In this document: positions 1-64,000 of the stretch, one piece after another | Layout: every line of letters starts with the position of its first letter | Numbering within the stretch: position 1 is the first letter of the stretch | IMG/VR virus record: IMGVR_UViG_3300021438_000010 | Coordinates: 1 to 64,000 of that record | Source of the DNA: a virus | DNA: 64,000 nt | Direction: 5' to 3' (one strand) | Notes under the pieces: model-generated | Databases searched by the model: none | The model's input: the letters and a program-made list of their open reading frames with translations, nothing else | What the model was told of the DNA's origin: nothing | Program-made: the position numbers and the translations under genes

Positions 1-2
1 TA

Positions 3-3000
3 CCGCAAGGTTCAACTGAGACATATGTAACAAGATCCTCATTAAGAGGAAGCGGAGTTGCTGATATAAAAATATATTATCCGGGGTGGTACGAACAAAT
101 GCCCTGTAAAGAAGTGGAAGATTGTAGTCCAGATCCAGCTAAAATTCAAATTCAATCACGATGTGAAATGCCACTTATGCACTATGGTGATTTACGCGCT
201 CAGTGGAATGAATCATGTTGTACAAATGGTGGATTATTAATATATGGTCATAATTGGCCGCTTGTGTTTGGATCATATAAACCTCAGTGCGGAGAAGACA
301 CATCATTTGAAGATAAGCCCAGTAAAAACTTTGAGCCAATACCACTATTAGTAGCAGCAGAACAAGTTGACAAAGAAATAATATACCCAGCAGTACCAGC
401 GCAATATAAATCTATTCCTATATATGAAACTATATCTGAAAATACTTTATATTATGATTTTGGAAGCCCAACTTCATCAGTTCCAACATTTATATGGGAT
501 AGTGGAAATGTTCCAGAAAACTCTGTTTCTTTCAATATAACTAATAACTTAAGCGAACAATTATTCTACAAACCATCAGATGATTCTATACTACAAGCTA
601 GAGGCATTCCAAAAGTAAAGGTTGACTCATATTTATCTAAAGAAATAATTTCTGATAAAACTTATTTTGGTATAGAGCATACTTATGATAAAACCACATC
701 TAAGGTTGTAGTTTTATCTAGCGTAACTGGTGAATCTGAATCATCATTACTAAATAGTGCTGGGGATCAAAATGTTAAATTTTATACTAATCTAGTTTCT
801 AGATCAATTAGCGAAAAAAATCGCTCATTTATAGCACAACTTGGAGGATGGACAGGAAGATCATCATTCAAAGATGGTTATGAAAATTCAATATTAAAGA
901 GCATTTTTCTTCAAAATACCAATTCAGTCACAGAGAATGTTTTAAGTTCAAGTCTGAATAGCACATTTAATGTGGTGTGGATAGCAAATATCGCAAGTCA
1001 ACCATCAAATGATGATTTATTTTATATTAAAAATTGGTTATCTCTTGGAGACAGAAAATTAATTATTACTTGTGGTGATTCTTTAGAAAGCTCTAAGAAT
1101 GCTCAAGATCTTTGTGATAAATTAGGCATAGATATTGGTCCTTTGTATTTACCATATTCTGATAAATACGAACAATCCTCAACTGGTGGATTTGCTGTAA
1201 ATGAATTGCATCAAGCTGGTGGTCAATTCTTCCAGCCATACAAGAAAACAAATATCATAGAATATTTTTCTGCAACTCTTCAATTTTATCCATTAAGACT
1301 TACATCTGGCGGAACACCAATAGCATACGTTGATATCCCAGTTTATGATTTTGCCCCCAAAGAAAATGTAAATACTTATTGGTCTATGAATCCCGGCATA
1401 ACAAGATTTACAGTTCCAGTACAAGCTGGTTCTGGATATAAAGTATTTATTACAACTTCTTCTGATAGCCCTTCGGAAACAGAGCCTCTACAGATTAATA
1501 TCGATAATGCTTCTATAGCACCTAATCTACCTTATCCAGACTCTTTATATAATGTTGGCATAATAGAGTTGAATTCAGATGGAGATTTATTTGAGTCTAA
1601 ATCTATAAATACTGGGGTTATTCCTAAAATAGTACAAGGATCTGCGACAAATACATTAGATATTCAAGTTACTGAAGGCACAAATAATATAAATATTTAT
1701 ATATCATGTGCTATACCAAGAATATCTCCCGAATCTAATATAATACCAAAGAGCGTCAAATTAATTGGTATATCTGGCGTACCAATTCCTATAAATCAAA
1801 AAGTCTCTATTTCAACTCAACAGATTCCTACTGGAAGATTTGAGATAGTAAAAACATCTGACGCACAACCAGAAGCAAGAGAAACAATTCAGATCATAAG
1901 ACCTATCAGTACTGATAATACTAAATATTGCAAGGGTGGATGCGAATTTTTAGGTGGAATACCAATAGAAGATGGTCCAGTTGTGTCGGCTCAAGAAATA
2001 GAGATATTATCTCCATTTGATGCCGGTGTTGCTAGGTCCAGAATAACTGTTATAACAGATTCTAGCATGATTCAAGGTAGATATGTAACAGACAATGGAG
2101 TTATTCCAATTGATACATACTCGTTCATAAGAAGTTTATATCCAGAAACAGAGTTTCCATACGAATCTTATGGAAGACAATTTAATGTATATAATAAATT
2201 GATTTCACCAGAACGCGGTAGCCCAACTAAATACTTTAACCAAGGAATATTAAGTGGACTTAACAGTAACTTTGGAGGATTTATTTCCATTGGAAGTCAA
2301 CCTATTAATCAATATGAATCACAATATAATCCAAAATATGTCAATAGACCAAAAGTTCCTTGGAAAGATGAGACAGAAGAAGAAAAAATTTCAGAAATTA
2401 AAAATGAGCTTATAAGCGGATTTTTGACAAAACAAATTCAACATGCATCTACTTCTAGATTTAGTGGAATCATAGATGGAGCTACATATTTGGACGCTCC
2501 AATCGGTGGTGGATTACCAAGGTTATTAAAAGAAAAAGGATATGACTATTTAGACTTTGATAAATTCCCATCTGGATATCCCGGTGACTTATTTGGTTAT
2601 TCTTTATGTATTAGAGGAAATAAGATATTAGTTGGCTCCCCATTCTCTGCTTTTGGTACAGATATTATAACTCCTTGGACAAGTGGAAGTCAACTACACT
2701 TGGGATATGATGGTGGTGCTGGATCGGTATATATGTTTGAAAAATCTGGAAATCTATCTTGGGATTGTATTAGAAAACTTAGACCACAATCTCTTATGGG
2801 ACAACTGAGTGGAATCAATGCTAAATCTGATCAATTTGGACATTCTGTATCAATGCAAAATGATACATTGATCATAGGATCTCCTAACCATATTTATGGA
2901 AGTTATTATGAAAATATATATCAAGATGGCGCATTTGCGAGAAAAAATTTCAATTCACAATTTGATGTGCCGATTAGAAATGTGTATGATCTAGGTTTGT

Positions 3001-3839
3001 CTGGTAATAGGAATAATTTTCAACAAGACGGAATATATGCTAAAAATGCCGGATCAATATATGTATATGAAAATAAAATTACAGATTGGGAAAACAAGCA
3101 GCAATCATGGAAATTAGTAGAAAAAATAATTTCTGATTCATCATCTCCAAGCGGAGAACGTTTTGGTAAAACGACTTATATTACAAGACCATATAGAACT
3201 GACGCTGATTATACCATATTTGCTGGGTGCGATTCTGCATCTGGAAATGGCTCTTTAAACATTGGTGCAGTATATGCAAAAGATATTATGCTCAAAAAGC
3301 AACCCCCGTCAGTTTCTAATTCTGGGGCATGGATACATGCTAAAGTATTTGGAGAAAAAGGTGGGCAGAATGAGTATATTGTTAATCTAAGATTTTCAAA
3401 TAGCGGGGATAGTATTCCTTATTATTCTAGTGGCATAGTTGTTTCTAATTCTAAGGGGGAGATTTTTATTGAAGTTTCTGGTCAAGATCCATCAACTAAG
3501 GGTTTCATATCTCACAGACCATATATAGAATCTATCATAGGATATTATCAGTACGGAAAAATACTCGAAAATAACATGATTTTATTCTGTGATGGTCAAT
3601 ATCCACCCCCAAGTTCCCAAATGAATCTTATTATAGATGTTGAAAATTCTGCTTATGTGTATAATACATTAGGATTGTACGGTAGTGTTATAACAGATGC
3701 TGTTTCTACTTATCCTTCTGGACTAAATCTGTTCATAGAAAGTCCATCTGGATCTTCAGCGTCTTCTCTTAATTTATATATGCCTAGCGGGATAGGAAGT
3801 CTTGGCGACAATCTTAACTTACAAGTAAGAGGAAAATAA
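3..3839 (+). CDS. Large virion/tail-associated protein with FG-GAP (integrin-like beta-propeller) repeats; 5'-truncated by the window
   Basis: Frame is open from base 3 (PQGSTETY...) to the ATG at 99. Repeats GDLFGYSL..ILVGSP, SDQFGHSV..LIIGSP and GERFG, with GSVYMFEK / GSIYVYEN / GAVYAK strands. Ser/Gly/Asn-rich. Confidence 0.65.
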   Translation, partial: PQGSTETYVTRSSLRGSGVADIKIYYPGWYEQMPCKEVEDCSPDPAKIQIQSRCEMPLMHYGDLRAQWNESCCTNGGLLIYGHNWPLVFGSYKPQCGEDTSFEDKPSKNFEPIPLLVAAEQVDKEIIYPAVPAQYKSIPIYETISENTLYYDFGSPTSSVPTFIWDSGNVPENSVSFNITNNLSEQLFYKPSDDSILQARGIPKVKVDSYLSKEIISDKTYFGIEHTYDKTTSKVVVLSSVTGESESSLLNSAGDQNVKFYTNLVSRSISEKNRSFIAQLGGWTGRSSFKDGYENSILKSIFLQNTNSVTENVLSSSLNSTFNVVWIANIASQPSNDDLFYIKNWLSLGDRKLIITCGDSLESSKNAQDLCDKLGIDIGPLYLPYSDKYEQSSTGGFAVNELHQAGGQFFQPYKKTNIIEYFSATLQFYPLRLTSGGTPIAYVDIPVYDFAPKENVNTYWSMNPGITRFTVPVQAGSGYKVFITTSSDSPSETEPLQINIDNASIAPNLPYPDSLYNVGIIELNSDGDLFESKSINTGVIPKIVQGSATNTLDIQVTEGTNNINIYISCAIPRISPESNIIPKSVKLIGISGVPIPINQKVSISTQQIPTGRFEIVKTSDAQPEARETIQIIRPISTDNTKYCKGGCEFLGGIPIEDGPVVSAQEIEILSPFDAGVARSRITVITDSSMIQGRYVTDNGVIPIDTYSFIRSLYPETEFPYESYGRQFNVYNKLISPERGSPTKYFNQGILSGLNSNFGGFISIGSQPINQYESQYNPKYVNRPKVPWKDETEEEKISEIKNELISGFLTKQIQHASTSRFSGIIDGATYLDAPIGGGLPRLLKEKGYDYLDFDKFPSGYPGDLFGYSLCIRGNKILVGSPFSAFGTDIITPWTSGSQLHLGYDGGAGSVYMFEKSGNLSWDCIRKLRPQSLMGQLSGINAKSDQFGHSVSMQNDTLIIGSPNHIYGSYYENIYQDGAFARKNFNSQFDVPIRNVYDLGLSGNRNNFQQDGIYAKNAGSIYVYENKITDWENKQQSWKLVEKIISDSSSPSGERFGKTTYITRPYRTDADYTIFAGCDSASGNGSLNIGAVYAKDIMLKKQPPSVSNSGAWIHAKVFGEKGGQNEYIVNLRFSNSGDSIPYYSSGIVVSNSKGEIFIEVSGQDPSTKGFISHRPYIESIIGYYQYGKILENNMILFCDGQYPPPSSQMNLIIDVENSAYVYNTLGLYGSVITDAVSTYPSGLNLFIESPSGSSASSLNLYMPSGIGSLGDNLNLQVRGK

Positions 3840-5677
3840 TGCTAACTGTTTATTATAATGGCACTGGGTGCGTAATTAGACCCGTCCCATTTATTTCTAT
3901 AACTCAAAATGCTATTAGAAATAAAACGGGCATGTTAGGTAGTTATTATAATATAACTTTGAATGGTACTATTTTACCAGATAAGGGTTCTCCTTTTTAT
4001 AGCGGTCAAACACTTTCTAATCTCCCAACTGGATTTGCTACTGGTCACGCCAGACCGGGACAAGAGGCAGTTTCCTTGGGAAGTTCTATGGCGTCCATAG
4101 TATATAAACAAAATTTAATTAGAGAATTATTTAAACGGGATGGTCAAAAAGTTGAACTATTGCCAGCTAAAGTAGATTCAGCAGCATTTGTTGGTGACAC
4201 TGGCACAGATGCTCCAGTTTTAGTATTCTATCCTACTGTTGAGTCTATTAATTTTGAAGAAGGGCAGTATATAAATAGTTGTAAATATACTGTTAACTTG
4301 AGAGCAGAGGTTTTATTAGATTCTGCTGGAAATATTATTTCAGATGGTTTGCCTAACTCTACTCATACACCTACTGGAACAGATGGTCAACCATTCAGAG
4401 GAAATGCTGGAAATAGATTAAATTTAGTAACAGCATTATCTCAAAGTGGATTTATTGATGATTATAGCGAAACTTGGTCGCTTGATGTTGAAGAGGGTAG
4501 AGGGACTACTAAGACAAGCAGTGCATATGTTGATCCAACCGGAGACATCACTTCTATAAGAACATATAGACTTACTAGAAACGTGACAGCTACTGGCAGA
4601 ACAATGTATTATGACGAATCCAGTACAATAAAAAGAAAAGAAGCTTGGCAACAAGCGAAAAATTATGTATATTTAAGCGTTTTACGCGACACCACTCCGA
4701 ATACATCTTCGGATAATTCAACAGGATATGAACAATTTCCAGAGTATAGTTTAGGACCATATTTTGGTAGTGGTTACTTAAATATAGCTAAAGATCTTTG
4801 GGGTGGATATAACCATTTAAGAACAGAGTCTTTTGATGTAACCGCTGGAACATTTACATTAACTGATGTGTGGTTATTGTCAAGTGGAACAGCCTATGAA
4901 AATTATAACTTATCATTATCTAAAGGCTCAGATAATGGTCTTTATAAAATCAGCATAGAGGGAAATATAAAGGGATTGTCTAGCGCACATGCTGGACACG
5001 CTCAATACGGAGGAACTGTTCAGAGCAGTCAGCCAGCATTAAATCCTCAATTTGGAGTAACACCTTTAAATACTCAATATCAAAATGCCTTATATAAATG
5101 GCATCAAATATCTAATACTGGCACCTATGGCCCTTTATGTCATTTATTTAAACGCGCTCAATCTGTAACTCATGTTTCATTAAATCATGTTCCTTTGTCT
5201 ATATCTCTCGGAAGTAACGAGTTCAATGGTGAGATTACATATAATATTGAATATGATAGTCGCCCAATGAATTTAATTAGTGGAGCATTATCCGAAAATA
5301 TTTCCTATAGCGATACTTACCCCGGAGATGTTTTCGCTGTTATTCCTGTTATTGGCAGACAAACTGGACCAGTTCTTCAATATATAGGAGGCAGAACAGA
5401 ATATCAAAGAAGTTTAAATATTGATCTAGTAATGGACAGATACTACTCTTCTGGAAATGGAAATCTTACCCAGCGAATAAGGGAAATGAGCGTTTTGTCA
5501 AAACCAAGTTTAAATGAACCTTTTAAAAGTCAAATTAATGCTATCATCCATGCATATAGCCCAATACAAGAAACTGGTATAAGAAAATATTTTGCTAGTC
5601 CAGCTACTGAGAGTTGGGATGCTAGCTCTGGTCGTTATTCATTACAAATAAACTGGACATATGAGTTAAACAGATGA
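3839..5677 (+). CDS. Putative virion structural (tail/baseplate) protein
   Basis: 612-aa ORF coupled to the previous gene (TAATG overlap); Thr/Ser/Gly-rich, beta-strand-like composition; structural cluster context. Confidence 0.5.
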   Translation: MLTVYYNGTGCVIRPVPFISITQNAIRNKTGMLGSYYNITLNGTILPDKGSPFYSGQTLSNLPTGFATGHARPGQEAVSLGSSMASIVYKQNLIRELFKRDGQKVELLPAKVDSAAFVGDTGTDAPVLVFYPTVESINFEEGQYINSCKYTVNLRAEVLLDSAGNIISDGLPNSTHTPTGTDGQPFRGNAGNRLNLVTALSQSGFIDDYSETWSLDVEEGRGTTKTSSAYVDPTGDITSIRTYRLTRNVTATGRTMYYDESSTIKRKEAWQQAKNYVYLSVLRDTTPNTSSDNSTGYEQFPEYSLGPYFGSGYLNIAKDLWGGYNHLRTESFDVTAGTFTLTDVWLLSSGTAYENYNLSLSKGSDNGLYKISIEGNIKGLSSAHAGHAQYGGTVQSSQPALNPQFGVTPLNTQYQNALYKWHQISNTGTYGPLCHLFKRAQSVTHVSLNHVPLSISLGSNEFNGEITYNIEYDSRPMNLISGALSENISYSDTYPGDVFAVIPVIGRQTGPVLQYIGGRTEYQRSLNIDLVMDRYYSSGNGNLTQRIREMSVLSKPSLNEPFKSQINAIIHAYSPIQETGIRKYFASPATESWDASSGRYSLQINWTYELNR

Positions 5678-6018
5678 CAAGCAATACAAGTTCAGAAAGT
5701 CTAAATACAGAAGAAACGTTAGCAGACAACAATGTTGCACTTAGACGGCCAATGTCTAGTGGCATTATAGGCTTGACAAAAGATATAACATATACGCCAA
5801 ATGCGGCAAATGTTAGTCCATTAGCACCAAATAATTTAGTATTTGCAACCACTGGAATTTCTAATGGTTATCAATCTTCTTTAGATACAAGTGGAATAAC
5901 TAATTTTACTGCTTATAATGATTACATACATAATGAAGGCTTTAGAAGAAAAAATGTGATGGGAACTTTAGTATTAGCTTCACAAAGATTTGAAGTATAC
6001 AGTAGACAATTTAGGTAA
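5674..6018 (+). CDS. Hypothetical protein (structural cluster)
   Basis: 114-aa ORF with an ATGA overlap to the upstream gene. Confidence 0.5.
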   Translation: MTSNTSSESLNTEETLADNNVALRRPMSSGIIGLTKDITYTPNAANVSPLAPNNLVFATTGISNGYQSSLDTSGITNFTAYNDYIHNEGFRRKNVMGTLVLASQRFEVYSRQFR

Positions 6019-6023
6019 ATAAT

Positions 6024-9000
6024 ATGTGGCTAACAAGCGGAAATTTAAATCAAAGATCACAGGTTAAAACTGGAATAGGCGGAAATAGTGCTATACCAGC
6101 TAGTGGTTATTATGGAAATAGCTGGCCATCTAAAAGTGGAAGTGTAATTCCACAGGGTATATCAACTGGAGGGTGGGTATTAGATTCAACCACACCAGAG
6201 ACATATGATAGAGGATATGTACAACAGACTTTTCTGGGAGCATCTATCAGAAGCTTCACTATGAATGGCGGTTTTGGAGATAATAGTTCATCTTTAACTG
6301 TAGAATTAGTAAATGATGAGTTTAACAAATCAGATAATACTGCCCAAGGAGTTGGTGATGATGTTTATCATTCTGGAAATGGAGATAGATTTGTTCCACC
6401 AATAGTTGGAAGCCCTGTTTATTTTAAGTTTGGTCAAAATTTAGCCACAGTAGAAGAAGCTTATAGAAGAACCTTTGATGAATTATATGGGTTCAATACA
6501 TTAAGCGCACAAGCAACTGTTAGTTCTAATGGCTCATTTAACAAAGATAATTTTACTTCTTTAAGTGATTATACTTATGTAAATTTAGATAATAATCAAT
6601 TTTATAATTTTTCAAGCACAATGACGGGTCCAGCAAGAGGATCTGGTCACATTGTATTTGGTGGAATACTACAGTCTTATGTGCAAAATCGTGGCCCCGG
6701 AGGAAATCCATTATATACGGTTCAAGTAACTGATCCGAGGGAAATACTATCAAATGTAGTAGTCATATTAAATAATTACTCAGGTACTACTTTTAATACT
6801 CAAAATGTATTAAATGTATATGGTTTTTTAGAACATAATATGACGGGGGCATTATCTGGAATATTACAAAGTGCTTATGGTAATTATAATTTATTGAAGA
6901 AAAAAGTTGATATGAACACTGGCAAAATATCTTACGTTGGATCTGCCGGTGATACTACTGATCCAAGGCTAAGTGGACTTTTAGATTGCTGGTATCAAAC
7001 TGGTGGTGGTTGGTTTGGAAATACATTTAAATATTTTCCTGTCACCGGTACTGGTTTTTCTAGAAGAGGACCACAAGGAATTCCGTATTATAGAGTCAAA
7101 CAGGCTTTGAATGCATTGATGTCTGTTGGATATAAACTGCCAGATGAATATAAAAATAAATGCTATGGTAAAAAAATTAATTTTAGAGGGTATAGATATA
7201 TCGTAGATTTTAGTGGACTAAAAGATTTGCCACCAATGTATTTTTTAGATTTTGATCAAATTAATCTTTTAGATTTAGCATTAGAAATATGTGATGTAAC
7301 AAGTAGAGATTTATTTGTTTCATTATTGCCAGTTATAAATCATCCAGCATGTTTGCCAATATACAATGATCAAAATAGTTCTGGAGAAGAAGTAGTTGCT
7401 GGAATTATTAGATTAGACAGTATAGATAGGTCACATGCTCCAGTATATGGATCTATTAAAAAATATATAGATAGTTTGGCATCATCTGGAATATTAGTAG
7501 AAAATCAAGATGTTGGATATGAATTATCTAATGTTACAACAGATAAATTTGTTGTTGGCGCACAAGAAGTAGATATGTATTATTTTACTGCAAATACTGA
7601 TAGGGGAATGAAAAATGCAAGAAATAGAACTACTGCCGGTGATAATTGGCATCAGTGGCTTTTAGATAAGCAAGAAGAACAACAAATTCTGCCATATTAT
7701 GGTTTGCTTGGTAATAATGCCGTGACTATCCCAAAGGGTTGGGGAGCCTATCAGCAAATTTTGCTAGACACTACTGGATTAAATGCTAATGGTGTTGGCT
7801 GTTATTATGTTGCAACTGAAATGGAACTAAGATGCGCTTCAGTATCATATGAATGCTGGAAAAATTTCTTACAGCAATATAATGATATTTATTTAGAATC
7901 TGTTGAGGGGAATGATAGTTATGAGGGTGGAGTTTTACAAGGAAGCGCATCTTTTTCAAGTGTTCCCAATCCTCCAAATATATCTAGTAATTATGCTGTG
8001 ACTGTTCCAAGGTCGGTTTTTGAAACTTTTGCTACTACAGCTTTTAGTGGAGGATATCCAACAAGTCCATGTAATCCGCCGTATGGATATCCATTATATT
8101 ATAAACGAATGACTAAATTAGGTATTCCAGAGGGCGGTCTAACAAAATTACAGCATAGAATTACTACGATGATAACTGGTGCCGCAAGTATAAGAGGAGC
8201 AGATGCCGAAAATTATCAAGAAATAAAAAATGCTCAATTAAAAGAATTAGAATCTATTAAAGAAGAATATGGAACTCTTTCTCAAGCAGAACAAGATTAT
8301 TACAATGCTGTTAAAGCAGCTTTAGCTACTACTCCACCAAGTATAGACTTGTTAAACGATATAGAGGAATCTTTACACAAGATGGCGGCTGTATTACCTA
8401 GATTAGCTAAAAAAGGTACTGAAAATGCACTAAAAGTATATGAATTTTTGAAAAAAATAGCAGATGAAAATTTAGGTAAAAAATTTCTTGTAAAAATACC
8501 TAATAAAGTCAATTTGTATTATCAAAATAATATGACTCAAAGTTCTTCTACTATAACTGCTGGACCTTTTGGATTTAAACCTAGACCAACAGAGTCTGGA
8601 ATTGGATCTGAATTTTCTTCATCTTTTAGAACTACATATCGCGGATTAGCTACTAATGATATGGTTTATAGTTTTTGTCAAAGCGGTACTACTGCTAATC
8701 AAGAAAAATATGGCGGTGCTTTAAAAAGTAATTTTAATCCAGTAACAGATAAGCATGAATTCAATTATACTCCTGTTAATTTAGGTGGATATTTTCCATT
8801 TGATTTATATACAAATACTTTGCCGATGAAAACAATAGAAACCTTGCCAACTTCGTCTAGACCAAGTGGTGTTGTAAATATGTTAATTCCTCAAGACTTA
8901 ACAAATTTCTTAGATGAAAACGGAAGAGTATCTGCATATGTTAGATTTGATCAAAGTCAGCATCTGTCATTTGACAACATAAACTCAGAAGATTTTACTC

Positions 9001-10709
9001 AACAGCTAATAACTCCTCAAGGTATGGTTCCAGACCTTTGTGAATTTTTAGATAACGTAGGTGAGAGCAAGTGGGAATCTTTTGCAACAGCTGATGCCGA
9101 TAAAAAAGATAACGATAATAATAAACCTAAACAATGTGCCTTTGTGAAATGTACTTTAGATGAAAAGTTTTATATGCCCCCAAAGATACTTTCATCTTCT
9201 GTCCCGGTCTATGGTGCCGCAGATTATAGGAAAAAGATTTCAAAACCAAGAAAGATTTTTATTCCATGTTCTGGATGGAAACCCGGAACGAGTCGAACAA
9301 GTACCGATGATTTAATGCCGGGAACAGGATGTTATGTAGATAGTTTTAGATATACAGAGTTGAGTTACTATCCAACTGAGTCACAAAGTTCCACCGCCAC
9401 TAGATACGTTTATGATAGAAAACTACAACCATTTTTAAATAGTTTCATAATTAAAACTGATTTCGCTGATTTAGATACTAATTGTGTTTATGCTTTAATA
9501 ACACTTCCAAATAGGATTGCTGCGACCAAGGATGCTAGATATAGAGATGCTGCTAATCAAAAAGATAGTGCCTATTCAATAAAACATTACTTGACAATAG
9601 ATGTTGTAAAAAATCTTCCAGAATTTAGTAGTCCCGGCTATGCTAAGTTATCTACTAGTAATTTATTAGCTGGTGATCCTACTTGTAAGCATTATCCGGT
9701 AGAATCAAGAAGTGCCGCTTGGTTAGCTGCTAAAAAAGCAAAATCCGCTCTTCAATTTGGTTTTTCTCAACAAATGGAAATGGTTGCACCATCTCCAGTA
9801 TATCCAGATTTGGTAGCATTGCCATTAATGTCTAACGAAAGATGTTATGGCCCTTGGATTTCTTCACAAGTAGATCCGCAAGGATCAGCGTATATAAATG
9901 TTGGAGGAAGAGTAGAATTTATCAAAGATGAGAATTTGGCACCTTGGAACTATGCTGGATATGAACTTCTTAATATTGCTGGAAAAACTCAAGCAGAATT
10001 TGCAAATAGTCTGTTACTTTTTTCAGAAAGAGGAGGATTTACATATCCCGGTATGCCAACTTCTTCCTTGTGTCAGGTTTTACTATCTGGTGGTCCACTA
10101 GTAACAAATATAACCGTAGATGTATCAGATAATGGAATAAAAACAACATATAAAATGGATCTTTATACTGCTAGTTTTGGAAAATTACAAAAACAAAAAC
10201 AAGATATGATTTCTAAAATTAGTAGAGAAAGACAAAGACTAAGAGATGAAAGAAATGCTTTGATTAGAAAAGGCATAGGAAAAGGGCAAACTAGTTTAAA
10301 TATTGTTGGTGCTATAAACATGTTTGGTAATAATGGAACGCTGCCATCTATACCAAATGCCGCTAACCATATAGTTGCATCAGTAGCTCAATATGATACT
10401 AAATTATATAGTCCAGTATTACCATCTACAACTGGAGTTCCGTCTGTAGATAATGTTTACTCAGCATCTTTACAAAATGAAGAACAAATTCATGATAATT
10501 TTAACATTTTTGATAGTCCTATTCAACGAAATATTGCAGAATATAACGCCGGTGCAGCTAGAATAGATGATCTTTATATTCCATATTCTAATGAGCCGTA
10601 TCATGGCAATATACCTCATATGGAGTATGTTGACTATAGAGCAAATAATAGATTATATGAAAATGATGATTTCAAGATTCAAGACGATAACATAACGTCG
10701 CCAGCATAA
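6024..10709 (+). CDS. Large putative tail/baseplate hub-like virion protein
   Basis: 1561-aa ORF; beta-rich with coiled-coil segments (EIKNAQLKELESIKEE; KISRERQRLRDERNAL); structural context. Confidence 0.5.
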   Translation: MWLTSGNLNQRSQVKTGIGGNSAIPASGYYGNSWPSKSGSVIPQGISTGGWVLDSTTPETYDRGYVQQTFLGASIRSFTMNGGFGDNSSSLTVELVNDEFNKSDNTAQGVGDDVYHSGNGDRFVPPIVGSPVYFKFGQNLATVEEAYRRTFDELYGFNTLSAQATVSSNGSFNKDNFTSLSDYTYVNLDNNQFYNFSSTMTGPARGSGHIVFGGILQSYVQNRGPGGNPLYTVQVTDPREILSNVVVILNNYSGTTFNTQNVLNVYGFLEHNMTGALSGILQSAYGNYNLLKKKVDMNTGKISYVGSAGDTTDPRLSGLLDCWYQTGGGWFGNTFKYFPVTGTGFSRRGPQGIPYYRVKQALNALMSVGYKLPDEYKNKCYGKKINFRGYRYIVDFSGLKDLPPMYFLDFDQINLLDLALEICDVTSRDLFVSLLPVINHPACLPIYNDQNSSGEEVVAGIIRLDSIDRSHAPVYGSIKKYIDSLASSGILVENQDVGYELSNVTTDKFVVGAQEVDMYYFTANTDRGMKNARNRTTAGDNWHQWLLDKQEEQQILPYYGLLGNNAVTIPKGWGAYQQILLDTTGLNANGVGCYYVATEMELRCASVSYECWKNFLQQYNDIYLESVEGNDSYEGGVLQGSASFSSVPNPPNISSNYAVTVPRSVFETFATTAFSGGYPTSPCNPPYGYPLYYKRMTKLGIPEGGLTKLQHRITTMITGAASIRGADAENYQEIKNAQLKELESIKEEYGTLSQAEQDYYNAVKAALATTPPSIDLLNDIEESLHKMAAVLPRLAKKGTENALKVYEFLKKIADENLGKKFLVKIPNKVNLYYQNNMTQSSSTITAGPFGFKPRPTESGIGSEFSSSFRTTYRGLATNDMVYSFCQSGTTANQEKYGGALKSNFNPVTDKHEFNYTPVNLGGYFPFDLYTNTLPMKTIETLPTSSRPSGVVNMLIPQDLTNFLDENGRVSAYVRFDQSQHLSFDNINSEDFTQQLITPQGMVPDLCEFLDNVGESKWESFATADADKKDNDNNKPKQCAFVKCTLDEKFYMPPKILSSSVPVYGAADYRKKISKPRKIFIPCSGWKPGTSRTSTDDLMPGTGCYVDSFRYTELSYYPTESQSSTATRYVYDRKLQPFLNSFIIKTDFADLDTNCVYALITLPNRIAATKDARYRDAANQKDSAYSIKHYLTIDVVKNLPEFSSPGYAKLSTSNLLAGDPTCKHYPVESRSAAWLAAKKAKSALQFGFSQQMEMVAPSPVYPDLVALPLMSNERCYGPWISSQVDPQGSAYINVGGRVEFIKDENLAPWNYAGYELLNIAGKTQAEFANSLLLFSERGGFTYPGMPTSSLCQVLLSGGPLVTNITVDVSDNGIKTTYKMDLYTASFGKLQKQKQDMISKISRERQRLRDERNALIRKGIGKGQTSLNIVGAINMFGNNGTLPSIPNAANHIVASVAQYDTKLYSPVLPSTTGVPSVDNVYSASLQNEEQIHDNFNIFDSPIQRNIAEYNAGAARIDDLYIPYSNEPYHGNIPHMEYVDYRANNRLYENDDFKIQDDNITSPA

Positions 10710-10724
10710 TATAAAGGACAAATT

Positions 10725-13700
10725 ATGGCACTTTTTTCAAGACCCGGATCTGAACTTGCTAGAAATTTCCACAGCTACATTGCTGATAGGCCGAGCCTTC
10801 AAAACATTGGACTAGCATCATATACTAAAAATTCAATGCAAAAATTTGGTAAAGAAAGAAGAAATGGACAAGATGTTGAAGTTGCAGATATCAAAGAATA
10901 TTTTGGAGGTACTATTCCTAGGTCAGATTTACTTGGAACATCTGCCACATTATCTATACTCAGATTTGATAAAGGAAATAAAAGATACGTTATGTGTACT
11001 TCTTCCGGTAGCGGAGAAGATAATTTATGGTATACTCCGAGTGGAAATTTTGGTGGCGGTCTAAGTCAATATCAAGATAGATTTGATTTATATCAAAAGG
11101 GCTTTATAACAACAGATCTTGAAAAATATCAAATAAGTTATGTTTGGTCTAAAATACAAACTAGTATGTCGGGATGTATCACATTTCAAGCTAATTACAC
11201 TGTTTTATCATGTCCAGATAGTGGGGTTATAAGGTTATATTTTCAATCCGCCGGAAAATCTAATGGAGATAGAAGTGTAGCAAACAAAGGCGCACCTATA
11301 GTTGCAGCAACTCCAAGAAGACCAACTGGCCCACAATATTCTCACGCTAGCACAAAAGAATCTGCACCCGGAGTTTATATTCCAGCTAGAGAGGGTGGAG
11401 ATAATAATCCAGAAAATACTATTGCGGCTAAGTTTAAGATGCACTATGATCCAGCTACTGGTCAATGGGAGTCTGGAACCACGCAAATGATGTTTAGACT
11501 TTTAACAGATATAGATGGTGTGCCATTAAAAGATTTGCCGCCGGATGTAGACACAGTAGGAATTGATGAATTTTATCAAGGTGGATTATCATCATCATTT
11601 ACCGTTGGTAGCGGTATGGCTGTTAGCACAGAAAATGGAAATCCATATTTATTTGGTCCCAATACTAATAGTTGCGCCAATAATGCCCCAAAAGAAAAAG
11701 TTATTTTAGTAAATAGAACCCCAAGAAGTTATACTAAAGGTGAGATTGTTATAGCCAGTTTGATAAATGGCGAATGGATACCAATGGGTTTTGGTTTACC
11801 TAAAACGGTTTCTAAAAAAGTAGATATTCAATGGTCACAAATACAAAAATATATTGTTAATTCAGCCGTATTTTTTAGAAATGCTTCAGATACTGATTAC
11901 GTTACACCGGATGATTATAAAAATCACGTAAGGTATAAATTCTATTCTTCACTGGCCGGTTTATCTAATTCCGCAATGCTTACTAGCTCTGGCAATGATT
12001 TGAATAAAATTGCTTTATTAAATCTTGATGCTCAACCACTAGAATCATATACGCTTAATGACAATGGAACAATAAAATTTACTACCACGACTATATCATC
12101 ATTACCTAATTATAATAAATACATTAATATGGTTCCAAGTACTGGATACTTTCAATTCTTTGATGCAGACACAATTAATGCTAGTTTTGGTGGAAATAAT
12201 AACAATAATTCAAAACTCAAAAAAACAAATATTGCACAAATGCCACAAGATGTTCCAGACGTTGGAGAGGTATATGCTGAGAATGTTCCATCTAGCTGGG
12301 GGTTATATTTTAGAGATGGGTATACTTCTGCTAGTGTTTCTAGGCTAAAAAGTAATACAACGGCAACGTCTGCATTTGCTGTTAATGGGGCTGGTTCAAA
12401 AATCATTTATGCTCCATCTACTTTAAATTTTGCTGATACGACAAGTCTAGACTTAAGTGATTCAAATTTTTATCATTTACCAGCTCAAATTGCTCTTAAT
12501 TCTTCTGGTAATCAAACGATGTTCATGGAATTGTTGTGGTTTAAACAAAATCAAGCGGGATCATATGCCAATAATTTAATAAACTTTTTTAAGGATCCAT
12601 TGAAGGGCGATTATTTATATAAAAATAATAATACTACAATATTTGGATTATCACCAGTAAATTCAACATCAGTACAATTTACTCCGTTATCATTGGAATT
12701 AGCTTTATGTAGCACCATAATACCAGCAGACCATGCTATAAAAGCTATTAATGGAGGCTACGAAGACTTAAGGATAAACCTAGCATATCAAAATTGGACT
12801 AAAGATGCATTTGGCAAAGCTTGGGAAAGACTTGGAGGTTCAAGAGGTCAACCATTTATAATTGATACAACCAATAATATTCAAACATGGGTTCCTTTTG
12901 GTAAAATTTTGATAAGAAATGGGCAAATTGTTAATCCAGCAAGAAAAGATACAAAACCAGATGGTGGGCCGGGTATCTTACCGCAAGATAATGGAGATGA
13001 AATATCTAATGTCGTTGGAATATTAGCCGCAAAAGCAACAGTAAATCTTCCTGCTGGTGGACAACTAGAACTAAGAACTGATAACCATTTTGGTCTTAAC
13101 GCTTATGGCGTTGTTGGGGGTGGGGGTGGGTTTTTGTCATTTATACCAACAATGTTTGGATTAGTTCCCGGTGCAGACGGAAGAAGTGAAATTAAAAAAT
13201 ATGATTTTGTTCAATGGGGTAGTAGTAGTTCTGATGGAGATATAAAAGCGTTTGGAACAACTGCCTTATATTGTGCTATTGAAGATCATTGTCCAAGTTC
13301 AATATATGACGGAAGATATCTTACATCTCTTCAATTTCATGGAAACTCTGTTGATCTTGCTGGACAGCCAATAGATGTTGAAATTCCTGCAACTGGAACT
13401 GGAACAACAAAAGTACCATTAACAGTTGGAACAGTGATAGATTCAACATACGCTCAAACAATAACAACAATTAAAAATCCTATTAGAAGAAACATGCTTT
13501 TAACTGGGGGAGGATTTTACTATATTAAGAGAGTACTTGGAGCTAATACAGCAGCTTCTGCAATAGAAATTAAAGATATAGATCCTGCTCATCCAGCAAC
13601 TGGATATGTTGATGGTGACTTAGTATTGTTTCAAGGTTCAAAGCCAGCAACTTTTAAGGTTACGCAAACAGATGCTAATGGAAAAATAACTAAGATAGAA

Positions 13701-14105
13701 ATAGATGATTCATTGGGAACTGATGCTTATGGAGAATTTACTGGAAATCCATTCAAGAGCGCACCTATAGAAGCATATCCAAAGTCTCAGAATGGCAGGG
13801 GAGCTAAAATATTACTAAAATCTGGTAAAATTATAGAAAAAGTTATGTTAGATTCTATTAATAACTATAATATTCAAGTATTGACACCATCCGACAATGA
13901 TGGTGGCGGCGATTCTTACGGATATGTCAGATCTTCCAAAAGTGTAACTTATAATTTAGCCCAAAATTCAAATGGAAAGTATGATATATTGTTCTTTTTT
14001 GTCAATGATATAGCAAATTACCCAGAAAATAGTGCTGGTGCCAATGGGCAGATGGAGACTATGCCATTTGCACAATATGTTAATCTAAATATAAGCGCAA
14101 ACTAA
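10725..14105 (+). CDS. Putative tail/receptor-binding virion protein
   Basis: 1126-aa ORF with AAAGGA RBS; Gly/Asn/Thr-rich; C-terminal GYVDGD..ATFKVT..NGKITKIEI segment typical of tail/baseplate proteins. Confidence 0.5.
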   Translation: MALFSRPGSELARNFHSYIADRPSLQNIGLASYTKNSMQKFGKERRNGQDVEVADIKEYFGGTIPRSDLLGTSATLSILRFDKGNKRYVMCTSSGSGEDNLWYTPSGNFGGGLSQYQDRFDLYQKGFITTDLEKYQISYVWSKIQTSMSGCITFQANYTVLSCPDSGVIRLYFQSAGKSNGDRSVANKGAPIVAATPRRPTGPQYSHASTKESAPGVYIPAREGGDNNPENTIAAKFKMHYDPATGQWESGTTQMMFRLLTDIDGVPLKDLPPDVDTVGIDEFYQGGLSSSFTVGSGMAVSTENGNPYLFGPNTNSCANNAPKEKVILVNRTPRSYTKGEIVIASLINGEWIPMGFGLPKTVSKKVDIQWSQIQKYIVNSAVFFRNASDTDYVTPDDYKNHVRYKFYSSLAGLSNSAMLTSSGNDLNKIALLNLDAQPLESYTLNDNGTIKFTTTTISSLPNYNKYINMVPSTGYFQFFDADTINASFGGNNNNNSKLKKTNIAQMPQDVPDVGEVYAENVPSSWGLYFRDGYTSASVSRLKSNTTATSAFAVNGAGSKIIYAPSTLNFADTTSLDLSDSNFYHLPAQIALNSSGNQTMFMELLWFKQNQAGSYANNLINFFKDPLKGDYLYKNNNTTIFGLSPVNSTSVQFTPLSLELALCSTIIPADHAIKAINGGYEDLRINLAYQNWTKDAFGKAWERLGGSRGQPFIIDTTNNIQTWVPFGKILIRNGQIVNPARKDTKPDGGPGILPQDNGDEISNVVGILAAKATVNLPAGGQLELRTDNHFGLNAYGVVGGGGGFLSFIPTMFGLVPGADGRSEIKKYDFVQWGSSSSDGDIKAFGTTALYCAIEDHCPSSIYDGRYLTSLQFHGNSVDLAGQPIDVEIPATGTGTTKVPLTVGTVIDSTYAQTITTIKNPIRRNMLLTGGGFYYIKRVLGANTAASAIEIKDIDPAHPATGYVDGDLVLFQGSKPATFKVTQTDANGKITKIEIDDSLGTDAYGEFTGNPFKSAPIEAYPKSQNGRGAKILLKSGKIIEKVMLDSINNYNIQVLTPSDNDGGGDSYGYVRSSKSVTYNLAQNSNGKYDILFFFVNDIANYPENSAGANGQMETMPFAQYVNLNISAN

Positions 14106-14111
14106 CAAAAA

Positions 14112-14125
14112 GTGTATAATACATT
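14112..14125 (+). promoter_or_regulatory. Candidate phage late promoter motif GTGTATAATACATT
   Basis: Intergenic, upstream of the 14153 gene; identical 14-mer at 3657-3670; variant GTGTATATAAT at 54035-54045 (-). Confidence 0.45.
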
Positions 14126-14152
14126 GTAACCTACAAAACAAGGGAGATTTTT

Positions 14153-14881
14153 ATGGCTGAAATCAAATTTTATGCTAACGTAAAAGCCGACGATTCTAAT
14201 ACCCTAATACAGCACACATTGGGATCTGGGCTTGGTTTTTATGGGTCTTCTCATGGAATTTCGGTTCCTGTAGGTTCGCAACAAAGAACCACATATGTCA
14301 CAGATTCAACTGGAACATCTGAAGGCATACAACTACATAATACATCTATGGATACTAGTGGAACAGCATCTGTTACGGGGACAGTATCGGTTGACGGCGG
14401 AACGCCAATTACATTAGACAAATTACCCAACTATTTATGTCCACTTAATATTAGATTTGAACATCCAACTCCAGTTAGAGTTCAAAATTGCAAACTACGT
14501 ATATTTGACAGAAATAACATTGATAACCCCGCTAGTGGAGTAGTCACATGGGTATATGAAGCTAGACACCCATCAACAAGTCAACAGGTTGGAAGTTTAA
14601 ATTTTAGAGCTAACAAAGATACTACACCGGTAGCCGGTTTTAGATGGACTGAATTTGATCCAACATTATCTCAAATAAATATGCCATTCACAAGTTCTCC
14701 CGGCATGAGTGGTAAAAATACAGATACTGGAGATACTGAAGTTCTTTTAGGCTTCAATTCTCAGAGTGGCATTTCACTACAGTCTATGAGACACGATTGG
14801 TTCGTTGCAATTAGTTCTCAACCAGATAGCATTGGTAGCAAAACTAATTATGGTCTTTATTTTACAGTAGAATATCTATGA
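14153..14881 (+). CDS. Putative virion structural protein
   Basis: 242-aa ORF with GGGAG RBS; last gene of the + strand block; Thr/Ser/Gly-rich. Confidence 0.5.
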   Translation: MAEIKFYANVKADDSNTLIQHTLGSGLGFYGSSHGISVPVGSQQRTTYVTDSTGTSEGIQLHNTSMDTSGTASVTGTVSVDGGTPITLDKLPNYLCPLNIRFEHPTPVRVQNCKLRIFDRNNIDNPASGVVTWVYEARHPSTSQQVGSLNFRANKDTTPVAGFRWTEFDPTLSQINMPFTSSPGMSGKNTDTGDTEVLLGFNSQSGISLQSMRHDWFVAISSQPDSIGSKTNYGLYFTVEYL

Positions 14882-14904
14882 AAAAAGGGGCGGTTTCCCG
14901 CCCC
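14881..14904 (-). terminator. Rho-independent terminator at the convergent strand switch
   Basis: Minus strand GGGGCGG-GAAA-CCGCCCC followed by TTTTTT. Confidence 0.85.
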
Positions 14905-14911
14905 AAAATCA

Positions 14912-15196
14912 TCAGTAATTCCAGCACCTATGTCTGTGTCTTATGACCGGCATAGGTGTTGTTGTATAGTAAGGATACCCCCAATAAATTCTTTGATCAA
15001 TTATTGGTTGAGGATAAACTACTATTGGCACAGGAACAGTTACAAATACTTGTGGTGCTTGATATACCATAGTTTGTGTTACTACTACTGGCTGTTGAAC
15101 AACAACCTGTTGAGGTTGAGGAACAAAATAAATCTGATTAGCATATCCATCCTTGGATAGTGCTATCAACATAAATAATATTGCTAAATATTTCAT
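14912..15196 (-). CDS. Small secreted Pro/Val/Gln/Tyr-rich protein
   Basis: N-terminal signal peptide MKYLAILFMLIALS..GYA; low-complexity PQQVVVQQPVVV and PVPIVVYPQP. Confidence 0.6.
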   Translation of the reverse strand: MKYLAILFMLIALSKDGYANQIYFVPQPQQVVVQQPVVVTQTMVYQAPQVFVTVPVPIVVYPQPIIDQRIYWGYPYYTTTPMPVIRHRHRCWNY

Positions 15197-15528
15197 TCAG
15201 CCTTCTCCGTCTTGGGGTTCCATTTAACCCACCCATTATCGGATAGCCAATTCCCGTCGTTATCCTTACGCTTTGGGAACAAACCGCCACCCTTCTTGTG
15301 AACACCAAATGATAGTCTAGCACCGCACTTCATACAGCGAAGTTCATAGTACTGATTATCGTCAACTGTGCGAACTACAAATCGAATATCGTCAGAACCG
15401 CACTTGCCACATGTGGTTTCCTCAAATACTTCTTGAAATCTACTTAGTTCATTAAATAGATCCTTCTGTGACTCGCCCTCTATTTCTGCTTGTAGTCTGC
15501 CATTCTTTGTAGTATATAGAATTTTCAT
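15193..15528 (-). CDS. Zinc-ribbon protein
   Basis: CGKC...CMKC; coupled to its neighbours by ATGA overlaps. Confidence 0.6.
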   Translation of the reverse strand: MKILYTTKNGRLQAEIEGESQKDLFNELSRFQEVFEETTCGKCGSDDIRFVVRTVDDNQYYELRCMKCGARLSFGVHKKGGGLFPKRKDNDGNWLSDNGWVKWNPKTEKAE

Positions 15529-16280
15529 TTACGCCACTCCTGTTTATAGCCTATAATATCTTGTGGAATTGAACTCTTATCACGCTGATAATCGTTTAGT
15601 GAATCAATGATCTCACTAGCGATTTTTTTAGAAACCTTTTTCCCGCTATCAACACTAAACTGTGCAAATAGCTTCTCTCCATCAATGTTGAGTTGCTTGC
15701 ACTTTACATCAATAAAGTTGTACTGTGCATCACTCATTCGACTTTGATCATCATACTCGCCCTCACTGGACGTCTTTGTGCTAGAGATTTCTCTAACAAT
15801 CTTAGCTGTGTCCTTTTTAGTTAATTCTTCCGCAGCGACACCTTTAATCTTTAATGCTTTACGCAACGCTCTGGCTTCTGCTCTAGTGCTAGCAATAGCA
15901 ACAGCAAATGCACAGAACATATCATCAGTATTACCTTCCCAAGAATCTGCAACTTCTGAATATCTCACCCCATTAGCAAACTCTACAGTGAATACTACTG
16001 TTGCTCTACCATGATGATCTTCACGCTGAACTGGAAAGACCTGTGTTGGCCCACTAAATACAATCGTACCAAGTATAAGTTCAGATACACGCCTCAAACC
16101 AGCAACTAGAGGGTGACCATCTACTAGTTCTGATGGATGAAACAATGACATGGCATAATCGTGCCATTCTGGCGAAAGCATTGACGGGGCATCTGTCATA
16201 ACAATGTCCTTTACTGATGTATTTGTATTACTAGGTGAAGCGAGTTCTACTTCTTCAAATATTGCTGCTATATCACTCAT
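15525..16280 (-). CDS. Putative single-strand annealing recombinase (Rad52/Sak-like)
   Basis: Beta-beta-beta-alpha core ending AVAIASTRAEARALRKAL; C-terminal SDAQYNFI..ASEIIDSL helical module typical of SSAPs. Confidence 0.55.
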   Translation of the reverse strand: MSDIAAIFEEVELASPSNTNTSVKDIVMTDAPSMLSPEWHDYAMSLFHPSELVDGHPLVAGLRRVSELILGTIVFSGPTQVFPVQREDHHGRATVVFTVEFANGVRYSEVADSWEGNTDDMFCAFAVAIASTRAEARALRKALKIKGVAAEELTKKDTAKIVREISSTKTSSEGEYDDQSRMSDAQYNFIDVKCKQLNIDGEKLFAQFSVDSGKKVSKKIASEIIDSLNDYQRDKSSIPQDIIGYKQEWRK

Positions 16281-17044
16281 ATTTCAATCTCTATGTACCT
16301 TTCTGATTTTGGAGGGAACGATCCCTTTATTCTATCCAAGTATTTCAAAATGTCAAGTCTCAACTTTTCTTTATCGGCCAGACACACTGAGTCAGATAAG
16401 TTTTTTATTCTTATGATGACCATCCCTTTACTTAATATTAAACCGCTTTTTTGTGTGTCAGCTTTTATCTGCTTTTGAAGTTTTTCTTCTCCCCATATAG
16501 GTAAGAAGTGAGAAGGTCCGTCTACCTCTATTATAGTCTTGATGGAGGGGATGTACATATCAAGTTCCATGTCTTGATTTTGAATGAGTTGTTTCTTGTG
16601 GTATTGAACGGCATACCCACCCTTAGTAATTTCTTCGTATAAAAACTTCTCTAGTTTAGATCCTTCTTTACCAGCCGCTTGTATGCTTTTGATAGCAGCA
16701 CTCATCATTTTGTCCTTTTCTACATCTGACAAAGATTCCCATCTCTTTTTAGATTGATTGACTCTTGACTTATACATTTCATCAGACATATCATCCCAGT
16801 ATTTTTTAAGGCCAGAGCTAATCTTTAATTTTTCTTCTTTAGTTCTGACTTTACCGCTAGTAGGGTGAGTAGCGGTTCCTGTTTCAATAGCATTCTTTTG
16901 AGCTTCACTTTTAGTTTTTAAATTTACTCCGCTCTTAATAAGAATACGTCTTATACGATTGGGATAAGTATTTAACTCCTCCGCAATCTCATAGGTACTC
17001 TTATGCTGTTTGGTATACATCGTTATTATTTGATTTGTATTCAT
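16277..17044 (-). CDS. Free-standing homing-type endonuclease (HTH + NUMOD3-like + Vsr/DUF559-like PD-(D/E)XK domain)
   Basis: STYEIAEEL HTH; RTKEEKLKISS repeat; ELDMYIP..IIEVDGPSH..D catalytic motif. Confidence 0.7.
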   Translation of the reverse strand: MNTNQIITMYTKQHKSTYEIAEELNTYPNRIRRILIKSGVNLKTKSEAQKNAIETGTATHPTSGKVRTKEEKLKISSGLKKYWDDMSDEMYKSRVNQSKKRWESLSDVEKDKMMSAAIKSIQAAGKEGSKLEKFLYEEITKGGYAVQYHKKQLIQNQDMELDMYIPSIKTIIEVDGPSHFLPIWGEEKLQKQIKADTQKSGLILSKGMVIIRIKNLSDSVCLADKEKLRLDILKYLDRIKGSFPPKSERYIEIEI

Positions 17045-17489
17045 CTTTATACTCCAGTAATAGATCTACTATATTATCAAAGTCTTCTGAAATCCCTATT
17101 GGTTTTTTCCCAGTTAGTCTATAAAATTCCTTTTTATCGCTTTCTGATCTACAGATTATCTTCACATTATCTCTAGTTGACATTGCCAAATTTATAACAT
17201 TTTTTTCTTTTTCCCACCCATAGTAATAAAAAATATTGATATTATTTACAATATTAAAAGCCGTATTTAATGCATATAAAGATGTTACAATTAAATTTCC
17301 ATTAAAACTCCATAAATCAGTGGAGTTAAACATTCCGCATTTGGTATTGTCTGGATTAAATGCAACATTATCATAGAAAATACTGACATCATATATTTCT
17401 TTTTTATTAACGATATCATCTATTAATTTATTTATTTTTTGAAGTTGATTTCCATCTGTCAGGTCAGATATATATATGCCTAAATTCAT
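17001..17489 (-). CDS. Hypothetical protein, possibly a degenerate GT-B N-terminal domain
   Basis: 162-aa ORF at the end of the glycosylation island; Rossmann-like pattern. Confidence 0.4.
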   Translation of the reverse strand: MNLGIYISDLTDGNQLQKINKLIDDIVNKKEIYDVSIFYDNVAFNPDNTKCGMFNSTDLWSFNGNLIVTSLYALNTAFNIVNNINIFYYYGWEKEKNVINLAMSTRDNVKIICRSESDKKEFYRLTGKKPIGISEDFDNIVDLLLEYKDEYKSNNNDVYQTA

Positions 17490-17490
17490 T

Positions 17491-18213
17491 TCATTTCCCC
17501 CAAATGCACGTTAAGTTAGAAAACACATTGTTTCCCATATAATAATGCCGTTCAAATCCAGCGGATCCAAGGAATGGATTTAATGTTGATCCTATATCTA
17601 AATAAGTATGTTGATCATCATATGCAGTCAGTTGATGACATAATATATTACCAAATGGTCCACAGCAAAACAAGAACAACATATTTTTTTCTGGCATTTT
17701 AGATACTAACTTCTTAGCATCATCAACTAAATTCCAATTATATTCCCAAGCATTATTTTTCAATGGAACTACTATGTAAGGTCTAAATGGTAATTGATCT
17801 ACACGCCCATTTTCATTGCAGAAAAGAACTACATTTCTTTCTTTATATAGTGGCAATATATTAGAAACATAATATTTATAATTTGAATTTACCCATAAAT
17901 TGGCCCAAGTCAAATGATCATCATCTTGTTCTGAATAATCTATCATTTTATTGAAAGTTTCCTGCCCTTGACAACACGGGCAAGATATTCCAACATAATA
18001 ATTTGGATGCTTATATTTAAAAGATTCTATTAAAACTTCTCTTTTTAGTTGATCTTTTTCATTGCTTGGATCAAACCAAAATTCATTATTATTGATAGAT
18101 TGATTTTGTATTACTGCCCATTCTCCATCTGCGTATTTAGAAAAAGTAAAGTTTTCTTTATTTAGTAGCTTATTTCTGAATAATACTAAATCTTGACGAA
18201 ATGATTTTGTCAT
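17491..18213 (-). CDS. GT-D fold (DUF1792-like) glycosyltransferase
   Basis: FSKYADGE (cf. RFGDGE) and CCGPFGNIL..YLDIGS (cf. LGPxA..AIDIG) motifs. Confidence 0.6.
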   Translation of the reverse strand: MTKSFRQDLVLFRNKLLNKENFTFSKYADGEWAVIQNQSINNNEFWFDPSNEKDQLKREVLIESFKYKHPNYYVGISCPCCQGQETFNKMIDYSEQDDDHLTWANLWVNSNYKYYVSNILPLYKERNVVLFCNENGRVDQLPFRPYIVVPLKNNAWEYNWNLVDDAKKLVSKMPEKNMLFLFCCGPFGNILCHQLTAYDDQHTYLDIGSTLNPFLGSAGFERHYYMGNNVFSNLTCIWGK

Positions 18214-19205
18214 AGTCTCTCCAGTATTTTAAGTATTTTTTTGCTAGATTTCCCGTCGCCATATGGGCATGATTCATTTACCAATTCTATTTTTATGCTA
18301 TTAAAAATTTCAGATAACATATCTGGAAAAGAACAAAGCCATGAGAATATGTATTCACCTTCAACTCGCTCAGTCGTTGACCTACAAACTATACATTTCT
18401 TTTTTAAAAATGAAGATTCTTCTTGTAAGCCGCCGCTATCGGTTATCACCAGACCACAGGTTGATAAATACTTTTTGCATTCTTCATAATCTATTGGGTC
18501 AATGACCTTTACATTTGTCAAAATATTTTTATGTTTTTGTATTTCTGGATTTAAATGCATTGGGAAAATAAATTCAAGCTTTGGATTATTGATTGCTAAA
18601 TCATTTATAGCTTTAAACCATTTGTTCATTATTGGCAAATTTTCTCTTCTATGCATAGTAATCAAAACCGTATTGTTTATTGTTGGAACTATATCTAGCA
18701 GATTGTCTAAAACCGTGTTGCCAATAACATAAGCTTTGCTATTTTTACTCATGACATGTCTTAAATTTTCCTTAGATTGATCAGTTGGGCATAAATGAAT
18801 ATCTGCCATAGCACCTATAGATATTCTATTAGATTCTTCTGGATATGGATTGTCTTTATCCCAACTTCTTAATCCGGCTTCTAAATGTATAATTTTTATT
18901 TTTCTATGAAATGCTGCTAACGCTAGAGCAAAAGCCGACGTAGTATCTCCTTGAACCATGATATGAGTAATTCCATCGGAATACTTGTCGAACTCTTTTA
19001 ATATTGTTGTTACTATAGAATCCAATCTATTACTTCCATCAGTTATGTTAAGATAAGACACTTTGTAGTTATTAATAGAGTTGTCTATTAGTGATCCGTG
19101 TTGACCGGTGCATAAAAGTCTAAATGGTATTTTTCCATTTATTTTTTCTACAACTGGTCTTATCTTTATCCACTCTGGACGAGTTCCAAATCCTATTAAT
19201 ATCAT
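18210..19205 (-). CDS. wecB: UDP-N-acetylglucosamine 2-epimerase (non-hydrolysing)
   Basis: GTRPE, TGQH, QGDTTSA, HLEAGLRS, PYPEE, TMHRREN, TDSGGLQEE and PYGDG motifs. Confidence 0.95.
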   Translation of the reverse strand: MILIGFGTRPEWIKIRPVVEKINGKIPFRLLCTGQHGSLIDNSINNYKVSYLNITDGSNRLDSIVTTILKEFDKYSDGITHIMVQGDTTSAFALALAAFHRKIKIIHLEAGLRSWDKDNPYPEESNRISIGAMADIHLCPTDQSKENLRHVMSKNSKAYVIGNTVLDNLLDIVPTINNTVLITMHRRENLPIMNKWFKAINDLAINNPKLEFIFPMHLNPEIQKHKNILTNVKVIDPIDYEECKKYLSTCGLVITDSGGLQEESSFLKKKCIVCRSTTERVEGEYIFSWLCSFPDMLSEIFNSIKIELVNESCPYGDGKSSKKILKILERL

Positions 19206-19942
19206 TCTGAATCCTTAGCTAATTTATAATCTTGAGAAAGCATATAATTCCAATAAGCATTTGCTTGAATATGACCAGCAGATGTTCTTGATGTTGCTGC
19301 CATATCTTCACCATACTTACTAGGGTTAGTTGACGCCCATAAATCTGGATCATTTTCTGGTTGAGGTGGAATGTATGAAAATAATCCCAATCTACGCTGT
19401 AATACAAAAGAAAAATGCATATCTTCGCCACCATATAAGAACGGTATACTGGGCATGTCTAGCCAATAAAATCTTAACCAATCTTTTTCAAAAAACCAAG
19501 AATGTCCAATAATATCTACTCTTTTAATTTTATCGTTCCCTCTACCTACACCTTCATATTTACAGCCGGGATAATTTGGATAGTCATCACCAATCATTTT
19601 TACCCCTCTTCCGCCAATAAGACCATTAGTAGATTTAATAGTATCTAGGCAATGTTCTATCCATTTTTTCCCCGGCATGGTATCATCGTCTAACATGCAA
19701 ACATATTGTGTTGTTGCATTTAAAGCAAATGCAAATCTAGCCCAAACTCCTAGATTTTGATTACAAAAAGCCGTTGTGCATTTAGTAAGAACTTCTGTAG
19801 GAAACTTGTCAAATGAGTCGCTGTCATAATTCCCCCAAAACATCACATTAATATCTTTATAGGATTGATTTACAACAGCATCGTACTGTTCTTTTAATGC
19901 GTGTGGTCTTTTGTACCCATTCAATATAACTGTAACGCTCAT
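19202..19942 (-). CDS. Glycosyltransferase family 2 (GT-A)
   Basis: VTVILNGYKR start, LDDD (DxD), GGEDMHFS. Confidence 0.8.
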   Translation of the reverse strand: MSVTVILNGYKRPHALKEQYDAVVNQSYKDINVMFWGNYDSDSFDKFPTEVLTKCTTAFCNQNLGVWARFAFALNATTQYVCMLDDDTMPGKKWIEHCLDTIKSTNGLIGGRGVKMIGDDYPNYPGCKYEGVGRGNDKIKRVDIIGHSWFFEKDWLRFYWLDMPSIPFLYGGEDMHFSFVLQRRLGLFSYIPPQPENDPDLWASTNPSKYGEDMAATSRTSAGHIQANAYWNYMLSQDYKLAKDSE

Positions 19943-20760
19943 ATTTTGTTTATCTCGCTATCTACTTTGGATGATAAATCTGTATACGATAAACTTGAAA
20001 GAAGAGATTTCAATCTATGCAAACATGTATGCTTGTTTTTGACTGACGATAACAATTTTTGCCCCTTAAAAATATTATCTATTTTATCTAAGTCTTTTGA
20101 GTCTTTTGTATCAAAAATTATTTTAGTGCCACTATATATGGCATTGAATGATAGTTGAGATCCTATATATGATCCTCCCTTGAAAACAATTTCTTGATAA
20201 TTTGAAAATATAGAATTCAATAAAGTGATTGGGATAACAAAATCTACTTTACTAGTCAATTCGGCATTATCATTGGTAGCTACTGTAGTATAATGATATG
20301 AGCAATCTAATTCTTGAATTTGACTCTCATTGTCTACAAATATGAGCTTATCTACTGAGTAATTTTTTGGCCCCTTTTGTAGAAATATATCTGCCCCCGG
20401 CAATATTTTAAAATATGTAGCATTGTCAAATTTTAAATCTTCTTTACCAAACAAAGTAGGCTTTATGTTTTCAGACACTAACGATAAATAAGCTTTTTCT
20501 ATATGGTCTGCTGGAATTCCATCAACATTAATCACAAGTTTTATATTTTTATTCTCCTTCAAGTATAAAACAATATCCATAGACATTTGTCCAAAATATG
20601 TTATGAATACATCTGGTTTTGCTGTATCAAAATTATCATATACACTAGCTGACTGATTAAATAAAGATGATTGCACACCATCAATTAAGCTCAATCCAGC
20701 ATTGAAATAATGAGATTCTGTTGACCAAGGAGTACTATAATTAGACACTAAAAATTTCAT
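19939..20760 (-). CDS. Degenerate GT-B/CgeB-like protein
   Basis: KPDVFIT strand and C-terminal KHTCLHRL (cf. HTYxxR of CgeB-like GTs); island context. Confidence 0.4.
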   Translation of the reverse strand: MKFLVSNYSTPWSTESHYFNAGLSLIDGVQSSLFNQSASVYDNFDTAKPDVFITYFGQMSMDIVLYLKENKNIKLVINVDGIPADHIEKAYLSLVSENIKPTLFGKEDLKFDNATYFKILPGADIFLQKGPKNYSVDKLIFVDNESQIQELDCSYHYTTVATNDNAELTSKVDFVIPITLLNSIFSNYQEIVFKGGSYIGSQLSFNAIYSGTKIIFDTKDSKDLDKIDNIFKGQKLLSSVKNKHTCLHRLKSLLSSLSYTDLSSKVDSEINKI

Positions 20761-21505
20761 GATTATCCCTTATATTATGATAAGTTTTTATATTGTTTAT
20801 TTTAAAAATGGGAAACTTGTTCTCTATGCATAAAATATCGTAATTGTCTTTTATGAGTTCATTCACAGCTTCAAAAATAAACTTTTTTTTGCTGTCTTGA
20901 GCCATTAAAAATTTCCTTAAAGTTTCTATAATTTCATGACCATTTATGAATAATATTTCAGACCAAGTTCTGTATGCTCCAAAAGAAAAATGCTGTGCCT
21001 TATTTTCTTCATTTACATTGATACCTATTTCTAAGTTTTCAATTGACCCTTTCTCAATTACTGCACAATTTTTTGCAATATCTAAAGACAACAACGTTTT
21101 TTTGTTTATAAGTAAATTTCCATCGCAGATTACTATTTTATTATTCATAGTATTATTTATGCTTATTCTAACGCTTTCGCATGAATTGCAGGAATTAAAA
21201 CATTGATTTTCTACTATTCTTATGTTTAGATCGGCATATTTTGATCTGACATATTTTATTATTTTTTCTCCATCGAATCCGACGCATAGTATAATTTCAA
21301 AATTTTTAAAAGCCCTTTTTATGGCATCTATTTGTATATCTATAAGATACTTGTTCTTTATTTTTATTAAAGACGTTGGGCCATAAGATTTCATCCTATA
21401 TCCCGGTAGATCACAAAGTAAAATAACAGTTATAAGATCTGGTATTATTAAATCATCTTTTTGTTTTATATTTTTTTTTCTAATTTTTGTTTTTATTCTT
21501 GGCAT
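20741..21505 (-). CDS. Sugar/choline-phosphate nucleotidyltransferase-like protein (degenerate signature)
   Basis: ILLCDLPGYRMKSYGPTSLIKI (cf. ILAAGxGxRM..PKxL), LCVGF, ICDGNL. Confidence 0.65.
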   Translation of the reverse strand: MPRIKTKIRKKNIKQKDDLIIPDLITVILLCDLPGYRMKSYGPTSLIKIKNKYLIDIQIDAIKRAFKNFEIILCVGFDGEKIIKYVRSKYADLNIRIVENQCFNSCNSCESVRISINNTMNNKIVICDGNLLINKKTLLSLDIAKNCAVIEKGSIENLEIGINVNEENKAQHFSFGAYRTWSEILFINGHEIIETLRKFLMAQDSKKKFIFEAVNELIKDNYDILCIENKFPIFKINNIKTYHNIRDNHEIFSV

Positions 21506-21507
21506 AC

Positions 21508-22248
21508 TTAAAACTCAACGTATAGTTTTTCGTCAATAGCTCTCTTTTTTATGTCTGGCATAATACCATCATAGTCTAAATATAAATTTGGATATATCAA
21601 TTTACACGCTAAACTAGAAATAGCCAATTTATTGTTATAACTAGCTAAAATAAATTTTGCTAAATCTTTGTTTATATGGTCGTTTATCTTATTCATAAAA
21701 ATTCCAAAGTCAGATATATTATTTTCATCTAATAGTATATGAAAGGAACTTCTGGTTTTATTCATTAAAGATGTCAAAAACTCAGATTTGTCAAAATAAG
21801 TAGAAATAGTTGAATTTTGATTATCTAAGTTTGAGTGTATATCCAAAATCATTTCTCTCTGTTCTTTGCTAGATTTATATAGATGATATAAGGTTATAGC
21901 GTATTTATATACTGGATAAGATATTTTTTGTATTTCACTCTTGATAACATCGTGGTATGTTTTATCCATGTTGCTACACTCAATCATAATATCAAAAGTT
22001 ACAGAAGATTCATTGTAAGCCCTTTGAAGATCACAAACGCCAGAATTCCAAGTGCTATCTCTATAAAGATTGCATAATTGTTTGACTACATAGAATTCCT
22101 TAGAATCGTCATATGCTTCAATTAATATATCTTTATATTTTTCTATTCTATTAGCCATGCACCCGTATTGGGTTTTACCTTCATAGATTGCAAAAACACA
22201 ATCCTTGCAACTAGTTTTGTTAGACTGATCTTGAGGCGTGGATTTCAT
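21508..22248 (-). CDS. Hypothetical protein with a Cys-rich N-terminus and a possible degenerate GT-A domain
   Basis: CKDC..C..C N-terminus; island context. Confidence 0.4.
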   Translation of the reverse strand: MKSTPQDQSNKTSCKDCVFAIYEGKTQYGCMANRIEKYKDILIEAYDDSKEFYVVKQLCNLYRDSTWNSGVCDLQRAYNESSVTFDIMIECSNMDKTYHDVIKSEIQKISYPVYKYAITLYHLYKSSKEQREMILDIHSNLDNQNSTISTYFDKSEFLTSLMNKTRSSFHILLDENNISDFGIFMNKINDHINKDLAKFILASYNNKLAISSLACKLIYPNLYLDYDGIMPDIKKRAIDEKLYVEF

Positions 22249-22636
22249 ATATTGATCCTTTTAATGTCATTTTGTCTATAGTCAGCCCCAATTCAGATAT
22301 TTTATCAAATAGTTCTTTGGAATCATAAATCGCTCTCTTTGAAAAAATTACATCATTATAAGTTTTGACATCTATAACTTTATTTATTAAATCCCTACTA
22401 ATGCAGTTAATATCTATTCCACCTATAACTAATTTTCCATTTATTCTTAAATACCTTCTTAAAGTTCTTAAAGTATTATCTAGCATGTTATATGGGATGT
22501 TTTCTATTGATTGTAGCATCAATATAGAAGATATCGAATTTTCTGGTGCATCTATAGTAAATGTACCTTCTTCCAAAAGAATCGGATTATAACCATCTAT
22601 GCACTCTTTGATATCAGTAATTATTTGTATTTTCAT
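22220..22636 (-). CDS. Truncated class I SAM methyltransferase-like protein
   Basis: ENSISSILMLQSIENI..LRRYLRINGKLVI resembles MTase motifs IV-VI; the SAM-binding GxG is absent. Confidence 0.5.
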   Translation of the reverse strand: MKIQIITDIKECIDGYNPILLEEGTFTIDAPENSISSILMLQSIENIPYNMLDNTLRTLRRYLRINGKLVIGGIDINCISRDLINKVIDVKTYNDVIFSKRAIYDSKELFDKISELGLTIDKMTLKGSIYEIHASRSV

Positions 22637-23625
22637 GTTGTAGATACCTCATATATTTTGTCAAACAATTCATTCCACTTATTTATAAATTTTTCTTCTG
22701 AAAACATTTCCAATATTGTATCTCTAGCATTTTTACCTAGTATTGATCTCAAATCTGAGTCATTCAAAACTAAATTTAAGTAATTTCTTAATTCATTTTC
22801 ATCATTCGATATAAATCCATTGTATCCATTTTTTATTATTTCTGGTATCATGCATGTTGCTGTAGATACGACAGCACATCCACATGACATAGCCTCTAGC
22901 AAAGATGTTGGAATTGGACTTAAAGTAGAGCTATTAAAGTAAACAGAACATGAAGTATAGGCATCAACTAACTCGTCTATAGACTTCGCTGGTTCAGAAA
23001 GTCCCTTAGTATCTCCAATTACTTGTACATCTAAGTTTTGAGTTACTCTTTTCCATCCAGAATAATTTAAACAATAGTCACGATTTATAAAGTCATTTGC
23101 TATAGTCAAAACTTTTTGATTTTTAATATTATCTTTTGGTGCAAATTTCTTTGAGTCTATACCATGATGTATTACTTCTCCATATATTCCCCAAGCTTTT
23201 TTGGAAAAATCTGATATAAAAACGTTAAAGTCGCCATTCATATTCTTCATTTGTTCCAACTGATCTCTAGGAGTAGTTTGAGGCGTAGGAACAGTATGCT
23301 CTAAGCAAATTATTGGTATGTTTAGCTGCTGATTTATATTTTGTGCCAGTTGGAATTGCCCAAACTTACTTTGAACTAATATAAAATCGTAGTTTATATA
23401 ATTACATAATTGATTCTTTGGCAGAATATGATAATTTATAGGAACTGGGGTTTGTTGCGTATTCCATTGCTTGGCATTATCAATATTTAAAGCGTAAAAA
23501 TCATGACCCGTTTTACACAGTTGTGTTTCATATCTTTCGTGAGTTGGAAAAGTTAGTATATTATATTTTTCCGGCTTTGTCTTGTTTGTTATATCAATTA
23601 ATCTTTCTACAGTATTATTATACAT
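22633..23625 (-). CDS. Glycosyltransferase family 4 (GT-B)
   Basis: VIHHGID, PTSLLEAMSCGCAVVST, IIKNGYNG. Confidence 0.9.
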   Translation of the reverse strand: MYNNTVERLIDITNKTKPEKYNILTFPTHERYETQLCKTGHDFYALNIDNAKQWNTQQTPVPINYHILPKNQLCNYINYDFILVQSKFGQFQLAQNINQQLNIPIICLEHTVPTPQTTPRDQLEQMKNMNGDFNVFISDFSKKAWGIYGEVIHHGIDSKKFAPKDNIKNQKVLTIANDFINRDYCLNYSGWKRVTQNLDVQVIGDTKGLSEPAKSIDELVDAYTSCSVYFNSSTLSPIPTSLLEAMSCGCAVVSTATCMIPEIIKNGYNGFISNDENELRNYLNLVLNDSDLRSILGKNARDTILEMFSEEKFINKWNELFDKIYEVSTT

Positions 23626-24730
23626 TTAATAGTTCCTTAATCAAATTTCCAACATTTTGGTAAGAAAATTCTTGTGCATCAGCAAGACCTCTGGATCTGT
23701 CAATAGATTCTCTATTTTCATAATAAAATCTCATAGCTGCTTTGATTTCATCTTCATCTGGTATAAACCAAGATTCTCTACCAGTGAAAATATTCTGAAA
23801 TGCCGCATCTGAGTGTTCACAAACTCCACGTATACCAGATATTAATGTACCAGAATCTCTATTTTTTATAAATTCTTTTGGTCCACCCTCATTGCTACAA
23901 ATTGGAGTTTTTCCAAAACACATAGCGTCAAAAGCTGGTATAGACCATCCTTCTCCATGAGTTGTATTTACTAAACAGTCACACGAATGGTGTAAAATAT
24001 CAATTTCTTCTTCTGTCATCTCATCAGATATAATTATCTCATCATGATAATCCTCTAATGATGGATAAATTCTAAGATTTTTTTTGATAGAGTTGCATAT
24101 TTCACTAACATGTTTTTGAAGTTCTTGAGGATGTATACCAAATTTTTTTACTTTTAATACTAAAGATACTGGTTCGTATCTACCAAACTCACTGTGGAAA
24201 CATCTTATTACAGTTTCTATATTTTTTCTATCATTTAGATCTGCTATATAATAAAACTTAAAGGTACTATTTTTTGATCCAAAGTTTAGTCTGCTAGAGA
24301 TTTTTTTATTATATCTTGAAAGATCAAATGCGTGTGGAGCATATTTTGCAAATTCAATACCATCGCTTTTTAAATTGTTTACCAAGTCTTTATTTGGAAC
24401 CCATACTTCATCAACCATTTTCAAATTTGACAACCAATTATTATATTTGAGTGTACTTGACTCACCAACATAATAACTAATATTTTTGTTAAATTTTGAT
24501 GTTCCAACAATATGGTGAGGTAAAACATGTTGTATGCATACTTTTACATCTGATATAGATTTTTTTTCTAACTCTAAAATTCTGTTTGGAATATCTCCTA
24601 TTTTGCTTGTCAGCTTGATATTTCTACATACAATATCAATACCAACAGAATCCATTGCCATAATTAAATCCGTAGCGGCTCTTGACCAACCGCTAGATTC
24701 TTTATAGTGTCCTATATAAAGTACTTTCAC
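23618..24730 (-). CDS. Glycosyltransferase family 4 (GT-B)
   Basis: SGWSRA, RKN, HGEGWSIPAFDAMCFG. Confidence 0.9.
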   Translation of the reverse strand: MKVLYIGHYKESSGWSRAATDLIMAMDSVGIDIVCRNIKLTSKIGDIPNRILELEKKSISDVKVCIQHVLPHHIVGTSKFNKNISYYVGESSTLKYNNWLSNLKMVDEVWVPNKDLVNNLKSDGIEFAKYAPHAFDLSRYNKKISSRLNFGSKNSTFKFYYIADLNDRKNIETVIRCFHSEFGRYEPVSLVLKVKKFGIHPQELQKHVSEICNSIKKNLRIYPSLEDYHDEIIISDEMTEEEIDILHHSCDCLVNTTHGEGWSIPAFDAMCFGKTPICSNEGGPKEFIKNRDSGTLISGIRGVCEHSDAAFQNIFTGRESWFIPDEDEIKAAMRFYYENRESIDRSRGLADAQEFSYQNVGNLIKELLNV

Positions 24731-24784
24731 TTCATTACTCCAATCTTACAAATATTTTTTGTAGTTTATATTTTTTATTATAAA

Positions 24785-26452
24785 TTACATACCTCTAGAT
24801 TTTAACATTTCGATTCTTTTGTTTTCCCAAAAATTTCTTCTCATACACAAGTGAGACATTTGTTCATAAGCGATGTCAAAATCAAATGGATTTCTAGTCT
24901 GCTTAGAATCAAAAGCGGCAGAGCTTTCGTTGAAATACATTCCGCCTGTTGTAGACGTTGCACTTCTATAAGTCAAATCTCTTACTAGTCTAGACTCAAA
25001 ATAAGAATTTATACGCTCTGGCTCTCCAAGTACTTCACTTATAAGCCATCTTGCAATCTCTTGTATCGGTGCCTGTTCTGGTATTTCTTTTGGTTTTGGT
25101 TGAGGGTTTTTGATCCTTGGTTCTGATTTCCAATTCTGAAAATTTTCAGATATTTGAACACTATCAAAATAATTTTCCCAAGCTTTGCCACTCTTATCCC
25201 ATTGATAATGTTTTAGAAATGCTTGCCTAGTCTCAAAGCCCAGCCTTTTTCTAATACTAATTGGTTGCTCAAAAAATTCCTTAAACTTCTTTGCTGCTAA
25301 CTCATTATCTGGAACTGCTCTAAAGCATCCTGTTTCAAGCTCTTTATATAAAGCCCTTGGCGTCAGAGGAGTTCCACCAAGATTCCTTACAACACTTTCC
25401 ATAGCAGAATAATCTGTTGCCATAACTGGTATTCCGCAAGCGGCGGCTTCTACTTGTGGCAATCCAAAGCCTTCGCAATTTGCATATTGTACATAAAGAT
25501 CAAACAAATTTATTATCTTAGAAAGATCTTCATATTCAACACCGTGTTTTACATTTGATAGCGAAGCACCATATTTACCAGTATACGGAGACTGTGCAAT
25601 AGCCCCTTTAAACAACGATGGAAAAGGTCTTCCTGTTTGACCGCATATATAAGTGAAATATACTTTGGATGATAATTGATATTGTTGTAAAAGTTCTGGA
25701 ATATCCCAACCTAAATCTGGATAACTAGTATGACAATATAGATAATAATTAGAGTTATCTTCTACGCTATCTAACAATAGTCTAAAGGCTTGAAACAGAT
25801 CTGGATACAACTTCCTTCTCTGGTTTCTCATGACTGTGCCAATAATTTTAGCCTCTGGATTAATTCCAAATGAAGCCCTTAATCCAGATTTGTCTTCTAT
25901 TGGTTGATATGCATTATGTGCGGAAGGAGGAGAAATCCCTATATAATTTATCTTTCCCCCAGACTGTTGTTTTAAAACTTCTCCAGCCCATTCTGAATAA
26001 GTTAAACATGCATCTGCTGATTTATAAGTTGAAACCCACTGCCTTGCTTGCGGTCTTGCGTCTACCGTTGGCATTATACACCATTTAAAATATGGCCTAA
26101 ATGGTGATCTTTCCGCAAAATCCAACATCCAAAAGTCTCGTATGTCACAAACAATATCTGGTAAGAAATCCAAACATACTGGTTCAAAAATCAATTCCCC
26201 AAATTGTGCTAGCGGATTCTGATTATATTGATTTTTCTCATCGTCAGGACACGAAGAGTCTGGAACAACGCCGTAATATTTCCAAGGTATGTTTTTAGCT
26301 CTTGAATCATGACGTTCACCATATGAAGCCATTTCAGCTAGTTCGTACTTTCCAGTACTATACAAATAATTTAATATTTCTCTAGTATAAGTAGCATAAC
26401 CGGTATTTAAGAATGTTGCTTCACTACAAAATAATATTCGTGGTTTTCTCAT
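24785..26452 (-). CDS. Glycosyltransferase family 4 (GT-B)
   Basis: TGYATY, RNQRRK, EGFGLPQVEAAACGIP. Confidence 0.9.
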   Translation of the reverse strand: MRKPRILFCSEATFLNTGYATYTREILNYLYSTGKYELAEMASYGERHDSRAKNIPWKYYGVVPDSSCPDDEKNQYNQNPLAQFGELIFEPVCLDFLPDIVCDIRDFWMLDFAERSPFRPYFKWCIMPTVDARPQARQWVSTYKSADACLTYSEWAGEVLKQQSGGKINYIGISPPSAHNAYQPIEDKSGLRASFGINPEAKIIGTVMRNQRRKLYPDLFQAFRLLLDSVEDNSNYYLYCHTSYPDLGWDIPELLQQYQLSSKVYFTYICGQTGRPFPSLFKGAIAQSPYTGKYGASLSNVKHGVEYEDLSKIINLFDLYVQYANCEGFGLPQVEAAACGIPVMATDYSAMESVVRNLGGTPLTPRALYKELETGCFRAVPDNELAAKKFKEFFEQPISIRKRLGFETRQAFLKHYQWDKSGKAWENYFDSVQISENFQNWKSEPRIKNPQPKPKEIPEQAPIQEIARWLISEVLGEPERINSYFESRLVRDLTYRSATSTTGGMYFNESSAAFDSKQTRNPFDFDIAYEQMSHLCMRRNFWENKRIEMLKSRGM

Positions 26453-26766
26453 TAGTCTTCAAAGTCCTTGTGGCAGAAATCAAATTCATTAATTCTAAAT
26501 ACTATCTCATCACTGTCCTTGGTGACATTTTTAGCAGAGGCATTAACAACTAATTTTGTACCTTTTGTAGCATACTTTTCTAAAGTCTCAGCACCAGTAT
26601 GCCAAGCCTCGCAGTTTATATAAGTTGGAATCCTGTTTTTCTCTCCGGTCTTAGTTTTACGATAAGTATATATAACCATAGTAAACTGGGCTAAAACTAT
26701 ATCTCCAACCATAGAGACTCTTGGGTTTTCAACCAAGTATCCCGTAAAAGAACATATATTCATCAA
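26452..26766 (-). CDS. ssb: Single-stranded DNA-binding protein (divergent, short)
   Basis: NICSFTGYLVENP..YINCEAW..AETLEKYATKG OB-fold pattern. Confidence 0.75.
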   Translation of the reverse strand: MMNICSFTGYLVENPRVSMVGDIVLAQFTMVIYTYRKTKTGEKNRIPTYINCEAWHTGAETLEKYATKGTKLVVNASAKNVTKDSDEIVFRINEFDFCHKDFED

Positions 26767-26816
26767 AACTCTCCTTATCTTATTATATTAGCAGCGACAT
26801 GACAAAAAAACAACTG

Positions 26817-28385
26817 TCAGATTTCATGAATTTTATCAACAATAAAAGAGGCATCATTAGCATTAACAGATCCACAAAAGATTAAATTATTACCTTCATA
26901 TAGTACATATTTATACTTTTCACGTACTTTTGGAAAGATTATAACACTATCTAATATACAAGTATCATCTTCTATTGTTAAAAATGACATAACCTGCCCC
27001 TTTGAATCACCTTTAGTAATTGTATAATCTGATAATCTCTGTATGTTAGCTACTATGCACATATCCTTGCCCTTTTTGCCATTAACAATTTCTTTACATG
27101 TAGTGTTAGCGGCAGACGTATCGGAAATTTCAACCTTAGTCATAGTAACAGGACAGCCTAAAAATTTAATTTCTTGATCTACTATCCAGCTGGGGTCATC
27201 TTCCAAATCATAAGGTGGATTGATAAGCAGTTGTATTTCATTCTCTACGGCTTGTTTTCTGTCAGCTTTGCTAGTTCCTCCACCTTCCTTTTTTGTAGGT
27301 GCTAAATCTTTTAAACAGTCTATAAAAGTATCCCATTTTTTTAGTGGATAATTATTTAATATCCAAGTCTGTTCAGATTTAGTAAGAGTTCTGTATATCT
27401 CATAGTCATATAAGGCTTTATTTCTACTGATGCTTCCTTTAAAGTTTCTAAAAAAACCTATTGAAGATAAAGCTTTAAAAGCTGTAGAACTGATATTTGC
27501 ACCAATAAATAACAAAATTTCAAGCCAAGTAAACTTGTCAACACTTTTTCCTAAATCTTGTTCTGCAACTATAATAGTCTCAATCAATTTATCTCCCGTT
27601 GCACCAGTTAATGATTTTATATCTTTGATACCAAAGTATATTTTTCCATTCTTTATATTAAACTTACGATCAAAGTTCGTTAAGCTTGGGGTTCTTGTTT
27701 CAATATCAAATAATTTAGCTTCTGATATTAATTCATAAACTTCTTGATGAGGATCTTGCTTTTCATTGGCATAGTACAAATATGATAGAAAAAACTCTTT
27801 AGTATTGTGGGCCTTAAAGTATGCACTCCAATAGGAACATACTGCATATGAAACACTGTGAGATTTATTAAAAGCATACCGTGAAGATTTTTCAATCCAT
27901 CCGAAAATTTGTTCAGCCTCGTCCTTAGAAACGATTCCAACACGCTCTGCTCCTGCTATAAATGATTTCTTAACTTCGTTCATAAGATCGGCTTTCTTCT
28001 TTCCGATAGCTTTACGAAGAACGTCAGCCTCTTGCAAATTAAATCCAGCAATTTTTTCAGCTATACGCATTGATTGTTCTTGATATACAAGAACACCATA
28101 CGTTGGTTTTAATATATCCTCTAGTGCGGGATGTAAATAGGTTACTTCTTCCCTTCCATGCTTTCTGTCTACATAACGCTGGGTCATGCTTTTACCATCA
28201 ACGAAAGCTTTCAAAGTTCCCGGTCTAATGATAGCAATTAATGCAGAAAGTTCTTCTAAATTCGTTGGTGCTAATTTCTTAGACCAAGACTTCCCAAGAT
28301 TACTTTCTAATTGAAAAATACCCTTGGTTTTACCCTCTGCAAATAATTGCCATGTTGCTTTATCATTATAATCAATATCGATCAT
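26817..28385 (-). CDS. dnaE: DNA polymerase III alpha subunit, C-terminal half (fingers, HhH, OB fold)
   Basis: GIFQLES, IRPG, TYGVLVYQEQ, ADVLRKAIGKK, YAFNKSHS, MSFLTIEDDT. Confidence 0.93.
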   Translation of the reverse strand: MIDIDYNDKATWQLFAEGKTKGIFQLESNLGKSWSKKLAPTNLEELSALIAIIRPGTLKAFVDGKSMTQRYVDRKHGREEVTYLHPALEDILKPTYGVLVYQEQSMRIAEKIAGFNLQEADVLRKAIGKKKADLMNEVKKSFIAGAERVGIVSKDEAEQIFGWIEKSSRYAFNKSHSVSYAVCSYWSAYFKAHNTKEFFLSYLYYANEKQDPHQEVYELISEAKLFDIETRTPSLTNFDRKFNIKNGKIYFGIKDIKSLTGATGDKLIETIIVAEQDLGKSVDKFTWLEILLFIGANISSTAFKALSSIGFFRNFKGSISRNKALYDYEIYRTLTKSEQTWILNNYPLKKWDTFIDCLKDLAPTKKEGGGTSKADRKQAVENEIQLLINPPYDLEDDPSWIVDQEIKFLGCPVTMTKVEISDTSAANTTCKEIVNGKKGKDMCIVANIQRLSDYTITKGDSKGQVMSFLTIEDDTCILDSVIIFPKVREKYKYVLYEGNNLIFCGSVNANDASFIVDKIHEI

Positions 28386-28732
28386 TTATTCCTCGACAAT
28401 AAGTAATTCAATGCTTGAATTAAGCCCTCTATGTTATCTCCTAATCTACTAATCCCTACATTGCAATTATTGCATAGCCATCCGCGAAATAAATCTGTTT
28501 TATGGCAATGATCTAAGTGTAATTTTCCAATTTTTCCACAACAGTCGCATTTGATCGGTTTAGTATGATTGTTTTCCTTTTTAAGTTTGATTAGTAATGC
28601 ATTTATTTTATACTCACAAGATTTACAATTTGTATATGTTCTTAATAAAGAATTATCTTCTGATCTTTGTCTATATCGAAATTCAGATTCATCCTTAAAT
28701 TGTCCACATTTTGGGCAAATCTTATTTGACAT
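28382..28732 (-). CDS. Endonuclease VII-family (HNH) homing-type endonuclease
   Basis: CPKC..CKSC zinc finger; CDCC..LHLDHCH..RGWLCNNCN..G; start placed at MSNKIC. Confidence 0.85.
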   Translation of the reverse strand: MSNKICPKCGQFKDESEFRYRQRSEDNSLLRTYTNCKSCEYKINALLIKLKKENNHTKPIKCDCCGKIGKLHLDHCHKTDLFRGWLCNNCNVGISRLGDNIEGLIQALNYLLSRNK

Positions 28733-29402
28733 ATAAATTTCCGTCAGCAAATGCCTTATCAAAGTTCATGTTCTGATATACTGCACGATGAGTCTTCATA
28801 AGCTTTATGAATATATTAGCTTCATCTTTAACGTCTTGCAATGCATCGTGTGCATTATCAAATGATAGTCCCATTCTTTCTCGTAGTGAGTCCATACTAA
28901 TAGATCTTACACTCGGATCACTCTCTGTCCAAGCAAATATACTATCCATAATGTCAATTTTGTAAACTCTACTAAATAACTTTTGCTGTTCTCTTTCCTT
29001 ATCCCAAGGACCAAATTCTTTGCACAGACGATTGATAATATGCATATCAAACCCAAGAATATTAAAACCTACAGGAATTGGATTATAAAAAGCATCGCCC
29101 TTCCAATTGTATTGATCAACAAATTTGGTAAATTTAGTCCACACTGACTTTAGAGAAGGTGCTAATTCTAATTGTTCTCTTGTCTTTTTAGTAATCTTTA
29201 ATGCTTCATCTTCAATCGGATCAAACCCTGCCGCCCTAGCTTTGTCTTCATCAAATATAGGCTTAATTTCGCTATTGAATTGTCCCTTCATTGTTAAACT
29301 TCTACCATCTAATGCTATGGCAGCAATCTGAGTTGGTTGTGTGCGATGAGGATTTCTGCTTCCAGTTTCAAAGTCAAATATAATATAGTCTCTATTAGCC
29401 AT
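28722..29402 (-). CDS. DEDDh 3'-5' exonuclease (DnaQ/epsilon-like)
   Basis: IFDFETG (ExoI), GFNILGFD (ExoII), AHDALQD (ExoIII). Confidence 0.9.
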   Translation of the reverse strand: MANRDYIIFDFETGSRNPHRTQPTQIAAIALDGRSLTMKGQFNSEIKPIFDEDKARAAGFDPIEDEALKITKKTREQLELAPSLKSVWTKFTKFVDQYNWKGDAFYNPIPVGFNILGFDMHIINRLCKEFGPWDKEREQQKLFSRVYKIDIMDSIFAWTESDPSVRSISMDSLRERMGLSFDNAHDALQDVKDEANIFIKLMKTHRAVYQNMNFDKAFADGNLYVK

Positions 29403-29919
29403 GATAGTGCAATACTCCTAATCCTTTTTCTACCTTATGAATTCTAAATGGGTATCTGGAAAGATCTATTGTGGTTCCTTTAATGGAAAAATCATCAATA
29501 CATATGTAGATATCTTGTAAATTAAAAGACAATATTTTATCAAATTGATTTTTAGTTTCGGATGGATCTACACTTCCGTCTAGATAGTAGAGGTTGTATT
29601 CTGGAGTAATATAGTCTATTCCATCACCATAACAAAGATTAACATCGTAGCCTAGCTGGCTTGAAATTAAATTTGAGTGTGCTAAATGATCCAAGGATAT
29701 ATCTGCTATAGTAAATATTCCACCATTTTTCTTTATATAGTTACCAAATATTATGTCAGACCAACCAGAACCTATCCTAAATAAATAATTATCTAGTGTT
29801 TCTATGGCACCAATTTGAAAAATATTAATAGGCTTATTAGAAAAAGTATTCAATACATTTAAAAATACTTCATCCCTTGGACTAGATATATTTATTAACT
29901 CATTTATTTTGTCTATCAT
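29395..29919 (-). CDS. Class I SAM methyltransferase-like protein
   Basis: IFQIG, TIADI, YGDG, LYYLDG and CIDD pattern typical of Methyltransf_24-like proteins. Confidence 0.6.
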   Translation of the reverse strand: MIDKINELINISSPRDEVFLNVLNTFSNKPINIFQIGAIETLDNYLFRIGSGWSDIIFGNYIKKNGGIFTIADISLDHLAHSNLISSQLGYDVNLCYGDGIDYITPEYNLYYLDGSVDPSETKNQFDKILSFNLQDIYICIDDFSIKGTTIDLSRYPFRIHKVEKGLGVLHYHG

Positions 29920-31531
29920 TAATGATCTCCTCTATTTTCATTATTTTATCAAGAAGGTTTATACCAAGAACATCAAACTTTACATGACCCAAAGCCTCCA
30001 AATCCGACATTTCTAATCCAGCAATTTTTTCCGATGATCCTTTTTGTTTTACCATAGGACATACTTGTTGTAATGGTTCAGCAGATATAACAACACCAGC
30101 AGCATGTTTACCTTGAGTCTTAAATGTACCCTCTATTTGAATAGCCTGCTCAAAATATTCAGCATATTCTCCATCTAATTTGTTGTCTTCTGATAATCTA
30201 CAAAAGTCTCGTAATGCATCAGAATTATTTATTAATGCCCACTTTATAATAGATCTATCTTCATCATCCATTTCTGCTAATTGATCTGAAATTTTAGCTT
30301 CATCTGGAATGCAGTTACTGATAGCATTCATCTCTGCGAATGAACAAGCCTCATTTATACGCAATACTTCTTTTATGGCACTTTTTCCTTGTAGCCTACC
30401 AAAAGTTAACATTTGACTAACTCTTTCATGACCATACTTGTCTTTAATATATGAAATAATTTCATCACGTTTAGTACCGGGAACGTCCATGTCAATATCT
30501 GGTAAAGATATATGATCGGCAGTATTTCGCCCAGCATTATAAAATCGTGCAAACAGAAGATCAAACTCTATAGGATCAATCTTAGTAATACCAATTAAGT
30601 ATGAGATTAAACAACCTGCGGCAGACCCTCTACCGGGACCAGAAAGCCAGCCCATATCATTAACATGCTGTATAATATCACGAACAATTAAAAAATATCC
30701 GAATAGATTAGCACCTTTAATAACATCAAATTCTTCCTTGAATCTACTAAGATATTTCTGCTTATCTTCTTCTTTTGATACTTTGCCTTGATCTATTAAT
30801 ATTTTCTTCCAACCTATGCGACATAGTTCTTTAAGATAATCTTCTTCTGTCGCTCCTTTTGGACACTCAAATTTTGGAAGCATTGGCTTGCTAAGAATAT
30901 CGTAGTCTTCGCATTGGTCATAAATCTTTTTTAGTTTAGTTATATCTAAACCCTTGGTTTCTGTTTTGTCTTTTACATAGAAAGAATCGCTAGTAAAAAA
31001 ACTTAATTTATCTAGATGTTCCTTGGGATATTTATTTTCATCTACTAAAATATCTCCATCTAGGGCTTTATGCAAAGACTTCTTTATCTTTGGTAATGTT
31101 GTCTTCATCTCTGAACACAATAATATTCTATGAAGCTTTGCATCTTCACGATTAGTATAATAGCTGATAGGCATTGATTCGTCGGGAGCATTGAAGACAC
31201 TAATGAGATTTTTGCTAACCTCTAAGCTATCAAAATCTCTTGGTAATTTGCCATTTTCGTCCAATGCTGAAACCATCTCAATCAATTCATACCAACCTTC
31301 TTTGTTCTTAGCAAATAATGTAGTAGCATCAAAAGAGCATCCAATAATAGGCTTTATACCATGCTTTTTACAAGCCTTATAAAATGCTACTGCTCCAGAT
31401 AATGTCTTATAATCACAGATACCACATGCTGGATATCCATTTTCTTTACATTTTTTAGCCAATTCTTCTGGTTTTGAGTAACCTTTTAGCAAACTATAGT
31501 GAGTATAATTCTTCAACGGGAACCAATTCAT
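29900..31531 (-). CDS. dnaE: DNA polymerase III alpha subunit, N-terminal half (degenerate PHP + palm/thumb)
   Basis: THYSLL, KPIIG, GYFLIVRD, GPGRGSAAG, LLFARF, SLPDIDMD, KHAAGVVI, KFDVLG. Confidence 0.93.
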   Translation of the reverse strand: MNWFPLKNYTHYSLLKGYSKPEELAKKCKENGYPACGICDYKTLSGAVAFYKACKKHGIKPIIGCSFDATTLFAKNKEGWYELIEMVSALDENGKLPRDFDSLEVSKNLISVFNAPDESMPISYYTNREDAKLHRILLCSEMKTTLPKIKKSLHKALDGDILVDENKYPKEHLDKLSFFTSDSFYVKDKTETKGLDITKLKKIYDQCEDYDILSKPMLPKFECPKGATEEDYLKELCRIGWKKILIDQGKVSKEEDKQKYLSRFKEEFDVIKGANLFGYFLIVRDIIQHVNDMGWLSGPGRGSAAGCLISYLIGITKIDPIEFDLLFARFYNAGRNTADHISLPDIDMDVPGTKRDEIISYIKDKYGHERVSQMLTFGRLQGKSAIKEVLRINEACSFAEMNAISNCIPDEAKISDQLAEMDDEDRSIIKWALINNSDALRDFCRLSEDNKLDGEYAEYFEQAIQIEGTFKTQGKHAAGVVISAEPLQQVCPMVKQKGSSEKIAGLEMSDLEALGHVKFDVLGINLLDKIMKIEEIINDRQNK

Positions 31532-31567
31532 ATATTTCCTTATTCAAAATCAAGAGATCAACAACTT

Positions 31568-31596
31568 ATTATACCGTCTTGGGGACCATAAGTCAA
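31568..31596 (-). promoter_or_regulatory. Near-consensus sigma70 promoter upstream of dnaE-N
   Basis: TTGACT-N17-TATAAT on the - strand in the intergenic gap. Confidence 0.8.
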
Positions 31597-31617
31597 TATG
31601 ACCCCCAAACAAAATTA

Positions 31618-32163
31618 TCAAACCTGTATGCTTAAGAAATTATCAAGACCCATTTGCTCAATAAGCTTCAAATAACCTTCATATAATTCAATACCATCTT
31701 CACTACCTTGTAGTAATGGAGTCATCATATTAGCAGTAATTTCATCACCAACTGCCCTAGCCGCCACAATCGTTGCCCTCTCAGCAACAGACGCTTCTTT
31801 TACTGATGCAAGATTATATTCGATCATTGACACCATATCATGACGTTTCCACGAAGGCGGGCTTACCATCAATGGTTGATAGTCAGCGTCAAAAAATTCA
31901 AGTCTTTTAATATTGATTGCGGCGTGTTCTTGTTCTTGTTTTGAATCGGCCTTAATAATTTCTGCTAGTTTTTTGTATCCCCATCTTTCAAGATGTTCTG
32001 CTTGTGCTGTTAGAACAGTTGTTTGCTGCCAGTGAATATTTAATGATTTTTTCAATAGTTCTATAACTTGGTCACTAGAGTAACCAGACACTTCTTGTGC
32101 TATAACATCATCTTTTATTTCGGATTGATTCTGTTGATCCAAAAGTTCATTAATACTTGTCAT
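31618..32163 (-). CDS. bfr: Bacterioferritin-like protein (degenerate ferroxidase centre)
   Basis: VIELL..RWGYKKLA..EQEHA..KRL..F; GDEIT; C-terminal LIEQMGLDNFL matches Bfr helix E. Confidence 0.75.
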   Translation of the reverse strand: MTSINELLDQQNQSEIKDDVIAQEVSGYSSDQVIELLKKSLNIHWQQTTVLTAQAEHLERWGYKKLAEIIKADSKQEQEHAAINIKRLEFFDADYQPLMVSPPSWKRHDMVSMIEYNLASVKEASVAERATIVAARAVGDEITANMMTPLLQGSEDGIELYEGYLKLIEQMGLDNFLSIQV

Positions 32164-32178
32164 ATATATCTCCTGTAT

Positions 32179-32598
32179 TTATTTTATTGGACCGCCAGTG
32201 ATCCATGCGTCACAAGTCCTATCTCCAGCACATTTAAAATCAAATAACTCACAGTATCCTAAATTGGCTTTGTCAACTATATCTAGTGCTAATTGCTCTT
32301 CATCTATTTCAGAAGCAATTCCTTTTTCTATGCAATTTATCATTTTTTCTTTTTGGATAAATGCTGCACAGTTTTTGCATCTCATTGTTTGTGCTTGTTC
32401 AATATCTGTTTTAAATAGATCGGCTTTCTTTTTCCAAAAATCAGAATTATCTAGTTCTGGATTCGCTGGACCATAGTTTGCTTTTTCTACACAAATCTTT
32501 CTATTAGCTAAATTAATAGTAATATCCTGCGTTGCTGGCGGGCATTCTATTTTAGCTTGAACGGATTGTAATAATTCTTCTGCTCTAGATTTTTTCAT
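32179..32598 (-). CDS. Cys-rich HiPIP-like putative Fe-S protein
   Basis: CKNC..F...GYCELF...CDAW resembles the HiPIP pattern CxNC...GCxLF...CxxW. Confidence 0.45.
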   Translation of the reverse strand: MKKSRAEELLQSVQAKIECPPATQDITINLANRKICVEKANYGPANPELDNSDFWKKKADLFKTDIEQAQTMRCKNCAAFIQKEKMINCIEKGIASEIDEEQLALDIVDKANLGYCELFDFKCAGDRTCDAWITGGPIK

Positions 32599-32607
32599 GA
32601 TTTCTCC

Positions 32608-33372
32608 TTACCAGCTTTTGCAAGCCCAGTATCGTGCTTTATATTTAGGGCCGGGATTATCACATCTCATTCTTGCTCTAAAGCTTTTGCGTCTAGCAGG
32701 AATGTCTTTCTTGATTTCCATATTAGGATCACCAAAGTTTACTTTAACGACATTACCTTTGTCATTCTTAACGTATACGCTAAACTTCTTGGGACCATCT
32801 GGAGTTCTAAACGGTTTGTTGAGCGTTACTTTTCTGCCTTGATATTCTTCTGCCTCGCCCATATACATTAACACTCTACCATCTTTCTCATAATAACCCT
32901 TGCGTCTATAAGTGTAGACTTCGCCGGTATGAGTGTCTTGGTATTGATGTTTACCTTCTGTTTCTTCATTCTGAGCCTTCTTCCAAGCTTCTGGATCTGG
33001 ACGATCTTTATCTCCCGGCTTTGCTGGCTTATAATTCTTACCTTCTCGCTCTTTCTTCTTTCTTATATTATCCCAAAGTCCCGGCTTTTCTCCAGCAATG
33101 TCCCATTCTTCTGTTTCTTCGCCAAAATCTTCATACTCTGCTTCTGCTGGAATATAGAAATTGTTTTCATCAATTTCTTCTTCATATCCGAATTCCATTT
33201 GCATATAAAAATCAGCGGCTTCAATACAATCGCAATCGGCTGTTGCCTGACCGATGCATATTGCCACTCTTTGAGAATTATCTGGATATTCTTTCTTCAT
33301 CACTTCGCTGCTCATGCAGCGTGAAACAAACTTGTCTTTATCTTCATCTTTATTTCTTTTAGGAAGTGGCAT
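32608..33372 (-). CDS. Modular conserved phage hypothetical protein
   Basis: Short modules MPLPKR..FVSRCM..RVAIC and GLWDNIRKK, plus a C-terminal KKFSVYVK..VNFGD..RRKSFRAR..C..ARYWAC domain. Confidence 0.6.
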   Translation of the reverse strand: MPLPKRNKDEDKDKFVSRCMSSEVMKKEYPDNSQRVAICIGQATADCDCIEAADFYMQMEFGYEEEIDENNFYIPAEAEYEDFGEETEEWDIAGEKPGLWDNIRKKKEREGKNYKPAKPGDKDRPDPEAWKKAQNEETEGKHQYQDTHTGEVYTYRRKGYYEKDGRVLMYMGEAEEYQGRKVTLNKPFRTPDGPKKFSVYVKNDKGNVVKVNFGDPNMEIKKDIPARRKSFRARMRCDNPGPKYKARYWACKSW

Positions 33373-34228
33373 AATTATCTCCAAGTATTGTTTTTTTAGC
33401 TTCGTTAAAAATATTGTCTAGACTTGCTCTTGGTATCCTATTTCTAAAATAGTTATAGATACTTGATACCATCAAATCATTTGGATTTTTTGTTATTTCT
33501 AACCATCCTATAAAATAATTCCAAATTCGGTCTTCTAATACTAATCTGTATTTAACGCCCTCCGGTCTTCCAAATCTATGTAACCATCCTAACTGGGGAA
33601 GACATATTGATCTACCACCATTTCTTCTAAATTTTTCATGTATATATCCCTCTTCACCACCAAATCCTTTAAAATGTTCATTAAATCCAAGCCAGTTTTT
33701 GGTTTCACACGAAAACAGTCCAAGTCCCATCATTGGTATGTCAAAAGGTTCACCTTTTTCACATGCATCTTTGTTTGTACCCCAAGTTCCAAACATGTCT
33801 CCACGCCAAACGGGATCGAATTGAGTAGAATAACTTGTTTGATCGTCATAGATCATCGGACCTTGTACTATATCCTTACAGTCAGGTTTGCTTTCATAAT
33901 ATTTTAATAAGGAATCTAATCCCCCCGGCCTTATAAAAACGTGACAGTCAACAGAAACAGTATATTTACCAGATGAATTAGCAAATATTTCATTTCTAAC
34001 CGCTGTACTTGTTCTGCTTTCGTATGGTATGTATCTTACATTTTTAAGCCATCCACACATCCCTTTTACTGACTCGCCATGCTTGCCTTTTGGATTATTG
34101 TCTATAATTATTATTTCATAATCGATTGATTTAAGTATATCTTGATACATTATAAGAGCTTGAGTAGTGAAATAAACACCATCAAAATCATCATATGTAG
34201 CCATTCCTATAGTAAGTAATTTACTCAT
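33359..34228 (-). CDS. Glycosyltransferase family 2
   Basis: LTIGMATY, EIIIIDN, VDCH (DxH), GFGGEE. Confidence 0.85.
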   Translation of the reverse strand: MSKLLTIGMATYDDFDGVYFTTQALIMYQDILKSIDYEIIIIDNNPKGKHGESVKGMCGWLKNVRYIPYESRTSTAVRNEIFANSSGKYTVSVDCHVFIRPGGLDSLLKYYESKPDCKDIVQGPMIYDDQTSYSTQFDPVWRGDMFGTWGTNKDACEKGEPFDIPMMGLGLFSCETKNWLGFNEHFKGFGGEEGYIHEKFRRNGGRSICLPQLGWLHRFGRPEGVKYRLVLEDRIWNYFIGWLEITKNPNDLMVSSIYNYFRNRIPRASLDNIFNEAKKTILGDNYATS

Positions 34229-34234
34229 AATATT

Positions 34235-35254
34235 TTAGCCGGGAGCTGAATAGAACCCGATGTCAAATCCTTTCCTTGTGCAGTCTTTTATTGTCTGTTC
34301 CATACCATTAGTTTTTATACTATTCTCTATATATATACACATGTTTTGATCGGTTTCTGGCCAGTTATGCTTACAATAGTGGCATAATTTGGTACATTTC
34401 CAGTTCTCACGATTCTGCGAAATTGGCTGTGGTTTTTCGTTGTTTTTGATCTCTAAAAACCTGTCTTTTAACATTTCTAGGAATCTCTTTTCGTCGGATT
34501 TGTCAAAACACATTGAGAATGGACCGCCATCTTTAATAAAAAAGATGCTCATTATTGATTGCCTATATTCTGGGAAAAGCTTAGAAATTGCATAATTATA
34601 TAGCAGCAATTGTGGGTCAGAACACAGTTTACCATATGTCTTTTCTTCGCCAGTTGCCCAATCTAATCTGCGTCCAGTTTTCCAATCAATGACTTCAATA
34701 ATGCCTTCATCAGTTTCTGTAACTAGATCTATAGTACCTTTGATAGCTAACTGACCCTTGATCTTTTGGCCATCTACTTCGTATTCATAAAAAGCCCAAT
34801 CTTCATCTATGGGTATATCAAAGTGAGGCTCTGCCGCGACTATTTTTCTCAACCTAGGATCAAACTGACCGTCATTGTATTTTAATGTATCCCATACTAA
34901 TTTTAAGCATAGGTCTTTGTCGCTCTTTGTAAAGTTATGCTTAGAACTATTTGTGTAAAAGTCAAAACTTCTAGATAAGAGTTTATCGACTAGTGTGCTA
35001 GTTAACAATTCATTTTTTTTGATTGATACTGTCTTTAAGGCATCGTCTTCTATACTTAACGTAGCTTTTCTTGAGTTATCTTGTTGATACTTCTTTAAAT
35101 TGGCTAATACTTCCATAACTTTGTGGACGATAGTGCCTAACTCTGCCTTTTTACCACTATCTGGTTGATGACCCAAAACATAAGTTATAAAGTACTGCAT
35201 TTGGCAGTAGGCATAATTATTATAACTAGATGACCTTATGTATGTTACTAGCAT
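34235..35254 (-). CDS. RecB/AddB/Cas4-like PD-(D/E)XK exonuclease with an Fe-S staple
   Basis: GTIVH, GTIDLV, IDWKTG, QLLLY; N-terminal Cys plus C-terminal C..LCHYC..C. Confidence 0.85.
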   Translation of the reverse strand: MLVTYIRSSSYNNYAYCQMQYFITYVLGHQPDSGKKAELGTIVHKVMEVLANLKKYQQDNSRKATLSIEDDALKTVSIKKNELLTSTLVDKLLSRSFDFYTNSSKHNFTKSDKDLCLKLVWDTLKYNDGQFDPRLRKIVAAEPHFDIPIDEDWAFYEYEVDGQKIKGQLAIKGTIDLVTETDEGIIEVIDWKTGRRLDWATGEEKTYGKLCSDPQLLLYNYAISKLFPEYRQSIMSIFFIKDGGPFSMCFDKSDEKRFLEMLKDRFLEIKNNEKPQPISQNRENWKCTKLCHYCKHNWPETDQNMCIYIENSIKTNGMEQTIKDCTRKGFDIGFYSAPG

Positions 35255-35997
35255 CAAATCCTCCAAAAAGTATTGTTTTTAAGTTCACCACATAAAGTTT
35301 CTAGTGTCATGTTATGATTATCAATGACCATATCAAAATTATGCCAATCAAACCTATCGCTATCTAGCGATGATTCAGACTCAGAATCACTGTTAAATAC
35401 ATTCCTTGTAAGTCTTATAACGATTCCACCATTGTCTTTTATAGATTTTACTTCATTTGGGAATCTTACATCTGGTATAATTGCCAGTTGTGAATCCTCA
35501 CTTATTACCTTATTTATTGTAGCATCTACCCATGCTGTTGACTTTATTTTTCTTATAATTTTTGTTCCAAAATGCTCCAAAAATTCTCTATGTGTCATAT
35601 ATCCCGATTTATTATTATCATTATTTGGTACATCTTCCCACTTGATATTTGTAAGTTCATTCTTTTGGTCATCTGTACCATATACATTGGTGGGATCAAA
35701 GCCAAATAAATTTACGCACATGTCTTTTAAGTAATCTGCGAAATGGTATACCTTGATATATGGCCATAATTCTCTTTGTGCATACTCAACAAATACATTG
35801 TCCTTTCTTGTAACATCAAATATGCCATACCCACTAGTTCCCGCTGAGTCTTTGGTTTGTATTCCAAGCTTACCGTCATCCTCAATGAAAAATTGTTCAA
35901 TCATCATTTTGTTTTGTAAAACATCGCCATTCATATAATTTGCGATTGTATTTTTACCAGATTGTTTTCTACCAGATATACCTATTATTTTAACCAT
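35254..35997 (-). CDS. Deoxynucleoside monophosphate kinase
   Basis: GISGRKQSGKNT P-loop, FADYLK, REFLEHFGT, IPDVRFPNE. Confidence 0.88.
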   Translation of the reverse strand: MVKIIGISGRKQSGKNTIANYMNGDVLQNKMMIEQFFIEDDGKLGIQTKDSAGTSGYGIFDVTRKDNVFVEYAQRELWPYIKVYHFADYLKDMCVNLFGFDPTNVYGTDDQKNELTNIKWEDVPNNDNNKSGYMTHREFLEHFGTKIIRKIKSTAWVDATINKVISEDSQLAIIPDVRFPNEVKSIKDNGGIVIRLTRNVFNSDSESESSLDSDRFDWHNFDMVIDNHNMTLETLCGELKNNTFWRI

Positions 35998-37024
35998 TAA
36001 CTATTCCCCGGATTTGTGGTATTACTATTTTGTTGATCTGCTCTACGCTCATTTCGCCAACATCCTTAGTTGGTATTCTTGGAAAAGAAAGCTTGTACAT
36101 TCTACCTAGCTGTCTTTGCAGTTGAACCTTTGCTTCTCTTCCTGCTTGATCATTGTCCATCAGAACTACTATATGCGTGAGTGGCATTTTGTACAGTTTT
36201 GTTTCCTGCTCTTTGCTAAGAGTTCTTCCAAAAATACTCATACATTGAGTAATTCCAGCCTCATATAGCCTCCAAACATCGCCTTGCCCTTCAACTAAAA
36301 CTAAGGATGAGGTTTTTTGAACGCTACTTATAGCTCTGTGATAATTATAGAAAAAATATCTTTTATCAAAACCCTTGGGATCTAGTAGAAATTTAGGATG
36401 CTTATAATCTTTGATAGATCGTGCTATACATGCTATTATTTTTTCACCGGTATCATTATGAATTGGTATAATAGATCTATCATATAGTTTAGATGATTTG
36501 TTAGTACAGTCTCCCACCCCAAAATGCATTAATGTTTCTGGTTTAAATCCTCTAGAAATGAAATATTTTGACGGTAACTCTGAACATATTTCTTCTTTAA
36601 TAGCTGGGTAATCTTGATCTAGAGTGATGCTAGAATTTATGGTATTAACAAGTTTAGAGAAATCATCTTCCTCAAACTTGGGTTTAGAAACTATTTTTGA
36701 TTTGCTTTGTTTATTTATTCCTAGAAAGTTACAAGACCATTTTAAGGCTTCTGAAAAACCGGCATCAATTCCGCTATCCTTCGATATTGATCCTCTGATA
36801 ACCCCAAAGATATCATTCCTATATTGCTCTTGACAGTCTCTGGTCCAGCATTTCCAGATCCCTTTATCTTTTGAAAAGGAAAAAGCTCTTGGATTATCAC
36901 TGCCATCATGTACCGGACAATTACAGTATATATTATCTCCTAACACCTCGTATTTCATACCAAGGCTTGAAAATACTTCTTCTGCCCGATTATTTAGATC
37001 ACTCTTGATCTTCTGCAAGTCCAT
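35990..37024 (-). CDS. dnaG: DNA primase
   Basis: CPVH..WKCWT..C zinc finger; TOPRIM motifs LVEGQGD and MDNDQAG. Confidence 0.9.
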   Translation of the reverse strand: MDLQKIKSDLNNRAEEVFSSLGMKYEVLGDNIYCNCPVHDGSDNPRAFSFSKDKGIWKCWTRDCQEQYRNDIFGVIRGSISKDSGIDAGFSEALKWSCNFLGINKQSKSKIVSKPKFEEDDFSKLVNTINSSITLDQDYPAIKEEICSELPSKYFISRGFKPETLMHFGVGDCTNKSSKLYDRSIIPIHNDTGEKIIACIARSIKDYKHPKFLLDPKGFDKRYFFYNYHRAISSVQKTSSLVLVEGQGDVWRLYEAGITQCMSIFGRTLSKEQETKLYKMPLTHIVVLMDNDQAGREAKVQLQRQLGRMYKLSFPRIPTKDVGEMSVEQINKIVIPQIRGIVNG

Positions 37025-38465
37025 TTATTTTTAACTTATCTAATGTGTCTTGATTTACCATGCCAGTATCTCCTACTGGCTGGTTCTTAAATTCATTTCT
37101 AGTCTTGAGTTCTCTTAGTTTGGCGTGTGATCCTTGCATGACCATATTTATATAGTCACCATCATCTAATCCTCCACCATGTCTTGACACAATAGGAACT
37201 AGTTTTCTATTACCAGCATTTGGACCGTCTTCTGCTAATTCTTCTGGCGATTTAGCCTTGAAGATACTAAATGAAGTACACAGCCAAATTAGTCTATCTG
37301 AGCCGCTAACAGCGTCTGTGCTTTCTTTGGTTATGCCATCACGGTTAAGCTGAACGAATGAAAGGCATGGTATGTCAAGTTTAACGCAAAGATTATGAAG
37401 AGAAGTAATTTGAAAGCCAAGTGCTTGGTATTCTTGTATGTTATTGGTTATAGAACTAGAAGACATTAGCTTAAGATAATCATATATAATAAGACAGTTA
37501 TTTGTTTTACCATTGTCATCCATTCTAACGTCTTGCATTACCCATCGTCTAATTAAGTTAAGTATTTGTTCAAACGGCTTTCCTGCAACGCTAACGTAAC
37601 TATACGGTATGGATTCAATCTTTTCAATAGCGTCTAATACCTTTTGTCGTTTTTCATCATCCTCTGTGAATCTTCCAGTAGCGATTTCATTAATTGGAAC
37701 GCCACTGATATTCGCTAATAGCCTATTCAAATGATCTTCTTTGCTCATTTCGGTATCTAACATTAATACCGGAATTTCTTTAGAAGATACATTTAAAGCT
37801 ACATTATCGGCAAATACGCTTTTGCCAACCTTTGGTCGTGCGGATATAAGATCAACGCATTTCCTTCTTAGTCCTCCACCAATGGCTTCGTCATACTTAT
37901 TAAAGCCTGTTGGTATTCCTATAATGTCACATTTGTTCTCTTCTAGGAATTCTAAATACTGTTTGGCATCCTTGCCAATCTTCTCTGGAAGATCGCCGCT
38001 ATCGTCTTCTCGTAAAAAGTCTGTAACGGGATTTTCTAGAATTTGTATAATTTCATTTATAGACTCTGACCCAGTAACATCATCTATATCCTTGTGGATT
38101 TTTGCTGTAAGACCTTTTATCTTACGTGCAAATTCAAATTTCTTAATCTGTATTGCAAAGCTAAACACATTATCTTTGTTGATCGGGAAGTCCATTAAGG
38201 ACTTTATGTATTTCAACTCTTGATCTGTATTTATGCTCTCAGAAAGACTCAACTGTTCTGATGCAGATAAAATAGATGGTATATCTACTTTCTGGTCATT
38301 CAATATAACCTTTTCAATACACTTAAACAATACTTGATTGTTAAAGTGACCGAAGCTATCTTGATTAATGACATCAGATATAGATACATAGGCATCTATG
38401 CCGTGCTGCAAAAGCCCAGCTAAAACCGCTCTCTCTGATCCAATATCAGTTAATTTAGTTTCCAT
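36999..38465 (-). CDS. dnaB: Replicative DNA helicase
   Basis: SERAVLAGLL, PTGF..D..IGGG, ARPKVGKS Walker A, DTEM, IYDYLKL, VQLNR; start placed at METKL. Confidence 0.93.
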   Translation of the reverse strand: METKLTDIGSERAVLAGLLQHGIDAYVSISDVINQDSFGHFNNQVLFKCIEKVILNDQKVDIPSILSASEQLSLSESINTDQELKYIKSLMDFPINKDNVFSFAIQIKKFEFARKIKGLTAKIHKDIDDVTGSESINEIIQILENPVTDFLREDDSGDLPEKIGKDAKQYLEFLEENKCDIIGIPTGFNKYDEAIGGGLRRKCVDLISARPKVGKSVFADNVALNVSSKEIPVLMLDTEMSKEDHLNRLLANISGVPINEIATGRFTEDDEKRQKVLDAIEKIESIPYSYVSVAGKPFEQILNLIRRWVMQDVRMDDNGKTNNCLIIYDYLKLMSSSSITNNIQEYQALGFQITSLHNLCVKLDIPCLSFVQLNRDGITKESTDAVSGSDRLIWLCTSFSIFKAKSPEELAEDGPNAGNRKLVPIVSRHGGGLDDGDYINMVMQGSHAKLRELKTRNEFKNQPVGDTGMVNQDTLDKLKINGLAEDQE

Positions 38466-38466
38466 A

Positions 38467-38886
38467 CTACTTTCCGGTGCATCGATTACAGCGATAATAA
38501 TCACCGTGAACGAATCGTGCGTCTTCTTTAAATGTTTTACCGCAAACGTGACATTCTACCTCAACCTTTTTATGTGGCTGGCGACGGCGTGGAGTTTTTT
38601 CAAACTGAGGTGTTTCTACATCTCTGAATTCGCCTGTATCCTTCCACTCATTCTTTCTGGCTCTCACGGGTTCTTTTCTCCTAGTATTAGAAGTACTGTC
38701 CTGCTTAAACATTGTAAAATCTTCATTCACACTTGCAGGCGGTGTGGAAGATTGTATCTTTTTTATGCTTTCCTTTTTTACTTCTTCTGGAACGTTTGAC
38801 ACCGTTGGGCTATCTCCAACTAGTGCCTTTAATAATGCTTGCTTTTGCTCATCGTTGAGCATGTTTATAAAATCGTTCATACTCAT
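38467..38886 (-). CDS. Hypothetical protein with a C-terminal zinc ribbon
   Basis: CHVCGK...CNRC. Confidence 0.6.
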   Translation of the reverse strand: MSMNDFINMLNDEQKQALLKALVGDSPTVSNVPEEVKKESIKKIQSSTPPASVNEDFTMFKQDSTSNTRRKEPVRARKNEWKDTGEFRDVETPQFEKTPRRRQPHKKVEVECHVCGKTFKEDARFVHGDYYRCNRCTGK

Positions 38887-39365
38887 GATCGTTTACCTTT
38901 CTCAAGTAATATATCAGCTTTTCTCTTTAGTTCAAACACTTTGCCGTCTAGTGATTGCAATCTAGCCTCTGCTACTTCTCTCATATTTTCTAGAGATGCG
39001 GCATACGAGTTACTGTTAGCAAGAATATGTTTTTTAGATTCATGTTTTGTATATTGCCCAAATTCATGTTGATTTTTTACTATCATTTTTTCCATCTGAT
39101 CGTTGCACCAATTTAAAGCAACCTTATTTTTATTTACTTCATCTTGAATATATGTGGCATATCCATAAAGTAAATATGCAGCATCAAACAATTCCTGCTG
39201 TGAAGTTTTTCTTAGTTGATCTAATGATAAATCAGCAACCATCAAATATTCTTCTCTAAAAGAAGAAAATTTAGTATTGCTACTGTTTATGTAATCATTT
39301 ATTAGTGTTATATGTTCTGCTAACTTATCAGATGCCTTTGATTCTTTTTCTCCACTCATCGTCAC
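38883..39365 (-). CDS. Coiled-coil protein, possibly a UvsY-like recombination mediator
   Basis: All-helical; ends RLQSLDGKVFELKRKAD; lies between recA and dnaB. Confidence 0.35.
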   Translation of the reverse strand: MTMSGEKESKASDKLAEHITLINDYINSSNTKFSSFREEYLMVADLSLDQLRKTSQQELFDAAYLLYGYATYIQDEVNKNKVALNWCNDQMEKMIVKNQHEFGQYTKHESKKHILANSNSYAASLENMREVAEARLQSLDGKVFELKRKADILLEKGKRS

Positions 39366-39750
39366 TTTCTGAATATTTTAGGGTTATTAGTTCAATTCCA
39401 TTCAACTCGCACCAATTTATTTTATCATCGTCACGAACTTGACCTTTTATGAAGTCTGCTTTGCTCTTATGAAAGAATGGGTTGTATTCATAATGCTGTT
39501 CTCCGTGGACTTCAACTCCAAGTTTAATAGAAGGAATGTAAAAGTCAAGATACAGTACAGATTTTCTATGTAAGGCTGTGCTTCCCGGTAATTTTACTTC
39601 TTCTAATATTCTATAACTATTGTAGATTTCTTTTAGTAGGTTTCTAGCACGAATATGATATTTAGATCTCTTACGTTTATCATCATTAAAAACATCATAC
39701 CCAGTTAGGTTCCATGTATACTCTTTGCCATTTATTCCTTTTACTTTCAT
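39328..39750 (-). CDS. PD-(D/E)XK (Vsr/DUF559-like) endonuclease
   Basis: LDFYIP..VEVHGEQHY..RDDDK..WCELNGIELI. Confidence 0.75.
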   Translation of the reverse strand: MKVKGINGKEYTWNLTGYDVFNDDKRKRSKYHIRARNLLKEIYNSYRILEEVKLPGSTALHRKSVLYLDFYIPSIKLGVEVHGEQHYEYNPFFHKSKADFIKGQVRDDDKINWCELNGIELITLKYSESDDEWRKRIKGI

Positions 39751-39752
39751 AA

Positions 39753-40514
39753 CTACCAATATAATACTAGATTATTATGTAATGTTTCTGGGGTTTCTTT
39801 AATAATATTAGAATTTTTTATTATGTCTTGTATATCATGTGCATGATATGTCATTCTACTATCAGTAGAACTATTATTAAATGTTATATATCCATGCTTA
39901 GAATTTTGTAAAATATACATATAATTATCTTGTACGTGTTTTGGTAGCTCAGAAAATGCGTAATTACTTATAACTAAATCATATTTATCATTGTCTTGAA
40001 TAGGGTATGTTAGATGCTTGATCTTTGTGCTTAATCCTATGCGTTCCAAGTAAAGTTTGGATAATCTGTTTACATCATATAAATCAACTAATGTATAGGA
40101 TTTGATATTAAAAAATATATCTATTATTTTACATTGACCGCCATATCCACCACCTATTTCGCATATGTTATAATTACTTAGACTACCAAATAAATTACGT
40201 AAATCGCATAGTACTTTTATATATCTAAGAGTCGATGGAGAAATATATCCAATGTGTTCATTTCTATAATCTTGTATATTTGATCCACCTAAGATATCAT
40301 TTTCTTTGAACATTTCTATTTTAGACATTATCTCTCTATCTTTTTTTATTTCTTTAATATAAGACAGTCCTTGATTATAATCTAGATGTTCTAAGACAAT
40401 ATTATACGCCGGATTGGATTTAAATGTATGAAAATATTTGTCATCTGATACAGCTGATCTACATGCATCAATATATCCATGATACCACGAATCATTTATA
40501 TTCCAAACATCCAT
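39753..40514 (-). CDS. Putative sugar O-methyltransferase
   Basis: TLRY, ICEIGGGYGG, LVDL, DLVISNYAFSE. Confidence 0.8.
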   Translation of the reverse strand: MDVWNINDSWYHGYIDACRSAVSDDKYFHTFKSNPAYNIVLEHLDYNQGLSYIKEIKKDREIMSKIEMFKENDILGGSNIQDYRNEHIGYISPSTLRYIKVLCDLRNLFGSLSNYNICEIGGGYGGQCKIIDIFFNIKSYTLVDLYDVNRLSKLYLERIGLSTKIKHLTYPIQDNDKYDLVISNYAFSELPKHVQDNYMYILQNSKHGYITFNNSSTDSRMTYHAHDIQDIIKNSNIIKETPETLHNNLVLYW

Positions 40515-40515
40515 A

Positions 40516-41622
40516 TTAGTGTAATTCCTTTATCTTATCGTAAAGAAATGATGAGATTGCCGTATTACTATTCAAGAACTCAGCCACGTTATTTACTCCT
40601 TGAAACTTAAAAAATCTTTCTATCTCATCTAGAGTTTTACCTATCTGATTTTCTTCTAATACTTTTGCAACTATTGGATTATTTGGTTCATCTACAGCAC
40701 ACTGTATAGTATACCAAGCTCCAGCCGCCTTTATAAGTCTGAACTCACAGGCAATTTGAATTATTTCCTGCACTTCATCAACTCCGACTCCGTACTTAAT
40801 CCAACTTTCTGCTGTGCTATTTGGTCTACCGCCAGCTGTAGATGTTTTTATTACCCAGTTTGCTATTTGACCAACGTGAACACCTGTGTCTTTTGGCACT
40901 TGCCACTTTCCACGATGAGTAATTACCATGTTTGTACCAGCTTGATATTGTAACATGTTTCCACAATCTGCCATCTTTTGCGGTGCATAAGGAGATCCGC
41001 CAGTATTAGCAATATTATGAGTAATGCAAATTAGTATGGTCTTATTCTTCATTAAAGTACCACTAATACGCTTGAAGAACATAGACAACAATCTAGGTAA
41101 AGCATTTCTTACACCAGTTCTGACTTCTCCCTCTAATTCACATGCTGGAACCATATTAGACAATGAGTCCGTAATGATAACACAGCCGGGATCATTGTTA
41201 ATATAAAACTCAATAATATTTAGAAAATCTTCTGCCGATAGAACTCTTTCGTCAGTTGATTCTATAATGATAATATTGTCTGGCTCTAGACCCCTAATAC
41301 CATCAAAATTTTGCTTAGATAGTCTACCTTCTGTATTAATGTAGATAATTCTTTTATTAAGTTTTTGACACTTGGCGGCAAAATGAAGGGCTGTTGTCGT
41401 TTTCCCGCTTTTTGGATCTCCTGTCATTACAACAACGGACCCTTCTCTGAGTCCACCACCCAAAGCGATATCCAATGCTGGTGATATACCGATGACGCTA
41501 AGATTATTTATGTTTTGAAGAACTTCTGTTCCACTTCTAACAACATCTCCATATTTACTTACTATTGAATTGCTAACTGCATCCTCTGAAAACTTACCCG
41601 ATGTCTTTTTAGTTTTGCTCAT
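40516..41622 (-). CDS. recA: RecA/UvsX-like recombinase
   Basis: ALDIALGGG, GDPKSGKTT Walker A, INTEG, IITDSL, AAGAWY. Confidence 0.9.
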   Translation of the reverse strand: MSKTKKTSGKFSEDAVSNSIVSKYGDVVRSGTEVLQNINNLSVIGISPALDIALGGGLREGSVVVMTGDPKSGKTTTALHFAAKCQKLNKRIIYINTEGRLSKQNFDGIRGLEPDNIIIIESTDERVLSAEDFLNIIEFYINNDPGCVIITDSLSNMVPACELEGEVRTGVRNALPRLLSMFFKRISGTLMKNKTILICITHNIANTGGSPYAPQKMADCGNMLQYQAGTNMVITHRGKWQVPKDTGVHVGQIANWVIKTSTAGGRPNSTAESWIKYGVGVDEVQEIIQIACEFRLIKAAGAWYTIQCAVDEPNNPIVAKVLEENQIGKTLDEIERFFKFQGVNNVAEFLNSNTAISSFLYDKIKELH

Positions 41623-42134
41623 AAATTCCTCAATTTGTTCAACGTTGTCCTTTTTGTATTATAGCTACCAGAAGCTCTGGTTTCAAGTGTTGTATTTTCT
41701 TGTTTGACTTCAAAATTTACTTGAGGCTTATTTTTTTCTTCTTCAAGTTTTTTATGATACTTGGCTATAACTTTTTCGGCTTCTGGATTTATTTTGTATC
41801 CTCTTCCATTTTGAACTCCAAGTACAAGCAATTTATCGAAGTCTTTAGATTGTATAGCTTGCAATATAGCTTCTTCACTATATTTTTTCTTGAGTTGAAC
41901 AGCAGCACCATGCTGCTTTTTCCATAGCCAATGCAAAGGATCTCCCTTAGTCCAGAATTTATATGCTGGTTTACCAAGATTCAACTTTTCTGATCTTCTT
42001 ATAACTATATATTCAGCAACATAAGATTCAAATGTACAATATTCACCGGTGTGAATGTGCTTGTATTTGTGAGTCTCTGACCATTGCTTTTGATAATCTT
42101 GATTAAAAAGCTCAGGTTTTTCTTTCTTCGTCAT
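41619..42134 (-). CDS. Hypothetical protein
   Basis: 171-aa ORF overlapping its neighbours within the operon. Confidence 0.6.
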   Translation of the reverse strand: MTKKEKPELFNQDYQKQWSETHKYKHIHTGEYCTFESYVAEYIVIRRSEKLNLGKPAYKFWTKGDPLHWLWKKQHGAAVQLKKKYSEEAILQAIQSKDFDKLLVLGVQNGRGYKINPEAEKVIAKYHKKLEEEKNKPQVNFEVKQENTTLETRASGSYNTKRTTLNKLRNL

Positions 42135-42546
42135 AATTATATATCAATGCTTCTTCAAAACAATTTTCAACTTTGTCTTCATCTTCAAGTTCTTGTATAA
42201 GTTCTGGAATTATCCAGATAGTTTTTCTAACTGTGTCTCCAACTAACTTCCCAATTGTAAAAGTTTGTCTAGTTGTCTTATCAAATGATCCTATTATAGA
42301 TCTTGTTAGATATACACCGTGACAATCTGACGTATCAATTTCTATTGAGTGAGATCTATATTGTAAGCCAATCTTTTTAACAGAAAGTTTTTTTTCTTTA
42401 CAATACGATTTGAGATCTAACCACTCTGAATAGTCTAATAAATATATTTCAACTCCATTTGACAGAATAGCTCTTATCCAAGTTTTATTCTTGTCGTTTC
42501 TATATTCTTCAAGCCAATCTTTGTATGATGTGATAAAATTTTTCAT
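42112..42546 (-). CDS. Hypothetical protein
   Basis: ORF within the operon; start placed at MKNFIT (ATGA overlap). Confidence 0.55.
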   Translation of the reverse strand: MKNFITSYKDWLEEYRNDKNKTWIRAILSNGVEIYLLDYSEWLDLKSYCKEKKLSVKKIGLQYRSHSIEIDTSDCHGVYLTRSIIGSFDKTTRQTFTIGKLVGDTVRKTIWIIPELIQELEDEDKVENCFEEALIYNYDEERKT

Positions 42547-42830
42547 CGTATTTTGGTGATGCAATTAGATTTGGTATTATTGATTGGTCTACGATTACTG
42601 TCGATCATAGATGAGGCATTTTCTGTCATTATCGTTGCACCGCCCTGACGAACAAATTGCTGTTCAACTATTGTTTTTGGTGCTTCAATCTTATTTTTTT
42701 TGATATGTTTTTCTATTGCACTTACAGCACGATCCAAATCTTTAGCGATTTGTTCTACCGTTTCACCTATTTTAAATTTTTCTTCTGTGTAAAAAGATTC
42801 TGCCTTTCCTAGCGGCCCAGTTTTAGCCAT
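42543..42830 (-). CDS. Small HTH-like protein
   Basis: VEQIAKDLDRAVSAIEKHI. Confidence 0.5.
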   Translation of the reverse strand: MAKTGPLGKAESFYTEEKFKIGETVEQIAKDLDRAVSAIEKHIKKNKIEAPKTIVEQQFVRQGGATIMTENASSMIDSNRRPINNTKSNCITKIR

Positions 42831-43170
42831 TTATAAAGCTCCTTTGCGATCTGGTCATATATAATGAGTTTTTAGTCTTTAAGTATGAGATATAATAATT
42901 GTATGTTTGTTGACTTACAGATTTTAATTCTAATTTTAGATTAGATTCTCTATGACTATCAGCACCATACGGATCATAAGGTTGATTCTTATAAATTAAG
43001 ATAAAATATTTAGTTTGATTTTGATTATTTCCAATGTCAACACTAATAGTTTTGGCAAAGACTAGTTCATTGTTTCCATCGGTTGGGCGACCAACTTTGT
43101 TAAACAAGATTTCTACATTTTGTTTCTTGTCAATATTTTCAATATTGTCTGATGAGCTAATAAACTTCAT
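42823..43170 (-). CDS. Hypothetical protein
   Basis: 115-aa ORF within the operon. Confidence 0.55.
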   Translation of the reverse strand: MKFISSSDNIENIDKKQNVEILFNKVGRPTDGNNELVFAKTISVDIGNNQNQTKYFILIYKNQPYDPYGADSHRESNLKLELKSVSQQTYNYYISYLKTKNSLYMTRSQRSFING

Positions 43171-43517
43171 TTTTCACCTGTCATTATGTATTTACTTTTT
43201 TGAGCCTCTGTCATTTTACTTATTTCTTTTTTGGATGCAGAGCCAAATGAAGAAAAATACGAAGCGTCCTCCGTACTTTTCTTCGATTTAGCTTCTATTT
43301 CAGACTTTTCGTAATGACCTTTTTTAGACCAATTACTATCCGCAAGACTTCCAATGGTCTTTGGTTCCTTCATAAATGAAGCTATCCCACCATATATTAC
43401 CCTTCTGAGGCTATCTTTTCCACAGCTTGGGCAAGTAACCAGTGCTTCGTCTTTTATAGACTGATAAACATCCTTCATTTCATGTGAACATTCATCACAA
43501 ATATAGTCATATAACAT
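43167..43517 (-). CDS. FmdB-family zinc-ribbon protein
   Basis: YDYICDECSH..Q.I.D..LVTCPSCG..LRRVI. Confidence 0.85.
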   Translation of the reverse strand: MLYDYICDECSHEMKDVYQSIKDEALVTCPSCGKDSLRRVIYGGIASFMKEPKTIGSLADSNWSKKGHYEKSEIEAKSKKSTEDASYFSSFGSASKKEISKMTEAQKSKYIMTGEK

Positions 43518-43524
43518 TTTTTCC

Positions 43525-44211
43525 TCAAGATTCTAGAGCGTGTAAGACCGCTCCTAATATTCCATTTCTTTGTATATCTTGATAACCTAGACTGCAAATA
43601 CCAATACCATTGATATTACTTAATTTATCTATACATTCTAATAGCCCATTTCCGCGATATAAATCTGTTTGTTTTGTATCGCCATTTATCATGACTTTAG
43701 AATTTTCACCCATTCTTGTGATAAACATTTTAATCTGTTCAAGGGTACAATTTTGTGCTTCATCTAAAATCATATAAGCATTATGAAATGTTGATCCTCT
43801 CATTGTTTCTAACGGCTCAAATCTAATTCTTCTAGTATTATAATACAATCCAAACTTATCTCTACCTAGAAAATACTTAAGATTTTCTTCCATTGGCTGT
43901 AGATATGGTTTAATTTTTTCTCCCAGTTCTCCCGGTAACGAACCAATATCTTTACCAGTACAAACTAATGGTCTTGTTACTATAATAGATTCTATCTTAT
44001 CCTTCATAAGATGTTCAGCAGCTATACCGGCAGCAATAAAAGATTTGCCAGTACCAGATGGTCCAGTGCAAAAGATAATATCATTTTCAACAATAGATAA
44101 GATATATTCTTTTTGATTGTCCGTTTTAGCTATTAAAACATTTTCTTTAGGAGTTTGCTTTTTATTTTTTTTATTATTCTTTCTCGGGTTGTTATTTGCC
44201 GCTGCTGCCAA
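43525..44211 (-). CDS. phoH: PhoH-family ATPase
   Basis: GPSGTGKS, TRPLV, GSLPG, MRGSTF, ILDEAQN, TRMG, GDTKQTD. Confidence 0.95.
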   Translation of the reverse strand: MAAAANNNPRKNNKKNKKQTPKENVLIAKTDNQKEYILSIVENDIIFCTGPSGTGKSFIAAGIAAEHLMKDKIESIIVTRPLVCTGKDIGSLPGELGEKIKPYLQPMEENLKYFLGRDKFGLYYNTRRIRFEPLETMRGSTFHNAYMILDEAQNCTLEQIKMFITRMGENSKVMINGDTKQTDLYRGNGLLECIDKLSNINGIGICSLGYQDIQRNGILGAVLHALES

Positions 44212-44611
44212 AGCCGTTGTCTCCTCGTTGCGAGGAACCTAACGTTTCATGGACCTCCATACTTACGCGAGGAACCTCTTGGAATATAATCTGAGCGATT
44301 CTATCCCCGGTATTTATACCAACAACCTCATCAGAGGTATTATATAAACATACCATTATTTCTCCTCTATATCCGCTATCCACTACTCCAGCCAAAACAT
44401 CAATTCCCTGTTTAACTGATAAGCCCGATCTGGGCCAAATTAAACCGGCTAGATGGTCTGGCATTTGCAATGCTATCCCCGTTCTGACAGTCTTACGTTG
44501 TTTTGGTGGTATGACAGTATCAAGTATTGAATATAAATCAAATCCTGCGTCATTTTGATTAGCTTTGGTTGGAACTTTCGCTTTGCCATCAAGTAATTGT
44601 ACAGAAATCAT
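44192..44611 (-). CDS. dut: dUTPase (trimeric)
   Basis: AGFDL, PRSG, GVVDSGYRGE, GDRIAQ, RGDNGFGSSG. Confidence 0.97.
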   Translation of the reverse strand: MISVQLLDGKAKVPTKANQNDAGFDLYSILDTVIPPKQRKTVRTGIALQMPDHLAGLIWPRSGLSVKQGIDVLAGVVDSGYRGEIMVCLYNTSDEVVGINTGDRIAQIIFQEVPRVSMEVHETLGSSQRGDNGFGSSGK

Positions 44612-45687
44612 AGATCAAATCCTCCTAGGTCAACATCCTCTAAATCATTTTTACTAGCACCAATTTTATACGAAGTAATTTCATGTTCTTGTGGTGCAAC
44701 TTGTACTGATTCACTATTCATCCAAGGGTCAGTCCATCCAGATATTGGATTTCTAGTACCTTTATCATATGGCAAACCTATGTTTTTTCTTCTAGTCATG
44801 CATAGCCAATCTATATACTCTGCCATGACTTTTTCATTTAGACCAATAATTGATCCATCTTTAAATAGATACTCTGACCATGCTTTTTCTTCATTCGCTG
44901 CTGATTCAAACATAGCAACTGCTTCTTCTTGGCACTCTTCTGCTATCTTTACGAAACCTTCTTCTGGAACGCTATGAAGAATTTTAATAATTTCTTGAGT
45001 ATTATAAAGATGTAATGCTTCATCGCGTTTGATGAGTTTGATAATATCCGCATTCCCAATCATTTTCTTATTTTCTGCAAATGCGAATGCACAAATAAAT
45101 GATACATAAAATCGAACCGCCTCAAGGATGTTAACGCTAATGAGAGTTAGGTAAATCTGCTTTTTTATATCTTTGACTTTGCCGGAATGACCTATTTCTC
45201 GTAAAGCGTTATATTCTTTGATTGCTACGTTAGCTCTTTTAAGAATTTCTTTGTCTGTTAAGCAGCTATCTAATATTTCGCTAGGATTATTATATACATT
45301 CTTAATAATATATGTATAGCTGTAACTATGAATTTGTTCGAAAAATTGCCAAACATTCATACACGCTTCTAATTCTGGATTAGAAACATATTCTGTGAGA
45401 GTTGGCACACCACGACAGATAACACTATCCATCATGGTTTGATACTTAAGATTAGAAGTAAAGATAAAACGCTCATTCTCTGACATTATATCGTCATTCT
45501 TGAAATCGTTTCTATCTTTCTTCAATTCTATTTCTTCTGGCCTCCAGAAGAACTCAATCTGTTTCTTGTATAGATCAAAAAATACAGGATATTTAAACTT
45601 GTCATATCTCTGTAGAGAAAGATCTTCGCCTAGAAAAAGCGGTTGAGCAAGATAATCAACGTTATGTTTATTTAGTATTGTTTTCAT
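44608..45687 (-). CDS. nrdB: Ribonucleotide reductase class Ia beta subunit
   Basis: FFWRPEE, MDS, EQIHSYSY, LEAVRFYVSF, RDEALH, QVAPQE. Confidence 0.95.
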   Translation of the reverse strand: MKTILNKHNVDYLAQPLFLGEDLSLQRYDKFKYPVFFDLYKKQIEFFWRPEEIELKKDRNDFKNDDIMSENERFIFTSNLKYQTMMDSVICRGVPTLTEYVSNPELEACMNVWQFFEQIHSYSYTYIIKNVYNNPSEILDSCLTDKEILKRANVAIKEYNALREIGHSGKVKDIKKQIYLTLISVNILEAVRFYVSFICAFAFAENKKMIGNADIIKLIKRDEALHLYNTQEIIKILHSVPEEGFVKIAEECQEEAVAMFESAANEEKAWSEYLFKDGSIIGLNEKVMAEYIDWLCMTRRKNIGLPYDKGTRNPISGWTDPWMNSESVQVAPQEHEITSYKIGASKNDLEDVDLGGFDL

Positions 45688-47912
45688 ATTGAGCAAGACC
45701 CCGATTCACATCCAGATGATTTTTCAGTATTTCCGTCACCATCCGGCGTGTTGCAATAGTAAAAGTTCTTTACACCATATTTATACCCCTGTATTTGATC
45801 TTTTATCAAAACGCTCAAGGGAATATTGCCGTCAGGGTAATGAGAATAATTATAATATAAATTAACACTTATGCTCATATCTACGAATTTCTGTAAAATA
45901 GCACAAATATTTAAAATAGCTTTATTATTTTCCATTTCCCACGCTAAAGTATAATAATTCTTACGAGAGGCATAATTAGGCACCAACTGCTTTAGAATGC
46001 CGTTTTTAGCCTTCTTGTAGGACATTAGACTCCTAACGGGTTCAATGCCATTTGTGCTATTCTGGATGACGCTAGAGGACTCACAGGGCATTATGGCAGT
46101 TAGGGTAGAGTGTCTTAGTCCATACTGCTTAATTCTGGAACGAAGACCTTCCCAATCCATAGTATACTCTGGCTTAACTAGTTCGTCAACTGTTTTTTTG
46201 TACCAATCAATAGGAAGCAATCCGCGAGAATATTTAGTCTCATTAAATTTACTACATGGTCCCTTAAGTCTAGCAAGTTTGCAAGATTCATTAAGCAAAT
46301 ACCACTGAATCTTTTCCATAGTTTCATGGACTAATTTTAGTGCTTCTGGATCATCATACTTAAGCTTGTGCTTTGCCAAAAATGCTGCGAAGTTGGTTAT
46401 TCCTACTCCTAAAGATCTACGATTTTTAGTGAAATTCTCTCCAGCCTTAACTGGATAATCTTGATAATCAATTATTGATTCTAATGATCTTACTACAATT
46501 GAACATGCTTTTTCTATATCTTTTTCATTTTCTAATTCAAGTAAGTTTAGTGCTGAAAGAATACAAATACCGATTTCGCCCTCTTCGTCATCAATAGATG
46601 ATATTGGAACTGTGGGGTGAAGAATTTCTTGGCACAAATTACTCATATAAACTGGAGCGTCCCATGACCCATGTTCATTGGCGTTATCAATATTCATTAC
46701 ATAGATGCGACCAGTTTCTAGTCTTTCTTTAGTAAAAATCTCAGCTAGCTTTCTAGCGTTAATTTTCTTCTTCATTTTTACATGGCGAGAGTTCTCATAC
46801 TTCTCATATAGTTTTTTAAAGTCTTCATTGTTATTCATAGAACTATAAAGACCGCCAGTTTCATGTGGACTCATCAAAGTGATATCTTCATTCTTAATTA
46901 AGCGTTCATAGAAAAGCTTGTTGAACTGAACAGAGTAATCCAACTTCCTTACTCTATTATCGTCAGTTCCAGCGTTATTCTTGAGAGTCATTACATCTTC
47001 AATCTCATAATGCCAAAATGGAATATGAACAGTCGCAGAACCGCCGCGAATACCATTTTGGCTTGTGGCCTTGACTGTAGATTCAAATATCTTTAAGTAT
47101 GGGATAAGACCGGTGTGAATAACTTCTCCACCTCTTATACTTGAATTGATAGGTCTAATTCGCCCAATATTTAAACCAATGCCAGCCCTTCTTGCTGTAT
47201 ACTTTCCCACCGCGTGTACACTTGAGAATATAGAACTTAAATCATCTTCAACGTCTACCAATACGCAACTAGCAAACTGCTTGATTTTAGTTCTCACGCC
47301 AGCCATGATTGGGGTTGGAAGATTAATTTTAAATGTGGAGAAACATTCATATGCTTCTTCTACATCCTCTGCTGTCTCAAATAGAGACATAGCAATGCAT
47401 ACATAAGCAAACTGTGGTGTTTCATATATCTTACCAGTTGATCTATTTTTGATAAGATACTTATCTATCATTTGCTGTAACCCCGCATAGGTAAATAGAT
47501 AATCTCTATCGTGGTCGATAAACTTTTCTATCTTATTGATTTGATCTTCACTCCATTTGTGAAGTATAGCCTCATCATATACTCCAGCTTCTACATTGCT
47601 TTTTATATGAGATAAAAGACTTGGTGGAGAATCATACTTTTCCCATAAATCTTTCCTAAGAGACATATTCAGTAATCGTGATGCAACATACTGATAATTG
47701 GGTTTGCTTGGAGATGTTAGATCATTGGCAGATTTGATTAAGATTTGATGGATTTCTTCTGTTGTTATTCCATCTTTTAAAGAGAGCTTGGCATTCATCT
47801 CTATGTCTGACCAAGAAACGTTAGCGATGTCTTTAATCGCCCATTCTACAACCTTATGAATTTTTTCAACTGTATAGACTTCGAAACTACCGTTCCTCTT
47901 CTGAACGCGCAT
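45684..47912 (-). CDS. nrdA: Ribonucleotide reductase class Ia alpha subunit with an ATP cone
   Basis: VQKRNG ATP cone, PTPIMAG, SCVL, SNLCQE, MPCESSS..NSTNGIEP, C-terminal CESGSC; no intein seen. Confidence 0.97.
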   Translation of the reverse strand: MRVQKRNGSFEVYTVEKIHKVVEWAIKDIANVSWSDIEMNAKLSLKDGITTEEIHQILIKSANDLTSPSKPNYQYVASRLLNMSLRKDLWEKYDSPPSLLSHIKSNVEAGVYDEAILHKWSEDQINKIEKFIDHDRDYLFTYAGLQQMIDKYLIKNRSTGKIYETPQFAYVCIAMSLFETAEDVEEAYECFSTFKINLPTPIMAGVRTKIKQFASCVLVDVEDDLSSIFSSVHAVGKYTARRAGIGLNIGRIRPINSSIRGGEVIHTGLIPYLKIFESTVKATSQNGIRGGSATVHIPFWHYEIEDVMTLKNNAGTDDNRVRKLDYSVQFNKLFYERLIKNEDITLMSPHETGGLYSSMNNNEDFKKLYEKYENSRHVKMKKKINARKLAEIFTKERLETGRIYVMNIDNANEHGSWDAPVYMSNLCQEILHPTVPISSIDDEEGEIGICILSALNLLELENEKDIEKACSIVVRSLESIIDYQDYPVKAGENFTKNRRSLGVGITNFAAFLAKHKLKYDDPEALKLVHETMEKIQWYLLNESCKLARLKGPCSKFNETKYSRGLLPIDWYKKTVDELVKPEYTMDWEGLRSRIKQYGLRHSTLTAIMPCESSSVIQNSTNGIEPVRSLMSYKKAKNGILKQLVPNYASRKNYYTLAWEMENNKAILNICAILQKFVDMSISVNLYYNYSHYPDGNIPLSVLIKDQIQGYKYGVKNFYYCNTPDGDGNTEKSSGCESGSCSI

Positions 47913-47938
47913 AATTCCCTCTTTCTTTTAATCAACTA

Positions 47939-48577
47939 TCAATATTCGTTAAAAAGTTTTCTGAACAATCTTTCAAGTATAAACTTTAATATAACGGGCA
48001 ATACAACATAGATTAGCAAGAATGTTAGTACAACAGATCCATACATTACTTCTGGATCTTGTTTTACATTAGACATTACAAAATCTTTGCAGTCTCTTTT
48101 TAATTGCCTCTTGCTATATGAGTCGCACTCCGCAAAGTTTGTTCCACCTTGGCTAGCTATTGTAGCCCATTCGTTGCCATACTGCAAACATTTTTTGGCT
48201 AAAAAGTTTCTCTCTTCATCTTGATATTCAGCATCAATTTGAGCCTCTATGTCGCTAGTGTCGAAAGAGCTACCAAATAAAGCTTCTGAGTTTTCATCAT
48301 ACGAAAACTTTATATCTGGTAGATACTTTAGCTTTAGTGTACCACCCTCTTTGCCTAAAGTCAAGCCTTGAACATAGGCACTTAGTTTTATGATTTTTTT
48401 CCAAGTTACTTTTGGAAGAGACTCTGTAAAAGATAATATGATATTTTCAGAGGTATCTTTGATTATCTTTATATCTAATGGCTGTGGAAAACTTATATTT
48501 AGATTTTTAATGTCATAGCCATTTTTTGAAAATATAAAGTCAACAATTTGTTTGATTTGCGAAATTGGTATTGCCAT
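47939..48577 (-). CDS. Hypothetical protein with a C-terminal transmembrane helix
   Basis: VVLTFLLIYVVLPVILKFIL. Confidence 0.6.
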   Translation of the reverse strand: MAIPISQIKQIVDFIFSKNGYDIKNLNISFPQPLDIKIIKDTSENIILSFTESLPKVTWKKIIKLSAYVQGLTLGKEGGTLKLKYLPDIKFSYDENSEALFGSSFDTSDIEAQIDAEYQDEERNFLAKKCLQYGNEWATIASQGGTNFAECDSYSKRQLKRDCKDFVMSNVKQDPEVMYGSVVLTFLLIYVVLPVILKFILERLFRKLFNEY

Positions 48578-48578
48578 A

Positions 48579-49055
48579 TTAATTCTTCTGTATTAGTGAC
48601 CAAGCCAAACCCATAAACCTATCTGATAACTTGTTTTTTTCTTCATCTGATAATTTGTGATTATCATCGCCAGTGACCCCAGTGATAAGACCCAATACGC
48701 CATCATCAAACGATTCGTACTTGTCTTTTATAGAGCCTTGGAAAAAATCGGTTGCCGCTAAAACCAAGAGATCATTTAATTGTTGCAAATCAGTATCATA
48801 CTTTTTAATACGATTGGCAAATTCTTGACTATAAATAGCAACTTTAGCCCTATCAGTTGGATCAGTGATCAATGATGATACTGGCTTGACTAGTTCAACT
48901 ATTTCATCACTTGGTTTGTCAATATTTAGAATAGCAACTTCTGGTTTTGGTGATATTGGAATTACACTTAATATTGGTTGATATAAAGCTATTCCTATCA
49001 AAACAAGTGCTAATAAATTTCTGACCTTAAGAAACTTTTCCATCGTTGTCCTCAA
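48579..49055 (-). CDS. Membrane-anchored hypothetical protein
   Basis: N-terminal LLALVLIGIALY TM/signal followed by a helical domain. Confidence 0.6.
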   Translation of the reverse strand: MRTTMEKFLKVRNLLALVLIGIALYQPILSVIPISPKPEVAILNIDKPSDEIVELVKPVSSLITDPTDRAKVAIYSQEFANRIKKYDTDLQQLNDLLVLAATDFFQGSIKDKYESFDDGVLGLITGVTGDDNHKLSDEEKNKLSDRFMGLAWSLIQKN

Positions 49056-49302
49056 TTACTTTGTTTAATAGTGGAAATACTTCGTCTAATTTCTCAGACG
49101 CTACTGTTAAATGGTATTCATCGCATTTGTTTTTTAGCTGATACCATAAACTAACTATTTCCAAGAATCCCTCTTCTTTATTTTCTAAAATTTTGGCATT
49201 AGACTTAGCAAATAGTCTAGACACCCAGTATGGAATATCTACAAAATTAGTTGCTAATATAAGCAGAGCAATTACAATTAACCAAACATTCCACGATTCC
49301 AT
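49027..49302 (-). CDS. Small membrane protein
   Basis: N-terminal WLIVIALLILAT. Confidence 0.6.
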   Translation of the reverse strand: MESWNVWLIVIALLILATNFVDIPYWVSRLFAKSNAKILENKEEGFLEIVSLWYQLKNKCDEYHLTVASEKLDEVFPLLNKVIEDNDGKVS

Positions 49303-49306
49303 CTTA

Positions 49307-49621
49307 TTACCTCTTTAAATTAGTGGTCTTTGCATGAAATGGGCATACTGTTTTATGACCATCTCCTTGAACAATTATTCCTGTACCTTTGCAAACGCAT
49401 TTTGCGGGATCTGGATCAGTATCCACAACTGGCTGTGGTTTTGGATCTACTTTGAAAACCTCTTTCTCTGCGTTGTCAAAAGCTGTCTTACACTTTTCTT
49501 GCCACTCCGTTACGTAAGAAGAGTACATATTTGTTATATCTTCTGGATTAACAGAAAACATATTATTTGAGCATCCAGCAAAAATAACTAGAAATAAAAT
49601 TAATAATATTTTTGTTTTCAT
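49307..49621 (-). CDS. Lipoprotein with a C-terminal Cys/His motif
   Basis: MKTKILLILFLVIFAG-C lipobox; Pro-rich linker; CVCKGTG..DGH..CPFH. Confidence 0.65.
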   Translation of the reverse strand: MKTKILLILFLVIFAGCSNNMFSVNPEDITNMYSSYVTEWQEKCKTAFDNAEKEVFKVDPKPQPVVDTDPDPAKCVCKGTGIIVQGDGHKTVCPFHAKTTNLKR

Positions 49622-49631
49622 AACTAACACT

Positions 49632-49964
49632 TTATTCATTAGATTGTAAAATTGTTACACTACCATCTTCATTTAAATTATATGAACCAATTAGTTTATT
49701 GATTTCTACAATGTCTTCTGGACTTATTGAATTAATAAATTGACCAAGAGAATAATAAAATTCAAACACTTTTTTCGCATCTGTTCCTAATTGTTCTGAT
49801 ATTTTTGTCGCATTTACGCCATTAGGATTATTCCAAATATTTTGTATTCCATTTCTATAAACAGTTGTTATATGCTCAAAAGTCTGAGATGTTGTTTTTT
49901 TGAGAACTCTTGTTACTAATTCTGGCATATTATTGTATGTAATACTCATATATATATTCTCCAA
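49632..49964 (-). CDS. Hypothetical protein (follows the beta-helix protein)
   Basis: ORF directly downstream of the tailspike-like gene. Confidence 0.5.
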   Translation of the reverse strand: MENIYMSITYNNMPELVTRVLKKTTSQTFEHITTVYRNGIQNIWNNPNGVNATKISEQLGTDAKKVFEFYYSLGQFINSISPEDIVEINKLIGSYNLNEDGSVTILQSNE

Positions 49965-49970
49965 TTTGTC

Positions 49971-51269
49971 TTAGGGTCCATACTCACTAAACAATCCACC
50001 AACTTGATTTAAACCTGTTCCACTCCACCCTTGATTTTCTTCAAATCCATTGCCTAGAGTAAGGGTATAATAATTGTATATAGTTATTGGTGTACCTTGT
50101 CTAATGTTATTAAGGTGTACCTCATTTGGGTATGGTTCTATCATATAGATTTCATTTTGCCCAGTAACGTGCCAACCGTCAATAGAAAATAATCCCGCAT
50201 CAAAGCTACCAAACCATTGCATAGGAAGATTAGTTATACGTCCATATATATTTTTTAAAAAAATATGATCTATTTTAGGATTTATCCCATTTCCATTTAG
50301 ACCCCTTTTATTAGCATAACCTATTACTCTTATACCGTTTGTTGAATTTAGATAACAACCATCAACGGTGACGTTGTAAATATCTCCACCCATACCTGTC
50401 CATCTAGGGTCAATTAAATTACCTAATCCAACTCCTATCCCAAGATCCATGTTTTCATCAGTATTAAAAGCTATAGAATCATCATCACCATTAATACATG
50501 AATAGTTTTTAATTAACATATTTTTGATGGTTCCATATAAATGAATGCCATCTTTGTTAGTTCCATATACTAAATTTTCATCTCCATCATCCCAAATTGA
50601 CTGTAAATTTTCTATTACAGTATTTTCTAATTCCATAAGAGCTAAAGAATAAGTTTTTGAATTTTTGATAATGACATCTCGCATTATAAAATTTTTACCC
50701 CAACCAATCCAAAATCCTAAATTCCAAATACGACCATTATTTATGGTAGTGCTACTACCATTATATGGATTAGGTTGATTTAACTCCCATTTTGATTGAT
50801 GTGCCGCATTGCAGTTCCAAGTCCCGCCAATTATTGAAATATTATCATGACTTGGTTCTGTTGGCAATACATATCCAGTTGTTAATAAATGCCAATTTGA
50901 ACCCCCAGTTTGAAAAACTCCAGCACCAGAAAGACATCTTATTGTAGTGTTTCTCCATACTCTTAATGTTGATACCCTAGCTACACCGTCTATAATTACT
51001 TCAAGGGGCTTTCCATCTTGAGCTAAATCAAGTATAGCTTGCAGGGCGGCAGTATCATCTGTACCACCTCCAGTATTTATATTACTATTTAATGCACACC
51101 CATGCTTAGAAGCATAAATAACACGGGATGATTGGGGCAAACCATTTTTTATATTCTCAAAAGTTATTTTTTTAGTAACAGGTGGACTTGAATTGTCTAC
51201 TGTAACTAATAAATCATCATTTGTTATAGATGTTGCTGATGGTAGTTCTGTTATTTTTATATTAGCCAT
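49971..51269 (-). CDS. Pectate-lyase/GH28-like right-handed beta-helix protein (tailspike/depolymerase)
   Basis: IKITELPSAT..DDLL..TKKIT fibre-type N-terminus; GGTDDTAALQAILD; NKDGIH..GDDDSIA. Confidence 0.75.
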   Translation of the reverse strand: MANIKITELPSATSITNDDLLVTVDNSSPPVTKKITFENIKNGLPQSSRVIYASKHGCALNSNINTGGGTDDTAALQAILDLAQDGKPLEVIIDGVARVSTLRVWRNTTIRCLSGAGVFQTGGSNWHLLTTGYVLPTEPSHDNISIIGGTWNCNAAHQSKWELNQPNPYNGSSTTINNGRIWNLGFWIGWGKNFIMRDVIIKNSKTYSLALMELENTVIENLQSIWDDGDENLVYGTNKDGIHLYGTIKNMLIKNYSCINGDDDSIAFNTDENMDLGIGVGLGNLIDPRWTGMGGDIYNVTVDGCYLNSTNGIRVIGYANKRGLNGNGINPKIDHIFLKNIYGRITNLPMQWFGSFDAGLFSIDGWHVTGQNEIYMIEPYPNEVHLNNIRQGTPITIYNYYTLTLGNGFEENQGWSGTGLNQVGGLFSEYGP

Positions 51270-51277
51270 GTTAATTT

Positions 51278-51523
51278 TTAGTTATTTGGATGACCACTAC
51301 CAGTAAAGAAGTAAGCCACATCATCAAACCTATTCTTTAGTCTAGTTTCATTAGCAGTATATGAGTAAGACTTTTCGTATTCAAAAGGGCTTACAAGAGC
51401 TTGATAATTTCCACTGCCACTGATTGGCACTCCAAAAAAACAATATACAACGGCTGAACCGTTCTGAATAGTTTCTCTACCAGATACTACGTTGGTAATA
51501 ACGTCTGTTGTTGTTATGGCCAT
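51278..51523 (-). CDS. Hypothetical protein
   Basis: 81-aa ORF with AAGGGG RBS. Confidence 0.55.
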   Translation of the reverse strand: MAITTTDVITNVVSGRETIQNGSAVVYCFFGVPISGSGNYQALVSPFEYEKSYSYTANETRLKNRFDDVAYFFTGSGHPNN

Positions 51524-51535
51524 TTTAACCCCTTA

Positions 51536-52453
51536 TTAAAATATGTCTTTTAAGGTCCAAGCTACTTTTCTTGGAGGAAAACCGTTTACATCACTATATA
51601 CCCAAGAGCCATTTTGTGCAAGCATTTCTGCCGCATCTCTTTCTCTAATCCAGAAACTGCCATCGGGTTGATCTAAACGTTTTTCACCATTGTTCCAAAC
51701 TCCCCAAGAGTTTTGGACTAAGAATAGTGTTTCATCATATATTTCATGGGTATCATCCATCGCTATCCAAGCCATAGCGTGGCCCCACGAACCAGATCGT
51801 GCTGCTATTCCATACTTATCTCTTCTAGAACTAAATCCAGAATTACTGCATACGCTAATGGAATAACCATTAAATAGTGCATCACGCGCTTGATCTATAG
51901 TATTGATCAAACTTATGGTTTTGACTTGATTTTTCTGAGCATACTTAATTAGTTCCTCTGGAACCCCAGAGCGTCCCCATTTACCACCAATTGCACTATA
52001 TTCTGAAAGATCATATTCACCATACTTCTTACGAAGTAGAATTCCACCCGTTTCATGAACGAATCGTGCAGCACCAGCACAAGTCATACCTTCGCCACCG
52101 TGTCCGCGTGAGCCATAGATGCCTTCCGTGGCACCACGGGCTACGAATTCTTCTCGTTCGCCATTTATAATCTCACAGCTACGTGTAATATCTACGCTAT
52201 TTCGCGTAGCATGTGACACACAGTCACCTTGAACCTGCCTTTCTGACGGTCCAAATGCTGGGTCAAACTTTAATAAGGATTTAAATGGAAGTGCTAATTT
52301 TCCTTTACCGCTTCCAGAAAGATCATGTGCTGCCACACCGAATAGTGGATGTGGCAGTTCTCCTAAGAGTTTATCTAACTCTTTTGGATCACAGTATGAT
52401 CCTACAAAGCCTTCTTTATAGGCTTTTAATAAATCTTTAGGTGTTTTAAACAT
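51536..52453 (-). CDS. Papain-like (C1 family) cysteine peptidase
   Basis: Oxyanion Gln and catalytic Cys in QVQGDCVSHA; His in WGHAM; Asn in QNSWG. Confidence 0.85.
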   Translation of the reverse strand: MFKTPKDLLKAYKEGFVGSYCDPKELDKLLGELPHPLFGVAAHDLSGSGKGKLALPFKSLLKFDPAFGPSERQVQGDCVSHATRNSVDITRSCEIINGEREEFVARGATEGIYGSRGHGGEGMTCAGAARFVHETGGILLRKKYGEYDLSEYSAIGGKWGRSGVPEELIKYAQKNQVKTISLINTIDQARDALFNGYSISVCSNSGFSSRRDKYGIAARSGSWGHAMAWIAMDDTHEIYDETLFLVQNSWGVWNNGEKRLDQPDGSFWIRERDAAEMLAQNGSWVYSDVNGFPPRKVAWTLKDIF

Positions 52454-52458
52454 TGTAA

Positions 52459-52683
52459 TTACTTTGTTGTGTTATCTTTAGCCCATTTAACAACAGTATT
52501 AATAACGACCACGGTAACTGGAACAACTAATGCTGTCATGCTGCCAAGGTCTAATTTTGTTAGATTTTCACCAACATATGTTAATAAGGCTGCTAAACCA
52601 ACTAAAGCTGCATTCTTGCCAACTGCAATTAAATCAGTTGTATTTAATGAAAATGCACCAGAACCACATTTGACTTCTGACAT
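52459..52683 (-). CDS. Holin-like small membrane protein
   Basis: 74 aa with two hydrophobic helices and a charged C-terminus (KWAKDNTTK). Confidence 0.55.
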   Translation of the reverse strand: MSEVKCGSGAFSLNTTDLIAVGKNAALVGLAALLTYVGENLTKLDLGSMTALVVPVTVVVINTVVKWAKDNTTK

Positions 52684-52684
52684 T

Positions 52685-53278
52685 TTATGTCTCCTTGAGT
52701 TGAGAAATGCTTACTAAAAATCCTCCATGCTCTTTATCGCTTATCCTATACGGAAATCCCATCATCTTGACTATCTTATCATCTACTGTTTTTACTATTT
52801 TGACTAGCTTTCTATTCATTTTTAAGCAAGATTTCAATTCATCAAAAAGATCTTCTCTATCTTCTTCTTTTATATAATTTAACCAATCATATCCTTCTAC
52901 GCTGTTAACAACATCTTGTGTTAATTCATAAAAGTTATTATTTGTCCAAGTTAGTCTACCGTGATCGTCTGTTTCAAATAAAGCCACATCATTATAATGT
53001 AAGGCAGCTTTCGTTCGTTGTTCTATTACCTTTTGTCTTTTTTCCATTCTATTAATGGTAGATCTTAAGTCTACAATAGCGTCTTTTAAGCTATTTCCAC
53101 CATTAGTTGTGAGTTCTTTTTTGATTGTTTCTAATGATTTACCAAGTTCTTCTTGTCCTTTTACGAAGTTTAATGTAGGTTTAATTGCTTTGACCCACAT
53201 TATGCTAAAAAATGTTCCTAAACCACCAACAATACTAAAAATAAAGGTGATATGTTCTGGATTTTTTATATCTAGCAT
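52685..53278 (-). CDS. Membrane-anchored coiled-coil + PAS domain protein
   Basis: N-terminal TM; ELTTNGGNSLKDAI; PAS pattern LFETDDHGRLTWTN..F.ELT....EGYDWLNYI.EEDR. Confidence 0.75.
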   Translation of the reverse strand: MLDIKNPEHITFIFSIVGGLGTFFSIMWVKAIKPTLNFVKGQEELGKSLETIKKELTTNGGNSLKDAIVDLRSTINRMEKRQKVIEQRTKAALHYNDVALFETDDHGRLTWTNNNFYELTQDVVNSVEGYDWLNYIKEEDREDLFDELKSCLKMNRKLVKIVKTVDDKIVKMMGFPYRISDKEHGGFLVSISQLKET

Positions 53279-53291
53279 ATGTGCCTCCGTA

Positions 53292-53340
53292 GAAAAAAGA
53301 AGGATAAAGTGCCTTAAGATTTCTCAAAAGGCACTTATCC
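53292..53340 (-). terminator. Rho-independent terminator
   Basis: Minus strand GGATAAGTGCCTT...AAGGCACTTTATCC followed by TTCTTTTTT. Confidence 0.75.
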
Positions 53341-53351
53341 AAAATAACGAC

Positions 53352-53966
53352 TTATTCGTTACTATCTTTAGCCTTGTAGGCAACATTACGTGTTGGTAAG
53401 TAAGCTCCAAACATGTAAGTAAGTTCGCCGGGAACTGTTCTACTTAAAGTTGCAGCGTCATCAACTGCTGGATAATTACCGCTTGTTGATTGATAAGTAA
53501 CTGCTGTGCCAGCACCAGTGCCTCTAGTTAAGCCTGGGAAAACACCACTAGATGGAGTTGCAAGTAGATTAAACTTGGTTGTTGCATATGAACCAACCTG
53601 AGTTGTCTTTAGATTCTTGTTGACAACATATTCTGTTGCACCGCCGGGGATTAATAGTGCAGTACTTGCTGAACCATTGATGTTAGTAGCATTGTCGCCA
53701 GCATTTCTTAATAAGAAATCTGTGCCGGGGGCTGGTGTATAGGCAAAAGTACCAGCACTTTTTACCTTTGTAACACCGTGAGGGTCGGTATAATCAAGTG
53801 GAGCAGACGGTGTATCTTGTACAACGGCTGTGCCATATGATTTTACCAATGCTAAATTTGTTCTAATTGATAGATCAGTTAAATTTTCTGATACTGCACC
53901 GGCTTGGATGACAACGCCGCCGTCATTGTTGTACACATTTGCAGAAACTACTTTTTGGGATGCCAT
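53352..53966 (-). CDS. Putative virion structural protein
   Basis: Ala/Thr/Gly/Val-rich 204 aa; strong AAGGAG RBS; has its own promoter-like motif and terminator. Confidence 0.5.
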   Translation of the reverse strand: MASQKVVSANVYNNDGGVVIQAGAVSENLTDLSIRTNLALVKSYGTAVVQDTPSAPLDYTDPHGVTKVKSAGTFAYTPAPGTDFLLRNAGDNATNINGSASTALLIPGGATEYVVNKNLKTTQVGSYATTKFNLLATPSSGVFPGLTRGTGAGTAVTYQSTSGNYPAVDDAATLSRTVPGELTYMFGAYLPTRNVAYKAKDSNE

Positions 53967-54047
53967 AATATTCTCCTTTTAAATTAAAATTTGCAAAATA
54001 ATATGTCCGCATCCTTTAAAGTCCAGTTCCTAAAATTATATACACAT

Positions 54048-54527
54048 TTAGCAGAATTTGTCCTTTATGTTATTAGCTAATTTATGTATTTTACGCCTGA
54101 CGCTTTCTCTATTTTTACCATGTTTTTCAGATATTTCTGATATAGTCATATTACTAATTCTGTCCTCAATCAATTTTTTGTCTTCTTCGTTTTTAAACTC
54201 ATCCATCAAATCTATCATCAAAAAATGATCTCTATCTGATGCAATATTACTATGTAATTTTCCTCCAAATTTATTTTTTTGATCAAACTTAATTTCTTTC
54301 ATGCATTCAATAAAAACACCTTTATATAAATACGTTGTAAACTTTGCACCCTTTGTTTCATCGTAGTTTACAAAAGTTTTCCACAGTGCATTCATCTGAC
54401 AAGTCCTAATTGAATCTGAATCTAATTGATTTCTAAATCGTCTAGAAGCCTTATTCATTATTTTTAATATATTGTCATCTTTCAATGCGTTTTCAATCTT
54501 TACGTTAATACAATCATTCATTTTCAA
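54048..54527 (-). CDS. Phage-encoded sigma70-family RNA polymerase sigma factor
   Basis: Region 2 ALWK...YDETKGAKFTTYLY; region 4 HTH MTISEISEKHGKNRESVRR. Confidence 0.8.
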   Translation of the reverse strand: MKMNDCINVKIENALKDDNILKIMNKASRRFRNQLDSDSIRTCQMNALWKTFVNYDETKGAKFTTYLYKGVFIECMKEIKFDQKNKFGGKLHSNIASDRDHFLMIDLMDEFKNEEDKKLIEDRISNMTISEISEKHGKNRESVRRKIHKLANNIKDKFC

Positions 54528-54972
54528 ATTCTCCTTTTATTAATTTTTGCTCAATATCAAATCTAACATCTTGAAAATCAAACATTTCACCTATTCCAAC
54601 AAAAAATCTATATCTGCTAAATATTTTTAAAATCTCAACGCCGGGAGTTTTATTTAATTTTTCTTTTATTTTTGGTGTTATGTCAAAATTTGTGTGTCCT
54701 ATCCAACAGTCAAAATTAGATAACATTGAAACATCTTCTATTATTTGAGGCGTAAGTGGCATCATTTGGCTTATAGCCATCGATGGCATGTTTTTTTTGA
54801 TTGGCTCTTCATATGAGTCATCGTCATCTTCTTCTTCTTCACCATCTATAGCATCTTCTAGGTTTTGTGCCAACATATTTTGAATTATATTTTGCAATAT
54901 GGGACAAGACAATTGTTTTTCAATATAATCTTCATATTTTTGCCACCCAATCTTTTTTTCAAACTTTGCCAT
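54514..54972 (-). CDS. Hypothetical protein
   Basis: 152 aa with an acidic tract; conserved-looking WIGHTNFDIT..GVE..RYRF. Confidence 0.6.
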   Translation of the reverse strand: MAKFEKKIGWQKYEDYIEKQLSCPILQNIIQNMLAQNLEDAIDGEEEEDDDDSYEEPIKKNMPSMAISQMMPLTPQIIEDVSMLSNFDCWIGHTNFDITPKIKEKLNKTPGVEILKIFSRYRFFVGIGEMFDFQDVRFDIEQKLIKGEFENE

Positions 54973-54986
54973 ATTTATCTCCTATG

Positions 54987-55358
54987 TTAGCGTAAAACGT
55001 CGGATGGTTTTATACATGGTTCCCCATCTTTAAGAGCTTTAGATGATCTGAACTTATTCTTTTGTCCGATATGAGTAATTATTTTAATTAAATATTCTTC
55101 TTGACCATCTGCTATCATGCCATCTTTTACTATTCCCATAGTTTCAATAAATGATCCCTCTTCTGATAAAACATCTAATATATTACATAAGGCATCTATA
55201 CATTTGTCGTTGTATTCTTCTATTTCAACGTCTACTATAGGGGTTTTTGCTCCTTCGATCATACAGTAACTAAGCTTTACTATAGTTTTATTAGATTGAC
55301 TTTGCTGCTGTTCATAAGTTTCATCTGAGTTTTTTTTAAAAAAATTAAATAACATCAA
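54987..55358 (-). CDS. Hypothetical protein
   Basis: 123-aa ORF within the operon. Confidence 0.55.
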   Translation of the reverse strand: MMLFNFFKKNSDETYEQQQSQSNKTIVKLSYCMIEGAKTPIVDVEIEEYNDKCIDALCNILDVLSEEGSFIETMGIVKDGMIADGQEEYLIKIITHIGQKNKFRSSKALKDGEPCIKPSDVLR

Positions 55359-56412
55359 TTATTTTCCTTCCGGTATTTGACCAGCTAAATTGTTTGGCTG
55401 TTTTTACTCCTTCATCATTTTCATTTAACTTTTTGTTCATATTAAGATAATGTATATGCCTCATATGTCTGATGGCGTGTCCAATAGCATTATCATCTAA
55501 TCTAGCCCAATTTCCTTGACCATGAAACCATTTACCATCATATGCTGTTTCAGTGTCTTTGATTGGTATTAGCAATGAATTATTAGAATTACAAAACTCG
55601 GTGTGGGCAGAATAATCGGTTGCAATGACTTGCTTTCCGCAAGACATCATTTCTAATAGTTCTAAGTTCCATCCTTCTGCTCTTGCTGGAAATATGCCAC
55701 AATGCATTTGTCGCATAATATTATACACTTCCTGTTGAGTGCTTTGTCTTGGAATTATATGTATTTTAGATCCTAGCTTTGAATTTTTATATAAATTTAT
55801 CCATTCTCTTTGTTCTTCTTCTGTGCAAAATGGGTTTTCGCACATCATAAAAAGTTCAACATTATCATCTTCATTGAACGCTGAGTTAAAGATATCAATT
55901 AATTTATCGTGGCCTTTGCGTATTTCCCATTTACCGCAGTTAAAAAATCTAGTTGGGGTGTCAACTGGCATCTCGCAGGGTTGGAATATAGATGAATCAA
56001 CTCCAAGTGGTATCACTTTTACTTTGCTGCTAGATATTTTAATATTATTAAGAATTACTTTTTTAGCCCAGTTAGAACAAACAAAAATAATATCCAGAGA
56101 TTGCAGCTGATGTTTTTCTATATCACTAAATTTATCTAATTCAAATATTGGAAATCCAATCCTTTTTCCTCTACCGGCAAATTGAGCCATATCATGTTGA
56201 TGCCATATTTTTATACATGGAGCATTTGAATCAAAAAAGTGTGCATTTTGTATGCATTTTGATATTATATCTATATCTTCTTGGTTTGTAACCTGTGGAT
56301 GACCAATCATAAATAAAGACACATCATTATCTTTACTGAGGGTCTTAACTATGTTCAATCCTGTTATTCCATATCCCAACTGGTTTATGGGGCATGTTAT
56401 ATTAATGTTCAT
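55345..56412 (-). CDS. Glycosyltransferase family 4
   Basis: LGYG, IPLGVD, GKWEIRKG, RAEGWNLELLEMMSCG. Confidence 0.9.
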   Translation of the reverse strand: MNINITCPINQLGYGITGLNIVKTLSKDNDVSLFMIGHPQVTNQEDIDIISKCIQNAHFFDSNAPCIKIWHQHDMAQFAGRGKRIGFPIFELDKFSDIEKHQLQSLDIIFVCSNWAKKVILNNIKISSSKVKVIPLGVDSSIFQPCEMPVDTPTRFFNCGKWEIRKGHDKLIDIFNSAFNEDDNVELFMMCENPFCTEEEQREWINLYKNSKLGSKIHIIPRQSTQQEVYNIMRQMHCGIFPARAEGWNLELLEMMSCGKQVIATDYSAHTEFCNSNNSLLIPIKDTETAYDGKWFHGQGNWARLDDNAIGHAIRHMRHIHYLNMNKKLNENDEGVKTAKQFSWSNTGRKIIDVI

Positions 56413-56969
56413 GTATTATATCCTATATTGTTATATTTAAAAAAGAACCATCTTTTTAGTTTCTTAACATCTGCTTCTTTGTTAATTTCGTCAAGATAAT
56501 TTAATATTTCACTCAAAGAATTAAATATATGTTCGTGGGGTAACATAAAAAATAACCAATTTGGTGCATTCTTTTTCCCTTGTTCGCACCATACTAAAAC
56601 AGGCTTTTTTTGCCTGTTGGCTGTTACTATTTCTTCGTATGTTCCACATGCGTGAATATCTAGATCAATATATGCAATTATAAAATCTGATACATCTACG
56701 CATCTTAAGTCTGCACTTCTTATAATACCAAATTTATCTTTGATTTTGTCATATTGTTCAGTTTCTTTATAATAATCTATCCAGTGTCTTGTTTCTTCAT
56801 CTTCTATTACGCCGTTTATTGGTTTACGACACGGATCAATAACAACAATTCCCATTTTTTGTAATATTCCAGTAATTCTTTGTCTCCAACCAATACCGCC
56901 ATCTGGAACTCTATCCATAGCACCAACCAAATAAGTTCTCATCCCAATAAGATTATTTATTGAATCCAT
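56409..56969 (-). CDS. Nucleoside 2-deoxyribosyltransferase/NMP hydrolase-like protein
   Basis: YLVGAM..WR, VIDP, DLRCVDVSD, GTYEE, KPV. Confidence 0.75.
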   Translation of the reverse strand: MDSINNLIGMRTYLVGAMDRVPDGGIGWRQRITGILQKMGIVVIDPCRKPINGVIEDEETRHWIDYYKETEQYDKIKDKFGIIRSADLRCVDVSDFIIAYIDLDIHACGTYEEIVTANRQKKPVLVWCEQGKKNAPNWLFFMLPHEHIFNSLSEILNYLDEINKEADVKKLKRWFFFKYNNIGYNT

Positions 56970-57360
56970 TATCTATACTCCACCAAACTTTGTGTATTCC
57001 AAGAGATTGTATTATTCTGTCGCATCGTTCACACGGTTGACTGCACCTTAGTTCTCCTCTTTTATTTAGTCTTATTATAACCATTTTTAAACTGCCATCT
57101 ATATAATGTTTGCCCCATAATCTTGATATCAAGTCTGTCTCAGCATGAAAATATGGATATTCTAAATCAGTATTAAAACGTTTTGCAAGCATTAATGCCT
57201 GAGTATGTGTTTTCTCTGGATTGTTTTGACCTATGGCAAGAAGCTTATTTTTTTTATATCCAAATGCAAAATGAAAAAATTTGTTTTTAGTATTTCGTTC
57301 TTCTTTTGCTCTAGGAAGTAAACTCATCGCTATGTCTAGAGATTGATCTAATATGTTCAT
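56953..57360 (-). CDS. Zn-dependent cytidine/dCMP deaminase-fold protein
   Basis: HFAF..IGQN, HAE, SQPCERC. Confidence 0.8.
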   Translation of the reverse strand: MNILDQSLDIAMSLLPRAKEERNTKNKFFHFAFGYKKNKLLAIGQNNPEKTHTQALMLAKRFNTDLEYPYFHAETDLISRLWGKHYIDGSLKMVIIRLNKRGELRCSQPCERCDRIIQSLGIHKVWWSIDNGFNK

Positions 57361-57809
57361 GTAAAATCTATAGTATTAATAGTGACTAGTTTAATAAAAT
57401 CTTGAATACTTGTTACATTGTGCCTATCAAAAACATGCTTTGTTTGATTTTTGGCTTCTGTCTTTTTATATCCAAGTGCTATAAGCGAATTTATACAATC
57501 ATTATAAAGTTGCTCATCACGTTTAGGGGGAGAAGGTGGCAAAGTAGTTGTGGTTGTACTTGTAGTTGCTTCTACCTCTACAATAACTGGCTTAGTTTTC
57601 TTTTGTGGTTTTTTATTTTGAGTTATAGCTTTTGATCTTATTGGTTTTGGCTTTTCGATATATTTGTAATCTTCTATGTATCCAATTACAAATTTGTCAC
57701 AATCGAAAGTTTGGCAATCTAAATAAGCTTTATATGAATAAATGATAACAGCGATTATAAAAATAAAGGCAAAGATGTTACCAATCATTGGATCTGGTTG
57801 TGGATTCAT
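57357..57809 (-). CDS. Membrane-anchored protein with a RuvA C-terminal (domain III)-like domain
   Basis: N-terminal TM; TTSTTTTTLPPSPP linker; DCINSLIALGYKKTEAK..SIQDFIK. Confidence 0.6.
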   Translation of the reverse strand: MNPQPDPMIGNIFAFIFIIAVIIYSYKAYLDCQTFDCDKFVIGYIEDYKYIEKPKPIRSKAITQNKKPQKKTKPVIVEVEATTSTTTTTLPPSPPKRDEQLYNDCINSLIALGYKKTEAKNQTKHVFDRHNVTSIQDFIKLVTINTIDFT

Positions 57810-57827
57810 AGCATTTCTCCTAGCCCG

Positions 57828-57855
57828 ATTATACCTTAACCATCGTCATAGTCAA
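57828..57855 (-). promoter_or_regulatory. Near-consensus sigma70 promoter
   Basis: TTGACT-N16-TATAAT followed by an AGGAG RBS. Confidence 0.75.
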
Positions 57856-57866
57856 GAGGAGAATTT

Positions 57867-57905
57867 AAAAAAAATGGCCCGAAGCACAAGGCAACGGGCC
57901 ATTTA
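57867..57905 (-). terminator. Rho-independent terminator after ssb
   Basis: AAATGGCCCG...CGGGCCATTT stem followed by a T-run on the - strand. Confidence 0.8.
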
Positions 57906-57927
57906 CTAGACAGATTGACTATCCAAT

Positions 57928-58260
57928 TCACTCTTTAGAATCTTGCCCTACAATTCCAGACGGGCCTAAAGAAATTTCATCTGCCATTACGCATATAGAA
58001 TTCTTTTGATTCCCATCCTTATCTTGATAATCATCAATTTTTAACTTTCCTTGAACGCCAACCAATCTGCCCTTTTTTAAGTGATCCTTTAATGCTTCAG
58101 CCATCTTTCCAAAGCAAAGGATATTTAAAAATAGAGTATCTTCATTACGACGATCATTAACTGCCATACGGAACTTTGCCATAGCAGTACCCTTTTGAGT
58201 AGTACTTAGTTCTGCATCTTTTGTTAATCGTCCACAACCAAGCCACGTATTAATATTCAT
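57928..58260 (-). CDS. ssb: Single-stranded DNA-binding protein
   Basis: GRLTKDAEL..F.MAVN..FGKMAE..LKKGRLVGVQGKL..YQDKDG. Confidence 0.92.
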   Translation of the reverse strand: MNINTWLGCGRLTKDAELSTTQKGTAMAKFRMAVNDRRNEDTLFLNILCFGKMAEALKDHLKKGRLVGVQGKLKIDDYQDKDGNQKNSICVMADEISLGPSGIVGQDSKE

Positions 58261-58264
58261 GCTA

Positions 58265-58582
58265 TCATACCTCCAGTGCTGAACGGATTCTTCCTCTTAC
58301 TACCTGTGTATTGCCACGGTTATATGTGCCTAGGGTGGCACTATATACATTTCTAGCAATTGATCGTGGAATACCTAAAAGCCTAGCAGCAAATTCTGTA
58401 TCTTCACGATTATTATTAAAAAAACCAAATCCAGACTTATGAGCAAGTGCTGTAATTGGATTCAAGGTAAAACCTTTGTAATAGCCACTCTGAATTGTGG
58501 CAGTTACACGGTTCTTATTAATATCCCAGTGATATGCATCAGCTAGGTTGGATAGTCTATTAAAAAGTTCACTATAATTCAT
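58265..58582 (-). CDS. Hypothetical protein
   Basis: Start placed at MNYSELF, which has an AAGGAG RBS. Confidence 0.6.
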   Translation of the reverse strand: MNYSELFNRLSNLADAYHWDINKNRVTATIQSGYYKGFTLNPITALAHKSGFGFFNNNREDTEFAARLLGIPRSIARNVYSATLGTYNRGNTQVVRGRIRSALEV

Positions 58583-58583
58583 A

Positions 58584-58763
58584 TCAATCTCCTTCTTCGT
58601 TACTACTTGATTCTTCGAAAACTTGAATATCTTTAACACCACTTTGCACATAAGCTTTTAACTGCTCAATTTCTTTTTGAATTAATGCTTGTTGTTTTGT
58701 TAACTCTTCAATCCTTTGAGCAACATTTTGCAAATGTGCTTTTGCCATATCAATAACTGTCAT
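58584..58763 (-). CDS. Small coiled-coil protein (59 aa, not in the ORF track)
   Basis: MTVIDMAKAHLQNVAQRIEELTKQQALIQKEIEQLKAYVQ...EEGD*; AAGGAG RBS; fills the gap exactly. Confidence 0.7.
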   Translation of the reverse strand: MTVIDMAKAHLQNVAQRIEELTKQQALIQKEIEQLKAYVQSGVKDIQVFEESSSNEEGD

Positions 58764-58817
58764 ATTTTTCTCCTTTTTTGTTTACCTTGTTATACTCTGT
58801 TGTAACATTAAAAACAC

Positions 58818-59027
58818 TTATGGTTTTTGTTCGTATGTCATATAATCTAATACTTGAGTATGGGTCCATCCCAATTGATAGTTGTCATCAGTAGCAATTC
58901 TAGCAATATCAATATATTCCATTTCTAATCTAACTATTAATTCTGCTAAAAATTCAAGCTTATTTGAATAAACGCATTCTTCTATTAAGTCTAGGGTTTC
59001 TTTTACCGTTCTCTTATTTTTACTCAT
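58818..59027 (-). CDS. Hypothetical protein
   Basis: 69-aa ORF with an ATGA overlap. Confidence 0.55.
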   Translation of the reverse strand: MSKNKRTVKETLDLIEECVYSNKLEFLAELIVRLEMEYIDIARIATDDNYQLGWTHTQVLDYMTYEQKP

Positions 59028-59461
59028 TTGGGATAATACTCTATTAATTCTGTTTTTGCTTGCTCAAAAAGCCAACGAGATAATATAAAATTTTTTTCCC
59101 ACCTATCTATTGAATTTTTGTATGATACCACTCTAGTAATTCCAGATTGTATTATCATACTAGCACATCTTGGGCATGGGATAAAAGGGTAAGTATATAA
59201 AGTACAACCTATAAGAGATTTGTTTGCAAATAATATAGCATTCATTTCTCCATGTACTATAATATTATACTTAGTTTCTCTATTATTTAGCATCTCTGTA
59301 CAATCATGAATATTTTTTGGAAACCCATTGTAACCAACGGATATTATCCTATTATCACGATCTGTTATTACGGCACCAACTTTAGTAGATGGATCTTTAG
59401 ACCAGCTAGAAATGAATTCCGCCAAGTCAAGAAATCTATAATCCCATTTTAGCAAATTCAT
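59024..59461 (-). CDS. dCMP deaminase
   Basis: SKDPSTKVGAVI, GYNGFP, VHGEMNAI, PCPRCA. Confidence 0.92.
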   Translation of the reverse strand: MNLLKWDYRFLDLAEFISSWSKDPSTKVGAVITDRDNRIISVGYNGFPKNIHDCTEMLNNRETKYNIIVHGEMNAILFANKSLIGCTLYTYPFIPCPRCASMIIQSGITRVVSYKNSIDRWEKNFILSRWLFEQAKTELIEYYPK

Positions 59462-59464
59462 AAA

Positions 59465-60034
59465 TTAATAATTAGATTTTAATTGAAAGACATAATCTTC
59501 GCCAATTGGCTGTACTTGTGGATTCCATACATTTTCTATAAGTTCATAATTGTTATCGTTCATCCATTCTATGATTTCATCAAAATGTGGATTTTTGTAT
59601 TCAACCCCAAAGCTATACATTTCTACAGAGATTTGTTTTGGTCTACTTATAAGATTTTTAATAATATCAAATTCGCTTCCCTCTGTATCTAATAGTAAAA
59701 CATCTATATCTCCATTATCAATTTCCTTGATAGACTTCATATTTATAGATGCTTTTCTCAACTCAGATTCTGCTTCTGGCTGAATTCCTTTTTGTGGGGA
59801 TGCAATTCCTTCTAAGAATGAAGATGGTCCAGCTAAAAAAAGATTGCATATTTTATTTTCTGATCCAACAGCATAATTAAATAATTTAAAATTAGGAAAA
59901 TAAGACAGGCTAGATTTCAATTCCTCAAAACATATTGGATTAGGTTCAAATAAATAGCATTCAATATCTGTATTAACAAATTGCTTTGTTCTACAGTGAT
60001 ATAAATGACCAACGCCTATTTCAAATATTTTCAT
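59465..60034 (-). CDS. FkbM-family methyltransferase
   Basis: FEIGVG, FEPNP, NYAVG, LLLDTEGSE. Confidence 0.85.
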   Translation of the reverse strand: MKIFEIGVGHLYHCRTKQFVNTDIECYLFEPNPICFEELKSSLSYFPNFKLFNYAVGSENKICNLFLAGPSSFLEGIASPQKGIQPEAESELRKASINMKSIKEIDNGDIDVLLLDTEGSEFDIIKNLISRPKQISVEMYSFGVEYKNPHFDEIIEWMNDNNYELIENVWNPQVQPIGEDYVFQLKSNY

Positions 60035-60043
60035 TTTATTCCT

Positions 60044-61087
60044 CTATGTAGTTTTATCAAAATGAACTCTGTTTACTCTAATGAATTCTGCACACTTTGG
60101 CAAATCTTTTAAACTATCAGAACCGACATAAGCACACGCACTCCTTATACCACCTAGTATATCATCAACAATATTTAATACATTACCTTTATAGTCAACT
60201 ATTTTAATACGACCTTCACTAGCCCTGTAGTTTTTGACTCCACCATATTTTTCTTGTGCTGCATGAGAACTCATTCCGTAGAACGTCAGAACTCGTTTGT
60301 CTCCAATGTAAGACCATTCACCATCGCACTGTTCTGATCCAGCTATCATTCCTCCAAGCATAACAAAATCTGCACCGGCAGCAAATGCCTTGACAACATC
60401 TGCTGGCGTTCTACATCCACCATCAGCACAAATCAATCCTAGATGTTTGTTTTTAGCTTTTAGTCCATGAGCGGCATGAGAACATTCGTCAATCGCAGAT
60501 AACTGTGGATATCCTATGCCAGTTTTTAATCTAGTTGTACATGCTGACCCCGGCCCAATACCAACCTTAACGATATCTACTCCACCGTGCAAAATCAACT
60601 CATGCACCATTTCTGGAGTACATACATTTCCAGCCATTATGATAGGTCTTGTGCCAAACTTATTTCTTATTTTAGCACAATGCTCTACAAATTGATCTGT
60701 ATACCCATTGGCAACATCAATACATATGTTGGGTATGTCTTCTATCCTGTCAACTATTTTTCTTAGTTTATCAATCTCATGATCACTAATTCCCATACTA
60801 TACCAAAATGTATTTAGGTTTTGAATATTTTCAACATAATCTTCTACTTCGTAGTGCTTGTGTAGGCATGTGATACAATTTCTCTCTGATAAAGATTCCG
60901 CCATCTTAAATGTGCCGGTAGTATCCATATTTGCTGCCATTATAGGAACTCCACTCCACTCCATTGAAGAGTGAAAGAATTTAAATGTTCTATTGACATC
61001 AACCAAGGACCGTGAAGCGGCTCGGGATCGCTGTGGAACGAGTAAGACATCATCAAAATCCAGTTTTTCATCGCTACGAATATTCAT
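60044..61087 (-). CDS. guaC: GMP reductase
   Basis: LDFDDVLLVP, AANMDTTG, CIDVANGY, KVGIGPGSACTTR..G.GYPQLSA, ADGG, FYGMSS, YRASEG; start at MNIRSD. Confidence 0.93.
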   Translation of the reverse strand: MNIRSDEKLDFDDVLLVPQRSRAASRSLVDVNRTFKFFHSSMEWSGVPIMAANMDTTGTFKMAESLSERNCITCLHKHYEVEDYVENIQNLNTFWYSMGISDHEIDKLRKIVDRIEDIPNICIDVANGYTDQFVEHCAKIRNKFGTRPIIMAGNVCTPEMVHELILHGGVDIVKVGIGPGSACTTRLKTGIGYPQLSAIDECSHAAHGLKAKNKHLGLICADGGCRTPADVVKAFAAGADFVMLGGMIAGSEQCDGEWSYIGDKRVLTFYGMSSHAAQEKYGGVKNYRASEGRIKIVDYKGNVLNIVDDILGGIRSACAYVGSDSLKDLPKCAEFIRVNRVHFDKTT

Positions 61088-61112
61088 TTTTGCCCCTATT
61101 TTATTTATACAT

Positions 61113-61148
61113 AAAAACAAACCGGAAGGGAATTGCTTCCCCTCCGGT
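61113..61148 (-). terminator. Rho-independent terminator after rIIB
   Basis: ACCGGAGGGGAA-GCAA-TTCCCTTCCGGT followed by TTGTTTTT. Confidence 0.85.
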
Positions 61149-61163
61149 CTGCCCACAACACAC

Positions 61164-62030
61164 TCAAACACTAACTGTTTGGAGTCTCTTTGAAAGAACC
61201 TTATTAAGTCTTTCCATTTTTGCTGTAACTTCAACAACCCACTCGCGGTTACGCTTCTTACGATTGAAGTGATTAACATCGTCACTGGTGAGATGAACGA
61301 CCTTATCAAAAATTGTATTAAATTCAGATACAACTTCATATCGACAAGTGCGAAGCTTTTGAAACTTATGATCAGATGGAACGCTAACAACATCGCGTGG
61401 ATTAACCTTGCAAATCATTAGACGGTTTCCACCATCATTGTCGCTATCAAAATCAATTCCACCATAACTCTTAGCATAGTCAATAGCACCAACATGTAGA
61501 CCCTTGCCGCAACCATTATCACGATTATTATCTACTGTATTGCGAGGAACTTGGCAAATAGAACCAACCTTGTTGTCAAAATTACCAGAGTAAATATCCT
61601 TATAATCTTCACGAACAGCCTTGTATGCCAAGAAACATCCATCACCAGTAATTGGCATATTCTTGTTTTCCATAAAATCAAACAGTTCAATTACTGCATG
61701 GTCGGATGGATTTTGACTAAGATTATCAAGGAAGTTAAGCATAGGCTCAAAGGGAAATCCCTGCTTAATCATATCAAGGATAGTACCAGTAAACATATCT
61801 GGCATCTTAATCCCATCCCATGTGAGCGATCCATCATTACAGTTAACATATCCTTCACAGAATGCGTTAACATGAGAAATGATATCGTAACATGCTTCAA
61901 AATACTCGACGTTATTATTCTTAAGGTGAGTAATAAGCTTATCATAATTTGGATGTGACTTATTAAATGTATAAGTCTGCTCACCCACAATCGCCGTTAC
62001 TCCACCATCATTAGCAATAATGTACTTCAT
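61164..62030 (-). CDS. rIIB: rIIB-like protein
   Basis: F..NL.QNPS..ELFDF..PITGDGCFLAYKAV, C.KGLHVG..YA, KVNPRDVVSVP.D...KLRTCRYEV. Confidence 0.88.
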   Translation of the reverse strand: MKYIIANDGGVTAIVGEQTYTFNKSHPNYDKLITHLKNNNVEYFEACYDIISHVNAFCEGYVNCNDGSLTWDGIKMPDMFTGTILDMIKQGFPFEPMLNFLDNLSQNPSDHAVIELFDFMENKNMPITGDGCFLAYKAVREDYKDIYSGNFDNKVGSICQVPRNTVDNNRDNGCGKGLHVGAIDYAKSYGGIDFDSDNDGGNRLMICKVNPRDVVSVPSDHKFQKLRTCRYEVVSEFNTIFDKVVHLTSDDVNHFNRKKRNREWVVEVTAKMERLNKVLSKRLQTVSV

Positions 62031-62057
62031 TGTTATCTCCTTTATCTTATTATATCT

Positions 62058-63998
62058 TTACATGAGGTTAAGAACATTCTGAGCGTGGAGTCCACGTTCA
62101 ACAGAATCAATATAATCTGCAACAACTTTCCTATCAGTCTCGCTCCAAACGTGACCAAGAAGCCTGAGAACAGGATACTTGTTCATTTCAGAATCAAACT
62201 GCTTGCTGAAACGATGGTCAGGCTTGTTTTCGCTAAGATCAACACTATCAACTCCGGGGAAAATCTTAGAGAATTCATGAATGATTCTCATATCATTAGA
62301 CATAGCTTCAATCTTGGATGAATATTCCTTATGTTCAAAGTAAACCTTCTTAGCAAGATTATCAGTCTGAGTCATCTTGAGGGTATCAATCCACTTAATG
62401 TTATGAAGAGATAGTGGGACAGATCGGAAAACATCTTTGATATTATCCTTGTTAGCTTCCACCGCAGTGTTAAATACTTTGGTAAGAATAGTCTCTCCAC
62501 CGAACCAGTTATCACGCTCATCAAGCTTCCTATTCTTAATGACAGAAGGCTTAACAAGATAAAAGGTAGCATCACCAATCATTTCTGGATACTTCTCATA
62601 TGCAAAGGCGATAGCATTAGAAAGATAACTTTCATCAACAGACCTATATCCGATGCTAACGTCACCCTTTGATTCTGAGAAATAGTGTGCATTTTCGTAT
62701 TTGACACTCATGTTGCAAATTTCAAACTTACCAGTTTCCACATTGAATACCTTGGCTTGAATAGCAGGACCACCACCAACGCCACTAGAGGTACGATTAT
62801 ACTCAACTTTATCAAGCATAGAAGTTGGGATAATGTCACTGACTGTGGCATCACCCATTATACTGAGCAAACGGCAGTTGTCAAGAGTCTCACCATCGCG
62901 GAGCTTATAGATGTAATGAACTTGATGACCACTCTGATCTTTCATATACTGACGAATACGACTAATGCCACCACGCGGAAGATTATCTACAAAGAATTTG
63001 GTATTCTCTTGAAAAACCATACGCTCTACGCTCTGCTTAACGTCAACCTTTGAACGGTAGGCAGACTTTTCGGCAGAGTTGATTTCGATCAAATTCTTGA
63101 CATTGATATATTCGCCAGCAACGCTATCAAAGATCTTGTGATCATTCCAAGAGATAGACTTCTGGAGCGATTCAACTGCGGATCGAATAGACGAACACTG
63201 ATTGCTAATCTGCACATACTTCATACGAGCCTTGAACAGCGACGGTTGATTAGCGATCTGCTCTTCAATCTTAGCGGCAATATCATCAGCGATTTGATTA
63301 ACAATGCCAATGATGTTCTTGCGAGTATCCTTGCTATAAGAAAGAGATTCTCGACTAGGAGTAACATCAACATCGCCAATATTGACGAAAATACGCAGAC
63401 CGCTGGAGTATTCAATAAACTTATGCTCCTTGTCAACATACTGACACAACTGATTTGCAGTCAGAGGATATGCAATCTGACCCATAACGATCAAATTCTC
63501 ATCAGCATCAGCATCATAATACCAGTTATCTCCAGCAAGAACTTTATTAACCTTCTTAAAAGAAATAGATTGACCGATAAAGTTAGGCTTCGTATTAAAA
63601 AATTCGTAGACCTTAACCGCTTCGTGATAGAAACGATGAATATCATACTCGTTAACGTTAATAGAAACCTTAATACCATTAGCTTCGTTGGTATCAAAAG
63701 TATCCATCAAGGAGAAAACAGGACTGCCATTCTCATCTTTGAAAGCATTATAAACACGACGCTTGCCATCAAGAAATGCTTCAACAGTAAAACTATCCGC
63801 ATAAGCAAACGGGGCTTTGCTACCGAGGCCAAGACAACCAACAGCATCATTGCTATTGTTTCGGGTACTACGAAAATACGTAGTATAAAGCTGCATACAA
63901 TCTTCGTGATTCATACTAGTGCCATAATCACGAATAAAAAAGGTAGGCTCAAGCCGAGTAGGAATATGTACATCAAATGGTACATTCTTTTTGCCAGC
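62058..63998 (-). CDS. rIIA: rIIA-like protein (GHKL ATPase); 5'-truncated by the window end
   Basis: Frame is open to the window end (PFDVHIPTRLEPTFFIRDYG); STR..SN..G.LGLGSKAPFAY, NGIKV, PSRESLSY; adjacent to rIIB. Confidence 0.88.
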   Translation of the reverse strand, partial: AGKKNVPFDVHIPTRLEPTFFIRDYGTSMNHEDCMQLYTTYFRSTRNNSNDAVGCLGLGSKAPFAYADSFTVEAFLDGKRRVYNAFKDENGSPVFSLMDTFDTNEANGIKVSINVNEYDIHRFYHEAVKVYEFFNTKPNFIGQSISFKKVNKVLAGDNWYYDADADENLIVMGQIAYPLTANQLCQYVDKEHKFIEYSSGLRIFVNIGDVDVTPSRESLSYSKDTRKNIIGIVNQIADDIAAKIEEQIANQPSLFKARMKYVQISNQCSSIRSAVESLQKSISWNDHKIFDSVAGEYINVKNLIEINSAEKSAYRSKVDVKQSVERMVFQENTKFFVDNLPRGGISRIRQYMKDQSGHQVHYIYKLRDGETLDNCRLLSIMGDATVSDIIPTSMLDKVEYNRTSSGVGGGPAIQAKVFNVETGKFEICNMSVKYENAHYFSESKGDVSIGYRSVDESYLSNAIAFAYEKYPEMIGDATFYLVKPSVIKNRKLDERDNWFGGETILTKVFNTAVEANKDNIKDVFRSVPLSLHNIKWIDTLKMTQTDNLAKKVYFEHKEYSSKIEAMSNDMRIIHEFSKIFPGVDSVDLSENKPDHRFSKQFDSEMNKYPVLRLLGHVWSETDRKVVADYIDSVERGLHAQNVLNLM

Positions 63999-64000
63999 CT

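Follow-up and report, generated by a model that had tools for sequence, protein, structure and literature searches.

Background

C-family polymerases are the replicases of bacteria, and in the PolC enzymes of the Firmicutes a DEDDh exonuclease occurs as an in-frame domain inside the PHP domain of such a polymerase. Enzymes encoded in two pieces are known from several sources. In the fractured-gene loci described by Dassa et al. (2009, PMC2677866) a free-standing nuclease gene lies between two adjacent halves, and the downstream half takes its start from the invading element. Among T4-like phages, gp43A/43B of the Aeromonas phages 25 and 44RR and the Aeh1 NrdA split by mobE are intein-less split enzymes, encoded by an adjacent gene pair and reassembling non-covalently, with a homing nuclease in some alleles that may have entered a gene already in two pieces (Edgell et al. 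2010, PMC2988022). The B-family DNAP-N and DNAP-C of PhiKZ are two subunits of a stable 1:1 complex (Basu et al. 2026 preprint, PMC13648687), and in the group 2.2 jumbo phages a minimal Pol III alpha is distributed over two proteins, from which the enzyme is predicted to be reconstituted (Iyer et al. 2021, PMC7824862). In the literature that we searched, the natural split forms of C-family polymerases were found to be either intein-rejoined or minimal auxiliary modules only.

Here we analyze a locus of an uncultured aquatic phage in which the active site of a full-length Pol III alpha is predicted to be spread across two chains. This enzyme is the only polymerase found in a very large clade of uncultured aquatic phages. 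The stretch of DNA analyzed, hereafter the window, comprises 64,000 nucleotides (positions 1-64,000 of the IMG/VR virus record IMGVR_UViG_3300021438_000010).

Organization of the locus

The ORFs, their translations and searches with Pfam and PHROG profiles bear out the first-pass annotation of this DNA in that dnaE is present as two separate genes, which like all others of the locus lie on the minus strand. The N-half (29900..31531, 543 aa) contains a reduced PHP domain (PF02811, E 3e-20), the Pol III alpha palm in full (PF07733, matched over positions 2-260 of 260) and the thumb, and the C-half (26817..28385, 522 aa) contains the fingers domain (PF17657, from position 24 to 164, E 8e-49), a weak match to HhH and a C-terminus resembling OB. 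On the phrog_405 profile the N-half covers positions 246-618 and the C-half 625-1055. Where a DnaE would be expected as a single polypeptide there are thus two ORFs, 1,514 nt apart from N-half stop to C-half start; this interval is entirely coding with overlapping stops and starts, in agreement with the roughly 1.5 kb of overlap-coupled genes reported earlier. The gene order given in the first-pass annotation, which had listed the exonuclease ahead of the methyltransferase, needs correction: the N-half is followed by a methyltransferase-fold gene (29919..29395), the exonuclease (29402..28722), an Endo VII-type gene (28732..28382) and the C-half, whose ATG overlaps the Endo VII stop (ATGA).

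Directly upstream of the N-half start, at 31568..31596 on the minus strand, there is a promoter-like site (TTGACT and TATAAT separated by 17 nt; 11/12 matches). In a consensus scan such sites were no more numerous in the region than chance would give, and this one might at most tentatively be taken as the start of a five-gene transcript. An assembly artefact is ruled out by the identical layout in about 140 independent metagenome contigs.

The two polymerase halves and the break

When aligned to E. coli alpha, as the first-pass annotation had proposed, the N-half reaches residue 577 and the C-half resumes at 589. The earlier statement that essentially nothing is lost at the break therefore stands, but its placement in the palm-to-fingers linker does not, since the break is about 20 residues beyond the formal palm/fingers border, after the first helix of the fingers. 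In an AF2 model of a fused relative (L048; pLDDT 91) this point falls in a nine-residue coil (631-639) between two helices (618-630 and 640-647). The entire catalytic Asp triad is in the N-half, as had been noted: PDIDMD (D345, D347) and KFD (D520) align to D401, D403 and D555 of E. coli, and these residues are invariant across 33 N-half homologues. The C-half motif LRKAIGKKK aligns to E. coli 708-716, and FNKSH to the NKSH motif. In the PHP domain of the window the metal ligands have been lost (HxH, DHG, GCE and PDAHY are replaced by KNY, DYK, GCS and PISYY), and the domain is degenerate throughout the lineage of the window, with about 90 residues deleted; the ligands are kept in the relatives L048, L049 and P0160. 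The halves total 1065 aa and are without the tau-binding C-terminal extension.

The exonuclease and the methyltransferase-fold gene

The constant element between the halves across relatives is the exonuclease, rather than the Endo VII or the methyltransferase-fold gene. The first-pass annotation had correctly recognized this central gene (28722..29402, minus strand, 226 aa; PF00929 E 4e-14, phrog_192), a putative proofreading subunit of the DEDDh 3'-5' type whose Exo I/II/III residues D10, E12, D119, H185 and D190 are invariant in 34 homologues. It is single-copy in each genome, and its tree is congruent with that of DnaE; synteny and co-phylogeny together suggest that it is the cognate proofreader of the split polymerase, to which it would bind.

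The methyltransferase-fold gene (29395..29919, minus strand; P0002, 174 aa) has no match in Pfam, PHROG or NCBIfam, and a profile run against PDB sequences gave nothing relevant; the Atlas lead for it was Methyltransf_24. Its AF2 model (pLDDT 92, pTM 0.90) retrieves with Foldseek top matches that are all O-methyltransferases/TrmR/COMT, i.e. cation-dependent O-MTases (E 2e-8 to 6e-6, TM ~0.7). The product is hence predicted to have a class I SAM-methyltransferase fold, which is consistent with the earlier naming of this ORF as a methyltransferase. Only the window and L001/L002 have such a gene in this slot, and the mapped insertion boundaries place it in the last codons of the N-half gene; it is a later cassette, inserted exactly at a pre-existing gene boundary.

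A proposed two-chain replicase

The best reading of the locus, in our view, is a non-covalent two-chain enzyme. We consider it probable, as a whole, that two non-covalently assembling chains are served by a cognate exonuclease, and that an old three-gene core has subsequently acquired two cassettes at its boundaries. The phage would thereby make its replicative C-family polymerase as two polypeptides. The N-half would bring in the palm, on which the three catalytic aspartates sit, together with the thumb and a degenerate PHP domain; from the C-half would come the fingers, with LRKAIGKKK and FNKSH as their dNTP-binding motifs, and the HhH and OB regions. Since the palm aspartates are on one chain and the fingers on the other, the alignments predict a composite active site, divided between two polypeptides, with the cut in what is likely to be a surface loop between two helices. 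The exonuclease would be expressed from the same overlap-coupled gene string as the halves, probably on one transcript. The two later cassettes occupy both internal gene boundaries, each preserving the stop/start overlaps: the methyltransferase-fold gene has replaced the last codons of the N-half, and the gene of the Endo VII-type putative homing nuclease has taken the original start codon of the C-half while supplying a new one.

It is conceivable, if quite unlikely, that the three gene products make up an obligate heterotrimeric core, with the exonuclease either docking at the palm/fingers break or being assembled through it; this would amount to a PolC-like inserted proofreader at a new site, expressed as three chains. 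The gene order would then be adaptive, for instance in ordered co-translational assembly, instead of being the scar of a selfish element. Gains or reversions of this architecture number at least four in the clade, which is abundant worldwide.

Split and fused alleles

The three-gene core of N-half, exonuclease and C-half is old and common to a very large clade of uncultured aquatic phages. Its order is kept, with reading frames intact, in about 140 IMG/VR contigs at 45-93% identity (about 70 of 78 loci, and 69 of 80 further loci); no isolate was found, the best match to the collected phage records having less than 33% identity. The survey of related phages for fused alleles that the first-pass annotation had suggested was productive: L048 has a single ORF of 1144 aa collinear with the halves, and about 33 more fused proteins were found. 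Contiguous homologues in relatives and conservation of both pieces, the features by which intein-less fractured genes are recognized, are thus both present. Within this one gene family, split and fused states occur alongside split inteins, an in-frame intein and homing nucleases of four kinds.

On a DnaE tree obtained by a quick LG+G4 search, in which recombination may blur the relationships, the fused and split alleles are interleaved with at least four changes of state, and an AU test rejects the split forms as a monophyletic group (p-AU 6e-7, for a group named after the tree had been seen). The tree suggests that the two states have interconverted several times. Together with the observation that the outgroup DnaEs are fused, it could also be read as repeated splitting, whereby an exonuclease cassette, perhaps driven by a neighboring homing nuclease, homed time and again into one loop of an ancestrally fused dnaE, so that the split would be what a selfish element keeps producing. 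In favor of this proposal, the junctions are hot spots of nuclease genes (Endo VII, HNH, LAGLIDADG and TnsA/Vsr-like), and gene conversion is still under way there, as the identity gradient around Endo VII shows. However, it would need at least five independent insertions of an orthologous exonuclease at the same position, as against one split and three re-fusions, and most split loci are without any nuclease gene. Further, the exonuclease tree follows the DnaE tree with the exonucleases of the fused genomes included, which argues that the exonuclease is resident and vertically inherited rather than travelling; in the fused genomes it is upstream in L048 and downstream in L084 and L085, as independent exits would give. 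We regard repeated splitting as unlikely, albeit with an appreciable chance of being correct, and prefer an old three-gene core.

The Endo VII cassette

The Endo VII-type free-standing nuclease gene (28382..28732, minus strand; PF02945 E 2e-11, phrog_2633) most likely begins, as judged by DNA alignment, at ATG 28732, the former start codon of the C-half; TTG 28762, the start chosen in the first-pass annotation, is the alternative. It is sporadic among relatives, being present in 12 of about 70 loci. The gene is 97-99% identical in nucleotide sequence to that of L001 against a background of 80-90%, and the identity decays from it into the C-half (94, 92, 87, 80%), a co-conversion-like gradient that points to recent homing. 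The gene is likely to be a homing endonuclease cassette coding for a predicted nuclease.

The first-pass annotation had suggested that the split arose in this lineage when this gene, which abuts the C-half, invaded a contiguous dnaE. While its ATGA overlap with the C-half would fit such an origin, and homing nucleases are known to fracture intein-less genes such as Aeh1 nrdA and T4 gene 60 (PMC2988022; PMC2677866), most relatives, among them the close relatives L004, L013 and L014, are split at the same codon as the window and have no Endo VII, nor is the gene present in the four near-complete (94-100%) relatives. In Endo VII-free relatives the ATG of the C-half overlaps the exonuclease stop, and it is the equivalent ATG that starts Endo VII in the window. 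Moreover, the window and L017 have Endo VII alleles that share only 50% of their amino acids inside flanks that are 93-96% identical, which indicates later and repeated invasion. This origin of the split is accordingly very improbable; the cassette was inserted exactly at a pre-existing gene boundary, into a C-half that already had its own start codon.

Absence of splicing elements

Cyanobacterial dnaE and the metagenomic fractured dnaE loci use split inteins (PMC2677866), and relatives of the phage do carry one elsewhere in dnaE: in L063, L072 and L073 an unmistakable split intein (Cys1 ... HN|Ser) interrupts the gene at G302|S303, providing an internal positive control for intein detection. 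That protein trans-splicing, RNA splicing or translational bypass rejoins the halves into a single chain is nevertheless exceedingly improbable in the window. Only one extra residue in the N-half and three in the C-half extend beyond the sequence homologous to E. coli alpha, leaving intein parts no room; inspection of the junction termini detected neither a Cys/Ser-initiated N-intein nor an HN-Ser/Cys/Thr motif, and the genes of the dnaE locus have no Pfam intein match, which upholds the earlier claim of intein-free junctions. The same is true of the claim that the interval has no place for an intron core, as no Rfam match, intron or other, was obtained at E<=1 within 26000-32500 and the interval is fully coding; in relatives with a minimal locus the stops and starts of adjacent genes overlap, so that a non-coding RNA core cannot fit. 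We know of no translational bypass of 0.7-5 kb.

Selection on the split polymerase

Both halves are under strong purifying selection, with dN/dS of 0.05-0.08 for the N-half and 0.02-0.08 for the C-half (0.013 for the exonuclease) at dS near or above 1. In four relatives that are 94-100% complete, with genomes of 150-167 kb, no A- or B-family polymerase (PolA, PolB) was found, and the single Pol III palm of each genome belongs to the split dnaE, the only polymerase gene found. A polymerase could in principle be dispensable if that of the host were used, but the notion that the split gene is only a remnant, non-essential or in decay, with replication relying on host Pol III, is scarcely credible: that no phage beta-clamp was detected and that the PHP domain is degenerate in this lineage would fit it, whereas the low dN/dS at saturated dS, the invariant catalytic residues, the intact frames and the status as sole polymerase gene in complete genomes all contradict it.

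Comparison with known systems

If the chains assemble, the locus would offer DnaE engineering a permissive split site of natural origin, and reconstitution work a minimal proofreading replicase of three proteins; it would also be a well-sampled natural experiment in which split and fused states, inteins and homing nucleases are combined in one gene family. The material bears on how essential genes become fractured and re-fused, and the window itself is a clean case of homing-nuclease and accessory cassettes that have been placed exactly on gene boundaries with translational coupling kept.

Compared to the single-chain Pol III alpha of E. coli (2HNH, 5FKU) and Taq (2HPI) and the fused alleles of sister phages (L048; P0126-P0160), the phage enzyme has the same order of PHP, palm, thumb, fingers, HhH and OB domains, shares the catalytic Asp triad and the fingers motifs with them, and has halves that are collinear with the single chain, with no residue missing. 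It differs in being two polypeptides with an exonuclease gene embedded at the break and, in the lineage of the window, in having lost the PHP metal ligands and about 90 PHP residues; it also has no tau-binding extension. As in the cyanobacterial split-intein dnaE and the fractured genes of Dassa et al., dnaE is present as two genes, and the anatomy around Endo VII is the same; however, the phage junction is without intein parts, and hence without trans-splicing, and integration is at another point. What constantly intervenes is here the gene of an exonuclease predicted to be functional and there that of a homing nuclease, and true split inteins of the fractured-gene kind occur in the relatives of the phage, but at G302|S303. 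With gp43A/43B and the Aeh1 NrdA it shares the encoding of an essential replication enzyme by two adjacent genes, the presence of a homing nuclease in some alleles, and presumably the mode of assembly, but those two, a B-family polymerase and a ribonucleotide reductase, come from a few phages, whereas the present enzyme is of the C family, occurs clade-wide and has a proofreader between its halves. The PhiKZ polymerase is a proven precedent for the two-subunit mechanism that we propose, though it belongs to another family, is split at another point and has no exonuclease separating its genes. The version in the group 2.2 jumbo phages is a minimal core without PHP and other domains, encoded by distant genes and accompanying a family B replicase, in contrast to the full-length enzyme described here, which is encoded by adjacent genes and is the only polymerase found. 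Finally, as in PolC, the exonuclease lies within the linear order of the polymerase, but as a separate gene after the palm and the first helix of the fingers, so that three chains take the place of one.

Organization of the locus and position of the break

The window derives from an IMG/VR record of 98.6 kb (~65% complete, GC near 33%). ORF calls and translations reveal five mutually overlapping genes on the minus strand, namely the dnaE N-half (31531..29900, 543 aa), which combines a PHP domain with a complete Pol III alpha palm, a 174-aa ORF (P0002; 29919..29395) predicted to adopt a class I SAM-methyltransferase fold, a DEDDh exonuclease (29402..28722, 226 aa), an Endo VII-family gene (PF02945; 28762 or 28732..28382), and the dnaE C-half with the fingers (28385..26817, 522 aa). 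The methyltransferase-like gene comes first and the exonuclease second, which corrects the order in the first-pass annotation. The claim made there that dnaE is two separate genes stands on the ORFs, on Pfam, which places the whole palm module (PF07733, positions 2-260 of 260) in the N-half and the fingers (PF17657, from position 24) in the C-half, and on phrog_405, covered by the N-half up to profile position 618 and by the C-half from 625. Directly downstream of the C-half lies a 104-aa ORF (26452..26766, minus strand) that matches only the C-terminal part of the SSB family (phrog_44 positions 86-160, E 2.5e-8), and the replication block is followed by two glycosyltransferase-like genes (phrog_2170; 23618..26452, minus strand).

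Aligned to E. coli alpha, the N-half ends at residue 577 and the C-half resumes at 589. As the variable E. coli stretch 578-588 is merely exchanged for 1 + 3 terminal residues in the two halves, nothing is lost at the break, in agreement with the initial reading of the sequence. The same alignment bears out the assignment of all three catalytic aspartates to the N-half, where PDIDMD (D345, D347) and KFD (D520) correspond to E. coli D401, D403 and D555. The C-half contains LRKAIGKKK, aligned to E. coli R709/R710, and FNKSH, residues that presumably contact the incoming nucleotide, to judge from Pol III alpha structures. In L048, a relative with a fused dnaE, the equivalent protein is a single 1144-aa ORF, whose AF2 model (pLDDT 91, pTM 0.83) has the KFD strand at 611-617, a helix at 618-630, a coil at 631-639 and a further helix at 640-647. 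The window's break maps to 631|632 of this model, within the coil, and ~20 residues beyond the formal palm/fingers border.

The PHP domain of the window (31531..30900) has ~90 residues deleted and every one of its metal ligands replaced, with KNY for HxH, DYK for DHG, GCS for GCE and PISYY for PDAHY. This loss is shared by the fused protein P0127 and the split locus L042, and the ligands are kept in L048, L049 and P0160; hence it is lineage-specific and independent of the split.

Distribution of the split layout

A first IMG/VR scan with the N-half as query yielded 78 loci at 45-93% identity. Contigs with both halves always display the order N-half, exonuclease, C-half with a homologous cut, save L048, which is fused, and two distant outgroups that are likewise fused. 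A second scan, seeded with a fused sister group, added 80 loci, comprising 69 split with the exonuclease inside, two fused (L084, L085) and nine incomplete. This survey of relatives for fused alleles and insert content, which had been suggested at the outset, thus confirms the split dnaE and generalizes it beyond the window: the split layout is recurrent, fused alleles are present and the insert cargo is variable. A full-text literature search found no description of the N-half/exonuclease/C-half layout. The locus gave no megablast match to phage records and only tblastn matches below 33% identity, indicating that it has no cultured relative.

The variable element among relatives is extra cargo at both junctions, which includes micro-ORFs of 60-75 aa, FkbM methyltransferases (L011, L063), an HNH gene (L031), Endo VII genes, unknown ORFs and inserts that reach 5.2 kb (L153). 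ORFs of 60-75 aa without a family match fill the N-half/exonuclease slot in many relatives (e.g. L009:9620-9802, L042:9536-9763, L049:5256-5444 and L058:9850-10032), the slot that the methyltransferase-fold gene occupies in the window. In several loci the interval between the halves is enlarged to 3-5 kb by added genes, with the exonuclease still inside (L153:10839-16092, L163:10824-14201, L111:10791-13748).

Two cultured phages have dnaE genes annotated in pieces, at sites that differ from the window's. In Cellulophaga phage phi13:1 (L080, KC821625) the gene is a pair of abutting ORFs divided within the palm. In Bacillus phage vB_BceM_WH1 (L081, LC597490) it comprises three segments set 400-700 nt apart, and these gaps could be introns.

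Evolutionary history of the split

A length-relaxed protein search recovered ~33 fused DnaE proteins of 1052-1519 aa with the fingers domain and 43-56% identity to the N-half. P0148, P0154 and P0161 are intein-lengthened N-halves devoid of the fingers domain and were labelled as N-halves, not fused, in the tree test. P0127 and P0141 (both fused) retrieved no related loci from IMG/VR when used as queries. In a 74-row DnaE tree split and fused forms are interleaved, requiring at least four state changes; a constraint holding the split forms together was rejected (delta lnL 365, p-AU 6e-7), in a quick LG+G4 search where the tested group was named after the tree had been seen and where recombination is possible. 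An earlier tree, in which L048 alone represented the close fused forms, had suggested a single nested fused allele and was superseded once the length-relaxed search gave many.

The interleaving could have arisen by repeated splitting, which would take five or more identical insertions, or by a single old split with several later re-fusions, which takes four changes. The exonuclease phylogeny, with sequences from fused genomes included, matches that of DnaE and marks the exonuclease as a vertically inherited partner with a shifting position: in the three fused genomes covered, it lies ~1.1 kb upstream of dnaE in L048 and ~2 kb downstream in L084 and L085. On this ground we lean toward the old split with subsequent re-fusions, and regard repeated splitting as the less probable, if still credible, course.

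The cassettes at the junctions

The first-pass annotation raised the possibility that invasion by the Endo VII gene had caused the split. We reject this, as the cassette sits in a C-half gene that was already separate. In the nuclease-free relatives L004 and L013 the ATG of the C-half lies within the last exonuclease codons (ATGTTAAATAA). In the window that same ATG, at 28732, now starts Endo VII (M-S-N-K...), and the end of the cassette (...AGGAATAAATGATCGAT) leads into a new C-half start through an ATGA overlap. The nuclease therefore entered an already separate gene and took over its translation start, in agreement with the model of Dassa et al. for an invading element (PMC2677866). Endo VII is sporadic among the related loci, and L017 carries a 50%-identical allele in place between flanks that are 93-96% identical. 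The window and L001 share 97-99% nucleotide identity across 28811..28362, compared with 80-90% in the background, and the value falls in steps into the C-half (94, 92, 87, ~80%). Recent homing with co-conversion would be expected to leave such a gradient, and the DHxH...N catalytic motif and Cys pairs of the nuclease are intact (PF02945). The nuclease is absent from four near-complete relatives and hence dispensable, which rules it out as an essential phage resolvase.

The methyltransferase noted between the halves is upheld at the level of predicted fold. P0002 has no sequence-family match in Pfam, PHROG or NCBIfam, its profile found nothing relevant among PDB sequences, and it showed no significant similarity to genes in the neighboring slots (the FkbM methyltransferase of L011 and ORFs of L016 and L037). 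Its structure prediction (pLDDT 92) is a class I SAM-methyltransferase fold, with cation-dependent O-methyltransferases, TrmR and COMT as the nearest structures. The gene replaced the last ~8 codons of the N-half and now ends at the former GGC-TAA stop of that gene, in overlap with the exonuclease ATG. It occupies this slot only in the window and L001/L002, with homologs elsewhere in L025 and L077.

Splicing devices

Split intein, intron and translational bypass were all rejected as readings of the palm/fingers break. Neither half has a Pfam intein match, and the E. coli alignment and the relatives reveal no spare sequence at the termini of the break. An Rfam search of 26000-32500 on both strands gave no match at E<=1, and in minimal relatives the exonuclease gene overlaps both halves, its start with the N-half stop and its stop with the C-half start, leaving no room for an RNA core. 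The original claim of a break free of intein and intron is thus sustained.

Split-intein signatures in relatives are an internal positive control, being obvious where present and absent at the palm/fingers break. In L063 (5950-8714), L072 (7368-10444) and L073 (8031-10322) a textbook split intein (Cys1 ... HN|Ser) breaks the N-half once more, at G302|S303: the upstream piece runs on as GPGRG|CFLPD... for ~70 residues, and the downstream piece begins with ~35 residues ending in ...GVHN|SAAGC. In L063 and L072 the two pieces are separated by a TnsA/Vsr-like nuclease gene, which L073 lacks at that position. The layout is the one that Dassa et al. 2009 described for "fractured genes" (PMC2677866).

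Other disruptions occur in the same gene. The C-half of L064 (10738-13023) reaches 761 aa owing to an in-frame intein with an HNH domain inside the fingers (PF14890 and HNH matches). A second split without an intein interrupts the N-half of L074 (7386-10237) immediately ahead of the PDID motif; a LAGLIDADG gene separates the pieces, and the downstream one bears an N-terminal extension of ~80 aa. In a more distant split clade the C-halves carry 25-35 additional N-terminal residues that include a conserved F-x-CGC-x-F motif (L049:6107-6220, L054:10699-10810, also L058, L065, L070 and L072). Absent from fused relatives and the window, this may be a zinc or hairpin element aiding reassembly.

Function and relationship to known split polymerases

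A pseudogene reading of the split dnaE was rejected; comparison of the window with relatives gives dN/dS values of 0.05-0.08 (N-half), 0.02-0.08 (C-half) and 0.013 (exonuclease), at a dS of ~1 or above, and the catalytic residues of the N-half and the exonuclease alike are invariant among homologs. Each of four relatives with 94-100% completeness (149-167 kb; terminal repeats in one) encodes one Pol III palm and one RNase_T-family exonuclease, and none has a family A or B polymerase. A beta-clamp search detected none. The most economical and best supported reading is a polymerase in which the N- and C-chains would assemble non-covalently, with a cognate DEDDh proofreader.

Split replicative polymerases are a known kind, of which the present layout is a variant; what the present analysis adds for the window is how the cassettes are built in, the homing gradient, the use of split inteins as a control and the finding that fused and split forms interleave. 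A split PolA gene has been reported in phages of marine OM43 bacteria (PMC10580990), and a minimal split Pol III module has been predicted in jumbo phages (PMC7824862). The direct precedents for non-covalent split phage polymerases are gp43A/43B of Aeromonas phage 25, which co-purify and are active (PMC2988022), and DNAP-N/C of PhiKZ, which form a stable 1:1 complex with a cryo-EM structure (PMC13648687), but both of these belong to family B.

Follow-up and report, generated by a model that had tools for sequence, protein, structure and literature searches.

Several described systems can be compared with the locus studied here. The lambda cassette (S, R and Rz/Rz1) and the SAR endolysins working with pinholins (P1 Lyz, phage 21 R21/S21) are lysis systems close to it, and with PeiW, PeiP and PeiR, cysteine peptidases from phages or prophages lyse the host through cleavage of peptide links in the wall. 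The Pei enzymes, however, form an archaeal system directed at pseudomurein; they are of another family and lack exported partners, and PeiR is also a weaker structural match (VIA Z 10.6). CHAP and NlpC/P60 are papain-like cysteine-histidine enzymes with which phages cut peptidoglycan peptides (PMC10318531, PMC7824862). They provide a mechanistic precedent but are families different from the C1 peptidase described here, which has the full two-lobed C1 fold, a Gln oxyanion residue and the NSWG motif.

We analysed a window of 64,000 nucleotides from the 98.6-kb record of an uncultured ~160-kb aquatic phage. All ten ORFs of the run proposed in the initial annotation were recovered on the minus strand (Table 1), tightly packed with intergenic spacing of -29 to +12 nt. 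The TM layout was also as described, with one TM in PAS197, two in tm74, an N-terminal one in tm91 and tm158, a C-terminal one in tm212 and none in the 305-aa protein. The terminator noted ahead of the run corresponds to a hairpin with a 9-bp stem (AAGTGCCTT / AAGGCACTT) and a 12-nt loop, followed by a T-run. This structure closes the 204-aa gene upstream and stands ahead of the PAS197 gene, whose RBS GGAGG comes after the hairpin. The automatic terminator scan missed it because its loop limit is 8 nt.

Table 1. Features of the gene run, in the order of transcription
Feature	Position	Strand	Characteristics
Terminator-like hairpin	53291..53336	-	direct reading of the sequence
PAS197	52685..53278	-	N-terminal TM, coiled-coil motif, PAS-like C-terminal domain
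tm74 (74 aa), holin candidate	52459..52683	-	two TMs (N-in, C-in), basic C-terminal tail
C1-like cysteine peptidase (305 aa)	51536..52453	-	papain fold, no signal peptide; Q73/C78/H225/N248-S249-W250
p81, small soluble protein (81 aa)	51278..51523	-	travels with the tail-fibre slot
Tailspike-like protein (432 aa)	49971..51269	-	cargo of the hypervariable slot
110-aa ORF	49632..49964	-	accompanies tail-fibre genes in the slot
Lipoprotein	49307..49639	-	lipobox FAGC; exported partner of the peptidase
tm91	49027..49302	-	core member
tm158	48579..49055	-	type-II membrane protein (N-in, C-out)
tm212 (212 aa)	47939..48577	-	C-terminal TM

We read this run as a phage envelope-breaching (lysis) module in which a papain-family cysteine peptidase replaces a known muralytic endolysin, and we put the probability of this reading at roughly 55 %. 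From the lysis module suggested earlier it retains the papain-type enzyme, the holin-like protein and the lack of a recognisable endolysin, while the depolymerase is no part of it and the spanin role is weak. As in the lambda cassette, the gene directly upstream of the signal-less hydrolase encodes a small two-TM protein whose C-terminal tail is basic. The same gene run also includes a type-II inner-membrane protein and a lipoprotein, and holin-type genes are swapped non-orthologously between relatives. Unlike in lambda, the enzyme belongs to the C1 cysteine peptidases and to none of the glycosidases, amidases and metallopeptidases. The lipoprotein and the inner-membrane protein appear to act as enzyme-complex domains and not as a membrane-fusing spanin, tm91 and PAS197 have no counterpart, and the module does not close a late operon.

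The peptidase has a papain fold

The C1 peptidase with an intact Q/C/H/N set proved genuine. C78, H225 and W250 are invariant in 50 homologues with identity down to 33 %, and Q73, N248 and S249 reach a conservation of at least 90 % in the same set. The family profile matches only C1 proteases in PDB (best caricain, 1.6e-5) with both catalytic segments aligned, and a homologue 75 % identical to the peptidase passes the Pfam PF00112 cut-off. For the AF2 model (pLDDT 94), the top Foldseek match was xylellain of Xylella fastidiosa (PDB 3OIS, 4.8e-10); a fused homologue gave VIA Z values of 20.6 to xylellain and 17-19 to procathepsins. Xylellain and the C1A zymogens (procathepsins B, X and L; propapain) are the best structural matches and have the catalytic Gln/Cys/His/Asn and the NSWG motif in common with the phage enzyme. 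The N-terminal segment of the latter aligns with their pro-regions, and a pro-segment like that of zymogens may make up its first ~70 residues. In contrast to these enzymes, to which its sequence identity is 12-18 %, the peptidase is phage-encoded, has no signal peptide and has obligate exported partners. Moreover, many of its homologues carry inteins at catalytic residues, the sites being exactly between D77 and C78, after H225 or M227, and at N248/S249.

There are 1782 close homologues, forming 1445 clusters at 50 % identity, and no other gene of the block is as well conserved as that of the peptidase, which equals NrdA in this respect, indicating strong constraint. A precedent comes from fold matches in BFVD, among which are C1-type phage peptidases joined to peptidoglycan-binding or muramidase domains.

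Conserved partners and fused forms

Synteny in 87 diverse loci, considering genes within 2.6 kb of C1, agrees with the proposal that the block is one functional module around the papain-type peptidase. The conserved core consists of the C1 protease, a Cys-rich exported protein (the lipoprotein here), tm91 and tm158. We found tm158-like genes in 75/87 loci, tm91-like genes in 74/87 and the Cys-rich gene in 72/87, directly downstream of C1. The gene for tm212 was near C1 in 3/87 distant loci, and its conservation is limited to the close lineage.

The claimed lipobox is real, as L-x-G/A-C is kept in 12/15 orthologues of the lipoprotein. Behind it come a short linker rich in Pro and an invariant module rich in Cys, C-x-C-x-G-T-G...GDGH-x-T-x-C-P-x-H. 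In tm91 the N-terminal TM (N-out) is followed by a helical domain of ~65 aa with a predicted cytoplasmic location. For tm158, translation probably begins at the ATG at 49043.

Other phages encode single polypeptides that combine these parts in the order TM, tm158-like domain, C1, Pro-rich linker and Cys-rich module, with or without a CPPC thioredoxin-like domain; the tm158-like region is the N-terminal domain of the fused C1 proteins. A second fusion type consists of TM, tm158-like and Cys-rich parts. The tm158 HMM matches seven fused proteins (3e-8 to 1.5e-4) and the lipoprotein HMM three (4e-8 to 1e-6). The N-in/C-out signal anchors and the lipobox locate the fused and partner domains in the periplasm, and the fusion of core parts into membrane-anchored polypeptides elsewhere puts the protease on the periplasmic side as well. 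The data suggest that tm158 is a putative anchor and docking partner of the peptidase.

Like SAR endolysins, the fused relatives are tethered by an N-terminal signal anchor, often Gly/Ala-rich, with the catalytic domain in the periplasm. They differ from SAR endolysins in having a helical domain of ~110 residues and then a long disordered linker between the anchor and the catalytic domain. The enzyme in the window itself has no anchor, and its fold is papain-like and not that of a lysozyme.

The fusions also bear on the possibility that the peptidase serves virion maturation or host take-over in the cytoplasm and that the membrane genes next to it are unrelated. Its missing signal peptide and very high conservation would fit such a role, as would the inteins, which are found in other essential phage enzymes too. 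However, in other phages the enzyme forms the middle of fusions, with a signal-anchored ectodomain before it and the exported Cys-rich module behind it, and the partner genes are linked to it as described above. Moreover, a canonical head-maturation protease (phrog_94, 2.9e-27) is present, among the matches listed, in the structural block of the complete relative G002, so the C1 peptidase is not the prohead protease. A cytoplasmic role is thereby largely refuted and seems highly improbable.

Holin-like proteins and the tail-fibre slot

PAS197 and tm74 occur together in 29/29 loci. The TM and the coiled-coil motif (ELTTNGGNSLKD, invariant) attributed to PAS197 could be confirmed, but the PAS call is weak (17.2 bits against a Pfam cut-off of 22.6; best PDB profile match a PAS sensor, E 0.096). 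By the positive-inside rule the protein is N-out, C-in, with the PAS-like domain predicted to be cytoplasmic. As to the proposed holin, the module does encode a holin-like small membrane protein, but tm74 itself showed no similarity to known holin families, which speaks against a lysis module. In lineages without tm74, a two-TM 'SRRFW' protein of 57-62 aa lies inside the module (32/48 loci). Members of this family match three PHROGs (14, 11 and 8 of 23), all three annotated as holin, with a best E of 1.6e-5. When compared, tm74 and SRRFW were not homologous. Among 41 non-redundant clusters, PAS197 with tm74 was present in 16, SRRFW in 15 and both in none, i.e. the pair and the SRRFW family are mutually exclusive alternatives.

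Regarding the supposed beta-helix depolymerase, in the 432-aa protein an N-terminal adaptor motif of the tail-fibre type precedes a right-handed beta-helix (pectate-lyase/GH28-like). The fold stands at the level of a lead (ESM Atlas, TM 0.64-0.74 to GH28/pectate-lyase-like clusters), and no sequence match was found in Pfam, PHROGs or PDB. Its membership in the module was ruled out together with that of the 110-aa ORF; both are foreign to it, being cargo of a hypervariable tail-fibre slot, and both are missing in many relatives. Weak homologues of the 110-aa ORF come after fibre genes in loci L011 and L016, and p81 is duplicated in L017 and near C1 in 3/87 distant loci; neither belongs to the core.

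The module thus adjoins a hypervariable receptor-binding-protein (RBP) slot, and the surrounding genes look non-late, with a sigma-like gene on one side and nrdA on the other in a long minus-strand replication/metabolism block. In another phage, a fused C1 homologue is flanked by DnaB and an AAA ATPase. Such surroundings are not those of a classical late lysis cassette, which counts against the lysis reading and favours envelope remodelling or superinfection exclusion. A periplasmic protease complex would then trim or destroy host surface or periplasmic proteins, e.g. receptors, and would not serve lysis itself but block secondary infection or keep progeny from sticking to debris. Phage lipoproteins adjoining RBP genes can indeed be exclusion factors (e.g. 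T5 Llp). We nevertheless consider this role quite improbable. The lipoprotein varies independently of the RBP cassettes, being 46-94 % conserved while the slot content is swapped, and a holin-like gene belongs to the module. The peptidase lacks a signal peptide in most lineages and could therefore enter the periplasm only through a lesion of the membrane. Conservation at the level of core genes and inteins at catalytic residues argue for an essential function.

Endolysin and spanin searches

The reported lack of a muramidase, amidase or M15/M23 enzyme in the window extends to the whole record and four complete relatives, where no canonical endolysin was found with 15 peptidoglycan-hydrolase or -binding Pfam families, the models being scanned over a very divergent lineage and the GH19 and GH108 controls giving no signal. 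PF05257 (CHAP) and PF00877 (NlpC/P60) had no match in the lineage. In 24 more records carrying the C1 family, GH24, Amidase_2 and SLT were absent and M15_4 gave a single sub-threshold match; most sampled records belong to one ~160-kb clade and are therefore not independent. The reliance on Pfam models and on PHROG listings limited to 25 families is a point against the lysis reading, and giant structural proteins could contain a hidden lysin domain.

The peptidase complex might be an accessory lysis factor that cuts not peptidoglycan but envelope protein tethers (Lpp/OmpA/Pal-like links, outer-membrane proteins) in a spanin-like last step, with an unrecognised muralytic enzyme elsewhere as the endolysin. 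C1-family enzymes are classically proteases and not peptidoglycan hydrolases. This favours the accessory role and, together with the absence of a cell-wall-binding domain from the peptidase, weighs against an endolysin substitute. The accessory role is also consistent with the resemblance of the inner-membrane anchor and outer-membrane lipoprotein to i-/o-spanins, the TonB-like (KPEP)n linkers of some fused forms and the close lineage having no recognisable spanin. Still, we regard it as rather unlikely in view of the endolysin searches above and because the model of the tm158-like ectodomain shows a compact bundle of helices and no long coiled coil. Moreover, the lipid anchor is not universal and is replaced in other phages by fusion to an inner-membrane anchor, a change that a membrane-bridging spanin could not tolerate. 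The spanin-like set proposed initially is weakened by the same data, as in other phages its domains occur joined with the protease or with one another, and it looks more like a docking or anchoring partner of the protease.

Under the lysis reading, we infer that the peptidase would be made without a signal peptide and stay cytoplasmic, possibly kept latent by its N-terminal pro-segment. Acting as the holin, tm74 would permeabilise the inner membrane, with the membrane-anchored PAS197 as its obligate partner or regulator. The peptidase would then pass through tm74 into the periplasm and dock on two partners exported beforehand, the tm158 helical ectodomain and the Cys-rich lipoprotein. There it would cut either peptide stems or cross-links of peptidoglycan, or a protein holding the envelope together, and lysis would follow. 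We found no published description of this module in the literature, and it is probably an undescribed way for a phage to open the host envelope.

Papain-type peptidase of the block

Neither Pfam nor PHROGs returned a match for the 305-aa protein (C1). The copy in the window did not match PF00112 at E<=0.1, and a homologue 75% identical to it reached 25.1 bits (cut-off 20.7). Single-sequence PDB searches were uninformative for the peptidase as well as for the 432-aa protein, the sigma-like protein and p204, the 204-aa gene product encoded upstream. Using a profile of the peptidase family, we recovered only C1 proteases from the PDB, with both catalytic segments aligned to C25 and H159/N175 of caricain. 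C78, H225 and W250 never vary across 50 homologues (identity down to 33%), and conservation of Q73, N248 and S249 is at least 90%; the set corresponds to Q19, C25, H159 and N175-S176-W177 of papain. The AF2 model of the protein (pLDDT 94) gave 245 PDB matches at E<=1e-3 in Foldseek; the matches listed were C1 proteases with xylellain at the top, and the model also resembles cathepsins. In a VIA search a fused homologue scored Z 20.6 to xylellain and 17-19 to procathepsins. Because these alignments reach the procathepsin pro-regions, residues 1-70 of the peptidase may be a pro-segment. Among the BFVD matches are C1 peptidases of phages joined to a peptidoglycan-binding or a muramidase domain. 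The initial annotation had described a papain-like peptidase with an intact Q/C/H/N set, and residue conservation, PDB profile and fold all agree with it. On sequence and model, we regard the 305-aa protein as a genuine C1-type enzyme, with putative peptidase activity, of the papain family (MEROPS C1, clan CA; Pfam PF00112).

We found 1782 close homologues, the best 120 of which share at least 73% identity, and the family forms 1445 clusters at 50% identity. With the peptidase and a distant homologue as tblastn queries, 50,697 GenBank phages gave no match. No relatives were found in the scanned prokaryote genome contigs, a locus search with P0263 returned no loci, and no description of the family or the module was found in the literature. 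Many homologues carry one or two inteins with LAGLIDADG endonucleases (e.g. P0121, P0123, P0126, P0128, P0143 and P0151), inserted exactly at catalytic residues: between D77 and C78, directly after H225 or M227, and at N248/S249. In the first case the catalytic Cys is therefore the +1 splice nucleophile. Inteins at catalytic residues are the pattern of essential, highly constrained phage enzymes. The copy in the window is intein-free.

Composition of the module and the tail-fibre slot

All ten ORFs of the initial annotation lie on the minus strand and are tightly packed, and the terminator proposed ahead of them is a hairpin with a T-run located between the 204-aa gene and the gene that opens the block (table). 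Pfam and PHROGs scans of all ten proteins gave only a weak PAS match, and 63 orthologues scanned together had no reliable match. In 32 close loci the gene order is sigma-like gene, p204, PAS197, tm74, C1, p81, a variable slot, lipoprotein, tm91, tm158, tm212 and nrdA. We then searched 87 distant loci with HMMs of the partners. Genes for tm158-like, tm91-like and Cys-rich proteins are linked to C1 in 72-75 of these loci. We regard the block as a genuine phage module, conserved and very widespread.

Features of the module and its surroundings. Positions are those of the window unless a related locus is named. Topologies were predicted by hydropathy and the positive-inside rule; distant loci are those, out of 87, with an HMM match within 2.6 kb of C1 (for p204, near the module).
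Feature	Coordinates	Predicted topology or character	Distant loci
DnaE, two genes	26817-31531		
Module ORFs	47939-53278 (-)		
tm212		C-terminal TM	3
tm158	48579-49055	N-in, C-out	75 (tm158-like)
tm91		N-out, C-in	74 (tm91-like)
Lipoprotein		signal peptide with lipobox	72 (Cys-rich protein)
Variable slot	49632-51523		
p81	51278-51523		3
C1, 305 aa	51536..52453 (-)	hydrophobic segment absent	
tm74		two TMs, N-in and C-in, basic C-terminal tail	29, always with PAS197, directly upstream of C1
PAS197		N-out, C-in; PAS-like domain cytoplasmic	29, always with tm74, directly upstream of C1
Terminator	53336-53291	hairpin and T-run	
p204, 204 aa	53352-53966	Gly/Thr/Ala-rich	55, position varying
Sigma-like protein, 159 aa	54048-54527		
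Cys-rich homologues with extensions or added domains	L064:6897-8012; L030:10920-11444		
p81, tandem duplication	L017:16090-16556		

The slot between p81 and the lipoprotein gene ranges from 0.1 to 8 kb (L002-L033) and holds swappable tail-fibre or tailspike (receptor-binding) cassettes; it is a hot-spot of receptor-binding diversity far from the main structural block. Their N-terminal adaptors are of two kinds, 'IxQLP..DD..TKK' and 'IQLRRG..NPxLxxGEP', and a downstream partner of ~400 aa frequently accompanies the cassettes. The 432-aa protein, taken in the initial annotation as a depolymerase belonging to the module, had no Pfam, PHROGs or PDB sequence match. Its Atlas model resembles GH28/beta-helix clusters (TM 0.64-0.74), its feature neighbours carry PF12708 and Mtd_N, and its N-terminus bears the slot-type adaptor motif common to other slot genes. 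It is a candidate tailspike of the right-handed beta-helix type (pectate-lyase-like, PF12708/PF13229). The slot of the complete 161-kb relative (G002) holds p81 only. Given this adaptor and the slot of G002, we conclude that both the "depolymerase" and the 110-aa ORF are cargo inserted into the slot; as slot contents vary among relatives, we rejected the depolymerase as a member of the module. The p81 gene itself moves with the slot: it precedes the cassettes in close relatives, follows them in others, and is present as a tandem duplication in one locus.

Some details of the flanking genes may be mentioned. With its listed TTG start, tm158 overlaps tm91 by 29 nt. The ESM Atlas has the protein from residue 5 onwards, and the corresponding ATG at 49043 is more likely to be the start. 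The p204 gene has its own terminator-like hairpin; its product, with no family match and no PDB match in a single-sequence search, may be an abundant structural or decoration protein. The 159-aa upstream protein resembles a small sigma factor by eye, with region 2-like and region 4-like stretches, and a single-sequence PDB search gave no match; if real, it could drive transcription of the module. A sigma-70 promoter scan did no better than on shuffled sequence.

Exported partners and the holin candidate

Some members of the family are single polypeptides composed of an N-terminal TM, a tm158-like helical domain, C1, a Pro-rich linker and the Cys-rich module of the lipoprotein, to which some add a CPPC thioredoxin-like domain. 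The HMM of tm158 matched seven fused proteins collinearly (3e-8 to 1.5e-4) and that of the lipoprotein matched three (4e-8 to 1e-6). A second type of fusion, consisting of TM, tm158-like domain and Cys-rich module, was seen in about 20 loci. In the AF2 model of one fused protein (P0158), a TM helix is followed by a confidently predicted helical bundle (residues 50-158), then by a disordered linker and the C1 domain. A region search with its N-domain returned only two proteins, and in the VIA-wide search the matches of the fused model were dominated by the C1 domain. For tm158 itself the Atlas gave no usable match, and the profiles of tm158 and PAS197 had nothing significant in the PDB. The fusions show tm158 and the Cys-rich protein to be putative parts of the enzyme system, and at least three architectures are seen for the enzyme, its anchor and the putative docking module, either as separate proteins or joined. 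All signal anchors are predicted to be N-in, C-out, which together with the lipoprotein places the presumed site of action of the peptidase in the periplasm. Some Cys-rich homologues have gained long Cys/Gly-rich extensions of metallothionein type, or a thioredoxin-like domain with CAPC/CPPC, a hint that a periplasmic cysteine protease may be surrounded by redox or metal chemistry.

The lipoprotein and the membrane proteins had been proposed to form a spanin-like set, and the corresponding architecture (a type-II inner-membrane protein plus a lipoprotein) is indeed present in the window, with the lipobox kept in 12 of 15 lipoprotein orthologues. A spanin needs its two subunits in separate membranes. 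Relatives, however, have either lost the lipobox or carry the Cys-rich module as a fusion with the inner-membrane anchor or the enzyme. In L030, the most remote of the lipoprotein homologues, there is no lipobox and a CAPC thioredoxin-like extension is added. Since tm158 and the Cys-rich protein can be fused together or with the enzyme, the spanin reading fits poorly and is probably wrong.

The tm74 protein has two TMs and a C-terminal tail with a charge of +3, and its gene ends 5 nt before the peptidase gene, as expected from the holin-like protein of the initial annotation, but tm74 and seven orthologues had no reliable match in Pfam or PHROGs and no detectable relative among known holins. 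Lineages without tm74 have another small protein of 57-62 aa with two TMs (SRRFW, from its motif "SRRFW...GDTxRETK"), encoded between the Cys-rich gene and tm91 in 32 of their 48 loci. When we compared 23 of its members with PHROGs, 14, 11 and 8 of them matched three families all annotated as holin (best E 1.6e-5), and the only other family matched is without annotation. Among 41 non-redundant C1 clusters, 15 have the SRRFW protein, 16 have PAS197 with tm74, and none has both; no homology between tm74 and the SRRFW proteins was detected by hhalign. Such replacement by a non-orthologous protein, with the functional slot kept, is typical for holins, and tm74, with PAS197 as an obligate companion, is therefore the likely candidate for the holin function here. 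The PAS assignment of PAS197 is weak: the protein reached 17.2 bits against PF00989/PF13426 (cut-off 22.6), three of nine orthologues match PAS (best E 2e-4), and the best match of the profile in the PDB is a PAS sensor at E 0.096.

Genome setting and putative role in lysis

The window covers the first 64 kb of a linear IMG/VR virus record that is 98.6 kb long and ~65% complete according to CheckV; the GC content is ~33%. The record encodes a split DnaE, DnaB, glycosyltransferases, IMPDH and a class Ia RNR, and relatives with direct terminal repeats measure 158-167 kb. No close cultured relative was found, the best DnaE matches being ~30% identical. Among annotated phage DnaE proteins with the same two-gene split, the best matches are from Cellulophaga (Bacteroidota) phages at ~29% identity, only a faint hint of the host. 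In G002 (L041-L042) a plus-strand structural block of ~70 kb is followed by a minus-strand block with replication and metabolism genes and the peptidase module. The latter block also contains a RIIB-like protein (phrog_609, 1e-63), PhoH, ThyX/thymidylate synthase, dUTPase, dCMP deaminase and several HNH endonucleases. The position of the module is not classically late, and a fused homologue of an unrelated phage sits between DnaB and an AAA ATPase.

We searched this record and four complete relatives genome-wide with HMMs for other lysins. GH24, Amidase_2, SLT, Amidase_3, M15_4, M23, CHAP, GH25, NlpC/P60, VanY, M15_3, PG_binding_1 and Glucosaminidase were absent from all five, as were GH19 and GH108, for which the positive controls also gave no signal. 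These are 15 peptidoglycan-hydrolase or -binding families, and the enzyme class of the peptidase itself is C1-like, not a known muralytic one. We also scanned 24 further records that carry the family, four more complete genomes among them, and found no GH24, Amidase_2 or SLT and one sub-threshold match to M15_4; these records are not independent, since most of them, judging from CheckV completeness, come from the one ~160-kb clade. Among 111 mid-sized ORFs of G002, scans against PHROGs recovered a head-maturation protease (phrog_94, 2.9e-27) and a RIIB homologue, with no endolysin among the 25 families listed per scan. Within the sensitivity limits of the HMM and PHROG scans, no canonical endolysin was thus found elsewhere. 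We also considered C1 as a prohead protease. The prohead-protease families S78 and S77 were not found by the genome scan (the positive control for S77 gave no signal), but the phrog_94 protease of G002 lies in the structural block and the C1 gene ~35 kb away, past the block end and on the opposite strand, so this candidate was rejected and, within the same limits, the peptidase is not the virion maturation protease.

The most likely role of the module, as read from sequence, is a putative breaching of the envelope at lysis by a holin-released papain-family peptidase with exported anchoring partners. This keeps the core of the initial annotation (the papain-peptidase module, the holin-like protein and the missing endolysin), but not the depolymerase and probably not the spanin. 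A wider proposal, possible but in our estimate rather unlikely, is that the whole very abundant aquatic clade and the phages with fused forms lyse their hosts without a classical muralytic enzyme. The papain-family zymogen would be released by the holin, then captured and activated in the periplasm by a pre-positioned membrane/lipoprotein receptor, and a cytoplasmic PAS sensor would gate the holin of the present lineage, coupling the timing of lysis to the energy or redox state of the host.

Lysis by phages is generally attributed to a few classes of muralytic enzymes, to which the module would contribute a new lytic effector, namely a papain-family peptidase whose exported partners are obligate. 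The family is not rare: it forms 1445 clusters at 50% identity and is a core gene of an abundant clade of lake and ocean phages. If true, lysis-gene annotation in viromes would change, as such phages now appear endolysin-free, a new enzyme class would become available for enzybiotic work, and the split and fused architectures would make the assembly logic directly testable. The pairing of PAS and holin would provide a rare example of lysis timing linked to a sensor domain.

Follow-up and report, generated by a model that had tools for sequence, protein, structure and literature searches.

A 197-aa protein encoded by an uncultured phage of about 150 kb combines one transmembrane (TM) helix, a helical hairpin and a C-terminal PAS domain, and its gene is paired with that of a small two-TM protein in many related viruses. 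The N-terminal part of the protein is homologous to single-pass proteins found in the lysis cassettes of actinophages. We propose, at a probability of about 45%, that this lysis-cassette single-pass protein sets the time of membrane permeabilization jointly with the two-TM protein translated alongside it, under modulation by the PAS domain through sensing or controlled oligomerization.

Genomic setting of the PAS gene

The stretch of DNA analyzed here (the window) covers 64 kb from the start of an IMG/VR virus record of 98.6 kb (about 65% complete by estimate, GC about 33%). Close relatives are contigs of 145–167 kb, two of them with terminal repeats. The replication genes in the window encode a split DNA polymerase III alpha, DnaB and a ribonucleotide reductase (RNR). 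The polymerase is distributed over two minus-strand genes, a PHP-plus-NTPase gene and a finger-domain gene, at window positions 26817–28385 and 29900–31531, with three ORFs of 126, 226 and 174 aa between them.

The PAS gene is an ORF with an ATG start at positions 52685–53278 of the minus strand, and GGAGG lies 5 nt ahead of the ATG. A hairpin followed by a T-run is found at 53302–53340 on the same strand, between the upstream 204-aa gene and the ribosome-binding site (RBS) of the PAS gene. This terminator-like element has a dG of -21.1 kcal/mol (z -3.6), and 0 of 200 shuffled sequences folded as well. Its internal loop kept it from being detected by a simple consensus terminator scan. The PAS gene is probably the first of its own transcription unit or relies on read-through past the hairpin. 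Two genes upstream of it is a 159-aa ORF (54048–54527, minus strand) with weak matches to sigma-70 regions 2 and 4 and a match to PHROG 351 (RNA polymerase sigma factor, 1e-7). Its product is probably a phage late sigma factor.

A single-pass membrane protein with a PAS domain

The AF2 model of the protein, built on a 46-sequence family alignment (A1), has a mean pLDDT of 92.2 and consists of a helix (residues 7–56), a turn (57–63), a second helix (64–94) and the PAS core (99–193). The predicted TM helix, residues 10–32 (53183–53251, minus strand; Kyte-Doolittle maximum 1.79), is a hydrophobic stretch within the long first helix. The conserved signature TNGGNSLKD (residues 58–66; 53081–53107, minus strand) forms the turn between the two helices, which are predicted to be cytoplasmic. 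The PAS domain spans residues 95–193 or so (52700–52996, minus strand), and its core comprises five strands at residues 99–103, 109–112, 158–164, 169–178 and 184–193.

A Foldseek search of the PDB matched the model with a probability of 1.00 to the PAS domains of LOV, FixL, PpsR, NifL, ARNT and VqmA. By sequence, the window protein alone is sub-threshold against Pfam PAS (17.2 bits against a threshold of 22.6, E 0.005). Thirty-three of the 46 family members matched Pfam PAS (PF00989) at an E cut-off of 0.01, the best at 1e-13, and 32 of the 46 matched TIGR00229. A family profile search of the PDB also recovered PAS chains. According to the model and these matches, the PAS fold is genuine and the protein belongs to the PAS superfamily.

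Because the protein stops about four residues past the PAS core, it has no output domain. Neither HisKA nor HATPase was matched in the window protein or its 46 relatives. A sensor histidine kinase was considered and rejected, as the chain ends at residue 197 without a DHp or a catalytic ATP-binding domain. The first-pass annotation, made from the letters of the DNA alone, had described a TM helix, a coiled coil and a single PAS domain with no output domain. The ORF, the AF2 model and Foldseek agree with it on the TM helix, the PAS fold and the missing output domain. Its coiled coil stands in part: the helices are there, but a continuous coil through the motif is not, since NGGNSLKD is a turn between them in the model.

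The distribution of charges indicates how the protein would sit in the membrane. Across 206 family members, the mean number of K+R is 0.4 in the 15 residues before the TM helix versus 3.3 in the 15 residues after it, and the count after the helix is the higher one in 195 of the 206. By the positive-inside rule, the short N-terminus would therefore lie outside, with the hairpin and the PAS domain in the cytoplasm. The matched PAS domains are of the cytoplasmic type, in agreement with this N-out/C-in topology. We thus predict a bitopic inner-membrane protein with about nine residues outside, one TM helix and the remainder in the cytoplasm. An i-spanin of the Rz-like type, which is N-in/C-out with a periplasmic coiled coil, was rejected because the predicted orientation is the opposite one and the PAS type is cytoplasmic.

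Distribution and conservation of the PAS family

A word-indexed search returned 441 homologs, nearly all of 194–201 aa, on contigs of up to 162 kb. At E ≤ 1e-3, an exhaustive HMMER search returned 871 representative clusters (50% identity), of which 102 reached E ≤ 1e-10; nearly all are 180–230 aa long and share one architecture. With such numbers the PAS gene is real, far beyond chance. Among the 150 best of the 871 representatives, family size is almost always 160–240 aa and the architecture is mostly the same. Of the longer forms in this set, with 273, 358, 385 and 396 aa, the two longest were looked at (P0143, 385 aa; P0180, 396 aa). Both P0143 and P0180 have one TM helix and two tandem units of helix, NGG-type turn, helix and PAS domain. 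The motif and the PAS domain thus form a unit that can be duplicated as a module. A search limited to longer proteins recovered no fused relatives, a result that carries little weight.

Ten representatives checked for their source came from metagenomes only (JGI/IMG, ENA and Logan). A few closer homologs bear NCBI source tags, for example that of a "bacterium" MAG protein. Searches of 50,697 GenBank phages by blastn and tblastn, with the region and three family members as queries, gave no match. We take the PAS family to be confined to viruses, with no member in GenBank phages.

The consensus of the family motif is [PT]NGGxS[LIM][KR]D. In 125 representatives, the best-conserved positions of the motif region are E55, N59, G60, G61, S63, [LIM]64, [KR]65 and D66 (122 of 125), with N59, G61, S63 and D66 kept in 113–123 sequences. 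The best-conserved positions of the PAS domain in the same set are F101-E-T-D104, G107, W111, N113, W132, D140-R141, E147, R156 and G186. Of these, G107, W111, N113, W132, D140-R141 and R156 make up the structural set generic to PAS_3. Among the 125 representatives, no signature of a cofactor or ligand could be recognized, and no ligand can be inferred.

Individual cofactor types were considered as well. A FixL-type heme PAS was rejected, as the position of the proximal His, placed by transitive alignment, is L144 in the window protein and V, F, I or L in 119 of the 125 representatives. C151 was rejected as a redox thiol; its column holds A in 63, C in 43 and S in 16 of the 125. The LOV motif NCRFLQ is absent from the PAS protein, and in an alignment by eye the LOV reactive-Cys position falls on the near-invariant W132.

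N-terminal homology to actinophage lysis-cassette proteins

The region of the TM helix and the motif has relatives of its own. PHROG 9869 was matched by 25 of the 46 family members, and PHROGs 1009, 15431 (labelled holin) and 404 were also matched, always through this region. The window protein alone matched only PHROG 1009, at E 0.015. A permissive tblastn search, queried first with residues 1–90 of a relative and then with the match this gave, recovered PAS-less proteins in cultured actinophages and one uncultured virus. When the family alignment A1 was compared with six of these PAS-less proteins by hhalign, the probability was 97.7% and the E value 2.4e-12 over residues 6–73 of the window protein. 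All six have an N-terminal TM helix and the signature HELxPNxGxS[LM][KR]DA. The window protein carries the features of the PHROG 9869/15431-type single-pass module, namely TM helix, helix and PN(G/S)GxS[LM][KR]D...RIE.

The genes of the PAS-less homologs are found next to lysis genes. In the Thermobifida phage P1312, gp40 and the amidase endolysin gene (PHROG 1493, 2e-58) overlap at the start of the latter. In the Streptomyces phage mu1/6, gp52 comes after the endolysin gp50 and the holin gp51, and gp37 of TurkishDelight comes after the endolysin gp35 and the holin gp36. Arthrobacter phage Sonali has gp22 before lysin A, and the module protein of Dulem virus 32 lies ahead of a PHROG 1299 holin and near the integrase. 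The copy in a Glutamicibacter phage is the sole one of the six without an annotated lysis neighbor. Dulem virus 32 also encodes an unannotated 268-aa protein before the NGG-motif protein (L130:3024–3830, plus strand). By eye it shows an H..D...H pattern and is VanY/M15-like, and it is possibly the endolysin of that virus.

The actinophage proteins (mu1/6 gp52, TurkishDelight gp37, P1312 gp40 and Sonali gp22) share with the window protein a TM helix with a positive cytoplasmic side, a helix, the turn HEL-x-PN-x-G-x-S-[LM]-[KR]-D-A-[VI] and the RIE helix. Unlike the window protein, they lack a PAS domain at 91–184 aa, often contain RPGVP as a repeat rich in Pro and belong to phages that infect Gram-positive bacteria. 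In their layout they resemble the one-TMD N-out/C-in LysF1b class of mycobacteriophages (PMC13056207) and similar proteins of Gordonia phages (PMC9671378).

The NGGxSLxD motif had been likened to that of small membrane proteins of phage lysis cassettes, and the hhalign result and the gene context of the homologs bear this out. Judged by these sequence comparisons, the module appears to be a phage-specific single-pass class in lysis cassettes, made of a TM helix and a helical hairpin with an NGGxS[LIM][KR]D turn. The PAS family would then be this lysis-cassette module after the gain of a C-terminal PAS domain. Of the independent arguments that place the PAS protein in a lysis context, this homology is the strongest.

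Pairing with a 74-aa two-TM protein

The stop codon of the PAS gene (TAA, 52685–52687) is followed by one A and then by the ATG of a 74-aa ORF at 52683, and the RBS of the 74-aa gene (AAGGAG) lies within the last PAS codons. The 74-aa protein (52459–52683, minus strand) has hydrophobic segments at residues 18–34 and 49–65 and a short charged C-terminus. In its family, the N-terminus is hydrophilic and conserved, and the first hydrophobic segment is rich in Ala and Gly and flanked by K-N and E-N. A D-L-G turn leads to the second segment, which is strongly hydrophobic, and the chain closes with a short tail rich in K and D. The 74-aa family has no match among the Pfam or PHROG families, those of holins included. 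Its ESM-Atlas neighbors are named 'holin family', automatic names that we take as a lead only. Size, two TM segments and charged tail make the 74-aa protein holin-like.

Relatives of the locus were collected from both genes. A degenerate DNA pattern (motif plus ETD) retrieved 113 IMG/VR stretches; of a total of 129 sequences, which include L001–L015 and the window, 118 encode a family member, giving 84 distinct proteins. A homolog of the 74-aa protein is directly downstream in about 60 of the 84 distinct loci, its start lying -29 to +17 nt from the PAS stop. A search from the side of the 74-aa protein found the PAS gene directly upstream in 59 of 69 loci, or 23 of 30 clusters (80% identity). 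This synteny comes largely from one broad lineage of phages of about 150 kb, and independent events are therefore fewer than the counts suggest. The pair stays adjacent while the third gene varies between a papain-fold gene, RNR and others; RNR stands in place of the papain-fold gene in L019, L055, L075, L113 and L124. The first-pass annotation had pointed to the single nucleotide between the PAS gene and the holin-like ORF and had asked whether the linkage is kept in relatives. Both the junction and its conservation were confirmed.

The PAS gene is absent from the other 7 of the 30 clusters. We therefore see the PAS protein as an accessory, common but dispensable, to a core made of the 74-aa and papain-fold genes. 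In the cassette of L184 the slot contains no gene for a single-pass protein, which shows that the module can do without the PAS protein. In L179 and L186 the slot holds one-TM coiled-coil proteins that lack a PAS domain (105 and 129 aa, respectively), and for the 105-aa protein of L179 no homology was detectable. In L187, a TM-coil-PAS protein of 186 aa that has no NGG motif is encoded 1 kb upstream of the 74-aa homolog (L187:1910–2470, plus strand). Its best PDB matches are the heme PAS domains of 10jx (2e-7) and FixL (4e-3), with the FixL proximal His aligned. It is a candidate membrane-anchored O2/redox sensor. The FixL-like PAS in this cassette suggests that PAS domains were recruited to the module more than once.

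These cassettes bear on whether the PAS domain senses anything. The protein could be a membrane component of the lysis cassette in which the PAS domain serves for dimerization or as a scaffold only, with timing set by expression level, as in classical holin/antiholin pairs. The lack of cofactor-specific residues, the generic PAS_3 nature of the conserved positions, the PAS-less proteins in the slots of L179 and L186 and the actinophage homologs that do without the domain would all fit such a scaffold, but its constant length across hundreds of clusters would not, and the FixL-like heme-type PAS in an equivalent cassette points to sensing. We consider a purely structural PAS domain unlikely.

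Distant family members

Members with 25–35% identity occur in other surroundings. In L112 and L021 the distant member lies between the large terminase and portal genes. In L118 it is ahead of a hydrophilic protein of 75 aa and a terminase of the T7 type; in T7 itself, the holin and spanin genes are located in this region. In L015 and L035 it precedes lipoproteins, one of which is a weak Rz-like match, and in L054 it is beside a collagen-like gene. Since the 74-aa family is missing from such loci, the PAS protein has no strict need for it. A strict antiholin-only role is weakened by these members and by the seven clusters without the PAS gene.

The moron-like position of members such as the one in L112 raises another explanation, a membrane-anchored host modulator outside lysis that would act as a decoy for PAS kinases, in superinfection exclusion or in envelope remodeling. 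Many sensor kinases have a TM helix, a linker helix and a PAS domain as their N-terminal layout, there are weak PnpS/WalK-type NCBIfam matches, and the neighbors are often lipoproteins or OMP-like proteins. Against such a modulator, no close cellular relatives were found, and the nearest ESM-Atlas clusters of the PAS protein are 99–100% viral. The best representatives nearly all have the short architecture, none of those looked at has an output domain, and the N-terminal module is homologous to proteins in annotated holin/endolysin cassettes. We find a host modulator improbable. The specific idea of a dominant-negative decoy for host PAS kinases, which had been raised at first, gained no support from these viral clusters and this uniform architecture.

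The remaining genes of the run

The gene after the 74-aa gene encodes a 305-aa protein (51536–52453, minus strand) that is a candidate lytic enzyme. Its AF2 model (pLDDT 70.8) matched the papain-fold cysteine peptidases xylellain and cathepsin B/S in Foldseek with a probability of 1.00, and C78, H225 and N248-S-W-G are invariant in its family. The papain fold was recognized by the fold search only, as the sequence searches were empty: Pfam Peptidase_C1 was not matched, and the family profile (A6) found no PDB sequence. Homologs of the 305-aa protein follow the 74-aa gene in many relatives.

Past the papain-fold gene, the run continues with three membrane-anchored proteins and a lipobox lipoprotein of 110 aa (49307–49639, minus strand), and similar lipoproteins are found in L150, L184 and L196. 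The C-terminus of the 110-aa lipoprotein is Cys-rich (CxCKGTG...GDGH...CPFH) and looks like a DnaJ zinc finger by eye.

Searches with positive controls found no Phage_lysozyme, Amidase_2, Amidase_3, SLT, Peptidase_M15_4, M23 or NlpC/P60 in the record or in four relatives that are at least 94% complete. GH108, searched without a positive control, had no match in the four near-complete relatives, a negative that carries no weight. By its gene content, the run fits a non-canonical lysis module. A holin-like protein and a papain-fold peptidase without a recognizable muralytic enzyme may be an undescribed lysis route.

Proposed role in lysis timing

Our proposal draws on the PAS fold, the predicted LysF1b-like topology, the homology of the N-terminal module, the 1-nt coupling and the conserved pairing. 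The module of papain-fold, lipoprotein and TM proteins that lacks the seven muralytic families, and the FixL-like PAS in the L187 cassette, add to it. From these we infer a lysis role, a partnership with the 74-aa protein and possibly sensing. The PAS protein would be made together with the 74-aa protein through translational coupling. It would act on or with the 74-aa protein in the membrane and so set when the lesion forms, in the manner of an antiholin or a co-holin. The cytoplasmic PAS domain may bias the timing of lysis by a cytoplasmic cue or by its own oligomeric state. An antiholin or sensor role is plausible on this reading of the genes. The proposal is weakened by the lack of a holin family match for the 74-aa protein, by the absence of the PAS gene from the seven clusters and by the members in non-lysis positions in L112 and L054. 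The missing cofactor signature and the synteny from a single lineage weaken it further. A more specific form of it, in which the PAS domain reads the cytoplasmic state (redox, oxygen, energy charge or a metabolite) and passes this signal on to its holin-like partner by way of the NGGxSLKD hairpin, is doubtful.

In cluster F1 mycobacteriophages, LysF1b (one TMD, N-out/C-in) and the two-TMD LysF1a are both needed for normal lysis timing (PMC13056207). The pair described here is like LysF1b/LysF1a in its predicted layout: a protein with one TMD, oriented N-out/C-in and with its C-terminal domain in the cytoplasm, is encoded beside a small two-TMD protein. It differs in that the gene order is reversed and that the cytoplasmic part of LysF1b is a highly charged tail and not a folded sensor domain.

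The comparison suggests that the PAS protein itself could form the hole as a one-TMD N-out/C-in holin, with the 74-aa protein as a helper or an antiholin. In the F1 phages, which have the same topology and gene pairing, the one-TMD protein has the holin function (PMC13056207). PHROG 15431, which matches the module, is labelled 'holin', but the label is annotation only. Family members also exist without the 74-aa family, yet L184 has the 74-aa and papain-fold genes with no one-TM gene in the slot. We regard a hole-forming PAS protein as very unlikely and retain the reading that it times permeabilization together with the 74-aa protein.

In T4 lysis inhibition, the holin T is controlled by the antiholins RI, which is periplasmic, and RIII, which is cytoplasmic, and superinfection is sensed in the periplasm (PMC11413866, PMC8385771). 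The proposed system is like that of T4 in concept: besides the membrane components that time lysis, a further protein or domain would respond to a signal by holding back or allowing hole formation. There is no homology to the T4 proteins, and unlike theirs the putative input domain here is cytoplasmic and of the PAS type.

VqmA_Phage of vibriophage VP882 is a soluble protein with a DNA-binding output that acts as a transcriptional lysis-lysogeny switch (PMC8284805). Both it and the window protein are phage-encoded PAS proteins; VqmA reads a small-molecule signal, and the VqmA structures 6kju and 6ugl are among the Foldseek matches. In contrast to VqmA_Phage, the protein described here is membrane-anchored and has no output domain. 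Our literature search found no report of PAS proteins in lysis cassettes, and VqmA_Phage was the only phage PAS sensor found (PMC8284805).

Implications

Lysis timing sets the burst size and the fitness of a phage. To our knowledge, there are few systems in which a phage tunes lysis timing to a signal, namely the lysis inhibition of T4, N4 and ICP1. The PAS family is a large virus family that joins a canonical sensor fold to a module of holin/endolysin cassettes, and thereby offers a handle for signal-gated lysis. It also gives context to uncharacterized but widely conserved motif proteins of actinophages such as mu1/6 gp52 and TurkishDelight gp37. The PAS protein may let a phage time the bursting of its host by an internal signal. 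If the relay of a cytoplasmic state to the holin-like partner is true, thousands of uncultured phages would gate host lysis on host physiology, and T4 lysis inhibition would have a counterpart that responds to a cytoplasmic signal and is derived from a module common to actinophage lysis cassettes.
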